Positions 1 through 56,568 of a stretch of 56,568 nucleotides of DNA are shown piece after piece. This DNA is from a virus. Where the stretch lies: the IMG/VR virus record IMGVR_UViG_3300045988_108312; one strand, 5' to 3'. The position numbers and the translations under genes are program-made. The stretch's first letter is position 1. Every line of letters begins with the position of its first letter. Under the pieces are notes generated by a model. It ran no database searches, was not told where the DNA came from, and worked only from the letters and a program-made list of their open reading frames with translations.

Positions 1-99
1 GAAATCCGACCTTGACTGGTATGGTTGGAGTGCAAACCCTTGGGTATGGGTGATCGAATTTGAACGGTGTGAAAAGCCAAAAGAAGAAAACTAAACTGA
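1..99 (+). repeat. Terminal direct repeat copy 1 (identical to 56470..56568); bases 1..94 duplicate the 3' end of CDS 55820..56563
   Basis: Same string gaaatccgaccttgactgg...aagaaaactaaactga read at both contig ends. Confidence 0.95.
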
Positions 100-117
100 G
101 ATTTAAGAGATAATTTT

Positions 118-288
118 ATGGAATTAGAAAAACAGGATATTAATTGCAAGAAGTGCAGAAAATACATTTTGACAGAGCAGAGAGGTCAGGACGGAAAAAT
201 ACGTTGCATTAAAGGCAGTTATGAAAATGGCGTTTATTATGGTATTGAGGATGCATTTTACTGTAATGAATGTGCAAAAATAAAATAG
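118..288 (+). CDS. Small zinc-ribbon-like protein (56 aa)
   Basis: ATG..TAG ORF below the 60-aa track cutoff; CKKC...CNEC cysteine pairs; weak RBS. Confidence 0.4.
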   Translation: MELEKQDINCKKCRKYILTEQRGQDGKIRCIKGSYENGVYYGIEDAFYCNECAKIK

Positions 289-307
289 AAAAGGAGTGAA
301 CTAATAA

Positions 308-520
308 GTGCGTTTTTCACAGCTTACAAGACCAGAACTTGAAAGCATCATTGAAAACGCAAATTTTACAGAAGAAGAATTAATAGTATTTAAAATGTTG
401 ACAAAAGGAAAGACTATTACAGAAATAGCACAAAAGACAAATGCGTGTAATCGCACAGTTAGCCGAAGAATTGAAAAAATAAAATCAAAAATAAATAGAA
501 TCGGAGGTTTAACTATATGA
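308..520 (+). CDS. Small sigma-70 region-4 / LuxR-type HTH regulator (candidate late-gene activator)
   Basis: GTG start 9 nt after AAAGGAG; EEELIVFKMLTKGKTITEIAQKTNACNRTVSRRIEKIK looks like a sigma region 4 HTH. Confidence 0.6.
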   Translation: MRFSQLTRPELESIIENANFTEEELIVFKMLTKGKTITEIAQKTNACNRTVSRRIEKIKSKINRIGGLTI

Positions 521-616
521 CAGTTGTGCTTACACAGAATGGGAAAGAAATTAATCCAGAAGATGTAGTTTTGCCGTCAGAAGTGCTAAAGCTGATTGCA
601 GAACTGATTAATTGAC
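518..616 (+). CDS. Hypothetical 32-aa protein
   Basis: ATGA overlap with stop of 308..520; no recognisable motif. Confidence 0.3.
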
Positions 617-694
617 GAAAAATTGATAATAGTGTAGAATGCGTCATGTGTAGTGAATATGGCGCATTCTTTTATATCTGATGGAGGAATAAGA

Positions 695-2056
695 ATGGAA
701 TGTGTCGCATATATGCGTGTTTCTACGGAGAAACAGGCAGAAGAGGGAAACGGATTAGAAAGTCAAAGGAGAGATATTGAGAATTATTGCAGGAAAAATG
801 AACTGGTAATTACAGATTGGTATATTGATGATGGGTACACAGGCGCAAATATGGACAGACCAGAATTGCAACGGCTTGTATCAGACTGTGATCGTAAGCG
901 CGTAGGCTATGTTGTTGCTTTCAAACTGGATAGAATATCACGTAGCATGGTGGACGGTATCTATCTGATTGAGCGTGTGTTTTTAAAGAACAACGTAGAG
1001 TTTAAGTGTGTACATGATAGTATCAGCTATGATAATCCAATGGAGCAGGCTTATACACAGATGATGGCAGTATTCGCACAACTTGACAAGAATACAATGC
1101 TGTTGCGCATGCGTGGTGGAATGTTAGAACGTGTCAAACAAGGCTACTGGATGGGCGGTGGGAATCTTCCATACTGCTATACATACAGCAAAGATACAGG
1201 AACACTTATACCAATTTCAGAACGCAAGGAACAGGCAAACAAGGCAATGGACTTGTTTTTACAGGGATATTCGGATGTAAAAATCCGTGATATGTTGGGA
1301 TTTAAAAGCGAATTTGTTGTGAAGCAGGTACTTACAAGCCCTGTGAATATTGGAATGATACCGTATAAGGGGAATATCTATCAGGGATTGCATGAACCTA
1401 TATTTAATAAGGAAGTGTTTGAAAAAGCCCAACAATTCAGAGCAATAAGGAAAAACAAAAGGGCAAGTTGCCATAACATCCAAACTAACTTATTGACAGG
1501 TTTGTGTTACTGCGGAATTTGTGGATGCGCTATGAGGTACCAGAAGTGGACGCATGGAAAACATAAGATTTACTGTTGTTCCAGGAATAAGGACTTGCAT
1601 TATCTTCCTAACCACAATCCAAATTGTAATAATACCTTGGAATGGGCTTCGGATATTGAAAAAGCTGTAGAGGACGAAATACTTTTAATATCTGCTAATA
1701 TATCAGACTATAAGCCAAGAGTAAAAGAATCTAAATTGGAAATATTGCAAGGGCAATTAGAAAAAGAGCAGACTAAGCGTAAAAGGCTATATAACCTGTA
1801 TGCAGAGGGTAATGATGATGTTATCGGCATGATTAAAGAAATTGAGAAAGTAATAGAAAATATCCGTGAACAGATCAAGGAAGAATCTGCAATAGAAACA
1901 AATAAAACTAGACAAAATGTATTTAAGAACATAAAAAATCTTGCCGACATTTGGGAAGATATCGACAAGAAACAAAAAAATATGTTACTAAAAAGTATAA
2001 TTGAAAAAATCATAATTAGCAATGGAAATATTGAGATAAAATTGAAAGATTTTTAG
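695..2056 (+). CDS. int: Large serine recombinase (phage integrase)
   Basis: ORF track 653..2056; ATG 695 lies 7 nt after GGAGG (683-687); resolvase motifs YMRVSTEKQ...FKLDRISRS, recombinase domain, Cys-rich zinc ribbon CYCGICGC..YCCS, C-terminal coiled coil. Confidence 0.9.
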   Translation: MECVAYMRVSTEKQAEEGNGLESQRRDIENYCRKNELVITDWYIDDGYTGANMDRPELQRLVSDCDRKRVGYVVAFKLDRISRSMVDGIYLIERVFLKNNVEFKCVHDSISYDNPMEQAYTQMMAVFAQLDKNTMLLRMRGGMLERVKQGYWMGGGNLPYCYTYSKDTGTLIPISERKEQANKAMDLFLQGYSDVKIRDMLGFKSEFVVKQVLTSPVNIGMIPYKGNIYQGLHEPIFNKEVFEKAQQFRAIRKNKRASCHNIQTNLLTGLCYCGICGCAMRYQKWTHGKHKIYCCSRNKDLHYLPNHNPNCNNTLEWASDIEKAVEDEILLISANISDYKPRVKESKLEILQGQLEKEQTKRKRLYNLYAEGNDDVIGMIKEIEKVIENIREQIKEESAIETNKTRQNVFKNIKNLADIWEDIDKKQKNMLLKSIIEKIIISNGNIEIKLKDF

Positions 2057-2086
2057 CACTACTATAATGCTATCCAATGGTATATA

Positions 2087-2123
2087 TTTACTGCTAATAT
2101 AGGTATATTAATTTAGCAGTAAA
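2087..2123. other. Candidate attP core: perfect 11-bp inverted repeat TTTACTGCTAA / TTAGCAGTAAA separated by 15 bp
   Basis: Read directly; lies 31 bp downstream of the serine integrase stop; not followed by a T-run, so unlikely to be a terminator. Confidence 0.35.
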
Positions 2124-2261
2124 ATAACGCCATACCCATGGCATGGGGTTAGTGCTAATGTGCATATTTACTACACTTTTGAGTCATTATAGTGGCAATT
2201 ATTAGGCGCTATTAATGGCTCTTTTTGTTTTATGATAATTACAAAGGGAGGAATAGAACCC

Positions 2262-2417
2262 ATGAATATTGAAACGGACGAAATCATAGAGAAGTTATGC
2301 GCAAGGGAAGATGTGCAGGCAATACCAACAATCTACCAAGTAGCCATGACCCATGCGATACAGGAAGTATTAAAAGATGTTAATGAGAATATGCAATCAA
2401 CAAGAACAGATTACTAA
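2262..2417 (+). CDS. Hypothetical 51-aa protein
   Basis: ATG 2262 preceded by AAAGGGAGG; in-frame part of ORF 2232..2417. Confidence 0.5.
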   Translation: MNIETDEIIEKLCAREDVQAIPTIYQVAMTHAIQEVLKDVNENMQSTRTDY

Positions 2418-2482
2418 ATACCTATCTTATGATGATACGAACATATTATATGAGACTGAAAAGCTGAAAAAGGAGAACCAAT

Positions 2483-2968
2483 ATGCAACCGTATGTGAAT
2501 CCATATTACCTACAGCAGAACCAGCAGGGTTATCCGCAGTATTATAACCCACTGGCACAGGTGCAAAACAGATCAATAGATTATCAGCAGAATATACCAA
2601 ACAGTTACCAGCAGAATCAGGTTGTACAGGGAATTAACGGAAAAATAATTGCGGAAATGAGTCAGATAACAGCAAATGATGTACCTATGGACGGTAGTGT
2701 TGCATTTTTCCCAAAGCAGGACTTGTCAGAGGTATACGCCAAGAGCTGGAATGCAGACGGTACAATCCGCACAGTTACTTATAAGCCTGTTTTGGATAAC
2801 GAGCCTAAGACAGCACCCGGACCAGAAAAAATTAAGTGTGACCTATCGGAAGAATCCTCACAGAATATTATGAACAAGTTTGATGAAATATCTGACAGGC
2901 TGGGGCAGTTAGAAAAATCTTTGCAATCCCAAAGAAAAACTTCACAGACGCAAAGAAAGGATGAGTAA
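2483..2968 (+). CDS. Hypothetical protein with Q/N/Y-rich (prion-like composition) N-terminus
   Basis: RBS AAAGGAG; first ~50 aa MQPYVNPYYLQQNQQGYPQYYNPLAQVQN..SYQQNQVVQ are Q/N/Y dominated. Confidence 0.7.
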   Translation: MQPYVNPYYLQQNQQGYPQYYNPLAQVQNRSIDYQQNIPNSYQQNQVVQGINGKIIAEMSQITANDVPMDGSVAFFPKQDLSEVYAKSWNADGTIRTVTYKPVLDNEPKTAPGPEKIKCDLSEESSQNIMNKFDEISDRLGQLEKSLQSQRKTSQTQRKDE

Positions 2969-2970
2969 GT

Positions 2971-3207
2971 ATGTTCAATCCAATGCAGTTAATGCAAATG
3001 ATGAGAGGTGGAAATCCACAGCAGATGATTCAACAGCTTATGGGTAATAGTCAGATAATGCAGAACCCTATGGCTAAGAATGCCATGCAGATGGCGCAGA
3101 ACGGAGACACCAAGGGCATTGAGCAGATGGCTAGGAATCTGTGCAAAGAAAAGGGATTGAATCCTGATGAAGCAATGAACCAAATTAAAAAACAGTTTCA
3201 TTTATAA
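2971..3207 (+). CDS. Hypothetical M/Q/N-rich 78-aa protein
   Basis: RBS AAGGATGAG; low-complexity MFNPMQLMQMMRGGNPQQMIQQLMGNSQIMQNPMAKNAMQMAQ. Confidence 0.65.
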   Translation: MFNPMQLMQMMRGGNPQQMIQQLMGNSQIMQNPMAKNAMQMAQNGDTKGIEQMARNLCKEKGLNPDEAMNQIKKQFHL

Positions 3208-3255
3208 AAGCTAATTCTTGCAAGATTAGAAATAAATTTAATGGAGGTAAAAAGT

Positions 3256-4017
3256 ATGTTTTCAAACAATTGTGCATCCGTTCCATTAGTAGCGAATATT
3301 GACGGAAATGGAAATAACAACGGATGGGGAGCAGAAGGCTCATGGTTATGGTTCATTATCGTTATTTTCGCTATCTTCGGATGGGGTGGATTCGGTAACG
3401 GATTCGGAGGAAACGGAATGAATGGCGGTGTCGGAAGCGAAATTCAGCGCGGATTTGATAATCAGGCGGTTGTATCAAAACTTGATGGCATTACAAACGG
3501 ACTTTGTGACGGATTTTATGCAGTGCAAAACGGCATGAATGGCATCAACACAAACATTTTGCAGACCGGATTCGGCATTCAGCAGGCGATCAACGCTGAT
3601 ACGGTTGCTAATATGCAGAATACAAATGCTTTGCAGACACAGCTTGCTAACTGTTGCTGTGAAACCCGTGAAGCTATTCAGGGAGTTAATTACAATTTAG
3701 CAACTAACACCTGTGCTTTGCAGAACACCATGAACAGCAATACAAGAGACATTATCGACAGCCAGCAGGCAGGAACAAGAGCAATTCTTGACTTCTTGAC
3801 CAATGACAAGATCGCATCCTTACAGGCAGAGAATAATGATTTACGCAGAGCCGCTTCACAGGATAGACAGAATGCACTTCTGACAACCGCTATGGCTACG
3901 CAGACGAATCAGATTATTGATGCTGTAAGACCGACACCTGTACCAGCATTTCCTGCATCTAACCTCTACGGTTATGCATACAACGGATGCGGATGTAATA
4001 CAGGATGTGGCTGCTAA
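3256..4017 (+). CDS. Membrane protein: Gly-rich segments flanking one TM helix, Q/N/T-rich helical middle, C-terminal CGCNTGCGC tail
   Basis: ATG 3256 follows GGAGGTAAAAAGT (track start 3241 sits in the RBS); GSWLWFIIVIFAIFGWGGFGNGFGGNG; CCC and CGC..CGC motifs. Confidence 0.7.
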   Translation: MFSNNCASVPLVANIDGNGNNNGWGAEGSWLWFIIVIFAIFGWGGFGNGFGGNGMNGGVGSEIQRGFDNQAVVSKLDGITNGLCDGFYAVQNGMNGINTNILQTGFGIQQAINADTVANMQNTNALQTQLANCCCETREAIQGVNYNLATNTCALQNTMNSNTRDIIDSQQAGTRAILDFLTNDKIASLQAENNDLRRAASQDRQNALLTTAMATQTNQIIDAVRPTPVPAFPASNLYGYAYNGCGCNTGCGC

Positions 4018-4042
4018 AAGTAGCAGCTAAAAGTAGCAGCTA
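4010..4042 (+). repeat. 13-bp tandem repeat GCTAAAAGTAGCA x2.3 spanning the stop codon of 3256..4017; also forms GCTGCTA/TAGCAGC hairpins
   Basis: Read directly: ggctgctaaaagtagcagctaaaagtagcagctacgc. Confidence 0.8.
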
Positions 4043-4116
4043 CGCAAAAATAAATAATTGAGTATCTTAATTGAGTTTAACTCGATCATGTCTGCTATGC
4101 AGTATTACTTAAATTT

Positions 4117-4152
4117 AAAGGGCAGACTTGTATGGTTTGCCCTTATTTTTTT
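4117..4152 (+). terminator. Rho-independent terminator
   Basis: GGGCAGAC-ttgtatg-GTTTGCCC (one G:U) followed by TTATTTTTTT. Confidence 0.7.
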
Positions 4153-4171
4153 AGAAAGAGAGGTAAAGATA

Positions 4172-4591
4172 ATGGAAATTACAGAAATTGCATTACAAAC
4201 AGTTGCCGCCGGCGAAGATGTGTCATTTACAGAAACACCGGTTTGCGGTAGTAAATGTATTGTACACAGACAGGGCAGTGGAATTATTAAATTAAGAGGT
4301 ATTACCAATCAATGCAAGGCTAGATTCCTTGTGTCGTATTCAGGCAACATTCAGATTCCGACAGGCGGTACGGTTGGAGAGATTTCGCTTGCAATCGCGG
4401 TTGACGGAGAGCCTTTGCAGTCAACAAAGATGATCGTAACCCCTGCAGCAGTTGAGAATTTCTTTAATGTATCAGCACAAGCATACGTTGATGTGCCTTG
4501 CGGTTGCTGCAGTACGGTAGCAGTGCAGAATACGTCCACACAGGCTATCGAGGTTCAGAACAGTAATTTGATTGCAGTAAGGGAGGCTTGA
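4172..4591 (+). CDS. 139-aa Cys-containing beta-rich protein resembling the BclA C-terminal (C1q/TNF-like) exosporium domain
   Basis: ATG 4172 after AGAGAGGTAAAG and after the terminator (the track start 4058 crosses it); pattern V.F...G.I.H..GSG.I.L.G...ARFLVSYSGN...GEISLAIAVDGEPL...VAVQN.S...I.V.NSNLIAVR. Confidence 0.5.
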   Translation: MEITEIALQTVAAGEDVSFTETPVCGSKCIVHRQGSGIIKLRGITNQCKARFLVSYSGNIQIPTGGTVGEISLAIAVDGEPLQSTKMIVTPAAVENFFNVSAQAYVDVPCGCCSTVAVQNTSTQAIEVQNSNLIAVREA

Positions 4592-4595
4592 TATT

Positions 4596-5288
4596 ATGCA
4601 TAAGTTTGCGAAACAGATTATGGATTGCGTGAAAGCCCACGTTGATGGCATCGGAATCGAGAATTTTGAGGGTCAAAACCTTGATGATCTTAAGGACTGG
4701 ACGGAGATTGCAAAGAACATCGTATGCTTTGACAAAGACTACCGAATTGTAGAAGCTATGGAAAAATCGGAAGATAACGAAGAAATTATGCGGATGATTG
4801 AAGAGTACGAAGATTACCCGGAACGTAGATTTTATGACAGTTATCGTTATAAGACTACTGGCAGATATGCACCAAAGGGCAGAGGTACGTATGTAGGCAG
4901 ACGTGGCTATGAAGAACCGCCATATATGCACATGATGAACAGGGAAGATTTACAAGACTGGGATTCCATGTCTGAACGTGAGCGTATGCGTGACCTTGAC
5001 AGGGCATCAAGGGGACGTATGTACTATACAGAGACAGAACCCATGCACAAAGACGGTGGTATGAGAGACAGCAGAGAGGGCAAAGCTGGCATGATGCGTA
5101 AGGGCTACATGGAAACCAAAGAAATGCATAAGGGCAGTACACCGCAGGACAAGGAAGCCAATATGCGCAGTCTGGAAGAATATCTGAAAGAATTGTCAGA
5201 GGATTTAACTGGTCTTTTGTCTGATATGACACCAGAAGAGCGTCAAATGGCAAAGACAAAGATTACCACACTTGCGGCTAAGATGTAA
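4596..5288 (+). CDS. Hypothetical highly charged, R/M/E/Y-rich (probably disordered) protein
   Basis: RBS AAGGGAGG; 230 aa, low complexity in the middle (RRFYDSYRYKTTGRYAPKGRGTYVGRRGYEEPPYMHMM...). Confidence 0.7.
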   Translation: MHKFAKQIMDCVKAHVDGIGIENFEGQNLDDLKDWTEIAKNIVCFDKDYRIVEAMEKSEDNEEIMRMIEEYEDYPERRFYDSYRYKTTGRYAPKGRGTYVGRRGYEEPPYMHMMNREDLQDWDSMSERERMRDLDRASRGRMYYTETEPMHKDGGMRDSREGKAGMMRKGYMETKEMHKGSTPQDKEANMRSLEEYLKELSEDLTGLLSDMTPEERQMAKTKITTLAAKM

Positions 5289-5294
5289 GGAAAT

Positions 5295-5326
5295 AGGCTA
5301 GGGCTAATAACTCTAGCCTTTTTTTA
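5295..5326 (+). terminator. Rho-independent terminator
   Basis: AGGCTAG-ggctaataact-CTAGCCT followed by TTTTTTT. Confidence 0.8.
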
Positions 5327-5375
5327 AATAGAACCTTGAAAATAAAATAATGGCTAGAAAATTTTGAAATAGTAC

Positions 5376-5404
5376 TTGACTTATTGTGCGTACTATTATA
5401 TATT
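5376..5404 (+). promoter_or_regulatory. Sigma-A-type promoter
   Basis: TTGACT (5376-81), 17-nt spacer, TATATT (5399-5404). Confidence 0.6.
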
Positions 5405-5435
5405 AAATGTGCGGACAGAAAGTGAGGTGCATAAA

Positions 5436-5609
5436 ATGTCTCCACGCACAGGAAGACCTAAATCTGACAATCCAATGAATGATAGAATTTATGTAAGGGT
5501 AACAAGGGAAGAAAAAAAGGAAATAATGGATTTTTCATCTAAAAATGGTTATACCATACTAGAATTAATCAGAATTGGAATTGAGAAGATAAAAAATCAA
5601 AAAAAATAG
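5436..5609 (+). CDS. Ribbon-helix-helix (CopG/MobC-like) DNA-binding protein
   Basis: ATG 5436 after GTGAGGTG; GRPKSDNPMNDRIYVRVTREEKKEIMDFSSKNGYTILELIRIGI is a typical RHH N-terminal strand plus two helices. Confidence 0.65.
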   Translation: MSPRTGRPKSDNPMNDRIYVRVTREEKKEIMDFSSKNGYTILELIRIGIEKIKNQKK

Positions 5610-5729
5610 AGTATTGCGACCGCTACCAACGAAAACAACACTCTATAAACCGAGATATCTCTCATGTGAAATATTCTATCACATAAGGGAATCTCACACA
5701 AGTATTATTTTGAAAGTGAGGTTTTAATA

Positions 5730-5973
5730 ATGGACAAATTTTTAGAAATCGTTTATGAAGGACAGTTTGAAGAAAGAAAAATGACAGACAAGTATATGGA
5801 ATTTTTTTAAGCCTACTCTTGATAAGCTAAAAGGAATTTTAAGCCCTGAACTTTACGAGACAATAGAGCAAGAGTTTATTGACAATGCTGTTGATTCTAA
5901 CAGATTTTATGCGGTTGAAGGTATGAAACTGGCTATTGGCATAATTGACGGAACTTATATTCCATTTGTTTAA
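5730..5973 (+). pseudogene. Frameshifted 80-codon ORF: 5730..5810 continues in the +1 frame 5809..5973 if one T of the T7 run (5802-5808) is skipped
   Basis: RBS GAAAGTGAGG; MDKFLEIVYEGQFEERKMTDKYMEFF* then KPTLDKLKGILSPELYETIEQEFIDNAVDSNRFYAVEGMKLAIGIIDGTYIPFV*. Confidence 0.45.
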
Positions 5974-5986
5974 TGGTGTGGCATTT

Positions 5987-6145
5987 ATGAATAAAGAAAT
6001 CAAGGTTAGCTCTAAAATTTTAAGGAAATCAGATGGAAGAACAGAAAAAGGGAAACACATTAAGGGATATATAGAAATTTTAGGTGAGAACCAAATGGTG
6101 CCGTCCGAATTTTTCATTTGGTTTCATGGAGTAATGTCTGAATAG
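5987..6145 (+). CDS. Hypothetical 52-aa protein
   Basis: In-frame ATG of ORF 5945..6145; weak RBS. Confidence 0.35.
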   Translation: MNKEIKVSSKILRKSDGRTEKGKHIKGYIEILGENQMVPSEFFIWFHGVMSE

Positions 6146-6156
6146 GGGGAACTGAT

Positions 6157-6849
6157 ATGGCAGAACTTGTAAAGATTGAAAATACAGAAATGGCAATCAA
6201 AGAATATAACGGTATGAGAGTTGTCACTATGAAAGATATTGACAGGGTTCATCATAAAAAATCCGATACGGCAAAGAAGTCATTTCAAAAGCATAAGAGT
6301 CATTTTATACTTGGAACGGATTACTTTGAAATTACAAGAAAAGAGTTAGGGGAACGATATTCCCCCAACGAAAAAATAGTCGGAAATCCCAATATGAAAA
6401 CATATCTCTTTACAGAAAGCGGATATCTCATGATAGTAAAAGTTTTTACGGATGATTTAGCATGGGAAGTACAGCGTCAACTGGTAAACTCTTACTTTGC
6501 GGTCAAGAATCAGATGGAAACAGCAGAACCAAAGATAGAGGATTGCAACTATCATGTCAGCATGACACCTGTACCAAAGACACCTACATGGTATGCAAGG
6601 AATCAGCGCAGGATTGAAAGGATAGTCCAGGCAATACACGGTAAAAAATCACAGTTGTATCATAGAATCCTGTTGTTTGTTGGAGAAGAATACGACCTTG
6701 ATGAAGCCGCTGCTATCTATGAACAGGAAAAGGGATATCCACCAAGATATTCCATGGACATGATTAGTTACTTCCCTGAATTATCAGAGTGCGCAGACAA
6801 ATATTTGGAATGTGCCGAAAAATCCTTAAAGGAAAGTGGAAAATTATAA
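6157..6849 (+). CDS. ORF6N/KilA-N-type DNA-binding protein (phage antirepressor-like)
   Basis: RBS GGGGGA; IKEYNGMRVVTMKDIDRVHHK...HFILGTDYFEI...LFTESGYLMIVKVFTDDLAWEVQRQLVNSYF; paralogue of 40816..41646. Confidence 0.75.
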   Translation: MAELVKIENTEMAIKEYNGMRVVTMKDIDRVHHKKSDTAKKSFQKHKSHFILGTDYFEITRKELGERYSPNEKIVGNPNMKTYLFTESGYLMIVKVFTDDLAWEVQRQLVNSYFAVKNQMETAEPKIEDCNYHVSMTPVPKTPTWYARNQRRIERIVQAIHGKKSQLYHRILLFVGEEYDLDEAAAIYEQEKGYPPRYSMDMISYFPELSECADKYLECAEKSLKESGKL

Positions 6850-6860
6850 TAGTGCAAAAG

Positions 6861-6892
6861 AAACCGCCAACCGTAAAAAGCTGGCGGTTTTT
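6861..6892 (+). terminator. Rho-independent terminator
   Basis: AAACCGCCA-12 nt-TGGCGGTTT followed by TT. Confidence 0.75.
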
Positions 6893-6909
6893 GGATAGGA
6901 GTTGATTTT

Positions 6910-7233
6910 ATGTATTTTATGGTAAATGGTCAGCTGTGGCAATTAGCTTTTGTTCCTGCCAATAGTCAAGACTTACAGCGCAGTGACGGAGCGTACACAT
7001 TTGGAGTTACAGACAACAACACTAAGACAGTATCAATAGCAAGCGGTATGTCTGCATATATGACAGAACGTGTAATCTGTCATGAACTAACTCATGTCAT
7101 GTGCTTTGAGCATGATATGTCTATACCTATAGATTTGGAAGAACGGTTGTGTAATTTCATGGCTGATTATGGAAAAGAGATAATATATCTGCTAGATGAT
7201 TTGCTGGCAAAGTTGCGTACTAATGCGATTTGA
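6910..7233 (+). CDS. Small HExxH zinc-metallopeptidase-like protein (ImmA/SprT-like size and layout)
   Basis: RBS TAGGAG; VICHELTHVMCFEHD contains HExxH. Confidence 0.6.
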   Translation: MYFMVNGQLWQLAFVPANSQDLQRSDGAYTFGVTDNNTKTVSIASGMSAYMTERVICHELTHVMCFEHDMSIPIDLEERLCNFMADYGKEIIYLLDDLLAKLRTNAI

Positions 7234-7332
7234 GATTGATTTTTGCAAAAAAATTTCAAATTTCCACAGAAAAATGTTGAAAAAAGATGTGTACCTAAAA
7301 ATCCCTAGGAGAAAAAAATATTCTGAAACAAA

Positions 7333-7443
7333 TTTGACCGCCCCTGGGGTACTTTTCTAACTGGGATTTTCAGAACGGTTTTGAAGCAAAATTTTGTTCT
7401 GATTTTCCGCAACATTCGGAAAAATTTTGATGCCCCCTGGGGT
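7333..7443. repeat. Two copies of TTTGA(C/T)(C/G)(G/C)CCCCTGGGGT(A/G), 93 bp apart, each with the palindrome CCCCTGGGG, set among four AAAATTTT/AAATTTT palindromes
   Basis: Copies at 7333-7350 and 7426-7443; AAAATTTT at 7388, 7421, 7480; AAATTTT at 7528. Confidence 0.7.
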
Positions 7444-7944
7444 GATTTACAGCTTGAAAAGTCATTTTAGAAATGCGCCAAAATTTTCAGAGGATTTTAA
7501 GCGGATTTTCTCCAGAAAATGAATCAGAAATTTTAGTGTGCTAAAGTGCCATGATTGAGCCTGTCAGAATGCGATCATGTAAGGGCATGGAAACACTACC
7601 AAATAGCAAGCCACTAAAAGCACCGTAAGCGTCCTGTGCGTATCTGGTGTATAAATCCATGCGCACATAATGCAATCGCTTAGAATCGGTTATAATGCTT
7701 TACAGGAAATGTTTACATAACTATGTTGACTTGATGCAATAGCCATGTGAACGCACAGAATGACCAGATAGCGACAATATAAGACCATGCACAGAATTAC
7801 AGCATAGTACAGTTATAGACAACTGTACGCCTGTTTTATGCTCTTGTCAAGGTACGGTTACTGCATACGGCTACATGAACGTATAACGCACACATAGCCC
7901 TGTACAGTAACATGGAACTGGAAAAAGAGCGGAACAAGTCCACT

Positions 7945-8532
7945 CTAAAAAATATAATCTAATATTGGATAATCACATATAAGTCTGTTTTTATCAAATC
8001 CTCTAAAATAATTAAAATCGTTAGTGCTTAGATTACAACTGTCCTTTTGCATCAGCGAATATTCGTATGCGCTGCATTCTCTATATCCAGAACCAAAACG
8101 ACCAAATTTGACCGCCTGTGCTGTATCTGGAGTGTATACATACGCTTTAAATTTCACCCATTTTATGCGACTAGCAACATCTTTTGTAAGCATAACAGAT
8201 ATGCGCTCTTTTAAAAATAAAGGCGCATAAATGGCTTTTATTTCTTGCGGAGCAACACGATCAACGATAAATTCATCGTAATTTCCCGCGTTGTAATCAT
8301 CTTTGCAAAACTCTACATGCCTTGCGTTTATTTCTTCCCGGATTTCTAACAAAATTAGTCCGTACATTACTAAGCAATTCCGATTTTTAGGCTTAAATAA
8401 GTAAACAACATTAGTCGGATTATTTGCTCTTCTTCCGTCATCCCAGTTATTATTTTTGCACTCGTCCATGGATAGAATGCCTTTTTTTAGTATAGATTCT
8501 AAATCTTTTATATCCACGTTTTTATAATACAT
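7945..8532 (-). CDS. Hypothetical 195-aa protein; the N-terminal ~110 aa resemble a compact DarT/DUF4433-type ADP-ribosyltransferase fold (speculative)
   Basis: ATG 8532 lies 5 nt after GAGGTGG (the track GTG 8541 is inside the RBS); ordered motifs YYKNVDIKDLESILKKGIL / VVYLFKPKNRNCL / DEFIVDRVAPQEIKAIY. Confidence 0.5.
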   Translation of the reverse strand: MYYKNVDIKDLESILKKGILSMDECKNNNWDDGRRANNPTNVVYLFKPKNRNCLVMYGLILLEIREEINARHVEFCKDDYNAGNYDEFIVDRVAPQEIKAIYAPLFLKERISVMLTKDVASRIKWVKFKAYVYTPDTAQAVKFGRFGSGYRECSAYEYSLMQKDSCNLSTNDFNYFRGFDKNRLICDYPILDYIF

Positions 8533-8595
8533 ATTAACCACCTCTTAAAAAATTATATAATAATAGCCTAGTTAATTCTAGGCTATGTTTTAAAA

Positions 8596-8619
8596 AGCAA
8601 GTCGGGGAATCGAACCCCG
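8596..8619 (-). other. tRNA T-arm-like hairpin plus 3'-acceptor-like strand (minus strand: CGGGG-TTCGATT-CCCCG-ACTTGCT); not a complete tRNA
   Basis: Canonical TTCGATT T-loop; no matching 5' acceptor strand, D arm or proper anticodon arm found upstream. Confidence 0.4.
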
Positions 8620-8657
8620 AAAAGACCATGAATAGCAAAGTGCGCATATTGCACCAA

Positions 8658-8918
8658 TTAAATATTTATCTTGTATTCTTTACGACTGCTATAGTCGTAT
8701 TTTGTGCTTAGTTCGCATGCATCCGAATAATATACAGAATATCCGCTGTTTTCTAATTCCTGTATAACACTTGGGTTTATTATATCCGTAAATTTTAAAA
8801 CGCAATACGGATGTAACAATATATTTCTGTTTTTCGGCTTTTCAAACTCTAAGAACTCTTTTATTTTGTTCTTATCTGGCTCTTTGTAGCCTAAACATAT
8901 CACATTGTATCTTTTCAT
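8658..8918 (-). CDS. Hypothetical 86-aa protein (shares the KPKNRN motif with 7945..8532)
   Basis: ATG 8918 lies 8 nt after AAAGGATGG; the track start 9011 lacks an RBS and overlaps the upstream gene. Confidence 0.55.
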   Translation of the reverse strand: MKRYNVICLGYKEPDKNKIKEFLEFEKPKNRNILLHPYCVLKFTDIINPSVIQELENSGYSVYYSDACELSTKYDYSSRKEYKINI

Positions 8919-9001
8919 GCCGTCAACCATCCTTTCATTTATGCCCTGTCTTATCAGTGCAGGTGGGGCAGTTCCTACAGACCGCCTTTTGGCGGTTTCG
9001 A

Positions 9002-9391
9002 CTATTCGCAAATTCTGCGGAAAATGTCTATTGTTAATTCTGCGACAGCTCTTTTTCTGCCTGCTGTATAGCCTTTGCGCTTGCTTTTTAATGCTTTTTC
9101 TGCTTGTTTAAGGTTTCCAACTCCCCAAGATGCCGCTTTATCAAGTTTTTTCCATTCATCCGGTGCAACTTTTACGGCTTTAAGCGTTGTCGTGTTGATT
9201 TCGTAATTGTCTTTGTCTTCCGGGTGCAAATCTTCGCAAACTGGAATATATTCATGCGTTCCCATGTTTTCACCAATATTCCAGATGAAAAATCTAACCG
9301 GGATTTTTTCCACGATTTCAAAAACATCGACTTCCTCGCTCATTGGTTTCTCACTGTAGATTTTTCCATTCTCTATTTTAAATTTTGTCAT
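9002..9391 (-). CDS. Hypothetical 129-aa protein
   Basis: RBS GAGGAAAA upstream of ATG 9391; first gene of the minus-strand island. Confidence 0.65.
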   Translation of the reverse strand: MTKFKIENGKIYSEKPMSEEVDVFEIVEKIPVRFFIWNIGENMGTHEYIPVCEDLHPEDKDNYEINTTTLKAVKVAPDEWKKLDKAASWGVGNLKQAEKALKSKRKGYTAGRKRAVAELTIDIFRRICE

Positions 9392-9442
9392 ATCGTTTTC
9401 CTCGCTTTCTGTGCTTCATTTGATACTTGTATTATACATAAA

Positions 9443-9552
9443 TTAAGCACTAATGTATATTGACAAAATATACAAAATTAAGCACTAATAACATATCAGA
9501 AATTATGCATTTTTATTAAGCACTAAAAAGTTATTGACTATTTAAGCACTAA
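9443..9552. promoter_or_regulatory. Four copies of operator-like box TTAAGCACTAA(T) in the divergent control region
   Basis: Copies at 9443, 9478, 9516, 9542 (spacings 35/38/26 bp); the fourth fills the spacer of the promoter at 9534. Confidence 0.65.
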
Positions 9553-9562
9553 TATATATAAT
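9534..9562 (+). promoter_or_regulatory. Consensus sigma-A promoter with an operator in the spacer
   Basis: TTGACT (9534-39), 17 nt containing TTAAGCACTAAT, TATAAT (9557-62). Confidence 0.65.
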
Positions 9563-9594
9563 GTAGTTATAACAATGCAAAGGAGGTTTGAAGC

Positions 9595-9792
9595 ATGGCA
9601 GTAACAGAAAATGAGAAAGCACTAAAAAACAGGCAAGCAGTAAAAAAATGTATGGAAAGCAGAGACAGAATAAACATAATATTACCGCAAGGCACAGTAG
9701 ACAGAATAAATGCATATGGATTAAAAACAAGCGCATTTGCGAGACAGTTAATATTAGAAGAACTGGCAAGAATGGACAAAATGAAAAAATAA
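9595..9792 (+). CDS. Ribbon-helix-helix (Arc/CopG-like) regulator
   Basis: RBS AAAGGAGG; DRINIILPQGTVDRINAYGLKTSAFARQLILEEL matches the 'r.s..lPkGtkerI...G.S.N.fi' RHH pattern also seen in 12353..12913. Confidence 0.7.
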   Translation: MAVTENEKALKNRQAVKKCMESRDRINIILPQGTVDRINAYGLKTSAFARQLILEELARMDKMKK

Positions 9793-9798
9793 TTTGAA

Positions 9799-9845
9799 TT
9801 AAGCACTAATTAAGCGTTGACAATTAAGCACTAATATGTTATTGT
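9799..9845 (+). promoter_or_regulatory. Two more TTAAGCACTAAT boxes (9799, 9824; degenerate TTAAGCGTTGA at 9810) overlapping a promoter: TTGACA (9817-22), 17 nt, TATTGT (9840-45)
   Basis: Read directly; the box again occupies the -35/-10 spacer. Confidence 0.55.
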
Positions 9846-9887
9846 ATAGTCAACAGGAAACAAGCAAAGAGAGAGGAGACGGAAACT

Positions 9888-10091
9888 ATGATAAAAGGAA
9901 AATATAAAACAGACATGGGTTTCATATATGTATACAGCAGCAATACTATATACACCATATCCACCTATGACGGTAACTGGAGTTGCTGTAAGGTTGGAGA
10001 GCGTACAGCAATGGGGCAAATACTGACCCAAGAAGCATACGACCGTTGGGAGTCTGAGTGCTCCAAGGTTGGAGAGTTTGAGTTGAAATAA
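9888..10091 (+). CDS. Hypothetical 67-aa protein
   Basis: RBS GAGAGGAGA. Confidence 0.6.
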   Translation: MIKGKYKTDMGFIYVYSSNTIYTISTYDGNWSCCKVGERTAMGQILTQEAYDRWESECSKVGEFELK

Positions 10092-10112
10092 GAAAGAGAG
10101 AGGAGAATAGAC

Positions 10113-10541
10113 ATGGTAGATTCATTATTTTTAAGAGCAAGAACAAGCGAAGGTAATAAGCTATGGACAAAATGCAAAGAAGCAGCTCCTGTAAACATTT
10201 TTAAACTTTTTAAAGAGTTTAACACAGAAAATGGTTTTAGTGGCTGGTTTGGTGACCCTGTAGCAGATGATTTCAAGCCGATTGATTCATACACAGATGT
10301 TCGCCATTTCAGAATAGATGAATCCTTTTTCTTCACTGACGAAGTTGTAAAAAAGGAAGGCTCGGAAGTGTTGGCTATTTCGTCGCATCCGTTTAAAATA
10401 ATCGGATGCATAACAGAGTACAGAAAATCCGTAGAGGGTGAGTGGGGACACACATTTTCGCACAATGTAAAACTGGAAAGACAAGAAAAAGATAAGGACG
10501 GCATATACAGAACTGTAGAAACGATAATCAAGGAGGAGTAG
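10113..10541 (+). CDS. Hypothetical 142-aa protein
   Basis: RBS GAGAGGAGA; tightly packed operon. Confidence 0.7.
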   Translation: MVDSLFLRARTSEGNKLWTKCKEAAPVNIFKLFKEFNTENGFSGWFGDPVADDFKPIDSYTDVRHFRIDESFFFTDEVVKKEGSEVLAISSHPFKIIGCITEYRKSVEGEWGHTFSHNVKLERQEKDKDGIYRTVETIIKEE

Positions 10542-10543
10542 CA

Positions 10544-10861
10544 TTGTTAGAGCAGTATGGAAACTATTACAAGTTATTTAAAGGGCATGGAACAACGCCG
10601 CAGAAAATAACAGTAGTGGAGATAGACGGCGAAAATGTCACTTTTATTATGGGGCATCACAGCAAAGATGAGCTTTTGAGCCGTGGCGATACGGTAGACG
10701 AAGCAATAAGAAACATGTGCCTTGTTAAAAACAAGTGCAATGCAAACAAAATTCTGCGTAAAGCCACAAAAAAGCAAATTGAAGCTTTGCATAAGGATGA
10801 GAAGAGAATAAAAAGAATGATCGAGAAAATGGACAAAGAAAAACAGGAGGGATTAAAATGA
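10544..10861 (+). CDS. Hypothetical 105-aa protein with a Lys-rich C-terminus
   Basis: TTG start 5 nt after AAGGAGGAG. Confidence 0.65.
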   Translation: MLEQYGNYYKLFKGHGTTPQKITVVEIDGENVTFIMGHHSKDELLSRGDTVDEAIRNMCLVKNKCNANKILRKATKKQIEALHKDEKRIKRMIEKMDKEKQEGLK

Positions 10862-11202
10862 ATAAAGTAGTAGAAAAGGCAATGCAGTTAATCGAGGAGA
10901 GCGATCGTACAGATACAACTATCCCAGATTTAGAGGTTGGGGATGTTGTAAGACTTTGGGATGTCTGGGATGGTGAAAGTGAAACAGGCATAGACCCATA
11001 TAATTACCATGTCGGAGAAGAGTATAGTAGCTCTTACATGGTAAACGAAATGGACGGCATTAACTACTTGTTTAAAATCGTAGAATGCAGTGAAAAGGTA
11101 GAACCAGAAATTGGAAAATACGAAGAATATACAAATTTGGACGAAGCCGCAGAAGCATTAAAAGATGTTGTTGTGGAGATAACAGATATATACATGATTT
11201 AA
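10858..11202 (+). CDS. Hypothetical, strongly acidic 114-aa protein
   Basis: RBS CAGGAGGGA; ATGA overlap with the upstream gene; D/E-rich throughout. Confidence 0.7.
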   Translation: MNKVVEKAMQLIEESDRTDTTIPDLEVGDVVRLWDVWDGESETGIDPYNYHVGEEYSSSYMVNEMDGINYLFKIVECSEKVEPEIGKYEEYTNLDEAAEALKDVVVEITDIYMI

Positions 11203-11229
11203 AGGAGCTACAATTGTAGCTCCTTTTGT
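11201..11229 (+). terminator. Rho-independent terminator
   Basis: AAAGGAGCTACA / TGTAGCTCCTTT stem followed by T. Confidence 0.8.
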
Positions 11230-11378
11230 GCTGGATATAACAATTAATACAACCTTTGTTGCGGTTCCAATTACTTATAAAAAGTAATATTATTTTAAAA
11301 CAACACTTGTTATTGTTCTATATCTAGCACAACAACATTATAACACAAAGGTTACTTTTTTCAAATAAGGAGTTAAAA

Positions 11379-12176
11379 ATGATAGAACAGGCAATTGACA
11401 TAATTAAAGTGGAAAATTTGGAAAAATTGGCTACAAAATGGCATAAACCAATAAAAGGGAACTATGTTATCGTATCGGAAGATAGGAAGTATAAAGTGCT
11501 AACGGAAAAGGAAGCAGAAGAGGATATAAACTGCAATTATATGGACTATTACAGCGAATTAGTAAGCATGAACAAACCTGTTACGAGCAAGCTAATATCT
11601 AGTAATAATATATATACTTTCTTTTGTCGCAACGTGGCAAAACTGCAAAAGACCGATATATACGACTACTTTACAGCACTAAATCTACCGTCGGAAAAAG
11701 AATGGCATATAAATTTTATTGTGGATAACATAAAGAGCCTAGCAGATCAGCACACAGGCATCATAAAGATATTCTTTCCGGGGACACTGGAAGAATACAG
11801 GAAAGCCGGTATTGCTAACTGGTACGATAAGAGCATAACACGTACTAAGTATTGCAAAGACCCTAATTATGGTACACCTGTAGGATTTACAGTAAATCCC
11901 AAAAAGCCATACGCGATAAGCACAAGACAATTATATCTTGTAAATCGAGACAAAGGGCTGCAATTTAAAATCTTTTACGATATATTAAAAGGCATGGCAA
12001 GGCATAATTATAATATTCTATATATGTGGGACGATAACATATTACCTTGCAAATTTAATGATCTCCCAGATTGCACGATCATAGGCGGCATAATGTTAGT
12101 GTTTAAACTGGACGATAGAGGACAAGTACAGATAATAGACATGGACACGATCCCAAGATACGACCCGCATATTTAA
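11379..12176 (+). CDS. Hypothetical 265-aa protein
   Basis: RBS TAAGGAG; bounded by terminators on both sides (single-gene unit). Confidence 0.75.
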   Translation: MIEQAIDIIKVENLEKLATKWHKPIKGNYVIVSEDRKYKVLTEKEAEEDINCNYMDYYSELVSMNKPVTSKLISSNNIYTFFCRNVAKLQKTDIYDYFTALNLPSEKEWHINFIVDNIKSLADQHTGIIKIFFPGTLEEYRKAGIANWYDKSITRTKYCKDPNYGTPVGFTVNPKKPYAISTRQLYLVNRDKGLQFKIFYDILKGMARHNYNILYMWDDNILPCKFNDLPDCTIIGGIMLVFKLDDRGQVQIIDMDTIPRYDPHI

Positions 12177-12187
12177 CAGATTTGCAA

Positions 12188-12210
12188 GAGCATCCGACAG
12201 GGTGCTTTTT
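12188..12210 (+). terminator. Rho-independent terminator
   Basis: AGCATCC-gaca-GGGTGCT (one G:U) followed by TTTTT. Confidence 0.65.
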
Positions 12211-12232
12211 GTTTACATTATACATATTTAAA

Positions 12233-12326
12233 GCAATTATCTATTGCAATTATGTATTGCGTGCGCTTAATGATTTATATTTAATTGATTATTGCAGTTG
12301 ACTATTGCAATTAACTATTGTATAAT
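12233..12326 (+). promoter_or_regulatory. Operator cluster built on the palindrome ATTGCAAT (CTATTGCAATTA x2 plus 3 degenerate copies) overlapping a consensus promoter
   Basis: CTATTGCAATTA at 12241 and 12302; TTGACT (12298-303), 17 nt, TATAAT (12321-26). Confidence 0.6.
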
Positions 12327-12352
12327 TATTTTAAAATCAGGAGGTAAAAAAC

Positions 12353-12913
12353 ATGAAAACAAGCAAAGAAATAGCGGAAAAAGCAAGAGAAAGAGCGAAA
12401 AATCAAAACGAACGTGCTAAAGAAACATGGGATAATGTTTCATGTAGGCTTCCGAAGGGAACTAAAGAAAGAATAACAAGAAGTGGTTTTACAGTTAATG
12501 GATTTATTAATACATGCGTGCTAGAAAAGCTAAAGCAAGTAGAGAATAATACGCATATAGATATTAATAATATATCTTTACCTACGGAACAAGAAGAAAT
12601 CAACATAAGAGAAATGACGCAAGAGGAAATAAACAGAAGACTGGCAAACAATACAGAATACCGTCCAAACGTCACAGAATCGTCTAGGACGAATGAAAAT
12701 GAATTTGACGGTAAAATTATCGATAACGATATTAAAATTGATTCTATGGCATTTAAGAAGCATGCGCCGACAGAAGAGGAAGAGACAGAAAACCGTATGC
12801 GACTGTTGAAGCTACAGGAAGAGATAAACGCAAGAAAGTCATGTATTATTAAGCCTGTAGAGCAAGAGCCAACACTGACCGACATACAACTACCAGATAA
12901 ACCACCGTTTTAG
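12353..12913 (+). CDS. RHH-type N-terminal domain fused to a long acidic/low-complexity tail
   Basis: RBS CAGGAGG; WDNVSCRLPKGTKERITRSGFTVNGFINTCVLEKL parallels 9595..9792. Confidence 0.7.
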   Translation: MKTSKEIAEKARERAKNQNERAKETWDNVSCRLPKGTKERITRSGFTVNGFINTCVLEKLKQVENNTHIDINNISLPTEQEEINIREMTQEEINRRLANNTEYRPNVTESSRTNENEFDGKIIDNDIKIDSMAFKKHAPTEEEETENRMRLLKLQEEINARKSCIIKPVEQEPTLTDIQLPDKPPF

Positions 12914-12949
12914 ACATTAAAATGTTTCCGCAATTTACCCGTTGTTTCC

Positions 12950-13026
12950 ATTTTGTATACATTTTGTATACGTAGGTTAGTATAGGTTAGGTAAGGTTAG
13001 TATAGGTTATATATCGCGTATACGCG
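12950..13026. repeat. Repeat block: ATTTTGTATAC x2 tandem (12950-71), four 10-bp phased units nnTAGGTTAG (12971-13010), perfect 12-bp palindrome CGCGTATACGCG (13015-26)
   Basis: Read directly; lies in the 770-bp ORF-free region upstream of terS. Confidence 0.85.
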
Positions 13027-13250
13027 CGAGACAACAAAAATTTTCCTGTTAAGAGCAAAACAGTTTTTAAATTTTGGATTTAAAGACAGATTTTTCTTAT
13101 CGGTTTAAATTTCCATTTGCGGATATATCTAACCGATTATCTACTGGATAATTTTAAAATATCCATTGCATTTTTATTTATTATGCGATATCCTACATAT
13201 GCCGACGGGGGCTCTATATACACTCAAGGGTATAAATAATTAACACATTT

Positions 13251-13285
13251 TACAGGTTAGGGGATTACTCCTAGCCTGTTTTTAG
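13251..13285 (+). terminator. Terminator-like hairpin inside the non-coding region
   Basis: ACAGGTTAGG-ggattact-CCTAGCCTGT followed by TTTTT. Confidence 0.55.
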
Positions 13286-13682
13286 TGCATGCAACAATGC
13301 GATTATGACCATTTTAAGCCCCTATAATTAATTTATATATAATATAAATGGGTGTATAAATTATACCATACCTTTAGGCTATATATCCCCCAGAGGTATA
13401 TATTTATATATAGCAATATTATAGTGCGTAATATGGTCAGAACTGGATAAAATATTTTTTTAAAAACCTATTGCATTTTTATAAAATGTGTTTTATTCTG
13501 TTTATAAGCTCATACGAGAGCTTTACACGATTAAGATTTACAGGACAGCTCATAATAGCTGTTTTATACGCAAGAAAAGCCTTTTAAGGCAAATATGTTT
13601 TACTTATGCTGTATTTATAACATGCAGTGTTTGTATTCTTATTTGGTTTAAAGGGCTTTTTGTTTTTCAAGGAGGTGTAAAC

Positions 13683-14291
13683 ATGGCAGATATTAAAGCT
13701 ATAGACCAATCTAATTGTATAAGCATTGTTAAAGATATTATAGCCAAATATTGCGCAGCCAACGATCTTGACGAGCATGATATACCCCCACAGATATGGA
13801 ACGATATCATAGATGAGATTTACATAAATGTCTTTAAGGATAACACTATACTTCTTAAAGATATACCTAGTCCATATAATCAATATAATCAGGATAAGGT
13901 ATTATATATATATAATTATATATACAAGAGGATATGTAATAATCATTGTCAGGAGGTTACATTAAAGGGATTTATAGACATGACAGGGATAGATAAACAG
14001 ACTATCTATAACTGGAAATCGAGTACGAATAGTTTCGACTTGCACGAAAAAATCATGGACGATAACGAGCAATCGTTGGAAGCTATGTTACATGACAAGC
14101 GTATAAATCCCATGAAAGTATTACCGTCACTAAATAAAAAACATGGATGGAATCTGCCTGGCGTGAGCCGAGAGAAAGCCAATAATACAGCTCTACCAAT
14201 GTCAGAATTACTACAGTTAGGTGCAAATAATGGCAGTTTTCAGCAATTAGAAGAAAATAATAGTATTATTGACAGTAATACAAACAGCTAG
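13683..14291 (+). CDS. Terminase small subunit (putative)
   Basis: ATG 13683 after CAAGGAGGTG (the track start 13488 has no RBS); HTH-like GFIDMTGIDKQTIYNW and C-terminal NPMKVLPSLNKKHGWNLPG resemble TerS families; position upstream of the packaging/head genes. Confidence 0.55.
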   Translation: MADIKAIDQSNCISIVKDIIAKYCAANDLDEHDIPPQIWNDIIDEIYINVFKDNTILLKDIPSPYNQYNQDKVLYIYNYIYKRICNNHCQEVTLKGFIDMTGIDKQTIYNWKSSTNSFDLHEKIMDDNEQSLEAMLHDKRINPMKVLPSLNKKHGWNLPGVSREKANNTALPMSELLQLGANNGSFQQLEENNSIIDSNTNS

Positions 14292-14557
14292 AAATTCAGT
14301 ATTTACAAGGGTTTCAAGACTTTTCGTAATGGTATTAAAGAGTACGGAAAATTAATATTTTGCGAATAGTTAACATACGTTCGATTGATGGCATGAACCT
14401 GGCAGGCAGGGGGAGGGGGTCGGAAGAACGGACGAGACAGCCCCTACTAAGTCAGCAAAACTACCCGATAAACAAAAAGCCCTTATCCAACACACAGATA
14501 TTAATTATCCAGACACACTATTTCTAAAAATTTTTCAAAAATAAAAAAAGGAGTCAA

Positions 14558-14698
14558 TATGGTCACAGGAATTATTCTTATATGGATTTTGATTAAGTTA
14601 CAGGCGCCAACATTGTTATTCTGGTTAGCAGGCGTGAAAATGGCATGGTCAGTTTTTGAAATACTTATGTTCGTTTACAAAACAGGTAAGGAGTCATA
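14558..14698 (+). CDS. Small hydrophobic 46-aa membrane peptide
   Basis: RBS AAAGGAG 6 nt upstream; MVTGIILIWILIKLQAPTLLFWLAGVKMAWSVFEILMFVY. Confidence 0.5.
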
Positions 14699-14701
14699 GC
14701 C

Positions 14702-14872
14702 GTGTTAATCTTCGGCAAGCAAATCACAGACGAGTGTTCAAAATGCGGTCAAGTCTTAGAATGTGAGTTATTCAGACAAGGTCATGGCATTAAATGCGAC
14801 AGGCAGAACATATCAAAGATGCTGGAATGCCAATTTGAACACAGGGAGAAGAGAGAAAATGCGAATAATTAG
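14702..14872 (+). CDS. Small Cys-rich (zinc-ribbon-like) 56-aa protein
   Basis: GTG start 8 nt after AAGGAG; CSKC...C..C pattern. Confidence 0.45.
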   Translation: MLIFGKQITDECSKCGQVLECELFRQGHGIKCDRQNISKMLECQFEHREKRENANN

Positions 14873-15143
14873 CCAGAAAAGAGATTTGTCGGTAGATTTT
14901 GAGAGTACGCCTATATCCGTAAATTACAATCATTTATTGGCACTTGTAGGAGATAAGGAACGTGTTATAGGGCAGTATGAAACGCCAGAACGTGCAAGGG
15001 AAGTATTTGACGAGATTAACGATTTTTATAATCCTATTGACATTCGATCTCTTGATGCAATAGGACTTATGCAAACTATGAGCGCCACAAAAAGAGAGTT
15101 ACAGGTCTTAAACAGAAATATATACGAAATTCCAAAGGAGTAA
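14859..15143 (+). CDS. Hypothetical 94-aa protein (paralogue of 47634..48008)
   Basis: ATG 14859 after GGGAGAAGAGAG; MRIISQKRDLSVDFES...YETPERAREVFDEI versus MRVISQDGTIDIPYDS...YSSEEKAKKAMEML. Confidence 0.65.
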   Translation: MRIISQKRDLSVDFESTPISVNYNHLLALVGDKERVIGQYETPERAREVFDEINDFYNPIDIRSLDAIGLMQTMSATKRELQVLNRNIYEIPKE

Positions 15144-15145
15144 TT

Positions 15146-15232
15146 ATGGACAATGTAAACCATCCAAGCTATTACAACTTATCAAGCAACGAAAACGGGC
15201 AGAGTAGGTTCGACTCCTACCGTTGCTATTAG
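15146..15232 (+). CDS. 28-codon ORF with a DUF3310-like N-terminus (MDNVNHPSYYN) that stops inside the tRNA-like minihelix; a truncated or interrupted gene
   Basis: Good RBS AAAGGAG 6 nt upstream; VNHPS(H/Y)Y is the hallmark start of DUF3310 phage proteins (from memory); the rest of that domain is not found downstream. Confidence 0.4.
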   Translation: MDNVNHPSYYNLSSNENGQSRFDSYRCY

Positions 15233-15660
15233 TCCTGTTTTCAGCATTTTGGACAGGACGCACACACTATTTACCTTTTCTTCCGAGATAGGTATGTAAT
15301 CTCCTCTACACCAGTTAGGACTACTGTTAAGGGCGGTGAGAGACCGTCCGACTGGTATCGGTCGAGTGAAATTCCACAACACTTGACCGCTTGGTGAAAC
15401 CCCGAACCATAGCTTACGCAGATATGACCGTTACAGTCGGATTCCCCTTTACTTAATAATTCTTAGTGGTAATAGCTTAAATAGTTACTACGCGAGTAGT
15501 AGATGTGTGGCGGAATGGGTAAACGCAAGCAAAGAAACTGATTGATAGCATGTTTGCCGAGTAATAAGCGGAGACTGTCCGTAATTAGCAACAAGCAGCT
15601 TTCAGAAATCAATCATGTGAGGTTCAAATGAGTATCAACCACCATCTAAAGAAGCGTTGA
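15182..15660 (+). ncRNA. Candidate large structured RNA (unknown class) beginning with a tRNA-like acceptor/T-arm minihelix
   Basis: No + strand ORF. Minihelix: AGCAACG (15185-91) pairs CGTTGCT (15221-27); T arm GTAGG-TTCGACT-CCTAC. Hairpins 15232-59 and 15331-49. Long-range helix 15346-63/15426-42. GCGA tetraloop hairpin 15485-502. Visibly higher GC than the flanks. Confidence 0.5.
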
Positions 15661-15801
15661 GAAATTTCGGCATAAATATTTCAAGAGAAATTTTAGATTA
15701 TTTTAGCGTTCCGAATATTCAGCCTGATAAGATAAAAACAACCGAATTTCCAGAATGGTCATGCCAATATAATCAAGAACCGATTGAGAGAGGTGTTGAG
15801 A

Positions 15802-16200
15802 ATGAAAAGAATACTTAAAATTGTAGCAAAGACATTAATTGAATATGCCAGAATAATTGCTATTTGCTTTGTGGCTTGCGTAATAGGAGCAATTTTTTAT
15901 ATTTTGTTAGGCAAAACAGCATATGCGTGCTATTGGATAGCGGTTATTTTGCTTGTGATTATCAGAGATATAACGATAAAGTCAAAAATGCAGGAAAGCA
16001 AAAAGATTAAATTATTACTTTTACAGTATGAGGACGGCAGTACAAGTTTGTGCGTCGGGGATAAGCAAATTAGGCATATGACAAATATTGATATGCATAT
16101 TGATAAGCTTCAGACAAAACTGGAAGTAGACCAAGTAACAAAAACTGGGAAAGTAACACATGTTGTTTTAATGGACGGTGGGAAGAATGAAGATAATTAG
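15802..16200 (+). CDS. Membrane protein (2 TM helices plus a soluble C-terminal domain)
   Basis: ATG 15802 after GAGAGGTG; IIAICFVACVIGAIFYILLG and YACYWIAVILLVII hydrophobic helices. Confidence 0.65.
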   Translation: MKRILKIVAKTLIEYARIIAICFVACVIGAIFYILLGKTAYACYWIAVILLVIIRDITIKSKMQESKKIKLLLLQYEDGSTSLCVGDKQIRHMTNIDMHIDKLQTKLEVDQVTKTGKVTHVVLMDGGKNEDN

Positions 16201-16369
16201 AGAGGGCAGTTTGGAATTTGCTAAGAAACTTATTCGCTTTGAGTGTAAGGAATGTAAGACCATATTTGAAGCGGATAAGGGAGAATATGAATATTGCGGA
16301 TGCCAGATTGAAGGTGACGAATGGAAAGCTGAATGTCCATTGTGCCACAATACGGTTTATGCAAGATAG
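16187..16369 (+). CDS. Small zinc-ribbon protein
   Basis: ATG 16187 after GGTGGGAAGA; CKEC...CGC...CPLC. Confidence 0.55.
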   Translation: MKIIREGSLEFAKKLIRFECKECKTIFEADKGEYEYCGCQIEGDEWKAECPLCHNTVYAR

Positions 16370-16387
16370 GAAAGAGAGGAAAGATTA

Positions 16388-16933
16388 ATGAAAAATAACT
16401 GGAAAATGGGATTAATAATTGCATCAGGAGTAATAGCGGTCATTGCTTTGTACATATTTGGGGTTCAGAGTTCGCAGAATAAGGCTTTTGTTTTGGAAGA
16501 AGCTGTAGACTCTGCAAAATCTGATATTAGTGTGCAGGAACAACGAAGAGTTGACCTAGTTTACAATCTTGCAGATTGTGTAAAACAGTATGATAAGCAT
16601 GAAGCAGAAACATTAAAAGCTATCGTAGCTGGTCGTGGCTCTACAGGAGATATTGAAAATGCCACAACAGCTATTACAGCGGTTTCAGAAGCATACCCAG
16701 AACTAAAAAGCAATGAAAATTATAAGCAGTTTATGAACGAATTATCTATTACAGAAAATCTGATTGCACAGTACCGGGAAAACTACAATAAGCAGATTAG
16801 AGAATATAAAAGATATGTCAGGAAGTTTCCCACAAGAATGTTTTTGGATATGTTGGGATATGAGGAACGGGAATACAAGTATCTTGAATATGATGCCCCA
16901 GAAAAAGCACCGCAAAATCTATTTGGAGATTGA
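16388..16933 (+). CDS. lemA: LemA family membrane protein
   Basis: N-terminal TM then QRRVDLVYNLADCVKQYDKHEAETL...AYPELKSNENYKQFMNEL..TENLIAQYRENYNKQIREYKRYVRKFP, a typical LemA layout. Confidence 0.85.
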   Translation: MKNNWKMGLIIASGVIAVIALYIFGVQSSQNKAFVLEEAVDSAKSDISVQEQRRVDLVYNLADCVKQYDKHEAETLKAIVAGRGSTGDIENATTAITAVSEAYPELKSNENYKQFMNELSITENLIAQYRENYNKQIREYKRYVRKFPTRMFLDMLGYEEREYKYLEYDAPEKAPQNLFGD

Positions 16934-16935
16934 TT

Positions 16936-17697
16936 ATGAGTAATTTTGAGATAACCAAAAGGGAAATACTTGCAAGCATCACTATTGTTGCTATCATGTT
17001 ACTTTTCGGTGTATTGATTTCAGAGAAAATATCAGAAAGCCAGGCAGATGAAAATGATATGTATAACAAAGCAATTCATATTGAATCTACAGATATTTTC
17101 CAATATGGAATGAACACAAATGTAGGTAACGCCTTTGTATATGGAGACTTGAAAGCAGTTGACACGGTTGCATATCCAGAAATAGGCGGCGAATACATTT
17201 ATGTGAAAAAAGTAGAAGAAAGATACGAAAAGCATGAAAGAGAAGTAACTAAGACAGATTCTAAGGGAAAAAAATATACGAAAACCGAAGAATACTATCG
17301 GTGGGACACATACGATTCAGAATCTTTACAGTCAGAAAAAGTCTCTTTCCTTGGAATAGTATTTCCGTGTGCTAAAATTAATTTGCCCAGTGCAGATTAT
17401 ATAACAACTATAAACGGTGGAAAAACATACAGTTGGAAATCTGGGGAATATGTAAAAGTAAAATTTGTTTACTATGGCATAGGAACAGAATTTATAGGAA
17501 CTATATTCACAGATTTGAGAGACGGAACAATTTCAGATAAAACAAATTTTTACAATGGATTATCTATTGACGATACGATTAACATATTGGAAACAAACGG
17601 AAAAATTGGAATTGTTTTGTTTTGGATTTTTTGGATTATCTTAACAGGGTCTTGCGTATTTGGATTTTACTATTTGGATAATGCATGGATTGAATAA
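16936..17697 (+). CDS. Membrane protein with N- and C-terminal TM helices flanking a ~200-aa domain (GIDE-like architecture, the type often paired with LemA)
   Basis: ATG 16936 lies 6 nt after GGAGA (the track TTG 16930 abuts the RBS); ILASITIVAIMLLFGVLI ... IGIVLFWIFWIILTGSCVFGFYYL. Confidence 0.6.
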   Translation: MSNFEITKREILASITIVAIMLLFGVLISEKISESQADENDMYNKAIHIESTDIFQYGMNTNVGNAFVYGDLKAVDTVAYPEIGGEYIYVKKVEERYEKHEREVTKTDSKGKKYTKTEEYYRWDTYDSESLQSEKVSFLGIVFPCAKINLPSADYITTINGGKTYSWKSGEYVKVKFVYYGIGTEFIGTIFTDLRDGTISDKTNFYNGLSIDDTINILETNGKIGIVLFWIFWIILTGSCVFGFYYLDNAWIE

Positions 17698-17747
17698 AAT
17701 AAATTAAAAATAATTTAGTTGTTGATTATCAGCGGAAAAGAGATTTT

Positions 17748-18119
17748 ATGAAAAAAATTTTTAAAACCATTATTCCCATTATTGTTATTGTTGTTAGCAT
17801 TGTTGCACTGATATTATTTTTAAATTGGGCTAATAAAACCAAAAAATACGAATATGAAATAGAAGAGATACAAAGTGGTATTTATGTTAGATACCAAATT
17901 ACAGCTTCATGTACGCCAGCTTACAACTATGAGATAATTACAGTTTGCATAAATGGACGACTGATAACCTACAAGGGAAGCGTTGAATTTATTTTTGTAG
18001 AAAATGAGAACAAAATCGAAGTCACAGAAAAACCTAATATGGTTCATGGCGATAAAGTCATTGTCTATACTTCAAAAGACAGTGTCGAATACTTAGGAAC
18101 TGTAGAAATTGGCAAATAA
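17748..18119 (+). CDS. Small membrane-anchored beta-rich protein
   Basis: N-terminal TM IIPIIVIVVSIVALILFL; weak RBS. Confidence 0.6.
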   Translation: MKKIFKTIIPIIVIVVSIVALILFLNWANKTKKYEYEIEEIQSGIYVRYQITASCTPAYNYEIITVCINGRLITYKGSVEFIFVENENKIEVTEKPNMVHGDKVIVYTSKDSVEYLGTVEIGK

Positions 18120-18203
18120 ATATATTTACCGGCTAACAAATGGAGTTAGTCGCTAACCTAGAAAAATTATAGGCAGAGGTCAAGGCACTTCTGCTATGCG
18201 GAG

Positions 18204-19976
18204 GTGTCCTTTTTGGCAAGTAAGGATTTAATAAACCAGTTAAAAGGTAATGACAATTACATAGAGCGAAAAGGAATCCATAACATTGTTAAAAATGGGG
18301 AATCCGAAGAAGTAATAAATGCCTATGTCAATTCTATACAGTGGGGTATGTATAATGACAAAGACATACCATTCTCACTGGAAATTTCCAATAAAACAAA
18401 GAAATTAATAGACAGCATAGTTGCGGAAAGCACAGGCGGCGGTCATATTGACGATTTAGAGATATACTGCGGAGATAATAACGCCGAATTTTTAGTCTTA
18501 AATAACTACTATGAGGTATTAAGACTGGAATCCGCATACCTGGTAGACAGCTTTTTCCGATATATTGAGATTGACGAAAAAGACCCATACAAGAGATTTT
18601 ATTTTCCGAGAAAGAAAGTATTACAGCCAGTTGTAGGTGCTTACCAAGAAATATATGACGGTAAACTTGATTTTCTGTCCGTATCACAGCCTAAACGTAC
18701 TGGAAAAACTACAGGCGGATTGCGACTTGCTATGATGATGGGCGGTCGTGACCCGGATGGCAGTATATTTGGCGTTGGTAAAGGAGAAGGACTTGTTAAG
18801 CGATTTTATGGCGGTTTGTTACAAGGATTTGAAACAGAAAGCACGTACAAAAGATTCTTAAGTGTTTTCCCAGAAGCAACGAAGATAGGAGAAAATTACA
18901 AGAGTGCTGAAAATCTTTCAATTGACCTTAAAAAGAAAAATATATTCCCGACATTCACTTGTAGACCTATAGACGGTGCCATTGTAGGATGTACCGAAGC
19001 AAATGTTCTTGTATACATTGACGACTGCGTAAAAAACCACGAAGAAGCAAGGAATCGTGACCGCCTGGAGTTCCTTTGCGAAAAGGTTACGGATGATGTA
19101 CTTGGACGTAGATTAGAGGGTACGCCTATTATTATACAGGGAACTAAATACAGTCTGTATGACCCGATTACAGCACTACAGAATAAAGCTGATGAATTGG
19201 AGTGGAGATGGAAAGAGGTTGCGATTCCGGCGCTTGACCCGATCACAGATGAAAGCAATTGGGAGATTTATCGAAAAGATAAAAAGGGATTGCGGAAGAT
19301 ATTCACAACCGTTTACTACCAAAAGGAAAGAAAACTTGTTTCGGAAGAAACGTGGGCGGCAGAGTTCCAACAAGAACCATTTGAAGCAAAAGGGCGAATG
19401 TTTGCAGAGAATGAGCTTAATTACTTTGAAGAATTACCAATTGACAGAGAACCAGATGCGATCATGGCGGCTTGCGATAGCGCAGATAAGGGAGAAGACA
19501 GTTGCTCAATGCCTATTGGTTATGTATACGGAAATGAGGTTTATATCGTAGATGTAGTGTTTGACAACGCCGGAACACAGTTTACCAAGCCGGAATGCGC
19601 AAATATGCTTATTAAGCACAACGTAAAGACGGTGACCTTTGAAAGCAACAGTGCAGGAGAATATTTCGGACGTGATGTAATGGAGCTTGTTAAAAAACTG
19701 GGTGGAAGATGCAGTGCAAGGTTTAAATTCAACTGTACTAACAAGATAACCAGAATGGAAAACGCTAGAGATAATATCATCCGTGATTATTATTTCAGAG
19801 ATTTTAAGAAAATGGACAGGCAAAGTCAGTATTACAAATTCATGAAAGAACTTACGACCATAACAAGAAGTGGAAAAGTAAAGCATGATGATGCACCGGA
19901 CTCTATAGCATTGTTTGAGAATGAAATGAGAAACGGTGGTATTAAGACAACTGTTATTATGCAAAGTCCTATTTAG
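18204..19976 (+). CDS. terL: Terminase large subunit
   Basis: Walker A SQPKRTGKTT, Walker B VLVYIDD, C-terminal RNaseH-like nuclease (ACDSADKGED...HDDAPDS). Start is GTG 18204 or, better spaced from GGAGG, TTG 18213. Confidence 0.9.
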   Translation: MSFLASKDLINQLKGNDNYIERKGIHNIVKNGESEEVINAYVNSIQWGMYNDKDIPFSLEISNKTKKLIDSIVAESTGGGHIDDLEIYCGDNNAEFLVLNNYYEVLRLESAYLVDSFFRYIEIDEKDPYKRFYFPRKKVLQPVVGAYQEIYDGKLDFLSVSQPKRTGKTTGGLRLAMMMGGRDPDGSIFGVGKGEGLVKRFYGGLLQGFETESTYKRFLSVFPEATKIGENYKSAENLSIDLKKKNIFPTFTCRPIDGAIVGCTEANVLVYIDDCVKNHEEARNRDRLEFLCEKVTDDVLGRRLEGTPIIIQGTKYSLYDPITALQNKADELEWRWKEVAIPALDPITDESNWEIYRKDKKGLRKIFTTVYYQKERKLVSEETWAAEFQQEPFEAKGRMFAENELNYFEELPIDREPDAIMAACDSADKGEDSCSMPIGYVYGNEVYIVDVVFDNAGTQFTKPECANMLIKHNVKTVTFESNSAGEYFGRDVMELVKKLGGRCSARFKFNCTNKITRMENARDNIIRDYYFRDFKKMDRQSQYYKFMKELTTITRSGKVKHDDAPDSIALFENEMRNGGIKTTVIMQSPI

Positions 19977-19989
19977 GAGAGGAGTAAGT

Positions 19990-20418
19990 ATGCAGACAAA
20001 GGAATATCTTAACCAGATAAGCAGGCTGAATAGAATGATTAATAACAAACTGGTGGAAATACAGCAGTTGCGAGAAATGGCTTGCAATGTTACGGCTATA
20101 CAGAATGATGAACGTGTAAAGTCTACCCCAGACCTAGACAAGTTAGGTGCTACGTTCTCTAAAATTGATGAAATGGAACGTGAGCTTGACTGCATGATAG
20201 ATGGATATGTTGACAAGAAAAATACGATTATAAGCCAGATAGACAGCATGGAAGATGAGAATGTCTATAACATTCTTTTTGCAAGGTACATTGAGAAAAA
20301 GACATTTGAAGTAATGGCAACTGAAATGAATTACTCTTTTAGGAATATTACTAGGCTACATGGCAGGGCATTAAAGGAATTTGAAAAAAAATACGGTGAA
20401 CAGTATATTGGATCATGA
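19990..20418 (+). CDS. Sigma-70 region-4-like phage transcriptional regulator (DUF1492/RinA-like class)
   Basis: ATG 19990 after GGAGAGGAG; YNILFARYIEKKTFEVMATEMNYSFRNITRLHGRALKEFEKK. Confidence 0.6.
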   Translation: MQTKEYLNQISRLNRMINNKLVEIQQLREMACNVTAIQNDERVKSTPDLDKLGATFSKIDEMERELDCMIDGYVDKKNTIISQIDSMEDENVYNILFARYIEKKTFEVMATEMNYSFRNITRLHGRALKEFEKKYGEQYIGS

Positions 20419-20503
20419 TGTTGTCCTAGAATGTCCTATATACAGCGTGGTATCATTAAAATGGTTAAAGACCAAATCAATAAGTTTTCACACCTCTCTC
20501 AAA

Positions 20504-20536
20504 AAGGCATCGTTTTCATGACGGTGCCTTTTTTAA
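20504..20536 (+). terminator. Rho-independent terminator
   Basis: AAGGCATCGT-tttcatg-ACGGTGCCTT followed by TTTT. Confidence 0.8.
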
Positions 20537-20557
20537 TGCATAAAAGGGGGATTTATC

Positions 20558-20752
20558 TTGATAGAATCAAAAACAATATACTGTCCAATATGTCATAGAA
20601 CGGTAGGCAGGCATGATATGCGGTCACAGACAAATACAATCTGTAAGTGCCGCAAATGTGAAAAGAGAATCATATACCACTATGACACAGGAGAGACAGA
20701 AGCAAAGAGATTACCACAGAGAGCCACATCAAGCGGCGTATCATTTGTTTAA
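20558..20752 (+). CDS. Cys4 zinc-ribbon small protein
   Basis: TTG start 6 nt after AAGGGGGA; CPIC...CKCRKC. Confidence 0.55.
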   Translation: MIESKTIYCPICHRTVGRHDMRSQTNTICKCRKCEKRIIYHYDTGETEAKRLPQRATSSGVSFV

Positions 20753-20764
20753 GGAGCAGTTATC

Positions 20765-22333
20765 ATGCATGCAGGAAGAAATGTTATCTATACAGACGTG
20801 CCAGAGATTACAAGGGAAAATGTAATTTCTGTATTACGTGAAGCAGTAATTGAACATGAATTGAATGGGCAAATGACGCAGTATCTTCTTGATTATGATG
20901 CAGGAAATCAGCCGTTACAGCGTGTTAAAAAGACCAGAACGGACATTGACATTCACTGCATAGATAACGTTGCAAACGAAATAACGGAGTTCTGGTGCGG
21001 TTTTGCTTTTGGTAATCCGATAACACTTGTACAGCGTGGAAAAGAGAAAGAAAGCATTGCAAGAGCCGTATCAATGTTGAATGATTGCTACGAGACAGAA
21101 AATGTAAAGGCAAAAACGCAGGAGCTTGGAAGATATCTGGAGATTTGCGGCGTCGGATATGTCTATGTAGATGTTAATATGGATTGGAAAGACGGAGACA
21201 GCTATTTCACATTAGATGTGTTAGACCCAAGAACATCATTTGTAGTACGATCAAATTATTACCCAGACCACAGGGTAATGTTAGGCGTTACTTACAGGCA
21301 GAATAAGAGAACGAAAGAAAAACATTTTACCTGTTTCTCAAAAAATATGCGCTTTGAAATTTTAGACCAGAGCGAAATACTCAACGGAGAAACAGTTACT
21401 TCAAAATGGGGGCATAAGGAACGAAGCGGAGAAGAAAATCCACTAGGACGCATCCCTATAGTTGAGTATATCCGTTCATACGACAGGACAGGCGTGTTTG
21501 AGAGACAGATATCAGAGCTTGATAATATAAATCTTATGATATCCGATTTTTCCAATGACGTAGACCAGAATACACAAGTAATATGGCATGGTAATGATGT
21601 TGTATTCCCTACAGAAAATGTAGAGGATGCAGACGGAAATATGGTAGAAGTCGTAAAGAAGCCAGTAGCAAATGAATGGGTGCTTACTTACACGCCAGAT
21701 AGCGGCAAATCACCTACTATTAAACCGTTGACCGTTGACTATGATTACTCTGGTATGCTGAATAACATTGTCACTAGACGTTCTCTTGTATTACAGAAAT
21801 GCAATGTGCCACAGAGAAATGACAATAGCGGTGGCAGTACTGGTATCGCTATGAGTGATGCAACGGGTTGGAGTTCCGCTGAAAATGCGGCGGCAAAACA
21901 GCAAATGATTATTGACTCCTGTAAGATGGAAGAAGTAAAAGTTGTCCTTGCTGCAATTGCCATATCTCCAGATGTTGAGACAGGAAACCCATTACTCAAT
22001 CTTAAAGCATCTGATATGCAGACAAATGTAAAACGCCAGAAAACCTATGAAATGACTACTAAAGCTAATGCAATAGCAACACTATTAAGTCATGGAATTT
22101 ACGGCGAAGATGTTTTGAATGCTATAGCGTTTTTTGATGACCCTAACGAAGTATGGCAGAGAAGCAAAGATTTGATTGAAAAATATCAGAGTAGCATATT
22201 CGATAAAAGCACCAATAATGAAGCAGTCGGCGGTTCTGATGAGAAAAGTCCAAATTCAGACAGGACAATGCAGGATTTGTCAGATCAGATAGATAATAGC
22301 CCTGTCATTGATAAAAGCAGGACGGATAAGTAA
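20765..22333 (+). CDS. Portal protein (SPP1 gp6-like)
   Basis: 522 aa directly after the terL region; RBS AAGGAG; N-terminal motifs typical of SPP1-type portals. Confidence 0.85.
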   Translation: MHAGRNVIYTDVPEITRENVISVLREAVIEHELNGQMTQYLLDYDAGNQPLQRVKKTRTDIDIHCIDNVANEITEFWCGFAFGNPITLVQRGKEKESIARAVSMLNDCYETENVKAKTQELGRYLEICGVGYVYVDVNMDWKDGDSYFTLDVLDPRTSFVVRSNYYPDHRVMLGVTYRQNKRTKEKHFTCFSKNMRFEILDQSEILNGETVTSKWGHKERSGEENPLGRIPIVEYIRSYDRTGVFERQISELDNINLMISDFSNDVDQNTQVIWHGNDVVFPTENVEDADGNMVEVVKKPVANEWVLTYTPDSGKSPTIKPLTVDYDYSGMLNNIVTRRSLVLQKCNVPQRNDNSGGSTGIAMSDATGWSSAENAAAKQQMIIDSCKMEEVKVVLAAIAISPDVETGNPLLNLKASDMQTNVKRQKTYEMTTKANAIATLLSHGIYGEDVLNAIAFFDDPNEVWQRSKDLIEKYQSSIFDKSTNNEAVGGSDEKSPNSDRTMQDLSDQIDNSPVIDKSRTDK

Positions 22334-22369
22334 CTTATAAATGAAGATTGAATAACAAACTGATATTGA

Positions 22370-22399
22370 GCCATTAGGAGTTTTCCTAGTGGCTTTTTA
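22370..22399 (+). terminator. Rho-independent terminator
   Basis: GCCATTAGGA-gtttt-TCCTAGTGGC followed by TTTTT. Confidence 0.75.
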
Positions 22400-22487
22400 T
22401 ATTTCAAATGTCAGGGAAGACAATAATCGCAAAACTTAGAGAAAAAGTATAAAGAGCGAATTGCTAGAAAGAATGAGGTAATTAACT

Positions 22488-23069
22488 ATGGCAGATGTAA
22501 ACACAGAAGTAACTACAGAAAATCAGCAGCCGAATACAGATAGTCAGCAGAATGACACGCCTACTGTTGAAGAATTAATGACACAGCTTGCCAGTGAAAG
22601 AGCTGAAAAGGAATCTTACAAAAACAAGGCTGATAAGGCTAGTTCGGAAGCGGCACAGTACAAGAAACAGCTACGCTCTAAGCAGACAGCAGAGGAGCAG
22701 GAAGCGGAAGCCAAGGCAGAAGCGGAAAGATTGCAAGCTGAAAAATTCGAGTCTATGAGCAAAGAATTGAATCATATCAAGGCGGTTGCAGCTTATCAGA
22801 AAGGTATTTCTGATGATAACGACATAGAGTCATTGATCGAAGCAGTTGCGGACGGTGACCATAGTTCGATACTTGCAGTTTTTGAGAATGAATATCAAAG
22901 AAGAATCAAAGCGGAAAAGACAGAATGGATGAAGTCAAGACCGCAGGTAAATGCAGGAGCAGGAGATAACAGCGCACCTAGTAAAGAACAGTTTGCAAAG
23001 ATGAGCTATCAGCAGCGTGTTGAATTTAAAAATCAGTACCCAGAAATTTATAAGAAATATACAGAATAA
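22488..23069 (+). CDS. Capsid scaffolding protein
   Basis: Charged coiled-coil protein (EEQEAEAKAEAERLQAEK) immediately upstream of the major capsid gene. Confidence 0.7.
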   Translation: MADVNTEVTTENQQPNTDSQQNDTPTVEELMTQLASERAEKESYKNKADKASSEAAQYKKQLRSKQTAEEQEAEAKAEAERLQAEKFESMSKELNHIKAVAAYQKGISDDNDIESLIEAVADGDHSSILAVFENEYQRRIKAEKTEWMKSRPQVNAGAGDNSAPSKEQFAKMSYQQRVEFKNQYPEIYKKYTE

Positions 23070-23083
23070 CGGAGGTAAAAAAT

Positions 23084-24103
23084 ATGGCACAGACAAAATT
23101 AGCCAATTTAGTAGACCCACAGGTTATGGCAGATATGGTATCTGCTAAGTTACCTAAGAAGATCAAGTTTGCACCAATCGCAAGAATTGACAGCACATTG
23201 GTAGGCAGACCAGGCAGTACAATTATCGTACCCAAATATGCATATATCGGTGATGCAGAGGACGTAGCAGAAGGTGTGGCTATGGGAACTACCGTACTTA
23301 CAACAACTACTACAGAAGCAAAGGTAAAGAAGGCAGGAAAGGCAGTAGAAATTACAGACGAAGCGGCTTTATCTGGTTATGGCGACCCTATCGGCACGGC
23401 TATTAACCAGTTAGCAATGTCTGTAGCAGCAAAAGTAGATAACGACAGTTATGACGCTTTGTGTGGAGCATCTCTTACATATGATGGTACAAGCGCAGCA
23501 ATAAGTTATTCTGCTGTGGTAGCTGCTAACAGCAAGTTTGATGATGAGTCGGATGCTTCTCTTACAAAAATCCTGTTTATCAATCCAGAGCAGGAAGCAA
23601 CGTTACTTAATGATGATGACTTCAAGAGTAATGATAAGTACCCACTCAATGTAATTATGAATGGTACAATCGGCTCTATCGCAGGCGCACAGGTCGTCAA
23701 ATCTAAGAAAGTAAAGCTGATAAAGTACACAAAGAATGCAAGCGGTACTATCACAATCGTAGCAGATGGAACAGCAGAGGACACAACAAACATTCATCTG
23801 GACACAGCACTTGCACATACTCTTAATGAGAAGTTGGCAGTAGGAGATAAGGTAAACACCGTTTCCACTGAATACTGGGCTTGCCCTATCGTTATTGTGT
23901 CCGCAGAAGACCCTAACGAAGACCCAAGTGCAGACGGTGCATCCGAAGAGGAAAGCGCACTGACAATCTACATGAAGAGAGCAGTTGAGATTGAATCTGA
24001 CAGAGACATTCTTGCAAAGACAACTGTTATTTCTGCTGATGAACATTACACAGCAGTATTGAGCAATGAGTCCAAGGTTGTTCTTGCTAAGTTTGGCAAG
24101 TAA
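23084..24103 (+). CDS. Major capsid protein
   Basis: 339 aa; RBS GGAGG; MAQTKLANLVDPQVMADMVSAKLPKKIKFAPIARID... typical capsid N-terminus; position. Confidence 0.85.
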   Translation: MAQTKLANLVDPQVMADMVSAKLPKKIKFAPIARIDSTLVGRPGSTIIVPKYAYIGDAEDVAEGVAMGTTVLTTTTTEAKVKKAGKAVEITDEAALSGYGDPIGTAINQLAMSVAAKVDNDSYDALCGASLTYDGTSAAISYSAVVAANSKFDDESDASLTKILFINPEQEATLLNDDDFKSNDKYPLNVIMNGTIGSIAGAQVVKSKKVKLIKYTKNASGTITIVADGTAEDTTNIHLDTALAHTLNEKLAVGDKVNTVSTEYWACPIVIVSAEDPNEDPSADGASEEESALTIYMKRAVEIESDRDILAKTTVISADEHYTAVLSNESKVVLAKFGK

Positions 24104-24115
24104 GGCGGTGATTTG

Positions 24116-24391
24116 ATGCTTTTACGCAGACATAAAATTAATTCAGTCAGACAGGGAGATAAATTACCAGAAAAAGAACAGGTACAGCAGGAACAGATAT
24201 ACGGTGATGAGCTGAAATATGAGCCAGAGGAAGAAAAACACTCTGGCTCTTTTCAGTATACAAGAACGTATATTAACCGTATGAGTACAGCAGACTTACA
24301 GGCACTTGCGACAGAAAAAGGAATTGCTAATGCTGATTCTATAAGCGGTGCGGAAATCAAGAAGATGCTAATTGAGCTTATGAGCTTATAA
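24116..24391 (+). CDS. Small head-associated protein with a Rho-N/SAP-like C-terminal motif
   Basis: MSTADLQALATEKGIANADSISGAEIKKMLIELM; start is ATG 24116 or TTG 24113. Confidence 0.55.
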   Translation: MLLRRHKINSVRQGDKLPEKEQVQQEQIYGDELKYEPEEEKHSGSFQYTRTYINRMSTADLQALATEKGIANADSISGAEIKKMLIELMSL

Positions 24392-24400
24392 GGGGTTGCC

Positions 24401-24787
24401 ATGGAAGAATACAGTATTTTACAACAAGTAAAAATCAGATTAGGACAATTTCATACTGAGGAAGTCACAGACCCAGATACAGGAATTATGTCTGATGTTA
24501 CTGTATTCGACCATAAGGAAGATAACCCAAGGTTAGAGCTTCTTATAAAGCAGTGTACCAATGAGGTAATCAACAAGCGGATGTACCCTAAGACCTATAC
24601 GCAGGAACAGATTGACAACGACTTGAAGCAATTTGAGGACACAATCATTAACCTAACGGTTTATGACCGTTCACAGGCAGGAGAAGCGTACATGGAGTCT
24701 TATACAGAAAACGGTGCAGTAAGCCGTAAATGGGTAGACAGAAGTACGCTTCTTACTGGTGTATATCCGTTTGTTAAGATTATATAA
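24401..24787 (+). CDS. Head-tail connector (gp6-like) protein
   Basis: Position after the capsid gene; size and pattern (LELLIKQCTNEVINKR...VYDRSQAGEAYMESYTENGAVSRKW). Confidence 0.55.
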   Translation: MEEYSILQQVKIRLGQFHTEEVTDPDTGIMSDVTVFDHKEDNPRLELLIKQCTNEVINKRMYPKTYTQEQIDNDLKQFEDTIINLTVYDRSQAGEAYMESYTENGAVSRKWVDRSTLLTGVYPFVKII

Positions 24788-24801
24788 GAAGATTGTGCAT
24801 G

Positions 24802-24868
24802 ACCATATTGCTGATGTCGGCAATATGGTTGTAGGCGGCACACAGTAAGAGGTGGAGGGCAGTGTGCC
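24802..24868 (+). promoter_or_regulatory. Two strong hairpins in the intergenic gap before the holin-like genes
   Basis: ACCATATTGC-8 nt-GCAATATGGT (24802-29) and GGCACAC-18 nt-GTGTGCC (24837-68); no T-runs. Confidence 0.5.
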
Positions 24869-24893
24869 TGTATTAAATTGCAGGAGATATAAA

Positions 24894-25199
24894 ATGAAAG
24901 AAATTTTATTACAGACTTACACCATAGCGTTACCAATATTGCTTGGTTATATAGTTTGGCTTCTGAAGCAACAGAAAAAAGACAAAGACGCCAATAGTAA
25001 AGGTACAATGTTACTTTTGCGAGTACAGCTTATCGAATATCACGATAAGTATATGAAACTCGGCGAAATACCATCTTATGCGTATGACAATTTTGTTGAA
25101 ATGTATAACGCATATCACGCATTGGGCGGTAATGGTATGGTAACCAAAATGTATAACGAAATACAGGAAATTCACTTAAAGAATGGAGGTAAGGATTAA
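24894..25199 (+). CDS. Single-pass membrane protein (possible holin partner/antiholin)
   Basis: ATG 24894 after CAGGAGA; N-terminal TM TYTIALPILLGYIVWLL. Confidence 0.55.
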   Translation: MKEILLQTYTIALPILLGYIVWLLKQQKKDKDANSKGTMLLLRVQLIEYHDKYMKLGEIPSYAYDNFVEMYNAYHALGGNGMVTKMYNEIQEIHLKNGGKD

Positions 25200-25200
25200 A

Positions 25201-25470
25201 ATGGATATAACATCAGTATCAACAGTAGTTGCAATCGTTGTAATTACATATCTGATAGGCTTAGGAGCTAAAGCAATCCCACACATTAAGGATAATTACA
25301 TTCCTATAATCGTAGGCATTGCAGGCGGTATCTTAGGTATTGTTGGAATGTATGTAATTCCAGATTTTCCGGCAAATGACATTCTTAATGCAATCGCAGT
25401 AGGAATTGTGTCCGGATTATCAAGCACAGGCGTCAATCAGATTTATAAACAGGTAAAGAAAAATGCTTGA
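25201..25470 (+). CDS. Holin (A118 Hol118 / Hol44-like, holin superfamily V)
   Basis: ATG 25201 after GGAGGTAAGG; TM helices and the C-terminal GLSSTGVNQIYKQVKK motif resemble the Hol118-type holin. Confidence 0.65.
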   Translation: MDITSVSTVVAIVVITYLIGLGAKAIPHIKDNYIPIIVGIAGGILGIVGMYVIPDFPANDILNAIAVGIVSGLSSTGVNQIYKQVKKNA

Positions 25471-25921
25471 TATTAATAAGCAGAAAATGAAATACGCCTT
25501 GCAAGTAGAATCAGTTACAATCCCTGTTACTGATGAGGATGGAAATCCTGTCTATGAGGGATATACGGATTCCAGTGGTACTTTTATTCCATACCTTGAT
25601 TCACAGGGCAATCCGATTCCTAAGACACAGGAAGTCAGCGGATTCGCAGAACCAGTTACTTTTTACGCCAACATCTCAAATAAATTGAGTGAAGTACTGG
25701 TAAAGCAGTTCGGTATTGACGATAGCACGTCCTATGTACAGATTTGCACTGATAAAGGCTATTTGCCAATTAAAGCAGGAGATGTTATATGGAAAAAGTC
25801 AGAAGTCATATTGAAAGATAACGGACTTCCAGACGAAGATAGCGCAGACTATGTTGTAAAGGGCGTAGCTGATGAGGGTCTGACCGCAGACCTTTTTTTA
25901 TTGCAGAAAGTTGTTAAGTAG
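25463..25921 (+). CDS. Head-tail joining region protein (hypothetical)
   Basis: Overlaps the holin stop; position in the connector module. Confidence 0.6.
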   Translation: MLDINKQKMKYALQVESVTIPVTDEDGNPVYEGYTDSSGTFIPYLDSQGNPIPKTQEVSGFAEPVTFYANISNKLSEVLVKQFGIDDSTSYVQICTDKGYLPIKAGDVIWKKSEVILKDNGLPDEDSADYVVKGVADEGLTADLFLLQKVVK

Positions 25922-25929
25922 GTGCTGAT

Positions 25930-26463
25930 ATGGCAAGAAAAGTTATCAAGATGGAATTATCCCAGAAATCAATACAGAACGCTATACAAGAACTTAGGAG
26001 CTATCAAAACTCATTAGAGTATAAATGTAGGCTATTAGCTGAAAAACTTGCTGAAAAGGGCGTAGAGATTGCAAGATTGCAAGTAACAGACCTTGATGCA
26101 GTATTTACTGGTGATTTGATGAGAAGTATTCATTCAGAGCACGTAAGAGATATAAAAGGCGGTGGCGTATACTCGGTTATAGCTGATGATGAATCAGCAT
26201 TGTTCGTAGAGTTTGGAACAGGAATTGTAGGACAGGAATCACCATATCCAGGAGAACTACCAGACGGTGTTACATGGGAATATGCAAGCGGTAAGACTAT
26301 AAGAAAGTTAGCAGACGGACGCTACGGATGGTTTTACCGTGACGATAACGGTCAATGGTGGTTTACGGAAGGTATGCCTAGCAGACCATTCATGTACTAC
26401 ACGGCTAATGAACTTAGGAAAATAATTCTCGAAACTGCAAAGGAGGTGTTCGGCAGTGATTGA
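25930..26463 (+). CDS. HK97 gp10-like tail-completion/head-tail adaptor protein
   Basis: FVEFGTGIVG ... GMPSRPFMYYTANEL pattern. Confidence 0.6.
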   Translation: MARKVIKMELSQKSIQNAIQELRSYQNSLEYKCRLLAEKLAEKGVEIARLQVTDLDAVFTGDLMRSIHSEHVRDIKGGGVYSVIADDESALFVEFGTGIVGQESPYPGELPDGVTWEYASGKTIRKLADGRYGWFYRDDNGQWWFTEGMPSRPFMYYTANELRKIILETAKEVFGSD

Positions 26464-26878
26464 TAATTCATGGGTGTTACGATTGCCAGACCAGATTTTC
26501 AATATGTTCTCTCATGAGATGAAACTTGCATATGGCAGTAAGTACAAAAATCTGTACATCACGCAGGATGAAGCAGTCACAGGAACACCGAAGTTTCCTA
26601 CAGTGCTAATGAGACAGATAGGCGCTAAAGAAGAAGGACAGGATTTAACAGGCGAGAGGATAAACGCTGTAAGACCAACATTTCAGATTACCATTAACTA
26701 CCAAGGCGAAAAAGCAGAAGACAGGGCAGAATTAGTTGATATGACAGCAACGGCTATCAACTTTTTTAAATGGAAGAGGTTCGAGGTAAGAGACCCTGAT
26801 TATACGATAACCAATAAAATCAGGACGGCAACATTTAGGGCAAGCCGATTATTCGGCTCTATGGACCCGTTACAATAA
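26456..26878 (+). CDS. Tail terminator/completion protein (hypothetical)
   Basis: GTG start 7 nt after AAGGAGGTG; position before the major tail gene. Confidence 0.55.
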   Translation: MIDNSWVLRLPDQIFNMFSHEMKLAYGSKYKNLYITQDEAVTGTPKFPTVLMRQIGAKEEGQDLTGERINAVRPTFQITINYQGEKAEDRAELVDMTATAINFFKWKRFEVRDPDYTITNKIRTATFRASRLFGSMDPLQ

Positions 26879-26945
26879 CTATTAACTGGCACACAACAGG
26901 GTGTGTCACTGACCGCATTAATTAGCGGTAGAAAGGACGGTATAT

Positions 26946-27419
26946 ATGGCGGCAACTATAGCTGGCTTATCCAGTCTGGGTATTACGTTTGGGTATGGCG
27001 TAGAAGATACAGCAGGAACAAAACCAGATACATTTACCCAGTTGGACAGAATTAATGCTATCGGCGGTATCACAATCGAGAATGAACAGATTGATGCATC
27101 TGCGCTGGAAGATTTAGTTTCCAGATACATTCAGGGGCGTGGTGATACAGGCGGTTCATTTGCAGTTACTATTAACTTTACAACAGAAACTCTTACGCAG
27201 TGGGAAACGGTAATATCTACTTACACAGCGCTGACAGGTGGTAAAAGAATGTGGTTTGAGACGATCATTCCTAAGTTTGAAAAGGCTTTCTTTGTTGTGG
27301 CACAGCCGCCTACAGCAATTCCTGCGCCAGAGTTTGCACAGAATGAGTTGCTTACCCTTGAGATGAACCTTACAATCGAGGAATACAAGGGCATGGAAAC
27401 AAAGGTAGCGTTTACCTAA
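26946..27419 (+). CDS. Major tail protein
   Basis: 157 aa, directly upstream of the frameshifted chaperone pair and followed by a strong terminator. Confidence 0.7.
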   Translation: MAATIAGLSSLGITFGYGVEDTAGTKPDTFTQLDRINAIGGITIENEQIDASALEDLVSRYIQGRGDTGGSFAVTINFTTETLTQWETVISTYTALTGGKRMWFETIIPKFEKAFFVVAQPPTAIPAPEFAQNELLTLEMNLTIEEYKGMETKVAFT

Positions 27420-27434
27420 GTTAGATTAAAAAAC

Positions 27435-27464
27435 AGGGGCGGTCTTAGGACTGCCCCCTTTCTT
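27435..27464 (+). terminator. Rho-independent terminator (attenuating, after the major tail gene)
   Basis: GGGGCGGTC-ttag-GACTGCCCC followed by CTTTC. Confidence 0.75.
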
Positions 27465-27491
27465 ACTAATAGTAAGGGAAAGGAAAATAAT

Positions 27492-27923
27492 ATGATGAAA
27501 ATTAAAGTAAATGAAAAAGAATACACAATCAAATTCGGTTATGAACCGACACTGAAATCAAGATTGCTTTCAAGAGTAGCAAAAATGTCCGTATCTATGA
27601 AAGAGAACGCACAGGATAATATGGAGCAGATTGAAAATATGCTTTTATTTATCCCAGAAATGGTACTGGTCGGATTGCAGAAGTTTCACGCTGATGAGTT
27701 CGGCTATAACCTTGATACCAAAGAGGGTTACGAGGAGGCAAAAAATAAGGCTTTTGAGCTTGTCGGAAATTATGTAGATAATGGTGAAGTAGACGTAACA
27801 GACTTCTTTACAGATTTACAGGAGGAAATGACTTCTAACGGTTTTTTAAAGAAGATGTTCGAGAGGGAGGTTCAGAAAGAACAGGCGGCAACTCCGAACA
27901 GCAAGCAGAAAGCCGAGAATTAA
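27492..27923 (+). CDS. Tail assembly chaperone (gpG-like, zero-frame product)
   Basis: Position between the major tail and tape measure genes; MMKIKVNEKEYTIKFGYE... Confidence 0.75.
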   Translation: MMKIKVNEKEYTIKFGYEPTLKSRLLSRVAKMSVSMKENAQDNMEQIENMLLFIPEMVLVGLQKFHADEFGYNLDTKEGYEEAKNKAFELVGNYVDNGEVDVTDFFTDLQEEMTSNGFLKKMFEREVQKEQAATPNSKQKAEN

Positions 27924-28324
27924 CATGGAAATTATACTGTGAGGAAATACGTCCTTATTGGCTTGCTGTAACTAAGGGATATGGACTCACAGTGCATGAT
28001 ATAGACTGGTCTTGTCCTTCTGATTTAAGACCATACGAACTGGCATACAGACTGGAAAAACAGAAAAATGACAATGACGCATGGCTTATGTTTGGCACAT
28101 ATGGCATATCTGCTCTTACGGTTGCTATTGACCATTGCTTGAATGGCAGAAAAGCACGTAGCAGTTACATTGATAAGCCCATAATGAAAGAACTTGAAGA
28201 AAAGAATAAGCCATTATCGGAAGAAGAAATGGACAGACAAAGAGAGCTGTTTGTGGCAAAATTGGAAGCCATGAGAGTTAATTTTGAATTGAATCACAAA
28301 AAGAAAGAAGCTGATAAAAAATGA
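27492..28324 (+). CDS. Tail assembly chaperone -1 frameshift fusion (gpGT-like): 27492..27848 joined to 27848..28324
   Basis: The -1 frame is open from the slippery site through the track ORF 27992..28324 (hand-translated, no stops). Confidence 0.65.
27842..27848 (+). promoter_or_regulatory. -1 programmed ribosomal frameshift slippery heptamer T TTT TTA
   Basis: Zero-frame codons GGT TTT TTA AAG; canonical X XXY YYZ. Confidence 0.7.
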
Positions 28325-29196
28325 GTTATATCGGTATAGATGTATCGGCATATCAGGGAACTATTGACTGGGCAAAAGTCAAGGCAAGCGGCATCCAGTT
28401 TGCCATCCTTAAAATCATCCGTAAGGACTTGAACCGTGATAAGCAGTTTGAAGCTAACTGGTCAGGCTGTAAAGCAAACGGATTGACGATACAGGGCGTT
28501 TACAACTACAGCTATGCGACAACAGTTACAAAGGCTAGAAATGATGCAAGAAAAGTAGCAGAAATTCTTAATGGTCGTGAGACAATGGTATGGCTGGACG
28601 TTGAGGACAACTGTCAGAGAGGACTTAGAAGCAAGCTGATTGATATTATCAACGCTTACGGTGATGTTATCAGAAGTTATGGGCTTGCATTCGGAGTGTA
28701 TACTGGAAAGTCTTTCTACAATTCCTACATCAAGCCATATGGTGGCGTGAAATATCCTATGTGGATTGCGGCATATGGAAAGAATAAAGGAAACATGGAC
28801 TTGAAGTACCAGCCACAGATTGATAGTTTGATAGGGTGGCAGTACACGTCTAAAGGAGCTGTAAGCGGCGTTAATGGCAATGTTGATATGAATGTATGGT
28901 ATCGTGAATTAAACGAATTACAGAACGTCTACGACACGCACAATAACCCATATCCAGAGCCTACGAGAATCCTTTATAAGAAAGTACCCTGTATGCGTGG
29001 GGATGATGTGAAGTGGCTACAGACGGAACTTATCTATCATAAGTGCCTGTCTGCCACAAATGCAAAAGGCAAGAGCAATATTGACGGTATATTGGGAAAT
29101 GATACAGCCAGTGCAATCGGAGTTTTCCAAAAACGTGTAGGAATAACGGTAGATTGCAAGGCAGGAAAAGTAACAAGAGAATACCTGAAAAGATAA
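28321..29196 (+). CDS. Endolysin: GH25 muramidase plus a C-terminal PG_binding_1 domain
   Basis: IGIDVSAYQGTIDWAKVKASGIQFAILK...WLDVED; C-terminus GDDVKWLQTEL...DGILGNDTASAIGVFQKRVGITVDCKAGKVT. Confidence 0.9.
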   Translation: MSYIGIDVSAYQGTIDWAKVKASGIQFAILKIIRKDLNRDKQFEANWSGCKANGLTIQGVYNYSYATTVTKARNDARKVAEILNGRETMVWLDVEDNCQRGLRSKLIDIINAYGDVIRSYGLAFGVYTGKSFYNSYIKPYGGVKYPMWIAAYGKNKGNMDLKYQPQIDSLIGWQYTSKGAVSGVNGNVDMNVWYRELNELQNVYDTHNNPYPEPTRILYKKVPCMRGDDVKWLQTELIYHKCLSATNAKGKSNIDGILGNDTASAIGVFQKRVGITVDCKAGKVTREYLKR

Positions 29197-29201
29197 CACA
29201 G

Positions 29202-29234
29202 GGGCGGTAGAGGTCATAGTCTACTGCCCTTTTT
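29202..29234 (+). terminator. Rho-independent terminator
   Basis: GGGCGGTAGA-8 nt-TCTACTGCCC followed by TTTTT. Confidence 0.8.
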
Positions 29235-29289
29235 ACTGGCTATCGGTTGGAGATAGTCACTCACTTTAACAGTTGAAAGTAGGTGCAGT

Positions 29290-32200
29290 ATGGCAGAGAT
29301 TGATTCACTGGAAATTCAAATTAAAGCGCAGGCAACAAAGGCGAATAATGCGATTGACAAGCTGATTACAAAACTTGATAAACTGTCTACTTCATTGAAC
29401 AGCATTAATACCAGTAATTTGAATGGTCTTGCGAATAGTGTAAATAGGCTTTCAAGTGCCATGCAGAGCATGAATAATGTTAAGACAACAGACTTTACAA
29501 GGCTTGCAAAGGGCATAGAAAAGATATCCACAGTAGACACAGCAAAAATAAACCGTGCGGCATCCTCTATGAACCAGCTTAGTAAAGCGTTTGGAAATAT
29601 TAAGGCTAGTAGTTCTGCTACTGCACAGATATCAGAACTGGCAAGAGGAATTTCACAGTTAGGTTATAAGTCCTCGACCAAAGCTATTGAGAATATCCCT
29701 AAACTTGCTACAGCTATGAACAGCCTTATGACAACACTTTCCAAAGCACCTACAGTCAATAGAAACATTATTGACATGACAAATGCACTGGCTAAACTTG
29801 CAAGGACAGGTTCTTCTAGTGGTCGTGCGGCTAATTCCCTTGCAAGCAGTCTGAATGTTTTTGGCAAGTCTGCTAAAAGTGCAAAGATAAACAGCTTTTC
29901 CCTTGCTTCTGCCTTTGGAAAATTATATGCATCATACTGGCTATTGTTCAGAGCGTTCCATAAGCTGGGGGATGCAATCGACATATCATCCTCATTGACG
30001 GAAGTAGAAAACGTTGTAAGGACGACATTCGGAAATTACGAAAAACTGATACAGGACTTTTCAAAGACCTCTATACAGGACTTTGGTATGTCAGAGCTGA
30101 TGGCAAAACAGGTAGCAAGCCGATTTCAAGCTATGGGCGTTGCCATGGGATTCTCACAGAAAAACATGGCGAATATGTCTTTGGAATTAACAAAACTGAC
30201 CGCAGATATGGCATCTTTCTATGATATGTCACAGACGGATGTTGCAAGGAATTTACAGGCTATTTTCACAGGTGAAACTGAGCCTTTAAGGAAATATGGT
30301 CTTGATTTGACGCAGGCAACTCTAAAAGAATGGGCGTTAAAACAGGGGTTAGATGCTGATATAACATCAATGACGCAGGCACAAAAGGCTATGTTACGTT
30401 ATCAGTATGTTATGCAGAATACAGCCGCCGCACAAGGAGACTTTGCACGTACAGCGGACACATGGCATAATCAGTTAGTAGTACTTACACAGTCATTCCA
30501 ACAGCTTGCATCTATTATTGGTGGTGCTTTAATCAACGCATTCAAGCCATTTGTACGTACACTGAATCAGACAATGCAGTATGTAATTGCATTTGCGGAG
30601 ACTGTTACCAATGCTTTAGGCTCAATATTCGGTTGGAAGTATGAGGTATCTGCTGGCGGTGTAGCCAAGGACTGGGCAGACGGAATGGACGATTTTTCAG
30701 ATGCTACTGGTGATGCGGCAAAGAACGCTAAAAAACTGAAAAATAATCTTCTTGGAATTGATGAATTAAATATTATTTCAGAGGATAAGGACAGTAAGGG
30801 CAGTGGCGGCAGTGCAGGAGCAAGCAAGGTTGATAAGACACAAGGCGGTCTTGTACAGGTAGATACCATTTTTAAGGACTATGAGAGCAGTATTAAGACT
30901 CTTGAACAGTTAGGAAATAAGGTAAGAGATACCCTTATAGGAACCATGGATTCTATAGAATGGGATAGTGTTTTCGAAAAGGCTAGAAACTTCGGTACAG
31001 GACTTGCAGAATTCTTGAATGGTTTACTTGACTATGATGGAGAGGGCAGAACATTATTCGGTAAGGTTGCGCAGACTTTGGCAAATACTTTGAATGCTAT
31101 CGTATATGCAGCACAGTCTTTTTCGGAAACGTTTGACTTTTATCAGTTTGGCGTGAATATTGCAGATGCAATCAATAATTTCTTTGCTACGTTTGATTTT
31201 TCGGCTTTAGCTAATACCTTGAATAAATGGGTAAACGGTATAAAAGATGCTATCAATGGATTCTTAGATAAAGTAGACTGGAAAACAGTTTTTAACGGAC
31301 TATATGACTTTTTCTCAAATTTAGAAATAGATACTGTAGAATTTATTGTTGGAACATTGCTTTTGAAAAAAATAGGTGCGGTAAGAATTGCAAGCGGTTT
31401 ATGGGAATCATTAAAAAAATCAATAAAGTTAGCAATAGACTTTGGACTAAAAGGCGGTATAGGATATTCTGACTTACTGATAAATTTAACCAGTTTTTCT
31501 GTTGCTTTTTCTCCAAATCTTGCGGCAATATGGGCTACCATAGAAGACCAATTTTTAAAAGGAACTATTTTCGATACAAATACATGGACAGGATTTCCAG
31601 CAAAAGTTAATGACGCTATAGACAATGCTATTGATTCGGTTGGAAATTTCCTTGTAAATGCTATGAGGGAAACTCTGACAACATTGTTCAACTGGGATGA
31701 AACAATGAGCCTTTTTGAACAGGCAAAAGATAACTTCAAAAAAGGTGGCGTATACATCTTAGAGGGAATATTAGACGGATTTGCAGGGGCAATAGCATTT
31801 ATCTTAGAACCAGTAAAAGACCTGTTTACAGCTATCTACAATGCAATCTGTGACGTATTCGGTATTCATTCCCCTGCGGAAACCATGAAGCCTTTAGGAG
31901 AGTATATCTTATTAGGAATCGTAGAGGGATTCTCCTCTATGTTTGATTCTTTTACGGAAAGTATAACGGAGTTTTGGGAGAATTACGTAGCACCATGGTT
32001 TTCTATCGAAAAATGGTCAGAGCTTCTTACCAATGTCACTACTGCATTTCAGACAAAATGGAATGAGATCGTAGAATGGTGGAATGGAACAGCTCTTGTC
32101 ACATGGTGGGAAGAAAGCGTTGTACCATGGTTCTCATTAGATACATGGCTTACTTTGCTCAACAATATAAAAGAGTCTTTTTCTACAAAATTTGGAGAAA

Positions 32201-32787
32201 CTATCACAAAATGGAAAACGGACATAAACACATGGTGGACTGTTAATGTTGCGCCATGGTTTACTAAACAAAGATGGGACACTATGCTCAATAAAATCCC
32301 AGAAGCCTTTAAAAATGCTTTTAAATTAGCTGCTAATGGTGCTATTGAATTCCTGAACGGTGTAATCAGTGGCGTAGAAAGCCTTGTTAATCATGCTATA
32401 GACGGATTAAAAAAGTTGGCAGAAGCGGCAAGCAAAATACCGGGGATTAGCTTTAGTATTGATATACCCAATGTATCTCTTCCAAGAATCCCAAAATTTT
32501 CGACTGGTGGCTTCCCAGAAACAGGAAGCCTTTTTTATGCAAATGAAGCAGGTCCCGAACTGGTAGGAACGATTGGCGGTAAAACAGCGGTAGCACCAAA
32601 TGAAGAAATAACAGGAATTAAAGAAGCTGTGTACGATAGTGGCACAAACACTGCTCAACTTCTATCCACAGCAATACAACTACTGCAAATTATTGCTGAT
32701 AAAGACTCTACAATCAATATAGACGGAAGAGAGCTTGTTAGTGCAACAGACGAAAGAAGAAACCGTAACGGATTTAGTTTTGCATAA
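29290..32787 (+). CDS. Tape measure protein
   Basis: 1165 aa; helical N-terminus, central TM-like segments, three Trp-rich repeats (V/A)PWF(S/T)..W..L near the C-terminus. Confidence 0.9.
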   Translation: MAEIDSLEIQIKAQATKANNAIDKLITKLDKLSTSLNSINTSNLNGLANSVNRLSSAMQSMNNVKTTDFTRLAKGIEKISTVDTAKINRAASSMNQLSKAFGNIKASSSATAQISELARGISQLGYKSSTKAIENIPKLATAMNSLMTTLSKAPTVNRNIIDMTNALAKLARTGSSSGRAANSLASSLNVFGKSAKSAKINSFSLASAFGKLYASYWLLFRAFHKLGDAIDISSSLTEVENVVRTTFGNYEKLIQDFSKTSIQDFGMSELMAKQVASRFQAMGVAMGFSQKNMANMSLELTKLTADMASFYDMSQTDVARNLQAIFTGETEPLRKYGLDLTQATLKEWALKQGLDADITSMTQAQKAMLRYQYVMQNTAAAQGDFARTADTWHNQLVVLTQSFQQLASIIGGALINAFKPFVRTLNQTMQYVIAFAETVTNALGSIFGWKYEVSAGGVAKDWADGMDDFSDATGDAAKNAKKLKNNLLGIDELNIISEDKDSKGSGGSAGASKVDKTQGGLVQVDTIFKDYESSIKTLEQLGNKVRDTLIGTMDSIEWDSVFEKARNFGTGLAEFLNGLLDYDGEGRTLFGKVAQTLANTLNAIVYAAQSFSETFDFYQFGVNIADAINNFFATFDFSALANTLNKWVNGIKDAINGFLDKVDWKTVFNGLYDFFSNLEIDTVEFIVGTLLLKKIGAVRIASGLWESLKKSIKLAIDFGLKGGIGYSDLLINLTSFSVAFSPNLAAIWATIEDQFLKGTIFDTNTWTGFPAKVNDAIDNAIDSVGNFLVNAMRETLTTLFNWDETMSLFEQAKDNFKKGGVYILEGILDGFAGAIAFILEPVKDLFTAIYNAICDVFGIHSPAETMKPLGEYILLGIVEGFSSMFDSFTESITEFWENYVAPWFSIEKWSELLTNVTTAFQTKWNEIVEWWNGTALVTWWEESVVPWFSLDTWLTLLNNIKESFSTKFGETITKWKTDINTWWTVNVAPWFTKQRWDTMLNKIPEAFKNAFKLAANGAIEFLNGVISGVESLVNHAIDGLKKLAEAASKIPGISFSIDIPNVSLPRIPKFSTGGFPETGSLFYANEAGPELVGTIGGKTAVAPNEEITGIKEAVYDSGTNTAQLLSTAIQLLQIIADKDSTINIDGRELVSATDERRNRNGFSFA

Positions 32788-32860
32788 GTTATGGTAAACT
32801 TTTGTAGAAATCTCCCTCTTAATATGATATAATTGTCAAAAAAAAGAGGGGGATATCTAC

Positions 32861-33505
32861 ATGGATAACCAAAACACAGAAATGAAAACTTGTAAATACT
32901 GCATGACGCAGATACCAAAGAAAGCAAAAATCTGCCCGAACTGCAAAAAGAAGCAGAGCCATACTGTACGGTGGGTAGTATTAGGGATTTTAGTATTTTT
33001 AATTCTTGTATCTTTATTTGGAGGTGGAAATAGTGAAACTACAAACAAAGATAAGAACCCACAAAAAGTAGACGAGGTTAAAACTTCAAAGGAAGAGACG
33101 GCAGAAAAAGAAGAACCCGTTAGCAATGTATTTAATGTGGGTGACGTTGTTGAAACAGAAAACATGAGAATTACTTTTATATCTGCTAAAGAATATGAAA
33201 GTGATAACCAGTTTTTACAACCTAAGGACGGATATACTTACTGGGAATTTTCTTTCAAGTTTGAAAATATATCAGACCATGACCAGTCTGTATCATCAAT
33301 GCTTAATTGGGAATGTTATGCTGATAATTCCAAATGTGATCAAACATGGCTAGGTGATGATAATGGGCTTGATGCAACATTGTCTAAGGGCAGAGAAACA
33401 CAAGGAACTGTAATGTTTGAAGTGCCAAAAGACGCAAACAGCATAGAGCTTGAATATGATGTAAATTTCTGGAAAGAAGATAAGATAATATTTGTAGGGA
33501 AATAA
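32861..33505 (+). CDS. Zinc-ribbon / TM / DUF4352-domain surface protein (moron)
   Basis: CKYC...CPNC, TM VVLGILVFLILVSLFG, then the DUF4352-like pattern FNVGDVVETENMRITFISAKE...GYTYWEFSFKFENIS...GTVMFEVPKD. Confidence 0.75.
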   Translation: MDNQNTEMKTCKYCMTQIPKKAKICPNCKKKQSHTVRWVVLGILVFLILVSLFGGGNSETTNKDKNPQKVDEVKTSKEETAEKEEPVSNVFNVGDVVETENMRITFISAKEYESDNQFLQPKDGYTYWEFSFKFENISDHDQSVSSMLNWECYADNSKCDQTWLGDDNGLDATLSKGRETQGTVMFEVPKDANSIELEYDVNFWKEDKIIFVGK

Positions 33506-33518
33506 ATAAGAAAATTAA

Positions 33519-33548
33519 GTAGGACGGCACTTGACCGTCCTATTTTTA
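33519..33548 (+). terminator. Rho-independent terminator
   Basis: AGGACGG-cacttga-CCGTCCT followed by ATTTTT. Confidence 0.8.
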
Positions 33549-33705
33549 TGCATAAAAAGTAGCGCCGTATTTTCGGCTCTATTAAAAAGAAATTAACAGC
33601 ATCTACATAACGTAGGTGTTTTTCTTTTATATAAATTATTAATTATGTAAACGTAATACATTGTACAATATACTTTGCAATAGCAATGAACAGGGGGTTG
33701 ACATA

Positions 33706-34005
33706 ATGGCAAAAGCAACACTTCCAACAAATTTTAAGGACGATATATTGGATAAAAAAATGGGTGGTCGTCGCAGATACCGAATGACTACCAATTCAGA
33801 CGGAACGGTGACACTGGAAGATGTAACGACATATACACAGATTGGCGGCGAGTTTAAAGCAGCTAATATCAACGCTACAAATAAAGCTATCAATGCGGCG
33901 GCAGATAAAGCTAAGATTCTTAAAAGTCTTGATGATGTTAAAGCTTGTACACAGTCTGGTTACATGGTTGATTGTCTGGTTATTAAAGCTATGTTGGAGG
34001 GATAA
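33706..34005 (+). CDS. Stand-alone copy of the tail-fibre N-terminal module (99 aa)
   Basis: ATG 33706 after CAGGGGG; MAKATLPTNFKDDIL...DGTVTLEDVTTYTQIGGEFKAANINATNKAIN parallels residues 1-100 of 37245..38120. Confidence 0.65.
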   Translation: MAKATLPTNFKDDILDKKMGGRRRYRMTTNSDGTVTLEDVTTYTQIGGEFKAANINATNKAINAAADKAKILKSLDDVKACTQSGYMVDCLVIKAMLEG

Positions 34006-34008
34006 GCT

Positions 34009-34395
34009 ATGTCAATAAGTTCATTCTTAAATGTTAATGGGTATGACTTCCCTTGCCCCGCTGTCGGCTTTTCATGGACGATATCTACTACAGTAAATGC
34101 AGGAAGAAACGCGAATAATGCAGTTATCGGTCAGAGAGTCGGAAGAGATTTATATAAACTGGACAATCTGAAATGGGTAGGACTGACACCAGAACAGCGA
34201 CAAATGATGTTAAAGGCAATCGAACCGTTCTATGTTCCTGTTACATTTGAAGACATGAAGAATCCGGGCAATCCTATCACAATCACTATGTACCCTGGAG
34301 ACAGAAAAGGCGTACCGCTATTCGTTGACCGACTTACGCACATGATAACCAAAGACGAAACATTGTCCTTTAACTTGATAGATTGTGGGTGGTAG
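34009..34395 (+). CDS. Tail component (hypothetical, distal-tail position)
   Basis: RBS GGAGGGA; position after the tape measure gene. Confidence 0.6.
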   Translation: MSISSFLNVNGYDFPCPAVGFSWTISTTVNAGRNANNAVIGQRVGRDLYKLDNLKWVGLTPEQRQMMLKAIEPFYVPVTFEDMKNPGNPITITMYPGDRKGVPLFVDRLTHMITKDETLSFNLIDCGW

Positions 34396-34397
34396 TT

Positions 34398-36653
34398 ATG
34401 CAGAACGTATCAAAATCCTATAAGCAGTCCATGAAAGGCATAGGACGTAACAGGGGATATATAAAAGCGACAATCGGTGTAATAAACTCACAGGCACAGA
34501 AAAATGTTGCTGTAGATAATCGTACGTCTGTTACTTACTTTTCGGACGTGAGAAAGCCTTTTAATAATTACACGGTAGACAATGTATACGCCACAGCAGA
34601 GCAGGATTTTTCCAAGGTAGACGGTACAATGTATTTTCTGCCACCAAAGAACAGTACATTGGATTTTTACAATAATGGAATTGTGACAGATAACATATTG
34701 GGTACTATCTATATATCCTTTTCTGGCGTTACAGGGCTTGATATAAAGGGCTTAACAATAGACTGGGGAGAATATTACCCAGTTGATTTTACAGTCCAAA
34801 ATGACAGCGTTACACGCTTTTACAGCGGTAATGATAAATCCTACTGGGTGACAGAAGATGTATTCAACGGTACTTCCTACATCATCATTACACCTACAAA
34901 AATGATAAATGGACAGGGCAGACTTAGGATATATCAGTTTTATTGCGGTATCGTCAACGCATTTAGCAATAAGGAAGTAAAAAAATACAGCGGTAAACAG
35001 TATGTATCTTCCATAACAGATACGATACCGTCTAACGATATATCACTGACGATAGACAATCAGAATCAATATTATTCTCCAGACAATCCAGACAGCGCAC
35101 TTGCTTACATGGAAGTCGGACAGGAAGTAAAGATTCAATTCGGCTATGATGTGTTGGGAAATAACGAAATAGAATGGCTACCAGAGGAAACAACCTACCT
35201 TAAAACATGGTCGGCAACTGATACGGAAGCCAAGTTTACGGCAACTGACAGATTCGATTACATGACAGGTAAGTACTACCGTGGACTTTACAGGGAAACT
35301 GGAATAAGCCTATATGACCTTGCAATTGACGTTCTGAATGATGCAGGCATAACAGACGATAGAGAGTACTTCATAGACCCATATTTAAAGAATATCAAAG
35401 TACAGAATCCTATGCCAGCAGTAAAGCACAGCGAAGCACTACAGATAATCGCTAATGCCGGACGTTGTGTTTTATTTGAAGATAGAAACAGTAAAATCCA
35501 TATGCAGGCTTCATTCATACCAGATATGACAGCATTATCCAACGGAGAGACAGCATACAGCCATGTATCTGATGTGCTGAATGGAGAAGATAAAGAAGAC
35601 TATGCAATATGCAGTTCCAATTTTTCTACAGTTGACGGAACTGTATTTTTTATGCCCCCTGACAGCAATTATCTAAAGACAGGATATATCAGTTCACAGA
35701 TTGCAGATTCGGACGGTAATTTCAACGAGAATCCCAAAATCACAATTAATCTGGAAGCGGCATTTGTAGCATATGGATTGCAAGTGCAGTTTAGGAATGT
35801 TGCACCGAAGCAATTCAAGGTAACAACGTATTACCAAGATTTAGAGGTGGACAGCTACACGGTAGAACAGGGTGGGGAACTGGAATACACCACATTTGAA
35901 CAATTTAATCTGTTTGACAAAATTGTATTAGAATTTACCAAAGCACAGCCGAACAGCAGAATCACGGTAGATAATATCACTGTTGGGGATGTCACTGACT
36001 ACCATATCACAAGGAATGACATGACAGCCAGCCCTACAGCAGTAAGACAAAATAAAATCAAGGCTATCAGCGTAATTAAGACACAATACCGTAAATCAAG
36101 TGAGAATAAGGATATCTCAACAGAAGAGATTACCATTAGCCCTGCTAACAATGTGCATACGGTATACTTTCAAAATCCCTGTTACGGACTGACTGCAGTA
36201 ATTGATAACGGAACAGATGACGGTGGAAATCCGATTCCAAGCACTATATCGGTGCAGATTACAGACAGTAGCAGTTATTATGCGACTCTACAGTTTAGCG
36301 GTATGACGGAAGAAACGATTGTTAAGTATGTAATTAAAGGATATGAGTACGTTACCGAGGAAATCGGCTACACGGTCACACATAATGACAATGGGGATAT
36401 TAAGACATGGAAAAATCCGTTAATCAGTACAACAGAGTTAGCAAAAGACCTAGAAGAATGGCTTGCAAGCTATTATTTAGGGGATGTTGACTATCAGATA
36501 AAATGGCGTGGAGACCCCAGAACGGATGCAAACGACTTATATTATATGGAATTAAAAGACCGTGGAGAAACCATGATAAGGACGTACCAAAATGAAATAA
36601 CATTTAATGGTGCATGGTCGGGAACAATGAAAGCAAGAAAGGCGGTGCTGTAA
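34398..36653 (+). CDS. Large baseplate/tail-tip structural protein
   Basis: 751 aa; ATG 34398 directly after the upstream stop, RBS GGGTGG. Confidence 0.7.
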   Translation: MQNVSKSYKQSMKGIGRNRGYIKATIGVINSQAQKNVAVDNRTSVTYFSDVRKPFNNYTVDNVYATAEQDFSKVDGTMYFLPPKNSTLDFYNNGIVTDNILGTIYISFSGVTGLDIKGLTIDWGEYYPVDFTVQNDSVTRFYSGNDKSYWVTEDVFNGTSYIIITPTKMINGQGRLRIYQFYCGIVNAFSNKEVKKYSGKQYVSSITDTIPSNDISLTIDNQNQYYSPDNPDSALAYMEVGQEVKIQFGYDVLGNNEIEWLPEETTYLKTWSATDTEAKFTATDRFDYMTGKYYRGLYRETGISLYDLAIDVLNDAGITDDREYFIDPYLKNIKVQNPMPAVKHSEALQIIANAGRCVLFEDRNSKIHMQASFIPDMTALSNGETAYSHVSDVLNGEDKEDYAICSSNFSTVDGTVFFMPPDSNYLKTGYISSQIADSDGNFNENPKITINLEAAFVAYGLQVQFRNVAPKQFKVTTYYQDLEVDSYTVEQGGELEYTTFEQFNLFDKIVLEFTKAQPNSRITVDNITVGDVTDYHITRNDMTASPTAVRQNKIKAISVIKTQYRKSSENKDISTEEITISPANNVHTVYFQNPCYGLTAVIDNGTDDGGNPIPSTISVQITDSSSYYATLQFSGMTEETIVKYVIKGYEYVTEEIGYTVTHNDNGDIKTWKNPLISTTELAKDLEEWLASYYLGDVDYQIKWRGDPRTDANDLYYMELKDRGETMIRTYQNEITFNGAWSGTMKARKAVL

Positions 36654-37244
36654 TTGGCAATAACTAAAGTAACAGCGACGGTTGCTGATGATACAACCGA
36701 TTTAAAACATAGCAATTCAACGTATACTGGAAGCCTTACAGCACCTAAAGAATCGGGTGATTATCCCGTTACGGTGTCTGCTTATGATGATGCAGGAAAT
36801 GTAACCATAGATAAATCAGCGGTATCGGAAGTAAGCCTATGGCATGCTCCTAAGACTAATTGGAAAGCAACCGACAGATTCAATTATGTGGACTATAACC
36901 GTATTAAGAACAATTTGACTTATCTGTATGAACTAGCACAGGAAGTATATAAGCAGTTTTCAATTGTGGATATGGGCGCAGATATTGAAGATTACACAGG
37001 ATGGTTTACAGCGGCGGCTTTTAATGCTTTTGAAAGCAATCTTGAAACGATTAACAAGAACATATTCACACAAGACTACGGAGTATCACAAAGATTCTTT
37101 AATAACGGACAGTTTATCAAATGGGATGAATTAAACCGTATAGAGTCGGCTACGTTGCAAATGAATGACTTACTAGAGCGGCAGAAAGCCACTCTTAGGA
37201 AATTGCCATTCAGACTGGGAGCATTTAGGGAGGTAAGAATATAA
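36654..37244 (+). CDS. Tail/baseplate component (hypothetical)
   Basis: TTG start 6 nt after AAGGCGGTG; abuts flanking genes. Confidence 0.6.
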   Translation: MAITKVTATVADDTTDLKHSNSTYTGSLTAPKESGDYPVTVSAYDDAGNVTIDKSAVSEVSLWHAPKTNWKATDRFNYVDYNRIKNNLTYLYELAQEVYKQFSIVDMGADIEDYTGWFTAAAFNAFESNLETINKNIFTQDYGVSQRFFNNGQFIKWDELNRIESATLQMNDLLERQKATLRKLPFRLGAFREVRI

Positions 37245-38120
37245 ATGGCAAAGGCAAATTTACCTGTCAATTTTAAAGACGATATATTAAAAGAAAATAT
37301 GAACGGCAAGCGTAGATTCAAAATGATTCAGAACATTGACGGTACAGTCAGTTTTGAAGATGTGACAGATTATACACAGGTTGGGAGTACATTCGGAGCG
37401 GCGCAGATAAATGCAACAAATGAAGCTGTAAATAATGCGGCAGATGCAAGCAAGATTATTGACAGTTTAGAAACGATAAAAGCAAATACACAGTCTGGAT
37501 ATATTGCTGGGGCATTGGCAGTTAAGGCATTAGATAGTAATTTAGCAAACAATATCGTTAGTGGTTATTCGGATACACCTATAGGCAACGGTAAATCAAC
37601 AGCTACAGTATCAATAAAAATACCATCTGATAACTGTGTAATTATACTTGCACACCCCGAAGATACAAGAGCTACTACGACGTTAGAACTACCAACGGGT
37701 GCAACGTTGCTATTATCAGATATAACAAGTGCAACAGGTGTATATTACAGATGCAGATACTATGTAGTAAAAGTTACAGGAAGAGCTGGAGCTACTCTTG
37801 ACTTCAATTTCACCTCAACGGGAGCTAATAATTATCTGTATATCCGTTATGTAACAATTAATAGCAATGTCTCCACTGCAATGGCAAAAACAAGTTTTGA
37901 AAAAAATAACTTGTATGTAATAGTGAGAAATGTAGACTATAGGGCAATTTATCATGATTTTTATGGTGCTATTTATCAATATTACGACATGCCTTATACA
38001 ACTACTTATTTTGTTAATTATCAAATGGCGAATATAACAGTGCTTAAAGCGTTAGAAGATAGTGAAAGAAATTTAAAAACAAGTGGAAATTATTCTGATG
38101 TTATTATTAAGTTAGAATAA
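37245..38120 (+). CDS. Tail fibre / receptor-binding protein
   Basis: RBS AGGGAGG; conserved N-terminal module plus a divergent C-terminal 190 aa. Confidence 0.65.
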   Translation: MAKANLPVNFKDDILKENMNGKRRFKMIQNIDGTVSFEDVTDYTQVGSTFGAAQINATNEAVNNAADASKIIDSLETIKANTQSGYIAGALAVKALDSNLANNIVSGYSDTPIGNGKSTATVSIKIPSDNCVIILAHPEDTRATTTLELPTGATLLLSDITSATGVYYRCRYYVVKVTGRAGATLDFNFTSTGANNYLYIRYVTINSNVSTAMAKTSFEKNNLYVIVRNVDYRAIYHDFYGAIYQYYDMPYTTTYFVNYQMANITVLKALEDSERNLKTSGNYSDVIIKLE

Positions 38121-38162
38121 CTAAATTACTATTTAATTTATAAAAGAAAGGAGGTATAGCCC

Positions 38163-38879
38163 ATGGCATACCTAAAATTTTTAGATTCACAAAAAATAAT
38201 CCAGTGTATCGTAGTCCCGGAATCGGAACACGTAGTAACACTGAAATTCCATGATGCAGTTGTCGTAGACACAAACGGATTTGATTTGTTCTTAGATGAA
38301 AAAGGAGAACTTGACATTGGCGGTGATTCTTACCACGGATATAATACCGTTTACAGGAATGACGATACAACAGCAGAATATAACGGATATCAGCTTTCTA
38401 ATAACGGTTCTGTTTATGAGGAACAGCCACAGCCAACACCTGTTGAACCGACTCTTGACGAACTGAAAGAGCAGAAGATTGCAGAAATGAATGCGGCACA
38501 GCAGGAATCAATACAGAACGGTGTTGACGTTACCTTATCAGACGGAACAATTGAACATTTCACGTTGACAGACCATGATCAGACAAGCCTTATGGGATTG
38601 CAGACTAAGGTTGCGCAGGGAGAAACACAGATACCGTGGCATACATCAGATGTGAATGAACCATGTAAATACTACAGCAACACGGACATGAGATTGATTA
38701 CGGAAACAGCTATGCAGGCGGTTACGTATGCAGTAACGTATTTCAGAGATTTGCGTATTTATATCAACTCCTTAGAAGATTCTACGTCCGTCCAGAATGT
38801 TACATATGGAATGACTATTCCTGCTGAATATCGTTCAGAAGTGCTTGCGGATATCTACGCAAGTAAAGGTATTGCGTAA
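38163..38879 (+). CDS. DUF4376/XkdW-like tail-fibre-associated protein
   Basis: RBS AAAGGAGG; LDELKEQKIAEMNAAQQESIQNGVDV...FTLTDHDQTSLMGL... pattern (from memory). Confidence 0.5.
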   Translation: MAYLKFLDSQKIIQCIVVPESEHVVTLKFHDAVVVDTNGFDLFLDEKGELDIGGDSYHGYNTVYRNDDTTAEYNGYQLSNNGSVYEEQPQPTPVEPTLDELKEQKIAEMNAAQQESIQNGVDVTLSDGTIEHFTLTDHDQTSLMGLQTKVAQGETQIPWHTSDVNEPCKYYSNTDMRLITETAMQAVTYAVTYFRDLRIYINSLEDSTSVQNVTYGMTIPAEYRSEVLADIYASKGIA

Positions 38880-39288
38880 GATTATCAAGCCACTTATTCT
38901 ATTTGCGATAGGTGGCTTTCTTTATGTGTGCATAGAGCTGTTATATCGTGGTCGTAGCCATTGGACAATGTTCATTCTTGGCGGTTTATGCTTCCTGTAT
39001 GCAGGAGAACAGAACGAACGCACAGACTGGGATTATCCGCTTATCCTGCAATCAATAAAGGTTGCGACAGCAATTACCATATTAGAGTTTGTATGCGGTC
39101 TTATCGTAAATATATGGTTAGGTTGGAATGTATGGGATTACAGCAATATGCCGTTGAATCTGTTAGGGCAGATATGCCTACCATTCAGCCTGTTATGGAT
39201 AATTGTAGGAACGATTGCAATTATTCTTGACGATTATTTGCGGTACTGGATATTCAAAGAAGAAAAGCCACACTACAGATTGCTGTAA
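38845..39288 (+). CDS. Polytopic membrane protein of the 'putative ABC-transporter type IV' (PF06541-like) family; possible lysis accessory
   Basis: GGFLYVCIELLYRGRSHWTMFILGG...WNVWDYSNMPLNLLGQICLPFSLLW; start uncertain (TTG 38845 or TTG 38872). Confidence 0.55.
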   Translation: MRISTQVKVLRKIIKPLILFAIGGFLYVCIELLYRGRSHWTMFILGGLCFLYAGEQNERTDWDYPLILQSIKVATAITILEFVCGLIVNIWLGWNVWDYSNMPLNLLGQICLPFSLLWIIVGTIAIILDDYLRYWIFKEEKPHYRLL

Positions 39289-39305
39289 TTTGTCGAATTT
39301 TACCG

Positions 39306-39329
39306 CAGAATATGTCGAACGTATTTTCT
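39306..39329. promoter_or_regulatory. Operator-like element CAGAATA-tgtc-GAACGTAT-TTTCT (copy 1)
   Basis: Shares the blocks CAGAATA/GAACGTAT/(A/T)TTCT with 39470-39489. Confidence 0.5.
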
Positions 39330-39465
39330 TGAATCCTTGCACTTATAGAAGTACAATAAACTTGTCCACAGTGATGTGGTGCTTCAAGTTCTGGCAGGGG
39401 CGGTATTGCTATTGGCGTGGCGTACCGTCCTGTAACCATACTACAAAACAAATGTTCTAATTTAG

Positions 39466-39494
39466 TTGACAGAATAGAACGTATATTCTATAAT
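39466..39494 (+). promoter_or_regulatory. Consensus promoter (TTGACA, 17 nt, TATAAT) whose spacer is operator-like copy 2 (AGAATA..TATTCT inverted repeat)
   Basis: TTGACA 39466-71; TATAAT 39489-94. Confidence 0.65.
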
Positions 39495-39527
39495 GGTGTC
39501 ATAACATTACGGACAGGGGTTGATTAC

Positions 39528-39695
39528 ATGAATCAGAGTTGTAGAGAGGGCAAGGATATGGCAGGGGATAATGGCAATGATGCAGAATTTTACAAGAGAG
39601 AATCAAAAAAGATGCTAGATGAAATAAAAGATTTAAAGAATTTACAATTCATCTATGTATACATAAAAAGAACAATGAAGTATGAAAAGGACTAG
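39528..39695 (+). CDS. Hypothetical 55-aa protein (moron candidate)
   Basis: ATG 39528 after CAGGGG; own promoter and terminator. Confidence 0.5.
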   Translation: MNQSCREGKDMAGDNGNDAEFYKRESKKMLDEIKDLKNLQFIYVYIKRTMKYEKD

Positions 39696-39724
39696 GGTTT
39701 GCGCAATGCCCTAGTCCTTTTTTT
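39689..39724. terminator. Bidirectional terminator between convergent genes
   Basis: GGACTAGGG-11 nt-CCCTAGTCC flanked by A-run/T-run. Confidence 0.8.
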
Positions 39725-40085
39725 ATTTGTTTGTAATTGCGTCTATCAAATCTTCTAACTTTTGCCAACCATCAGAATCTAGTTTAGCAAGTGCTAAAAT
39801 CAATCTTTTTTGAAAATTATCATCATTAAGATGCTGAACATCAGATAGAAAATTAGATATTTCCGCTTCTTTTGGTAAATTTACAAACATTTCTCCAGTT
39901 CCATTCAAAAGCCATTCTTCATTAACATTAAATTTCTCACATATGTCAGAAATAGTTCTGCTAGATGGTTTTTTTATTCCAGATTCAACTTGCGCTATAA
40001 AATTTCGGGAAAGACCAATCTTTGAAGAAAATTCTTCTTGCGTCAATTCTAAATGACTTCTCAATTTTTTTATTCGTTCATTCAA
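39723..40085 (-). CDS. CI-like repressor (XRE-family HTH)
   Basis: TTG 40085 lies 6 nt after AAAGGAGGG and downstream of the mapped -10; IKKLRSHLELTQEEFSSKIGLSRNFIAQVESGIKKPS. Confidence 0.8.
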   Translation of the reverse strand: MNERIKKLRSHLELTQEEFSSKIGLSRNFIAQVESGIKKPSSRTISDICEKFNVNEEWLLNGTGEMFVNLPKEAEISNFLSDVQHLNDDNFQKRLILALAKLDSDGWQKLEDLIDAITNK

Positions 40086-40107
40086 TATTTTCCCTCCTTT
40101 CATAATT

Positions 40108-40175
40108 ACTATACAACAAAAAAGTCCCCTAGTCAACAAAAAAGTATTGACAAAATGTTTCCAAGGGACTATACT
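40108..40175. promoter_or_regulatory. Divergent immunity promoters with repeats
   Basis: Leftward: TTGACT (rc 40131-36), 17 nt, TATAGT (rc 40108-13). Rightward: TTGACA 40147-52, 17 nt, TATACT 40170-75. CAACAAAAAAGT at 40114 and 40134 (third, shorter copy at 40189). IR AGTCCC/GGGACT. Confidence 0.6.
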
Positions 40176-40225
40176 TTGTTTACAAGGTCAACAAAACCTT
40201 AAAATTAAAGGAAAGAGGCGAGAAT

Positions 40226-40417
40226 ATGGTAAGTAGCAACATGACAATTGAAATTAATGGTGAAAAGAACAGATTAGAGGATTGTGTAGAAAGCATAGCT
40301 CTGACGATTTCAAGAACCGTTATGGAAGAAAAAGAAAAGAGAACCGAAGATGTGTTGCAGGAATGCAAAATACTCGATTCTCTATCCAATGCCTTAATCG
40401 CTATTAGAGCAAATTAG
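40226..40417 (+). CDS. First rightward early gene (Cro position, no recognisable HTH)
   Basis: RBS AAAGGAAAGAGG. Confidence 0.5.
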   Translation: MVSSNMTIEINGEKNRLEDCVESIALTISRTVMEEKEKRTEDVLQECKILDSLSNALIAIRAN

Positions 40418-40581
40418 CGGAAAGGATTTTTAATAATTTCTACTTTTGCAGGCGTGTTATCAATCGTATCCATAAATTCATCATAGTATTTGCGGTACTC
40501 GGACTTGAATTTTTCTACATCACCTTGATAACCATTTATCTTAGCATTTGCATAAGCAGAAGCAAGAGCAACATTATCCAA
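40414..40581 (-). CDS. Hypothetical 55-aa protein on the minus strand within the early region
   Basis: TTG 40581 lies 8 nt after AAGGAGGTG; the track start 40686 lacks an RBS. Confidence 0.45.
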   Translation of the reverse strand: MDNVALASAYANAKINGYQGDVEKFKSEYRKYYDEFMDTIDNTPAKVEIIKNPFR

Positions 40582-40640
40582 CAGTATCACCTCCTTATTA
40601 TCTGATAAGGAGAGTATACCACAGAAAGGAAGTGAAATGA

Positions 40641-40787
40641 ATGAGTGAAAAGGAAAAGCAGATTGTTGAGAAGTTAAAAGATGCAATCCCTAAAATGTCA
40701 GACTTTGACAAGGGCTATATTCTTGGCAAGGTCGAGAACATGGCAGAAAATTCTGCGAAAAAAGAGGTTTCCGAAAGCAAAGAATAA
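40641..40787 (+). CDS. Hypothetical 48-aa protein
   Basis: RBS GAAAGGAAGTG; below the track cutoff. Confidence 0.45.
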   Translation: MSEKEKQIVEKLKDAIPKMSDFDKGYILGKVENMAENSAKKEVSESKE

Positions 40788-40815
40788 TTTATCAGAATTT
40801 AGGAAAGGAGAAGAA

Positions 40816-41646
40816 TTGAATAAATTAATTCACATTGGAAATGCTGATATTTCCATCAAAGAGTACAAAGGAAAAAGAGTGGTCACGTTTAAGGACATTG
40901 ATATGGTTCATGAAAGACCGGACGGAACAGCAAGAAAAAGATTTTCAGACAACAGAAAGCATTTTGTTGAGGGAGAAGATTATTTCGTTTTGAAACCGTC
41001 AGACCTTGAAAATACTGAACTGTCCGAAAAACGGACACTAGAAAATGTAGTAATGAGTAACTTCGGAACAGCACTCATTACCGAACAGGGCTATCTAATG
41101 TTGGTCAAGTCATTCACGGATGATTTGGCATGGGAAGTGCAAAGAAAATTAGTTTCTTCTTATTTCAATGTACATCAAAGCGTCAACAATCAGTTATCTC
41201 CAGAATTGCAAGCATTGCAAGGACTTCTTAATCAGATGGTTCAAAAAGAACTTGCTGACAAGGAGAGAGACAGGCAGATCGCCAAGGCACAGGAAACAGC
41301 ACAGAAAGCAATAGAAACAACTAACAGTATCAAAGAAGCTGTAAAACCTGTTTTCGATAATTGGCGTGATGAAATCAATGTTAAATTTAATCGTATTCAG
41401 AAAAGTGCATCTACACCATTTAATCTTTTACGTACAGAAATGTATTGTGAATTGGAACGTAGAGCAGGATGCGATTTGTCTACCAGATTAAGAAACCGTA
41501 AACAGCGCATGACTGATAATGGATGCACGAAAACAGAAATTAATAAGTTGAATCGCATGGATGTAATTGAGGAAGATAAGAAATTACGTGAGATATTTAC
41601 AAAAATAGTTTCAGAGTATGAAATTGAGTACTGCGCTTTTAAATAA
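40816..41646 (+). CDS. ORF6N/KilA-N-type antirepressor-like protein (paralogue of 6157..6849)
   Basis: TTG 40816 lies 5 nt after AGGAAAGGAG; IKEYKGKRVVTFKDIDMVHERP...HFVEGEDYFVL...ITEQGYLMLVKSFTDDLAWEVQRKLVSSYF. Confidence 0.75.
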   Translation: MNKLIHIGNADISIKEYKGKRVVTFKDIDMVHERPDGTARKRFSDNRKHFVEGEDYFVLKPSDLENTELSEKRTLENVVMSNFGTALITEQGYLMLVKSFTDDLAWEVQRKLVSSYFNVHQSVNNQLSPELQALQGLLNQMVQKELADKERDRQIAKAQETAQKAIETTNSIKEAVKPVFDNWRDEINVKFNRIQKSASTPFNLLRTEMYCELERRAGCDLSTRLRNRKQRMTDNGCTKTEINKLNRMDVIEEDKKLREIFTKIVSEYEIEYCAFK

Positions 41647-41831
41647 GAAAAAGAAGGGATATTAATGAAGAATATAAGCACTAAAACATTATGCAGAATA
41701 TCTATAGGTTTATCAATATACTCTATTATCATCAACGTATTAGCACATTGGGGGTGAGGACATGGAAAAACAGAGGTATTCCATAGACGCTGAAAACAGT
41801 CAGATGCGAATTGATAGAGAGGATAATCAGG

Positions 41832-42044
41832 ATGAATTTTATTAAAGAAAAATTAAATACAACAGCTTTTACGTCGTGCCTTTCAATTTGCATATATGCT
41901 TTTATCCAGGGAACAAAATTATCTGATTGCTTGTATGCATTTTTAAAAAGTTATATTTTGTGTCTTTTGTTATTTTATGCAATTTATTACACCATTTTAT
42001 TTATTGTCAAGATTATCAAAAATTTTAAGGGGGATGAAACATGA
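41832..42044 (+). CDS. Small membrane protein
   Basis: In-frame ATG of ORF 41811..42044; hydrophobic helices. Confidence 0.45.
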   Translation: MNFIKEKLNTTAFTSCLSICIYAFIQGTKLSDCLYAFLKSYILCLLLFYAIYYTILFIVKIIKNFKGDET

Positions 42045-42108
42045 AAGTTTACGACTTAATCAAACAGCTTACTCGATTTCCTGCTGATGCGGAAGTGAGG
42101 TTTGAGAA

Positions 42109-42507
42109 ATGAAGAATAGAGAGAAGTTTGCAGAACAGATTATTGATATTGCTCTTCAAAAAAATGAAATCGCTGTAAATTTAGAGTCAGGAGAGCTGGG
42201 CATTTGTGGAAAAACAAAATGTTCCGAGTGCCTTTTCAATGAAAGAGGTAAGGATTGCGAAGCTTTGTTAAGAGAATGGGCAGAAAAGGAATATGAAGAA
42301 CCACATGTTGATTGGAGCAAGGTTGCGGTCGATACGCCGATTTGCGTTAGACGTTCTGAAAACGAACAGTGGAAGAAAAGACATTTTGCAAAATATGAAT
42401 ATGGGAGAGTACATACATGGTGTGATGGAGCAACATCATGGAGCAGTGATGCAGATATTACAGTCATATGGAAATTTGCTAAATTAGCAGAAGAGGTGGA
42501 ATCATGA
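42109..42507 (+). CDS. Hypothetical 132-aa protein
   Basis: RBS GTGAGG; overlapping-stop operon packing. Confidence 0.65.
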   Translation: MKNREKFAEQIIDIALQKNEIAVNLESGELGICGKTKCSECLFNERGKDCEALLREWAEKEYEEPHVDWSKVAVDTPICVRRSENEQWKKRHFAKYEYGRVHTWCDGATSWSSDADITVIWKFAKLAEEVES

Positions 42508-42749
42508 TTATAGCAAATGATTCAAGAGTGGATTTTATCGGTAAAGATACAGAAATGTGTCTCGATCTTGCGAATATCATCAGAGCGTTACGGTTTAGAT
42601 TTGAACAGCACTTTGATGAAGATACAGCAGAAATGCTGATCGCACAGGCTGTAGAGGATTCACGAAGGACAGAATCAGAGGTCATAAAGGACATGAAGCA
42701 GTTTCAGAAATCGGCTTCAAGAGGAATGACAAAAGCAATGCTATTTTAA
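42504..42749 (+). CDS. Hypothetical 81-aa protein
   Basis: ATGA overlap with the upstream gene. Confidence 0.6.
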   Translation: MIIANDSRVDFIGKDTEMCLDLANIIRALRFRFEQHFDEDTAEMLIAQAVEDSRRTESEVIKDMKQFQKSASRGMTKAMLF

Positions 42750-42772
42750 ATAAGAAGAAAGGGAAAACAGAT

Positions 42773-42877
42773 ATGGGAGATTTTACAATTGCGGAAGTAG
42801 AAAAAATGTGTGAGGACTTAGGTGTTGGAGTTCTTATCAATGATGGAAAAATCGTAGGATTTGAAGTCGAGGAATGA
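42773..42877 (+). CDS. Hypothetical 34-aa protein
   Basis: Short ORF filling the gap; overlaps the next start. Confidence 0.35.
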   Translation: MGDFTIAEVEKMCEDLGVGVLINDGKIVGFEVEE

Positions 42878-42879
42878 TT

Positions 42880-43230
42880 ATGGATAACAGACTTAGAAAA
42901 ATAGAGAATGCCTTGATTGAAATGGGAATCGAGCCTAGTATGCGTGGATTCTACTATATCGTGGAACTGACTGTAGGAAAGATAATAAATCCGACAAAGA
43001 AACTACAGGATATGTATGACGAAATTGCATCTGAACATGGAATTACAGGCGGTTCAGTCCATAAAGTTGTAACACGCACAGTAGAACTTGCGGACTCAAG
43101 AACTCCTACCTACAAAAAGTATATCGGGAGTGAGTTCAAAACGAACAGCGGTTTTGTTTCCCTACTGGCATTCAACATCAGAAGGGAGCTGGAAGATGAA
43201 CAGGATAACGCTATGCGGAAGGATGAATGA
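42880..43230 (+). CDS. Receiver-less Spo0A C-terminal (DNA-binding effector) domain homologue
   Basis: ATG 42880 lies 6 nt after GAGGA. EMGIEPSMRGFYYIVEL / MYDEIASEHGITGGSVHKVVTRTVELA / KTNSGFVSLLAFNIR align with B. subtilis Spo0A EIGVPAHIKGYLYLREA / [27 protein letters not shown] / KPTNSEFIAMVADKLR (from memory). Confidence 0.7.
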   Translation: MDNRLRKIENALIEMGIEPSMRGFYYIVELTVGKIINPTKKLQDMYDEIASEHGITGGSVHKVVTRTVELADSRTPTYKKYIGSEFKTNSGFVSLLAFNIRRELEDEQDNAMRKDE

Positions 43231-43768
43231 AAAACCTAAATACAGCCACACTGTAGGTAAAATCCGATTCTACAGCTTTCAAATGATTGTTAGACGATTA
43301 AGCGGATATGAGGACATTATTCCATGTATCGCAGAACAGGGGATTGCGAATCAGATTCAAAACGGAACAGTACATAAAATAACAGGTGCTATCCATAGTA
43401 GACAGGTGTTTGACGGGAAACGGACGCACTTAGAGTTATTTGTCCATGTAGAATCTATATCAATGGTATTTGAAGCAGATGGAAACCATGTAGAAATAAC
43501 AGGTGTTATTGTAAAAAAACCAGTATTTAGACAGACACAAAGTGGAAGATATATAGCAGAGTTGCTAGTGGTATCTTCACGGAAGAATGGAAAAACGGAT
43601 TGCATACCGTGTATCGTGTGGTCAGTAAATGCTTTATTTGCAAAGAATTTGGAAATAGGGCAGACAGTTACTATAAAAGGAAGATTCCAGTCAAGGCAGT
43701 ATGAGAAAGACGGACGGACTAAGACAGTTTACGAATTGTCTGGGAATGAATTTAAGTTAGGAGAGTGA
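43196..43768 (+). CDS. Tandem OB-fold (SSB/PriB-like x2) protein
   Basis: ATG 43196 after GGGAGCTGGAAG; two repeats of I(T/E)(L/I).G.....P........(R/Y)......(V/L)..........D.IPC... G..V.I.G...SRQ. Confidence 0.55.
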   Translation: MNRITLCGRMNEKPKYSHTVGKIRFYSFQMIVRRLSGYEDIIPCIAEQGIANQIQNGTVHKITGAIHSRQVFDGKRTHLELFVHVESISMVFEADGNHVEITGVIVKKPVFRQTQSGRYIAELLVVSSRKNGKTDCIPCIVWSVNALFAKNLEIGQTVTIKGRFQSRQYEKDGRTKTVYELSGNEFKLGE

Positions 43769-43772
43769 GAAC

Positions 43773-44012
43773 GTGACAGTATATGAATTAATACAGGAAT
43801 TGGCAAAACACAAAGGAGACACAGAAGTCGAATTTCATGTACAAGCTGAATTTTCAACTGATGTAGAAGCTGAATTTGACAGAGAAGACGAAAATAACAC
43901 ACAGGAAGTAACTGTAGATGCTAAATTTGATGAAGATGTTGATTTTTACGAAATTGTTGATTTTAGCAACAACAGATACAACCCGAGAATTGTTATCGAA
44001 TTTGAATATTAG
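43773..44012 (+). CDS. Hypothetical acidic 79-aa protein
   Basis: GTG start after GGAGAGTGAG. Confidence 0.55.
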   Translation: MTVYELIQELAKHKGDTEVEFHVQAEFSTDVEAEFDREDENNTQEVTVDAKFDEDVDFYEIVDFSNNRYNPRIVIEFEY

Positions 44013-44021
44013 GAGATAGAT

Positions 44022-44261
44022 ATGGAAGATTTAATTAAGGCTAAATCCTGCGATACTGTCACTATTTCGCAGGAACGGTATGAGCAGTTAGTTGCTTTAG
44101 AGAGCAGAGTTGATGCGGCGGTTGACTATATCGTTAATACGGACTTTTGCAACATAAAGACCGCATTAAGAATCATGGGATTTTATAAAGAAGCAAACAA
44201 GCAGGCAGAGAAAGAAAAGAAACTGTTTGATTCAGAAGATGCAATGAATTATACAGAGTAG
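44022..44261 (+). CDS. Hypothetical 79-aa protein
   Basis: RBS TAGGAGA. Confidence 0.55.
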   Translation: MEDLIKAKSCDTVTISQERYEQLVALESRVDAAVDYIVNTDFCNIKTALRIMGFYKEANKQAEKEKKLFDSEDAMNYTE

Positions 44262-44273
44262 GGAGAAGTTGGA

Positions 44274-46211
44274 ATGAAAATAAGATTAAAGAAGCTGATT
44301 CTTGAAAATTTCATGATGTATGCACAGGCAGAATTTGATTTCTCGGAACTGACAAGAATTATGGGGAAGAATGGCAAGGGCAAGTCCAGTATAGTAAATG
44401 CCTACACATGGCTTCTTTTTAACTGCGACTACGATTTATCGGATAATCCAGTGGTTAGAAGAACAGTTGACGGAAAGAGCGTAGACGATATGGACACAGC
44501 AGTCACAGCAGTACTGGATATTGACGGTAAGGAAGTTACGGCTAAGAAAATGCAGAAGCGCACATATGGTGAAGCAGTAAAAGATGGTATTGTTGTTGAA
44601 ACCGTAAGCGATACTAACTCATATTACATTAACAGTGTTCCCAAAACATTAAAGGCATTTAATGAGTACTTTGATGTAAATATGAAGCTGTTTAAAATGT
44701 GTAGCAATATCAATGCTTTTATTAACCAGAAACCTACTGAAATGAGAGAATTTTTGTTCCAATTTGTCAGTAAAATATCAGACATTGATTTTGCAAGTAG
44801 TAATTCTGAATTACATGAACTTGTTCCTTTGCTTGAAAAATACAAAGCAGATGAAATTCGGGCTATGAATCAGAAAGTAAAGAGTGATTACAACACAAAT
44901 TCTAAAATTTTGGACGGTCAAATTAAGGAAAAGGAAAGAGATATTCAGATTAAATCCGACATTGACACAGCAGAAATTGTCTTACAAAAAAATGCATTAC
45001 AAGAACAGCTTGAACAGAACCTTTACAAGCAGAATGGGAATGAAAACTTACTGGCAGAGTATGATAAGGCTACACAGGATATCATGCAGTTGCAAATGAA
45101 GCTTTCTGAAATGCAGAATACGGCTAATAGTGAGTTAGAATCTCAAAGGGCAGAACTTAGGGCAACCATGATGAATAAGAGATTTACAATCAACTGTCTG
45201 AAACACAGTATTAGGATTGCAGAGAATGAAATTTCCAACAGCAATAAGAAGATTACAGAATTGACAGAGGAAAAGACAAGACTGCGGAATGCATGGAAAA
45301 CGGTCAATGCAGAGAAATTTGACTCCAATACAGCTATTTGTCCGACTTGTCACAGAGAGTTGCCGGAAGAAGATGTTAAGAATCTCATGGAAACCTTTGA
45401 AAAGTCAAAAACTGATAGAATCGGTAAAATTGAGACGGACGGATTCAAGGTTAAAGGAGAAATCGAAAAAGAACAGAAGTTATTAAAAGATAAAGAACAG
45501 TTGTTATCTGATTTAAACGAAAATTTGAACACTGTAAATAAAGAATACGCAGAAATGACTGCAAAGTTAGAGTCTATCCCGCAGTATGTTGATATCCACG
45601 ACAGGGAAGATTATAAGTCTGTACAGGCTGAAATCGTCCGTAAGGAAGAATTATTGAAGCAGTCAACGTCACTGTCAGATATCAAGAAATCTTTAAAGAT
45701 GGAAGAATCTGAAATCAGAGCGCAGTTAGCAGAGGTTGAAAAGAAAATAGCTTCTACAAACACGGAATCTGATGAAGCAAGACTGGAAGAACTTAGAAAT
45801 CAGAAAACAGACTTGGAACAGGCGAAAACGGATGCAGAGAAAATACTTGCCCTGTTAGACCAGTTAGACAGAGCAAAGAATGAAGCCTTGACAGATTCGG
45901 TCAATAGCCACTTCTCATTAGTTAAATGGCAGTTGTTTGACACGGCTAAGAACGGTAATTATAAATCCGTTTGCATACCTACTGTAGAGGGTAAATCAAT
46001 TCTTACCACCATGAGCAACAAGGGCAACAGGATTTTGGGAAGAGTGGATATCTGCAATTCAATTCAGAAAATGTGTGGAATCAGCACACCAGTGTTCCTT
46101 GATGATTCGGAGTCACTTGACGATGATAACCAGGCAAAGGTTGCTGAAATGGTTGATTCACAGTTGATTATGCTGATTGTAAATGAAAATGAGAGGTTAG
46201 AGGTGGTTTAA
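44274..46211 (+). CDS. SMC/Rad50/SbcC-like AAA ATPase with coiled coil and a CxxC hook
   Basis: N-terminal Walker A GKNGKGKSS, long coiled coil, CPTCHREL, C-terminal Walker B-like VFLDDSESLD. Confidence 0.85.
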   Translation: MKIRLKKLILENFMMYAQAEFDFSELTRIMGKNGKGKSSIVNAYTWLLFNCDYDLSDNPVVRRTVDGKSVDDMDTAVTAVLDIDGKEVTAKKMQKRTYGEAVKDGIVVETVSDTNSYYINSVPKTLKAFNEYFDVNMKLFKMCSNINAFINQKPTEMREFLFQFVSKISDIDFASSNSELHELVPLLEKYKADEIRAMNQKVKSDYNTNSKILDGQIKEKERDIQIKSDIDTAEIVLQKNALQEQLEQNLYKQNGNENLLAEYDKATQDIMQLQMKLSEMQNTANSELESQRAELRATMMNKRFTINCLKHSIRIAENEISNSNKKITELTEEKTRLRNAWKTVNAEKFDSNTAICPTCHRELPEEDVKNLMETFEKSKTDRIGKIETDGFKVKGEIEKEQKLLKDKEQLLSDLNENLNTVNKEYAEMTAKLESIPQYVDIHDREDYKSVQAEIVRKEELLKQSTSLSDIKKSLKMEESEIRAQLAEVEKKIASTNTESDEARLEELRNQKTDLEQAKTDAEKILALLDQLDRAKNEALTDSVNSHFSLVKWQLFDTAKNGNYKSVCIPTVEGKSILTTMSNKGNRILGRVDICNSIQKMCGISTPVFLDDSESLDDDNQAKVAEMVDSQLIMLIVNENERLEVV

Positions 46212-46637
46212 ATGGAAAGACTTACAGACAGCAAAAGAAATTCTGACGGTACAGCATCTTCTAAAGAATCACTTATAGACATAGAGCATGACAGACCTAG
46301 TGCGTATTGTGGTGAGATTCTTACCAAACTGGCAGATTATGAGGACTTAGAGGAACAGGGCAGACTGTTAGCTCTTCCATGCAAAATTGGAGACAGGCTG
46401 TATTGGATTGATGATGAGGACGATGACGGAAACAAAGGACTTTGCATTAAACAGTACAATGAGGACGAAAAAGTACAAGCTATTGGAATTGACAAAGACG
46501 GTGACATTTTTGTAATGCTTGGAATTGATGAATTTTTTACAGCTCCAGATACAATCGGTTCTCAATATGCACTTCTCACACTGGAAGATGCAAATAAGAT
46601 GTTAGCAGAAATGAAGAAGAATGAAAGTGAGGAATAA
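46212..46637 (+). CDS. Hypothetical 141-aa protein
   Basis: Abuts flanking genes; KLADYEDLEEQGRLLALPCKIGD motif common in phage early genes (from memory). Confidence 0.6.
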   Translation: MERLTDSKRNSDGTASSKESLIDIEHDRPSAYCGEILTKLADYEDLEEQGRLLALPCKIGDRLYWIDDEDDDGNKGLCIKQYNEDEKVQAIGIDKDGDIFVMLGIDEFFTAPDTIGSQYALLTLEDANKMLAEMKKNESEE

Positions 46638-46639
46638 TT

Positions 46640-47647
46640 ATGGCAGATACAAAGCAGGCATTAGCAGAAAAAAAAGAATTTACAACATCATTAAGCCAGT
46701 GGTCGAATGAAATCACAGGACTTATTGCAAGAGATTATGAATCATGTGGGGTAAAATTTGATGATTACGCAAAAAAATGCGCAATGGAAGCTATGACAAG
46801 CATTTATACACTTGTTAAGAATGATGATAAGGCAGACATGAGGAGCATTGATACAAGCAACCTTAGACAGATTGTAGAGCAGTGTGCAAGCCTTAAACTG
46901 AATGCGAGCGCATATCCGAGAGAGTGTTACTTCCAGTTACGAAGCGTTAAGCAAGGTAATGAATGGGTAAAAGTTGTTGAAATGGGTATCGAGGGAACAG
47001 GCTATGACTCATTGCTTTCCAACTACGGAAAAGACGTTGACAAGGTTTATCCGTTTTGGGTCATAAAAGAAGGAGACGAATATATACCGCCCAAGCATAA
47101 AGGGCTGGAAGTTACGCCGCCAGAGTGGGAAGAAAAAGGATTGTCAAGTAAGGCTGTAAGAGTTGTATATCCTGTAAAACTTACAGACGGAACAGTAACA
47201 TACCTTATGGCAGACAGAGACAGCGTTAAGGTCAACCTTTTAGCACACGTCAAGCAAAACATGATGAATGCCACTTTTGGTATCTGTGAGGATAGATACA
47301 AAGCAACTCCTAAGCAGAAAGAGGAAATCAAGGCTAAGAAAAATGAAATCTTGGATGCTTTAAGAGCGTGTGCGACAGTGGATGATATGTTGCAGTGTGA
47401 AGTAGCCAGACCATATATCAGCGGTGCATGGCTTGACACGCCAGAAAGCATGATTCAGAGGAAGATGTGTAACAATGCAACACGTAAATATCCTAAGAAT
47501 TATGACCCTATGGCAAGACAGGCGCAGATTGAAATGGACAAAGTTTATCAGTTGGCACAGGAAGATATCGCCGAGAACGCTAATTCAGTAGACTTTGACG
47601 AAGCTATAGAAGCACAGGCAACGGAGGTACAGGATGAGAGTAATTAG
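46640..47647 (+). CDS. RecT-like single-strand annealing protein (putative)
   Basis: 335 aa; context with the ATPase, MBL hydrolase and SSB; pattern SLKLNASAYPRECYFQLR...VEMGIEGTGYDSL...VIKEGDEY. Confidence 0.55.
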   Translation: MADTKQALAEKKEFTTSLSQWSNEITGLIARDYESCGVKFDDYAKKCAMEAMTSIYTLVKNDDKADMRSIDTSNLRQIVEQCASLKLNASAYPRECYFQLRSVKQGNEWVKVVEMGIEGTGYDSLLSNYGKDVDKVYPFWVIKEGDEYIPPKHKGLEVTPPEWEEKGLSSKAVRVVYPVKLTDGTVTYLMADRDSVKVNLLAHVKQNMMNATFGICEDRYKATPKQKEEIKAKKNEILDALRACATVDDMLQCEVARPYISGAWLDTPESMIQRKMCNNATRKYPKNYDPMARQAQIEMDKVYQLAQEDIAENANSVDFDEAIEAQATEVQDESN

Positions 47648-48008
47648 TCAGGACGGAACAATAGATATTCCTTATGATTCTGTTACTTTAGAAGAATCAT
47701 ATGTTGGAATATATGGAGATGGATTAGACAGATGGGAGATCGTAGCATACTTTGCTTTACATGAGAGACCTAAATATATAGCACTTTATAGTTCGGAGGA
47801 AAAAGCAAAGAAAGCTATGGAAATGCTTAGAGATGCATATATCGGTATGCCTATCGTAATGCAGAATGTTGATATTTCGGAAGATGCGGCGAAGGAATTT
47901 GAAAGATTAAAGAAATGCGGTATTGTGGTGCAAGCAGATAATCAACCGTCAAAAGTAGAATATATTAACAATGCTGTTTTCCAGTTTCCAGAAGATAGTG
48001 AGGTGTAA
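47634..48008 (+). CDS. Hypothetical 124-aa protein (paralogue of 14859..15143)
   Basis: Shared N-terminus MR(I/V)ISQ and the Y..(P/E)E(R/K)A(R/K) helix. Confidence 0.6.
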   Translation: MRVISQDGTIDIPYDSVTLEESYVGIYGDGLDRWEIVAYFALHERPKYIALYSSEEKAKKAMEMLRDAYIGMPIVMQNVDISEDAAKEFERLKKCGIVVQADNQPSKVEYINNAVFQFPEDSEV

Positions 48009-48011
48009 ATC

Positions 48012-48662
48012 ATGAGTGAAAAATATTTGAGTATCATAACAAATTTTGGATGCCACGGGAAATGCCCATATTGCATTACCAAAACAAACAATATAGCAGT
48101 TCCCAAAACTACTATTGATGGATTGAAAAATTTGTATGGATATTTGCATCCTGTAAAGAAATACAATATAGTTTCTGTTTCTGGCGGCGGCGACCCTTTA
48201 TTCCAATATGAAAAAAACGTTGAGTGGTACAGAACTTTATTTAAGATTTTGGACGGTATTCCACTTGAAATGCATACAAGCTACATGACAGATGAAACTA
48301 CATTCCCTTTTTATGATTGCAAAAGAGTCGTATATCATCCGAACAGTTTTTCACAGTTACAGCATATTCACAGGACTGGTAACGAAAAGGTTAGAGTAGT
48401 CTATGTAGTAACAGAAGACTTTACGTTTGAAACGATAATGAACATAGCCTTGTTTGTGTCACAAAGCAAAGATATTGACGAATTGAGTTTTAGACAACTC
48501 GTAAAACCAGATTATGAGACTACAGATTACTGGCAAGATTTTCTTGAATTAGGTCACGAGAAACTCTGGTATTACATCAAACAGTGCGATTACAACGACT
48601 ATTATGCGGAGAATAAAATCTATTATCGGTTTTCAGATATTGGGAAAGAGGTTGAATCATGA
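48012..48662 (+). CDS. Small radical-SAM enzyme (orphan)
   Basis: CHGKCPYC = Cx3Cx2C cluster motif at residues 14-21; VSVSGGGDPL = SAM-binding GGE/D-P motif. Confidence 0.7.
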   Translation: MSEKYLSIITNFGCHGKCPYCITKTNNIAVPKTTIDGLKNLYGYLHPVKKYNIVSVSGGGDPLFQYEKNVEWYRTLFKILDGIPLEMHTSYMTDETTFPFYDCKRVVYHPNSFSQLQHIHRTGNEKVRVVYVVTEDFTFETIMNIALFVSQSKDIDELSFRQLVKPDYETTDYWQDFLELGHEKLWYYIKQCDYNDYYAENKIYYRFSDIGKEVES

Positions 48663-49351
48663 GATTACGCTGTCTAGCATCAGGCAGTAGCGGTAACTGC
48701 TACATACTAACAAATTCCAACTGTAAATCCCTTATTCTTGACTCTGGTGTATTGATTATGGATATCAAGAGAGGACTGGACTGGAACATCAGAAATGTGG
48801 TTGGGTGTGTGGTTTCACACATCCATAAAGACCACAGCAAAAGCGCAGACGCAATAGAAAAAATAGGTATTCCAGTATGGAAACCATACGAAGAAGAAAA
48901 TCCGAAGATGCAGAAATACGACAGTTTCACAATCCAGTGTTTCCAGTTGCCACATAACGGAACTACCAATTACGGATTTTACATCAAGGCAGACGGACAG
49001 AAGCTATTATACATGACAGACATGGAGTATTGTCCTTACAGTTTTAGGAAACAGGCGGTAGATCACATGCTGATTGAGTGCAACTACATAGCGGATATGG
49101 TGGACAGGGATATCCCAAATTACGAACATAAGATTCTAGGGCATTGCGAATTGGAAACTTGCAAAGGTATTGTAGAAACCAATAAGTCAGATGCATTGCA
49201 GAACGTCATATTGTGCCACACAGCGAAAGAAACTTGCGATAAGGATAGAATTATTGAAGAGATTCGTAAAATCGTTCCTAGTGCAAATGTGAGCGTTGCA
49301 CAGGGCGGTATGGAATGGGAACTTAGAAATGCGGATGAATGTCCGTTTTAG
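48659..49351 (+). CDS. Metallo-beta-lactamase-fold hydrolase (putative recombination exonuclease)
   Basis: SGSSGNCYIL...LDSG...VVSHIHKDH (HxHxDH). Confidence 0.8.
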   Translation: MRLRCLASGSSGNCYILTNSNCKSLILDSGVLIMDIKRGLDWNIRNVVGCVVSHIHKDHSKSADAIEKIGIPVWKPYEEENPKMQKYDSFTIQCFQLPHNGTTNYGFYIKADGQKLLYMTDMEYCPYSFRKQAVDHMLIECNYIADMVDRDIPNYEHKILGHCELETCKGIVETNKSDALQNVILCHTAKETCDKDRIIEEIRKIVPSANVSVAQGGMEWELRNADECPF

Positions 49352-49373
49352 GAGAAAGTGATGGATTAAGTCA

Positions 49374-49688
49374 ATGAAATTGTATTTTTATATACTGGAA
49401 GAACCATATAATGGTAAACCATTTATTCAGTTTGAAGAGTGTGAAGCTGACGAGAAACCTAAGACTTATTGGTTGCATGTACGCCCTATAGGTTTTTATT
49501 GGAAAAAAATAAGTAAAGAAAATATTGGTAAACGAATCGAGAACGCTGTTATATTGCTTGAAAAAGATGATTTTCTTGCTAGAAGTATTTTCGCTGAATC
49601 AATTAATAAAAAAATATCTGATGAAGAAAAACAGGTGAAATGGTTAAGAGAACAGTTAGAAGTAGTAGAGAAAGGAGAAATACAGTGA
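49374..49688 (+). CDS. Hypothetical 104-aa protein
   Basis: ORF track; operon packing. Confidence 0.55.
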   Translation: MKLYFYILEEPYNGKPFIQFEECEADEKPKTYWLHVRPIGFYWKKISKENIGKRIENAVILLEKDDFLARSIFAESINKKISDEEKQVKWLREQLEVVEKGEIQ

Positions 49689-50092
49689 ACAGTGTAGATA
49701 TATCAGGAAGAATGACAAGAGATCCAGAAGTAAGGTATGCGGCAGATAAGCCATTTGCAAAATTCTGCCTTGCAGTAAATCGCAGATTCAAACAGGACGG
49801 ACAGGCAAATGCAGATTTTATTAACTGCGTGGCGTTTGGTAAAACTGCTGAATTTATCGAAAAATACGGTCGCAAGGGCGTTAAGTTTGAAATTCATGGT
49901 CGTTGGCAGACTGGAAGCTATAAGAACAAGGACGGTCAGACGGTATACACAAATGACTGCCTTGTTGAGCAGATAGAGTTTTCAGAGAGTAAAAGCAGTA
50001 ACAGCGGTGGTAATGATAGTCCGAGTACGCAGGAGAATGACGGATTTATGAATATACCGGACGGAATAGACGAAGAGTTACCATTTAATTAG
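49685..50092 (+). CDS. ssb: Single-stranded DNA-binding protein
   Basis: GTG 49685 after AAAGGAGAAATACA; OB-fold ISGRMTRDPEVRY...NCVAFGKTAEF...GRWQTGSYKNKDGQTVYT and the acidic tip DGIDEELPF. Confidence 0.85.
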   Translation: MNSVDISGRMTRDPEVRYAADKPFAKFCLAVNRRFKQDGQANADFINCVAFGKTAEFIEKYGRKGVKFEIHGRWQTGSYKNKDGQTVYTNDCLVEQIEFSESKSSNSGGNDSPSTQENDGFMNIPDGIDEELPFN

Positions 50093-50097
50093 GGAGT

Positions 50098-50709
50098 GTG
50101 ATTTATTTGAGTAAAGCAGATTTTTCAAATGCACGACAACGGTATGCAATCGAGCAGAAGAACCGTAAAAAGCTATTACAGGTAAATCCGAACCTTGATG
50201 ATAACAGCGGTATTTATTTTCTGACCAGAGTTGATGAAAACGGCTTTCGATACGCTTATATCGGGCAGGCGGTACATATTTTGCAGAGATTAGCAGGACA
50301 CCTTGTAGGATATCAGCATATAGACCTTAGTCTAAAAAAACATGGGTTATACGCTGATGATAACCATCACGGTTGGAAAATCGGGTTTCTGAATTTTCCA
50401 ATATCAGAACTGGATAAGCAGGAACAGCACTATATTAAAGCCTATGCCGATTATGGCTATCAGTTGCGTAACAAGACAAGCGGTAGCCAGGGAGAGGGAA
50501 AAGCACAGATTGATGAATACCGACCACAAAAAGGCTATCGTGACGGCATCAAACAGGGCAGAAAGAACCTTGCAAGGGAATTATCCAGTATTGCAGATAA
50601 GCACCTTACGATATCTGTCAGAGCGGATAAGCAGGGTAATAAGGTATCGGAAAAGCAGTTTGAGAAATTTAAGAAATTGTTGAAAGAGGGTGAAAGCGAT
50701 GGAGATTGA
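50098..50709 (+). CDS. GIY-YIG family nuclease
   Basis: SGIYFLTRVDENGFRYAYIGQAVHILQRLAGH (GIY...YIG...R), later E and N motifs; start is GTG 50098 or TTG 50107. Confidence 0.65.
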   Translation: MIYLSKADFSNARQRYAIEQKNRKKLLQVNPNLDDNSGIYFLTRVDENGFRYAYIGQAVHILQRLAGHLVGYQHIDLSLKKHGLYADDNHHGWKIGFLNFPISELDKQEQHYIKAYADYGYQLRNKTSGSQGEGKAQIDEYRPQKGYRDGIKQGRKNLARELSSIADKHLTISVRADKQGNKVSEKQFEKFKKLLKEGESDGD

Positions 50710-50938
50710 AACTATTGATATTGAAGTTCAGGATTATGTCAAGAAGCTCGTGAACGTAGTTGCTAAGACAATGGTTGATTCATTTGAAAATCTGACTATT
50801 GAAGATGTAAATATGTTTAAGTTGGGCTATAACAAGGCTGTTGATGACACTATAAAAGCTATCAAGGAAGAATATGCTTTCACAATCTTAGAAGAAGAAA
50901 AGATTGACGAGATAGCAAAACGGTTAAAGGAGTGTTGA
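50699..50938 (+). CDS. Hypothetical 79-aa protein
   Basis: ATG 50699 lies 5 nt after AGAGGGTGA. Confidence 0.55.
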   Translation: MEIETIDIEVQDYVKKLVNVVAKTMVDSFENLTIEDVNMFKLGYNKAVDDTIKAIKEEYAFTILEEEKIDEIAKRLKEC

Positions 50939-50943
50939 CAAAA

Positions 50944-51165
50944 ATGGACATTCTTAACGAAATTATTTCTCTTTTGAAGAGAAATTTTCCAGAACGTATA
51001 CAGATGTTTAGCAATAGAGGTATTTTTCATGATGAAAAACTCACGATCTATCAAAAAGATGGAGTTATTGTAGATTGGTGTCCTTATTATGAATACGTAG
51101 AAATTTTAGGATTACCAAAAAGAGATTTTGAAATAATAGAAAGAGAATGTGGAGACAACGAATAG
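50944..51165 (+). CDS. Hypothetical 73-aa protein
   Basis: ATG 50944 lies 8 nt after AAGGAGTG. Confidence 0.55.
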   Translation: MDILNEIISLLKRNFPERIQMFSNRGIFHDEKLTIYQKDGVIVDWCPYYEYVEILGLPKRDFEIIERECGDNE

Positions 51166-51182
51166 GAAAAGGAGCGTTGAAA

Positions 51183-51323
51183 ATGTACAATAAATTTCAA
51201 CAGGTTTACGACTACTATTGTAGAGTATTCAGAAAAATTCAATTAGATACAGGAACACCACCAAAGAAATACGGTCAGATGATTTCTTACAAGAAAGGAA
51301 AAGGCAAAAAATATGGAAGATAG
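51183..51323 (+). CDS. Hypothetical basic 46-aa protein
   Basis: RBS AAAGGAG; below the track cutoff. Confidence 0.45.
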   Translation: MYNKFQQVYDYYCRVFRKIQLDTGTPPKKYGQMISYKKGKGKKYGR

Positions 51324-51780
51324 ATATCTGTATAAAGCTAAGACAACTCCAAAAGAAAAAGGAGAATTTAACAATGTTTGGGTTACTGGAAATCTTATTG
51401 TTTCCAATGGAAAGTATTACATACATCCTGTGGGCAATGTTGTAAATGTTAAGAATGAGATCGGAAGAATAATTGTGATGCACGAAGTAATTCCAGATAC
51501 AATCTGCCAATGCACAGGATTAAAGGACAAGAACGGCAATCTGATCTGGGAAAATGACATTATTCACAAACAATTCTATATAGATTATGACGCTTATGCT
51601 AATTCAGAAGCATATACTGGGCGTATTCAGTATGAATATGGCGGTTGGTCTGTAGAAATTACAAAGTCTGATGGAAGTGTATGTGTATCACCTATTATTG
51701 AGATGATTGCTTATTCAAAAGATATAGAACATTTTGAGGTTATCGGCAACATATTTGACAATCCAGAACTTTTGCAATAA
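51313..51780 (+). CDS. YopX family protein
   Basis: ICQCTGLKDKNGNLIWENDII...EVIGNIFDNPELL. Confidence 0.8.
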   Translation: MEDRYLYKAKTTPKEKGEFNNVWVTGNLIVSNGKYYIHPVGNVVNVKNEIGRIIVMHEVIPDTICQCTGLKDKNGNLIWENDIIHKQFYIDYDAYANSEAYTGRIQYEYGGWSVEITKSDGSVCVSPIIEMIAYSKDIEHFEVIGNIFDNPELLQ

Positions 51781-51807
51781 TTAAGACAAAGAACTTGAAG
51801 TAAGGAA

Positions 51808-52299
51808 GTGATTAGTACGGCAGAACGCAGGATGTTTGCTAAGAAGATAACTGAAAGTGATGCATTTTTAGAGATGCCAAGTAGTACGCAGATGCTTTAC
51901 TTTCATTTATCCATGAACGCTGATGATGACGGATTTGTCAACAATCCGAAGAAGATTCAACGAATGTGCGGTGCTTCTGATGATGATTTTAGATTGTTGA
52001 TTGCTAAGTCATTCGTACTGACATTTGACAGTGGAATCATAGTGATAAAACATTGGAAAATGCACAACTACATACAATCTGACAGATACGTGCCAACTGA
52101 TTACACGGATGAAAAATCCATGTTGGGTTTGAAAAAGAATAAGGCATACACGTTTGATGAATCTAAAATGGTTACAAGGTGCATACAGGATTCCAAGAAT
52201 AAAGAGAAAAAGACTGCTTATAACAGGAACAGCTTTAATCATAAAGAACAAAATAATTACGATTATGGCAAGATAGAGAAAGGCTTGGGAATAACATGA
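51808..52299 (+). CDS. Replication-initiator / replisome-organiser-like winged-helix protein (putative)
   Basis: ITESDAFLEMPSSTQMLYFHLSMNADDDGFVNNPKKIQRMCGASDDDFRLLIAKSFVLTFDSGIIVIKHWKMHNYI resembles Firmicute phage replication proteins (from memory). Confidence 0.45.
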   Translation: MISTAERRMFAKKITESDAFLEMPSSTQMLYFHLSMNADDDGFVNNPKKIQRMCGASDDDFRLLIAKSFVLTFDSGIIVIKHWKMHNYIQSDRYVPTDYTDEKSMLGLKKNKAYTFDESKMVTRCIQDSKNKEKKTAYNRNSFNHKEQNNYDYGKIEKGLGIT

Positions 52300-52418
52300 A
52301 TCTGAATGATTTACCTGTTGGCACACCTACAAATGTGATTACGCGTATAAGGTTGGAAAATGCAGAGGTTGTGATTTAACTGAATGTACAGCATGGGCGG
52401 TCAGAAAGAGGGGGAAGC

Positions 52419-52601
52419 ATGAGACGAACAAATCTTAGCGTTGCGGAACAGTTGACAAGAGACAGTGCAAGAGGTCAGATGCAAAGTATGAAATGTACGG
52501 ATGATGCAAAGGAAAGTTTCCGGCACAAGCCGTACAGCTATGATACATCTGTAACATCACAGAATCGGTCAGAATTGATTAAATTACCGTCAATGAGGTA
52601 A
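52419..52601 (+). CDS. Hypothetical 60-aa protein
   Basis: RBS AGAGGGGGA. Confidence 0.45.
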   Translation: MRRTNLSVAEQLTRDSARGQMQSMKCTDDAKESFRHKPYSYDTSVTSQNRSELIKLPSMR

Positions 52602-52618
52602 TGGGAAGTGAGGTAAAA

Positions 52619-52834
52619 ATGGAAGAAGAAGCAAAAGAACAGATTAAGGCAATGTTGCTGTTATTAGCAAATACACTACAGAATAATCGCGTAAGTATGG
52701 CAACTGACACAAAAGGGAATCTATATTTTTTTGATACAGAGACTTTTTTAAAAAATCGAGAATACAGTGGACTAAGAGTAAACATACAAGAATTGGTGGG
52801 TAGTAACGATGAAATCTACACAGAACCGCTATAA
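52619..52834 (+). CDS. Hypothetical 71-aa protein
   Basis: ATG 52619 after GGAAGTGAGG (the track start 52601 has no RBS). Confidence 0.5.
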   Translation: MEEEAKEQIKAMLLLLANTLQNNRVSMATDTKGNLYFFDTETFLKNREYSGLRVNIQELVGSNDEIYTEPL

Positions 52835-52846
52835 GGAGTTGATAAA

Positions 52847-53425
52847 ATGCGACAAAGAAGTAAATCCGAACTGCTATTGAACATGAGAGCGTATGAATCT
52901 CTGAAAAAGACAAAGGCAGACGGAACAGAAATAAACGAAAGAGCGCCGTATTGGAGAATGGGAGTAGAATGGTCTTATACACTTTGGAAGATTGAAAACT
53001 GGTCTGCTAACGAGATTGCGAAACTTCTATCTTACGTGGCAGAACATGATGTGACCGATTTATCCGAAGAACGGCGAGAAGAAATCAGATGTATGCTAAA
53101 GGATAAAGTGCGGTGGGTTCTTAAGAATCGGGCGGTTGTAAACGCTAAGAATGTAGTAGATATCGCAATTCAAAACAATCAAGAAAATTGCACAAGAATT
53201 ATGGTTGATTACTGCTTATTGGCTTGCGAATATCTTATGAGTAATAAAGGGTACAGCACTAAAAGACTGAACAGGGTTATGGATAATGTGTATGCGTTGG
53301 ATAACCAAAATGCTGTGCAGGTATGCAATATGCGGAAAGAATTATTTGACCATAAGGGCATCTGGATTGACCTAAATGGGGATATGCCAGAGGAAGTATC
53401 GGAGGTAATACAGAATGGAAAATAA
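52847..53425 (+). CDS. Hypothetical 192-aa protein
   Basis: RBS TAAGGAG. Confidence 0.65.
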   Translation: MRQRSKSELLLNMRAYESLKKTKADGTEINERAPYWRMGVEWSYTLWKIENWSANEIAKLLSYVAEHDVTDLSEERREEIRCMLKDKVRWVLKNRAVVNAKNVVDIAIQNNQENCTRIMVDYCLLACEYLMSNKGYSTKRLNRVMDNVYALDNQNAVQVCNMRKELFDHKGIWIDLNGDMPEEVSEVIQNGK

Positions 53426-53618
53426 ACACACAATGTCAGACTTATATCAGATGCAATCACTTCCGCTATCTGTAAAAATCAGAATGACCGTCAAAGAGCT
53501 TTTAAGAAAGTTGGACATTTTAACAAACGATACGAATTTATCGTTGGAAGAATGTATAAACTTTTATAGGGCAAAGGCGGTTGCGCAGAGAATTTATGAA
53601 GGGAGCTGTGGAAAATGA
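53415..53618 (+). CDS. Hypothetical 67-aa protein
   Basis: Overlapping operon packing. Confidence 0.5.
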   Translation: MENKHTMSDLYQMQSLPLSVKIRMTVKELLRKLDILTNDTNLSLEECINFYRAKAVAQRIYEGSCGK

Positions 53619-54127
53619 CAGAGAATGAAGCAATCGAAAGATTGAAGTGCATGAGATTATTTATGAAGTTGGAGGATAAAGAAAATAAATCCAAATTTCT
53701 TGACAGTGATTATGAAGCAAACCACATGGCAATAAAGGCACTTGAAACAGTACAGAAATACAAAGACCTTGAATCTGAATTATCTAAACGCAATCTGACA
53801 ATCGACCATATCAGGGAATACATACAGTTTGAGGACGAATGTGTAAAACATGAATTTACTTTTAAATCCCTGTTGGAAGCAAGAGAGAAGCAGAGCGGAA
53901 ATAATCCAATTTTAAGTATGTATGAAAAAGGTTGTATGGCTATTGACTATGCAGATGGGCGTGGAGAAATAAAACAGACTGAAAACAATTTCTGGCGTTG
54001 TCCTAAATGCAAATCAGTTGTTGGAGAAAGAATTATTGTACATGACAGAATTCATGACCAGCGGAAAAAGAAATATTGTGAAAATTGTGGTCAGAAAATC
54101 GACTGGGAGGTTGTGAAAAATGAATGA
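53615..54127 (+). CDS. Hypothetical protein with a C-terminal zinc ribbon
   Basis: CPKCKS...CENCGQ. Confidence 0.6.
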   Translation: MTENEAIERLKCMRLFMKLEDKENKSKFLDSDYEANHMAIKALETVQKYKDLESELSKRNLTIDHIREYIQFEDECVKHEFTFKSLLEAREKQSGNNPILSMYEKGCMAIDYADGRGEIKQTENNFWRCPKCKSVVGERIIVHDRIHDQRKKKYCENCGQKIDWEVVKNE

Positions 54128-54206
54128 TGCATGGAAAGCTGTACTGACTGTGATTGTTCTGCTTGTTGCAATGATGATTGATAGTCGGTGCGATAGTGAG
54201 TATTAG
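54120..54206 (+). CDS. 28-aa hydrophobic peptide
   Basis: RBS GGGAGG 8 nt upstream; AVLTVIVLLVAMMI. Confidence 0.4.
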   Translation: MNDAWKAVLTVIVLLVAMMIDSRCDSEY

Positions 54207-54327
54207 ACAAAATATGGATTTGGCACAGAAAGGAACAATGAAATGGGAGTGTGTTTAACAAGTAAAAAATCTGATTATTCATTTGATATGGGATATATCG
54301 GTTTTAAGAATTTACGGAGGTATAAGA

Positions 54328-54483
54328 ATGATATTATTGCAAGACGGTGTAGAAGTGCTTTGCCCGATTGGATATTGTAAAGCAGATGATAAAAAAAGAA
54401 ATCCAAATGATATAGAACAATGTCCGATTGGGTGTGAAACGTGCGCCGGAGACTGTTTTTATTATGATGAGGATTTAAACTAA
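54328..54483 (+). CDS. Small Cys-rich 51-aa protein
   Basis: ATG 54328 after ACGGAGG; C..GYC...C..GCETCAGDC. Confidence 0.45.
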   Translation: MILLQDGVEVLCPIGYCKADDKKRNPNDIEQCPIGCETCAGDCFYYDEDLN

Positions 54484-54530
54484 ACTTAAAGTTTAGGAGT
54501 ATATAGAATTAAAGGAGAAGAGTAAAGTAT

Positions 54531-54842
54531 ATGGATTTATTAAAAAGAGTGGCAAATTATTTTGCATATGAGTATCAGGGTGATGATAAAACCGCCCCAG
54601 AGTTTAGAGTAGGCGTTGATGATTTGCGAGAAATTGCAAGTATAAATGTGGATAAGTGCAGATTAGAAACAGAATTAAGGGAAGCCAGAGAAACCATAAG
54701 AAAATTGCTTTGTTCTGAGTATGGTAGTTCATGTTCTTTTTGCATACATGATAATAATCCTGATGCAATGTGTTGTAATGTTGGTGGTAGCGGAAGCTGG
54801 TGTTGCGAAAATGCTAAATGGAATGGAAGAAGCAAGGAATAA
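54531..54842 (+). CDS. Cys-rich 103-aa protein
   Basis: RBS AAAGGAGAAG; CSEYGSSCSFC...CCNVGGSGSWCC. Confidence 0.55.
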   Translation: MDLLKRVANYFAYEYQGDDKTAPEFRVGVDDLREIASINVDKCRLETELREARETIRKLLCSEYGSSCSFCIHDNNPDAMCCNVGGSGSWCCENAKWNGRSKE

Positions 54843-54885
54843 TAAACGATTAAATTAAAACTGATTAAAGTTTAACGGAGGAAAT

Positions 54886-55371
54886 ATGAGCAATCGACCA
54901 GAAATTACGAAAGAACTTTCTCTTTCGCTAGAAAGATATATAAATCCTAAAAATGATACAAGAATTTATATGGCTAAAGAAGTCACATTTGATTATGCCA
55001 CAGGACACGCAATTAGAGTGGATTATATGAGATTTAAGCCTGTAAATAATACAGTCTCCGGCATTGAAAAAGGAGATTTTTACTGTTATGAGATAAAATC
55101 TTCTGTTGAGGATTTTCATTCTGGGCATGGCTTAAATTTTATCGGTGATTACAACTATCTTGTAATGCCAGAGGAAGTATATGTGGCGGTATCAAAAGAA
55201 ATTCAATATTTTGTCGGCGTGATTGTACCAGCAGAAAGTAGTCGGTGTAATAATTGGAGAGAGCTGACAGTAATTAAGAATGCGAAACGCATAAATAGAG
55301 AAAAATCATTATCAGAAATGCTTTTTATGATGTTTCGTTCTGCATCAAGAGATAGATATAAGTTATCTTAA
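54886..55371 (+). CDS. PD-(D/E)xK nuclease-like (MmcB-like) protein (putative)
   Basis: RBS ACGGAGG; RVDYMRF...FYCYEIKSSVEDF...GDYNYLVMP resembles the D...ExK layout. Confidence 0.45.
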   Translation: MSNRPEITKELSLSLERYINPKNDTRIYMAKEVTFDYATGHAIRVDYMRFKPVNNTVSGIEKGDFYCYEIKSSVEDFHSGHGLNFIGDYNYLVMPEEVYVAVSKEIQYFVGVIVPAESSRCNNWRELTVIKNAKRINREKSLSEMLFMMFRSASRDRYKLS

Positions 55372-55395
55372 ACTGAAATTTAAGGAGTAACGCTT

Positions 55396-55779
55396 ATGAA
55401 GAGTGACATAGTATCTTTTGAGTTTGTAAGAATCAATCGTGCCAGAGGTAAAATATGCAAATGCAATCCACCACATTATGAAGTAGATACCACCAACAGG
55501 ATAGTTACTTGCAGCGATTGCGGAGCGGTTATTGATGCATTTGACACACTTGTACATTTGACAGAAATGCATGAGGATATTGAGGAAACGCAACAAAGAA
55601 TGTTATCTAAGGCGCAGAGTTATGCTAAGCTGGCAGATGAGGAATTTCAAAGAATGAGAAGGAATAAAGTTTTTAGGGATATGGAAAGTAACTATCGTAA
55701 TGGTTTGTTTCCAATGTGTCCCAAGTGCATGCAAGCGTTTGATCCTGTACATATACAGGGTTGGACAAGAGGTAATTAG
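55396..55779 (+). CDS. Zinc-finger protein
   Basis: RBS TAAGGAG; CKC...CSDC...CPKC. Confidence 0.55.
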   Translation: MKSDIVSFEFVRINRARGKICKCNPPHYEVDTTNRIVTCSDCGAVIDAFDTLVHLTEMHEDIEETQQRMLSKAQSYAKLADEEFQRMRRNKVFRDMESNYRNGLFPMCPKCMQAFDPVHIQGWTRGN

Positions 55780-55819
55780 TGGATTCGTCATAGAATAAGG
55801 ATTTAAGGAGTGATAAAGA

Positions 55820-56563
55820 ATGAGCATAAAGCCTATATTATTTAATACTGATATGGTTCGGGCAATTCTGGACGGAAGAAAAGGTTGTACCAGACGAATT
55901 GTAAAAGGATTCATTCCAAATGATGCAAAATGGGGATATACCGCTTTTACACCTAAAGGGTGCATATCGTGTAGAGGTACATTTGCAGATGGGTATGGAG
56001 AGAAATTCTTTAAGTTGCCTTGCGAGCCGGGCGATATCCTTTATGTCAGAGAAACATGGCAATGTTGGCGAGCACACCGATACGAAGCAACTGCTGACAT
56101 AAGATTCAGAGCAGGCGGAGATGATGTGAGGTTGCAATTTGCAAATGGAAATACAGATTCCATAGACCGATTAGACTATGACACATTTGTACATAAGTGG
56201 TTTTGCCACAATGGAGAGTGGAAACCATCATTATTTATGCCGAAAGAAGCCGCACGCATCTGGCTTAAGGTTACGGATGTGAGAGTAGAGCGGCTGCAGG
56301 AGATGAAGCCGGTTGATGTGATAAAAGAGGGAGCTTATCCTGATTGTTGGGATTGTCTTAATACATACGGAGAAAGCGGTTCGCAGTGCTGTTATGGGAC
56401 AGAAGAACAGTGCAGTCAATGTGATGAAGTGATGATGGAATGGGAAAAACTTTGGACCTCCACCATCAAGAAATCCGACCTTGACTGGTATGGTTGGAGT
56501 GCAAACCCTTGGGTATGGGTGATCGAATTTGAACGGTGTGAAAAGCCAAAAGAAGAAAACTAA
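55820..56563 (+). CDS. ASCH/PUA-like domain protein (putative)
   Basis: RBS TAAGGAGTG; KPILFNTDMVRAILDGRKGCTRRIV...GDILYVRETW. The 3' end (56470-56563) lies within the terminal duplication, so it is also present at bases 1..94. Confidence 0.55.
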   Translation: MSIKPILFNTDMVRAILDGRKGCTRRIVKGFIPNDAKWGYTAFTPKGCISCRGTFADGYGEKFFKLPCEPGDILYVRETWQCWRAHRYEATADIRFRAGGDDVRLQFANGNTDSIDRLDYDTFVHKWFCHNGEWKPSLFMPKEAARIWLKVTDVRVERLQEMKPVDVIKEGAYPDCWDCLNTYGESGSQCCYGTEEQCSQCDEVMMEWEKLWTSTIKKSDLDWYGWSANPWVWVIEFERCEKPKEEN

Positions 56564-56568
56564 ACTGA
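56470..56568 (+). repeat. Terminal direct repeat copy 2 (identical to 1..99)
   Basis: See copy 1. Confidence 0.95.

Follow-up and report, generated by a model that had tools for sequence, protein, structure and literature searches.

Can a phage protein that has kept the DNA-binding half of Spo0A still do what Spo0A does? The question is raised by a 116-residue open reading frame in IMG/VR virus record IMGVR_UViG_3300045988_108312, a stretch of viral DNA of 56,568 nucleotides that was analysed at its full length and is called the window below. The window is a temperate siphovirus-like genome of ~38% GC, and its genes for a terminase, an integrase, a CI-like repressor, antirepressors, RecT and SSB proteins mark the reading frame as phage encoded. 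A preliminary description of the sequence proposed that the product is an early phage protein homologous to the Spo0A effector domain and devoid of a phospho-receiver. It was suggested to force, block or rewire sporulation genes via 0A boxes, or to use host 0A boxes to time phage development. The reading that we favour, with a probability of roughly 40%, is that the protein would act as a phosphorelay-independent DNA-binding transcription regulator in which the Spo0A scaffold has been kept and the reading head re-targeted in an allele-dependent way. DNA binding by the protein, its targets and any effect on sporulation are what we infer from the sequence and a predicted structure. The features on which the argument draws are collected in Table 1.

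Table 1. Coordinates of features in the window, in order of position; helices are given as residues of the 116-residue protein
Feature	Position	Strand	Remarks
Large serine recombinase (integrase) gene	695..2056	+	PHROG integrase E=3e-102; Resolvase and Zn_ribbon_recom domains
attP	2100..2170	.	Crossover dinucleotide CC at 2135-2136; host partner site inside sigG
Tandem perfect 0A boxes	39291-39297 and 39313-39319	+	TGTCGAA direct repeat, starts 22 bp apart
Promoter-like site directly downstream of the 0A boxes	39329..39357	+	TTGAAT-17-TACAAT; conserved in relatives
Perfect sigma-A-type promoter	39466..39494	+	TTGACA-17-TATAAT; short palindrome between hexamers; precedes 55-aa ORF
55-aa ORF	39528..39695	+	Downstream of both promoters; followed by hairpin 39672-39734
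CI-like HTH repressor gene	39723..40139	-	Pfam HTH_19 E=2.5e-18, HTH_3
Early rightward promoter-like site	40147..40175	+	TTGACA-17-TATACT; divergent from repressor gene
Antirepressor-like gene (ORF6N domain)	40681..41646	+	Upstream in same early region as Spo0A_C
34-aa ORF	42773..42877	+	Stop codon 3 nt before Spo0A_C start
Spo0A_C gene	42880..43230	+	116 aa; profile match, AlphaFold model, Foldseek
Predicted helices aA, aB, aC	3-14, 22-36, 42-53
Predicted helices aD (recognition helix), aE, aF	57-69, 76-81, 92-115
SSB-family gene	43196..43768	+	Pfam SSB E=2e-16; RBS and first 35 nt overlap Spo0A_C 3' end

The first matter is whether the likeness to Spo0A is real. The reading frame starts at ATG 42880, 7 nt downstream of a GAGG ribosome-binding site, and its stop codon ends at 43230 on the + strand. 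An alternative in-frame ATG at 42874 was rejected as the start because the GAGG would be too near and homologues begin MDNRL. The product matches the Pfam family Spo0A_C (PF08769) at profile positions 1-101 of 104 with E=1.9e-6 and 28.2 bits. The gathering cut-off is 25 bits, so the protein belongs to the family when membership is defined as a score at or above that cut-off over most of the domain. A precomputed PF08769 match is present in 5 of its relatives. The profile search on which the preliminary description had staked its claim was therefore significant, and HMMER aligned the same blocks of the protein that had been singled out by eye: GITGGSVHKVVTRTVELA pairs with an 18-residue Spo0A block and KTNSGFVSLLAF pairs with PTNSEFIAMVAD. 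A profile built from 12 relatives reaches the Spo0A C-domain chains in the PDB (1fc3, E=8.9e-6; 1lq1, E=1.2e-5). The AlphaFold2 model has six helices (pLDDT 89.1, pTM 0.82). When it was compared with the PDB by Foldseek, the best 7 matches were all chains of 1FC3 or 1LQ1 (TM 0.68-0.79, probability 1.00), and no other fold was found below E=1, the next match having E>1. The predicted structure thus has the six-helix fold with a helix-turn-helix that is seen in 1FC3 and 1LQ1.

Could this be chance similarity, or a decaying gene fragment without function? Direct pairwise comparison with the Spo0A chains in the PDB gives a weak match (E about 0.1) and the Pfam score is just 3 bits over the cut-off, both of which would suit such a reading. 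However, the profile and fold evidence is specific to the Spo0A C-domain and the gene is tightly packed in an operon. It is also kept on many contigs: the gene was found on 22 IMG/VR gut viral contigs, the exact 116-residue protein on six metagenome contigs and 90% relatives on hundreds. In a codon comparison, conserved residues of aA, aB and aF carry synonymous changes, a sign of purifying selection. Chance or decay, hardly credible now, is effectively refuted by the profile, fold and codon evidence. Judged from its sequence and model, the reading frame encodes a genuine stand-alone Spo0A effector-domain protein with its helix-turn-helix intact.

The last ~20 codons are a special case. They are conserved at the nucleotide level, with no synonymous changes in the SSB overlap, because the ribosome-binding site and start of the SSB gene at 43196 lie there.

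The family is large. With a threshold of E<=1e-3, an exhaustive profile search returned 332 representative clusters. The majority are stand-alone proteins 100-120 aa long, and in a few members two to four effector domains follow each other in tandem. PHROGs assigns the 116-residue protein to phrog_24603, function unknown. When the 8 kb surrounding the gene were compared with GenBank phages by megablast, there was no match, and a tblastn of the protein for cultured relatives gave nothing significant (best E=0.9). For the terminase and integrase, cultured relatives are only distant, at 40% identity or less.

The protein is not a Spo0A orthologue. It scores 19.5 bits against the NCBIfam equivalog TIGR02875 (spore_0_A), far below the cut-off of 200, and only model positions 151-256 of 262 are matched. 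No Pfam domain, and no receiver, was found in the three ORFs upstream. The absence of a phospho-receiver is thereby borne out, and dependence of the protein's activity on the host phosphorelay is impossible because the receiver is absent. Removing the receiver from Spo0A ends phosphorylation control (PMC3485338 and, in the text available from it, PMC10294663), and the isolated DNA-binding domain of Spo0A binds legitimate targets without being phosphorylated (PMC3485338).

It would be tempting to stop here and call the protein a faithful, constitutive mimic of Spo0A. Such a protein would bind canonical 0A boxes unphosphorylated and thereby force, block or rewire the host Spo0A regulon, together with a phage promoter that has tandem 0A boxes (see below). 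The idea is favoured by the completeness of the effector domain, by its intact helix-turn-helix and by the behaviour of the isolated Spo0A domain just described. The difficulty lies in the residues that would read the DNA. E213, R214 and R217 of B. subtilis Spo0A are said to be its base-contacting residues. On the DNA side, Spo0A contacts G2, C4 and G5 of the 0A box (PMC3485338). The equivalent positions were compared in a 144-sequence alignment that contained the query, the sequences of two Spo0A structures and those stand-alone proteins from earlier searches that are 90-165 aa long. The first is E in 118 sequences, the second R in 113 and the third R in 121, and 100 of the 144 have the full E-R-R triad. 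That most family members retain E-R-R again favours mimicry. However, the recognition helix of the query, GSVHKVVTRTVELAD, has H-K-T in place of E-R-R and so does not have Spo0A-type reading residues, and E-R-R is found in none of the 14 members of its clade, where the triads are HKT, HKD, EHR, TTR, TSR, ESI, SKD and YTG. Some clade alleles do retain E213 and/or R217 (e.g., E-H-R in P0008). In several of the nearest relatives that fall outside the clade the triad is still ERR or EKR, and for this reason the loss within the clade looks derived.

The rest of the helix-turn-helix points the same way. Pairwise identity within the clade is 65% in aA, 66% in aE and 75% in aF, the highest value, whereas it is 41% in aC, 24% in the turn and 31% in aD, which makes the helix-turn-helix the least conserved part of the protein. 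Moreover, the central ~230 nt of the gene (codons ~19-95) cannot be aligned between phages that are otherwise 85-97% identical; the helix-turn-helix region is thus swapped as an allelic cassette. Faithful 0A-box mimicry is doubtful on these grounds: E-R-R is absent, and the helix-turn-helix is both least conserved and cassette-swapped. A further point against mimicry concerns aE, which reads SISSLFG in Spo0A and TYKKYIG in the 116-residue protein. We take the SISSLFG residues, from the mutant literature, to be part of the sigma-A-activating region of Spo0A, and they are not conserved here.

Perhaps DNA reading is no longer needed at all. In this scenario the protein would be a decoy, an anti-Spo0A in which aA, aE and aF bind a partner of Spo0A and block Spo0A-dependent transcription. 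The partners envisaged are region 4 of sigma-A or sigma-H, RNA polymerase, or Spo0A itself on DNA. The pattern of conservation is suggestive, with aE and aF (the activation-surface helices of Spo0A) and aA best conserved, the helix-turn-helix worst, and the reading triad drifting freely within the clade. The overall pI of 5.75 and the acidic C-terminal tail would also fit. However, the clade retains the buried aD positions V60, V/I64 and V/I68 as well as T56, and the surface positions still abound in K, R, H, S and T and have not turned acidic. Part of the aF conservation, furthermore, is imposed by the overlapping start of the SSB gene. A decoy is consequently improbable in our view.

The evidence is more in keeping with a re-targeted regulator. 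The variable surface positions of the recognition helix stay S, H, K, T or R and are still suited to DNA reading, and the K62/R66 pattern is seen again in P0006 and even in P0012, which is distant. K, R and H at reading positions could still recognise a G/C-containing 0A-like site, although the H-K-T head probably departs from the 0A-box specificity of Spo0A. The conserved aA, aE and aF surfaces would probably contact RNA polymerase or another partner.

What of the 0A boxes themselves? TGTCGAA occurs 3 times in the window against 6.0 expected, and TGNCGAA 21 times against 21.2. These counts rule out a general enrichment of 0A boxes in the phage. Together with H-K-T in place of E-R-R in this protein, and no E-R-R in its clade, they make the earlier proposal that the protein acts through 0A boxes doubtful. 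Nevertheless, two of the three perfect boxes form a conserved tandem pair upstream of a promoter, so that the search for boxes in the phage failed as to enrichment and succeeded as to a site. The pair is intergenic, after the last gene before the lysogeny module, and its second box ends 9 bp upstream of a -35-like hexamer. A TGNCGAA pair is present at the same place in 25 of the 26 related loci that cover the region, with a spacer of either 3 bp or 15 bp. The 3-bp version is TGTCGAA-ATT-TG(T/G)CGAA, and the two versions stand on different upstream flanks. A 3-bp spacer is presumably the tandem geometry of the Spo0A-DNA crystal. One locus (L025) has one perfect box and one 6-of-7 box, and the more distant L029 has one perfect box at the same spot, preceded by GTCGAT-ATT.

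The co-occurrence of a Spo0A-like gene and conserved 0A boxes in one phage lineage suggests a functional link, and a canonical tandem site conserved by the phage is what mimicry would call for. But which protein reads it? Phages with the HKT allele and phages with the EHR allele have the same 0A boxes, and where the allele is SKD one perfect box is still in place. The boxes thus show no co-variation with the phage protein, and host Spo0A~P, which is invariant, is likelier to be their reader, as far as can be judged from these sequences. Host control of phage timing through 0A boxes, the other half of the earlier proposal, thus gains a conserved tandem pair by a promoter, but the missing co-variation points to host Spo0A~P and away from the phage protein. 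Together with the lack of general enrichment, this leaves faithful mimicry unlikely, though it should be kept in mind.

The promoter-like site beside the boxes and the perfect sigma-A-type promoter that follows it both lie upstream of a 55-aa ORF, for which no family match was found in PHROGs or NCBIfam. The hairpin at 39672-39734 beyond this ORF also ends the repressor gene. The ~110 nt with hairpins that follow the 0A-box promoter fold no better than shuffles (z=-1.2), and Rfam contains no family that matches anywhere in the window. A scan of viral contigs for the box-plus-promoter cassette was set aside, the pattern being too degenerate (119 matches, 20 with promoter geometry). A similar box-promoter architecture was noticed in another, apparently high-GC, group of gut viral contigs; no Spo0A_C gene was found there in loci reaching up to about 13 kb downstream.

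One point speaks against a re-targeted regulator. No candidate motif that tracks the reading-head allele was found in an intergenic k-mer screen, among iterons or in the flanks of the gene, where there is no divergent site linked to the allele. Two repeats were considered and rejected. AATTAAGCACTAAT, which the k-mer screen found in six copies at 9443-9834, overlaps promoters around an RHH-like ORF and belongs to a separate regulatory unit. The AGGTTAG iterons at 12973-13013 have a Spo0A-like head-to-tail spacing of 10-11 bp. They are present with both HKT and EHR alleles and so do not track the reading head.

The genomic setting agrees with the early expression that had been proposed, as the phage is temperate and the gene belongs to its early lytic operon. 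The early region runs from antirepressors through small ORFs to Spo0A_C, SSB, an SbcC/Rad50-like ATPase, RecT, a second SSB and a DnaD-like loader. The 34-aa ORF upstream of Spo0A_C is placed in the same operon by the closeness of its stop codon to the Spo0A_C start, and a small ORF occupies the equivalent position in L001, L003, L027 and L028. PHROGs and NCBIfam gave no function for the small ORFs neighbouring the gene. The early rightward promoter-like site is the upstream-most such site on the + strand ahead of the early genes, and direct repeats CTAnnCAACAAAAAAGT lie near it at 40109 and 40129. A single transcript from this site to Spo0A_C is only putative, since an ORF on the - strand (40414-40686) intervenes. 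The order repressor (on the - strand), antirepressor, small ORFs, Spo0A_C and recombination genes is kept in L001, L003 and L027, whereas L028 shows the conserved order downstream of Spo0A_C and L029 differs in having an ERF module. Relatives with as little as 48% identity still have the Spo0A_C gene in this position. The protein would accordingly be expressed among early lytic genes, between the repressor/antirepressor switch and the SSB/SbcC-like/RecT module, and during lytic growth it may control promoters of the phage, the host or both independently of the phosphorelay.

The next link between this phage and sporulation comes from its integration site. The integrase is about 30% identical to that of Listeria phage A118, and the att sites were defined by comparing the window with the junctions in L208 (attR) and L213 (attL). 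On L208 the phage end ...AACGCCATACC joins AATGATCATGGGCGAG..., which encodes SigG residues 94-258, and host genes beyond this 3' part of sigG include SCIFF and its maturase. On L213, L215 and L218 the host order is the dcw cluster, ftsZ, spoIIGA, sigE and the first 96 codons of sigG, and this 5' part meets the opposite end of the phage at ...GCAGTTCC|CATGGCATGGGG. Once the halves are put together, the result is a 258-aa ORF that scores 446.6 bits against the SigG equivalog NF006071 (cut-off 372 bits) over positions 1-257 of 258. The element thus splits a sporulation gene whose reading frame is restored by precise excision, and in the lysogen neither half can yield a full sigma factor. The exact 5' fragment was found on 40 contigs and the 3' fragment on 48, and the intact allele is on at least 1000.

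Proteins identical in sequence to the restored SigG bear the name 'SigG [Lachnospiraceae bacterium]', and the host is therefore assigned to the Lachnospiraceae. The flanks (ftsZ-spoIIGA-sigE-sigG 5' part, and sigG 3' part to SCIFF) place it, from its genes alone, in the endospore-forming Bacillota. Read from these junctions, the host is a gut Lachnospiraceae with sporulation genes in which lysogeny interrupts sigG. A host with spoIIGA, sigE and sigG would also offer a faithful mimic something to act on.

Are these observations parts of one circuit? In this hypothetical scenario the phage would be wired into the sporulation of its Lachnospiraceae host at three points: the sigG prophage, 0A boxes read by the host, and the phage's own Spo0A paralogue. 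The prophage splits sigG, the gene for the forespore (germline) sigma factor. Host Spo0A~P on the tandem 0A boxes would turn on the small gene with two promoters, possibly a recombination directionality factor (RDF), and the prophage would leave sigG at the onset of sporulation. Through the re-targeted, cassette-swapped paralogue the lytic programme would control the same node independently of the phosphorelay, or the paralogue would instead block sporulation of infected cells. This is an enticing idea, but as a complete circuit it is quite unlikely.

Why does it matter? How many gut Clostridia persist and are transmitted is governed by sporulation, a process that phages may well manipulate, as has been suspected. 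Until now, phage spo0A genes that lack the receiver have been taken for plain constitutive mimics, and at least one clade has abandoned the Spo0A reading residues. Because that clade has lost them and also swaps its helix-turn-helix cassette, the mimic reading needs testing allele by allele. The phage described here is a concrete, testable system in an abundant gut family, with a prophage in sigG, a conserved Spo0A-type operator beside a promoter of the lysogeny module, and a Spo0A paralogue in the lytic module.

How does this compare with known systems? The C-domains of Spo0A from B. subtilis and Geobacillus stearothermophilus (1LQ1, 1FC3) share with the phage protein the six-helix fold with a helix-turn-helix at aC-aD, the G-[FY]-x-Y motif, the T before the recognition helix, the buried V/I/A residues of aD and a TN-S-x-F motif at the start of aF. 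In contrast to Spo0A, the phage protein has neither receiver nor linker, is about 21-23% identical, reads H-K-T instead of E-R-R and TYKKYIG instead of SISSLFG, and has a shorter aE-aF loop and an acidic C-terminal extension. Constitutively active versions of B. subtilis Spo0A that lack the receiver (Spo0A-C, sad67-type) keep the native reading head and activation regions. Unlike them, the phage protein is a distant paralogue in which both are altered.

Receiver-less phage spo0A as a class has already been published. According to the accessible portion of Schwartz et al. (2023, mBio 14:e00182-23; PMC10294663), human-gut phages carry a truncated spo0A that encodes the effector without the receiver, in a set that includes 29 virome sequences, and this gene is proposed, by inference only, to regulate sporulation independently of host signals. 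A gut-phage gene, an effector domain and nothing else, and alignment with the Spo0A C-terminus are common to both cases. However, the DNA-reading residues are not analysed in that portion of the paper, and the present clade has lost the triad that most stand-alone members keep. A search of the literature found no experimental follow-up of phage spo0A. What is new here is a reading head that has diverged and is swapped as a cassette, a conserved promoter with tandem 0A boxes, and the integration that interrupts sigG.

The 0A boxes have a precedent in phages phi29 and Nf, whose genomes carry them by promoters so that host Spo0A~P can steer phage development, as set out in the available part of PMC2731898. 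Functional-looking 0A boxes that adjoin promoters in a phage genome are thus shared. However, phi29/Nf represents a lytic Bacillus podovirus without a Spo0A-like gene, whereas the present case is a temperate Lachnospiraceae phage whose lysogeny module contains just one conserved tandem site and which has a Spo0A_C paralogue besides.

Finally, the integration resembles that of elements that intervene in sporulation genes, namely skin in sigK, SPbeta in spsM and gin in gerE (described in the excerpts at hand of PMC5025042, PMC4191935, PMC5499854 and PMC5595907). As in those cases, the element is a prophage that has a large serine recombinase and interrupts a sporulation gene, which precise excision restores. 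The RDF gene of SPbeta, sprB, has two promoters. Perhaps the small gene with two promoters near the 0A boxes is a further likeness to SPbeta, but this link is an idea only. No sigG-intervening element was found in the literature, as far as those excerpts extend, and the cases they describe are in the mother-cell genes sigK, spsM and gerE. In contrast, sigG is active in the germline, the forespore; should excision prove to be coupled to sporulation, the skin/SPbeta paradigm would be extended from mother-cell genes to a forespore gene.

The host gene sigG is the target for integration of this phage, which proceeds via a large serine recombinase. When the attL half (from L213, a related integrated copy) and the attR half (from another, L208) are put together, the product is a SigG of 258 aa whose sequence is the same as that of Lachnospiraceae SigG proteins. 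At least 1000 contigs carry the uninterrupted sigG allele; exact matches to the two split halves occur in 40 and 48 contigs. A prophage interrupting sigG was not found in the literature searched. The intervening elements covered by the passages retrieved (PMC5025042, PMC4191935, PMC5499854, PMC5595907) are located in mother-cell genes.

Coordinates of the features discussed (in the window unless another locus is named)
Feature	Position	Remarks
70-aa ORF	308-520	weak GerE/LuxR-type (sigma region-4-like) HTH match
Integrase promoter-like site	612-640	TTGACG-17-TAGAAT
Large serine recombinase (integrase)	695-2056	
attP	2100-2170	crossover CC at 2135-2136
65-aa RHH-like ORF	9596-9793	amid TTAAGCACTAA copies; minus-strand genes adjoin
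AT-rich non-coding region	12914-13487	574 bp
Tandem 0A boxes and promoter-like site	39291-39357	two perfect boxes, direct repeat
55-aa ORF	39528-39695	within unit 39466-39734
SSB-family genes (two)	43196-43768; 49640-50092	
sigG half-site regions in integrated copies	L208 11363-11935; L213 9368-9670	

Two observations concern the integrase flank. TGACGAA, a match to TGNCGAA, overlaps the -35 hexamer of the integrase promoter-like site, but since TGNCGAA is not enriched this may be a chance occurrence. In addition, the 70-aa ORF lies directly upstream of the integrase, at the future prophage end.

The central part of the Spo0A_C gene, about 230 nt (42935-43165; 8056-8286 in the related locus L025), is an allelic cassette that does not align between phages. 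The contrast is between the HKT and EHR recognition-helix alleles, and it occurs in phages that are 85-97% identical elsewhere. The first SSB-family gene overlaps the Spo0A_C gene; its product has an N-terminal region of about 90 aa, after which the Pfam SSB match covers the C-terminal 90 or so residues only. Among the family proteins, P0015, P0018, P0020, P0050, P0107, and P0136 are 350-470 aa long and are built from two to four consecutive Spo0A_C domains, the majority of which retain canonical-type recognition helices. In at least one other protein, P0096, two effector domains seem to be joined to a receiver-like region at the N-terminus.

Repeats are found in two other parts of the window. 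At 9443-9834, TTAAGCACTAA (mostly AATTAAGCACTAAT) occurs six times without mismatch, and the copies overlap three promoter-like sites. This stretch resembles a repressor-operator unit, a second one that stands apart from the first. The AT-rich region, which may be an origin or packaging site, contains the palindrome TCGCGTATACGCGCGA, two copies of CATTTTGTATA and four of AGGTTAG, the last spaced 10-11 bp apart (12973-13013). The AGGTTAG iterons are present alongside either Spo0A_C allele.

Near the repressor gene, a promoter-like site lies 9 bp downstream of the 0A-box pair. Relatives keep this pair with a spacer of either 3 bp or 15 bp, each on a different upstream flank, and its conservation is independent of which Spo0A_C allele the phage has. 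The same box-plus-promoter geometry, TGTCGTT-TTT-TGTCGAAC-N3-TTTTCTTG...TACAAT, occurs in other, apparently high-GC, gut viral contigs (L047, L058, L059, L060, L065, L082, L084, L087, L118, and L136). No Spo0A_C gene was found within the fetched loci of these contigs.

The inter-promoter stretch that follows (39360-39465, about 110 nt) contains the nested hairpins AACTTG..CCACA-loop-TGTGG..CAAGTT and GGGCGG..CCGCCC, the loops of which vary among relatives while the stems are retained. This stretch has no Rfam match, and its folding is not better than that of shuffled sequences (z=-1.2).

No family match was obtained for the 55-aa ORF. It has a perfect sigma-A-type promoter with a palindrome between the hexamers, and the upstream 0A-box promoter also serves it. 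The hairpin that ends the ORF is common to the repressor gene. The ORF may encode an RDF (the partner of the serine recombinase in excision). In SPbeta, the RDF gene, sprB, likewise has two promoters.
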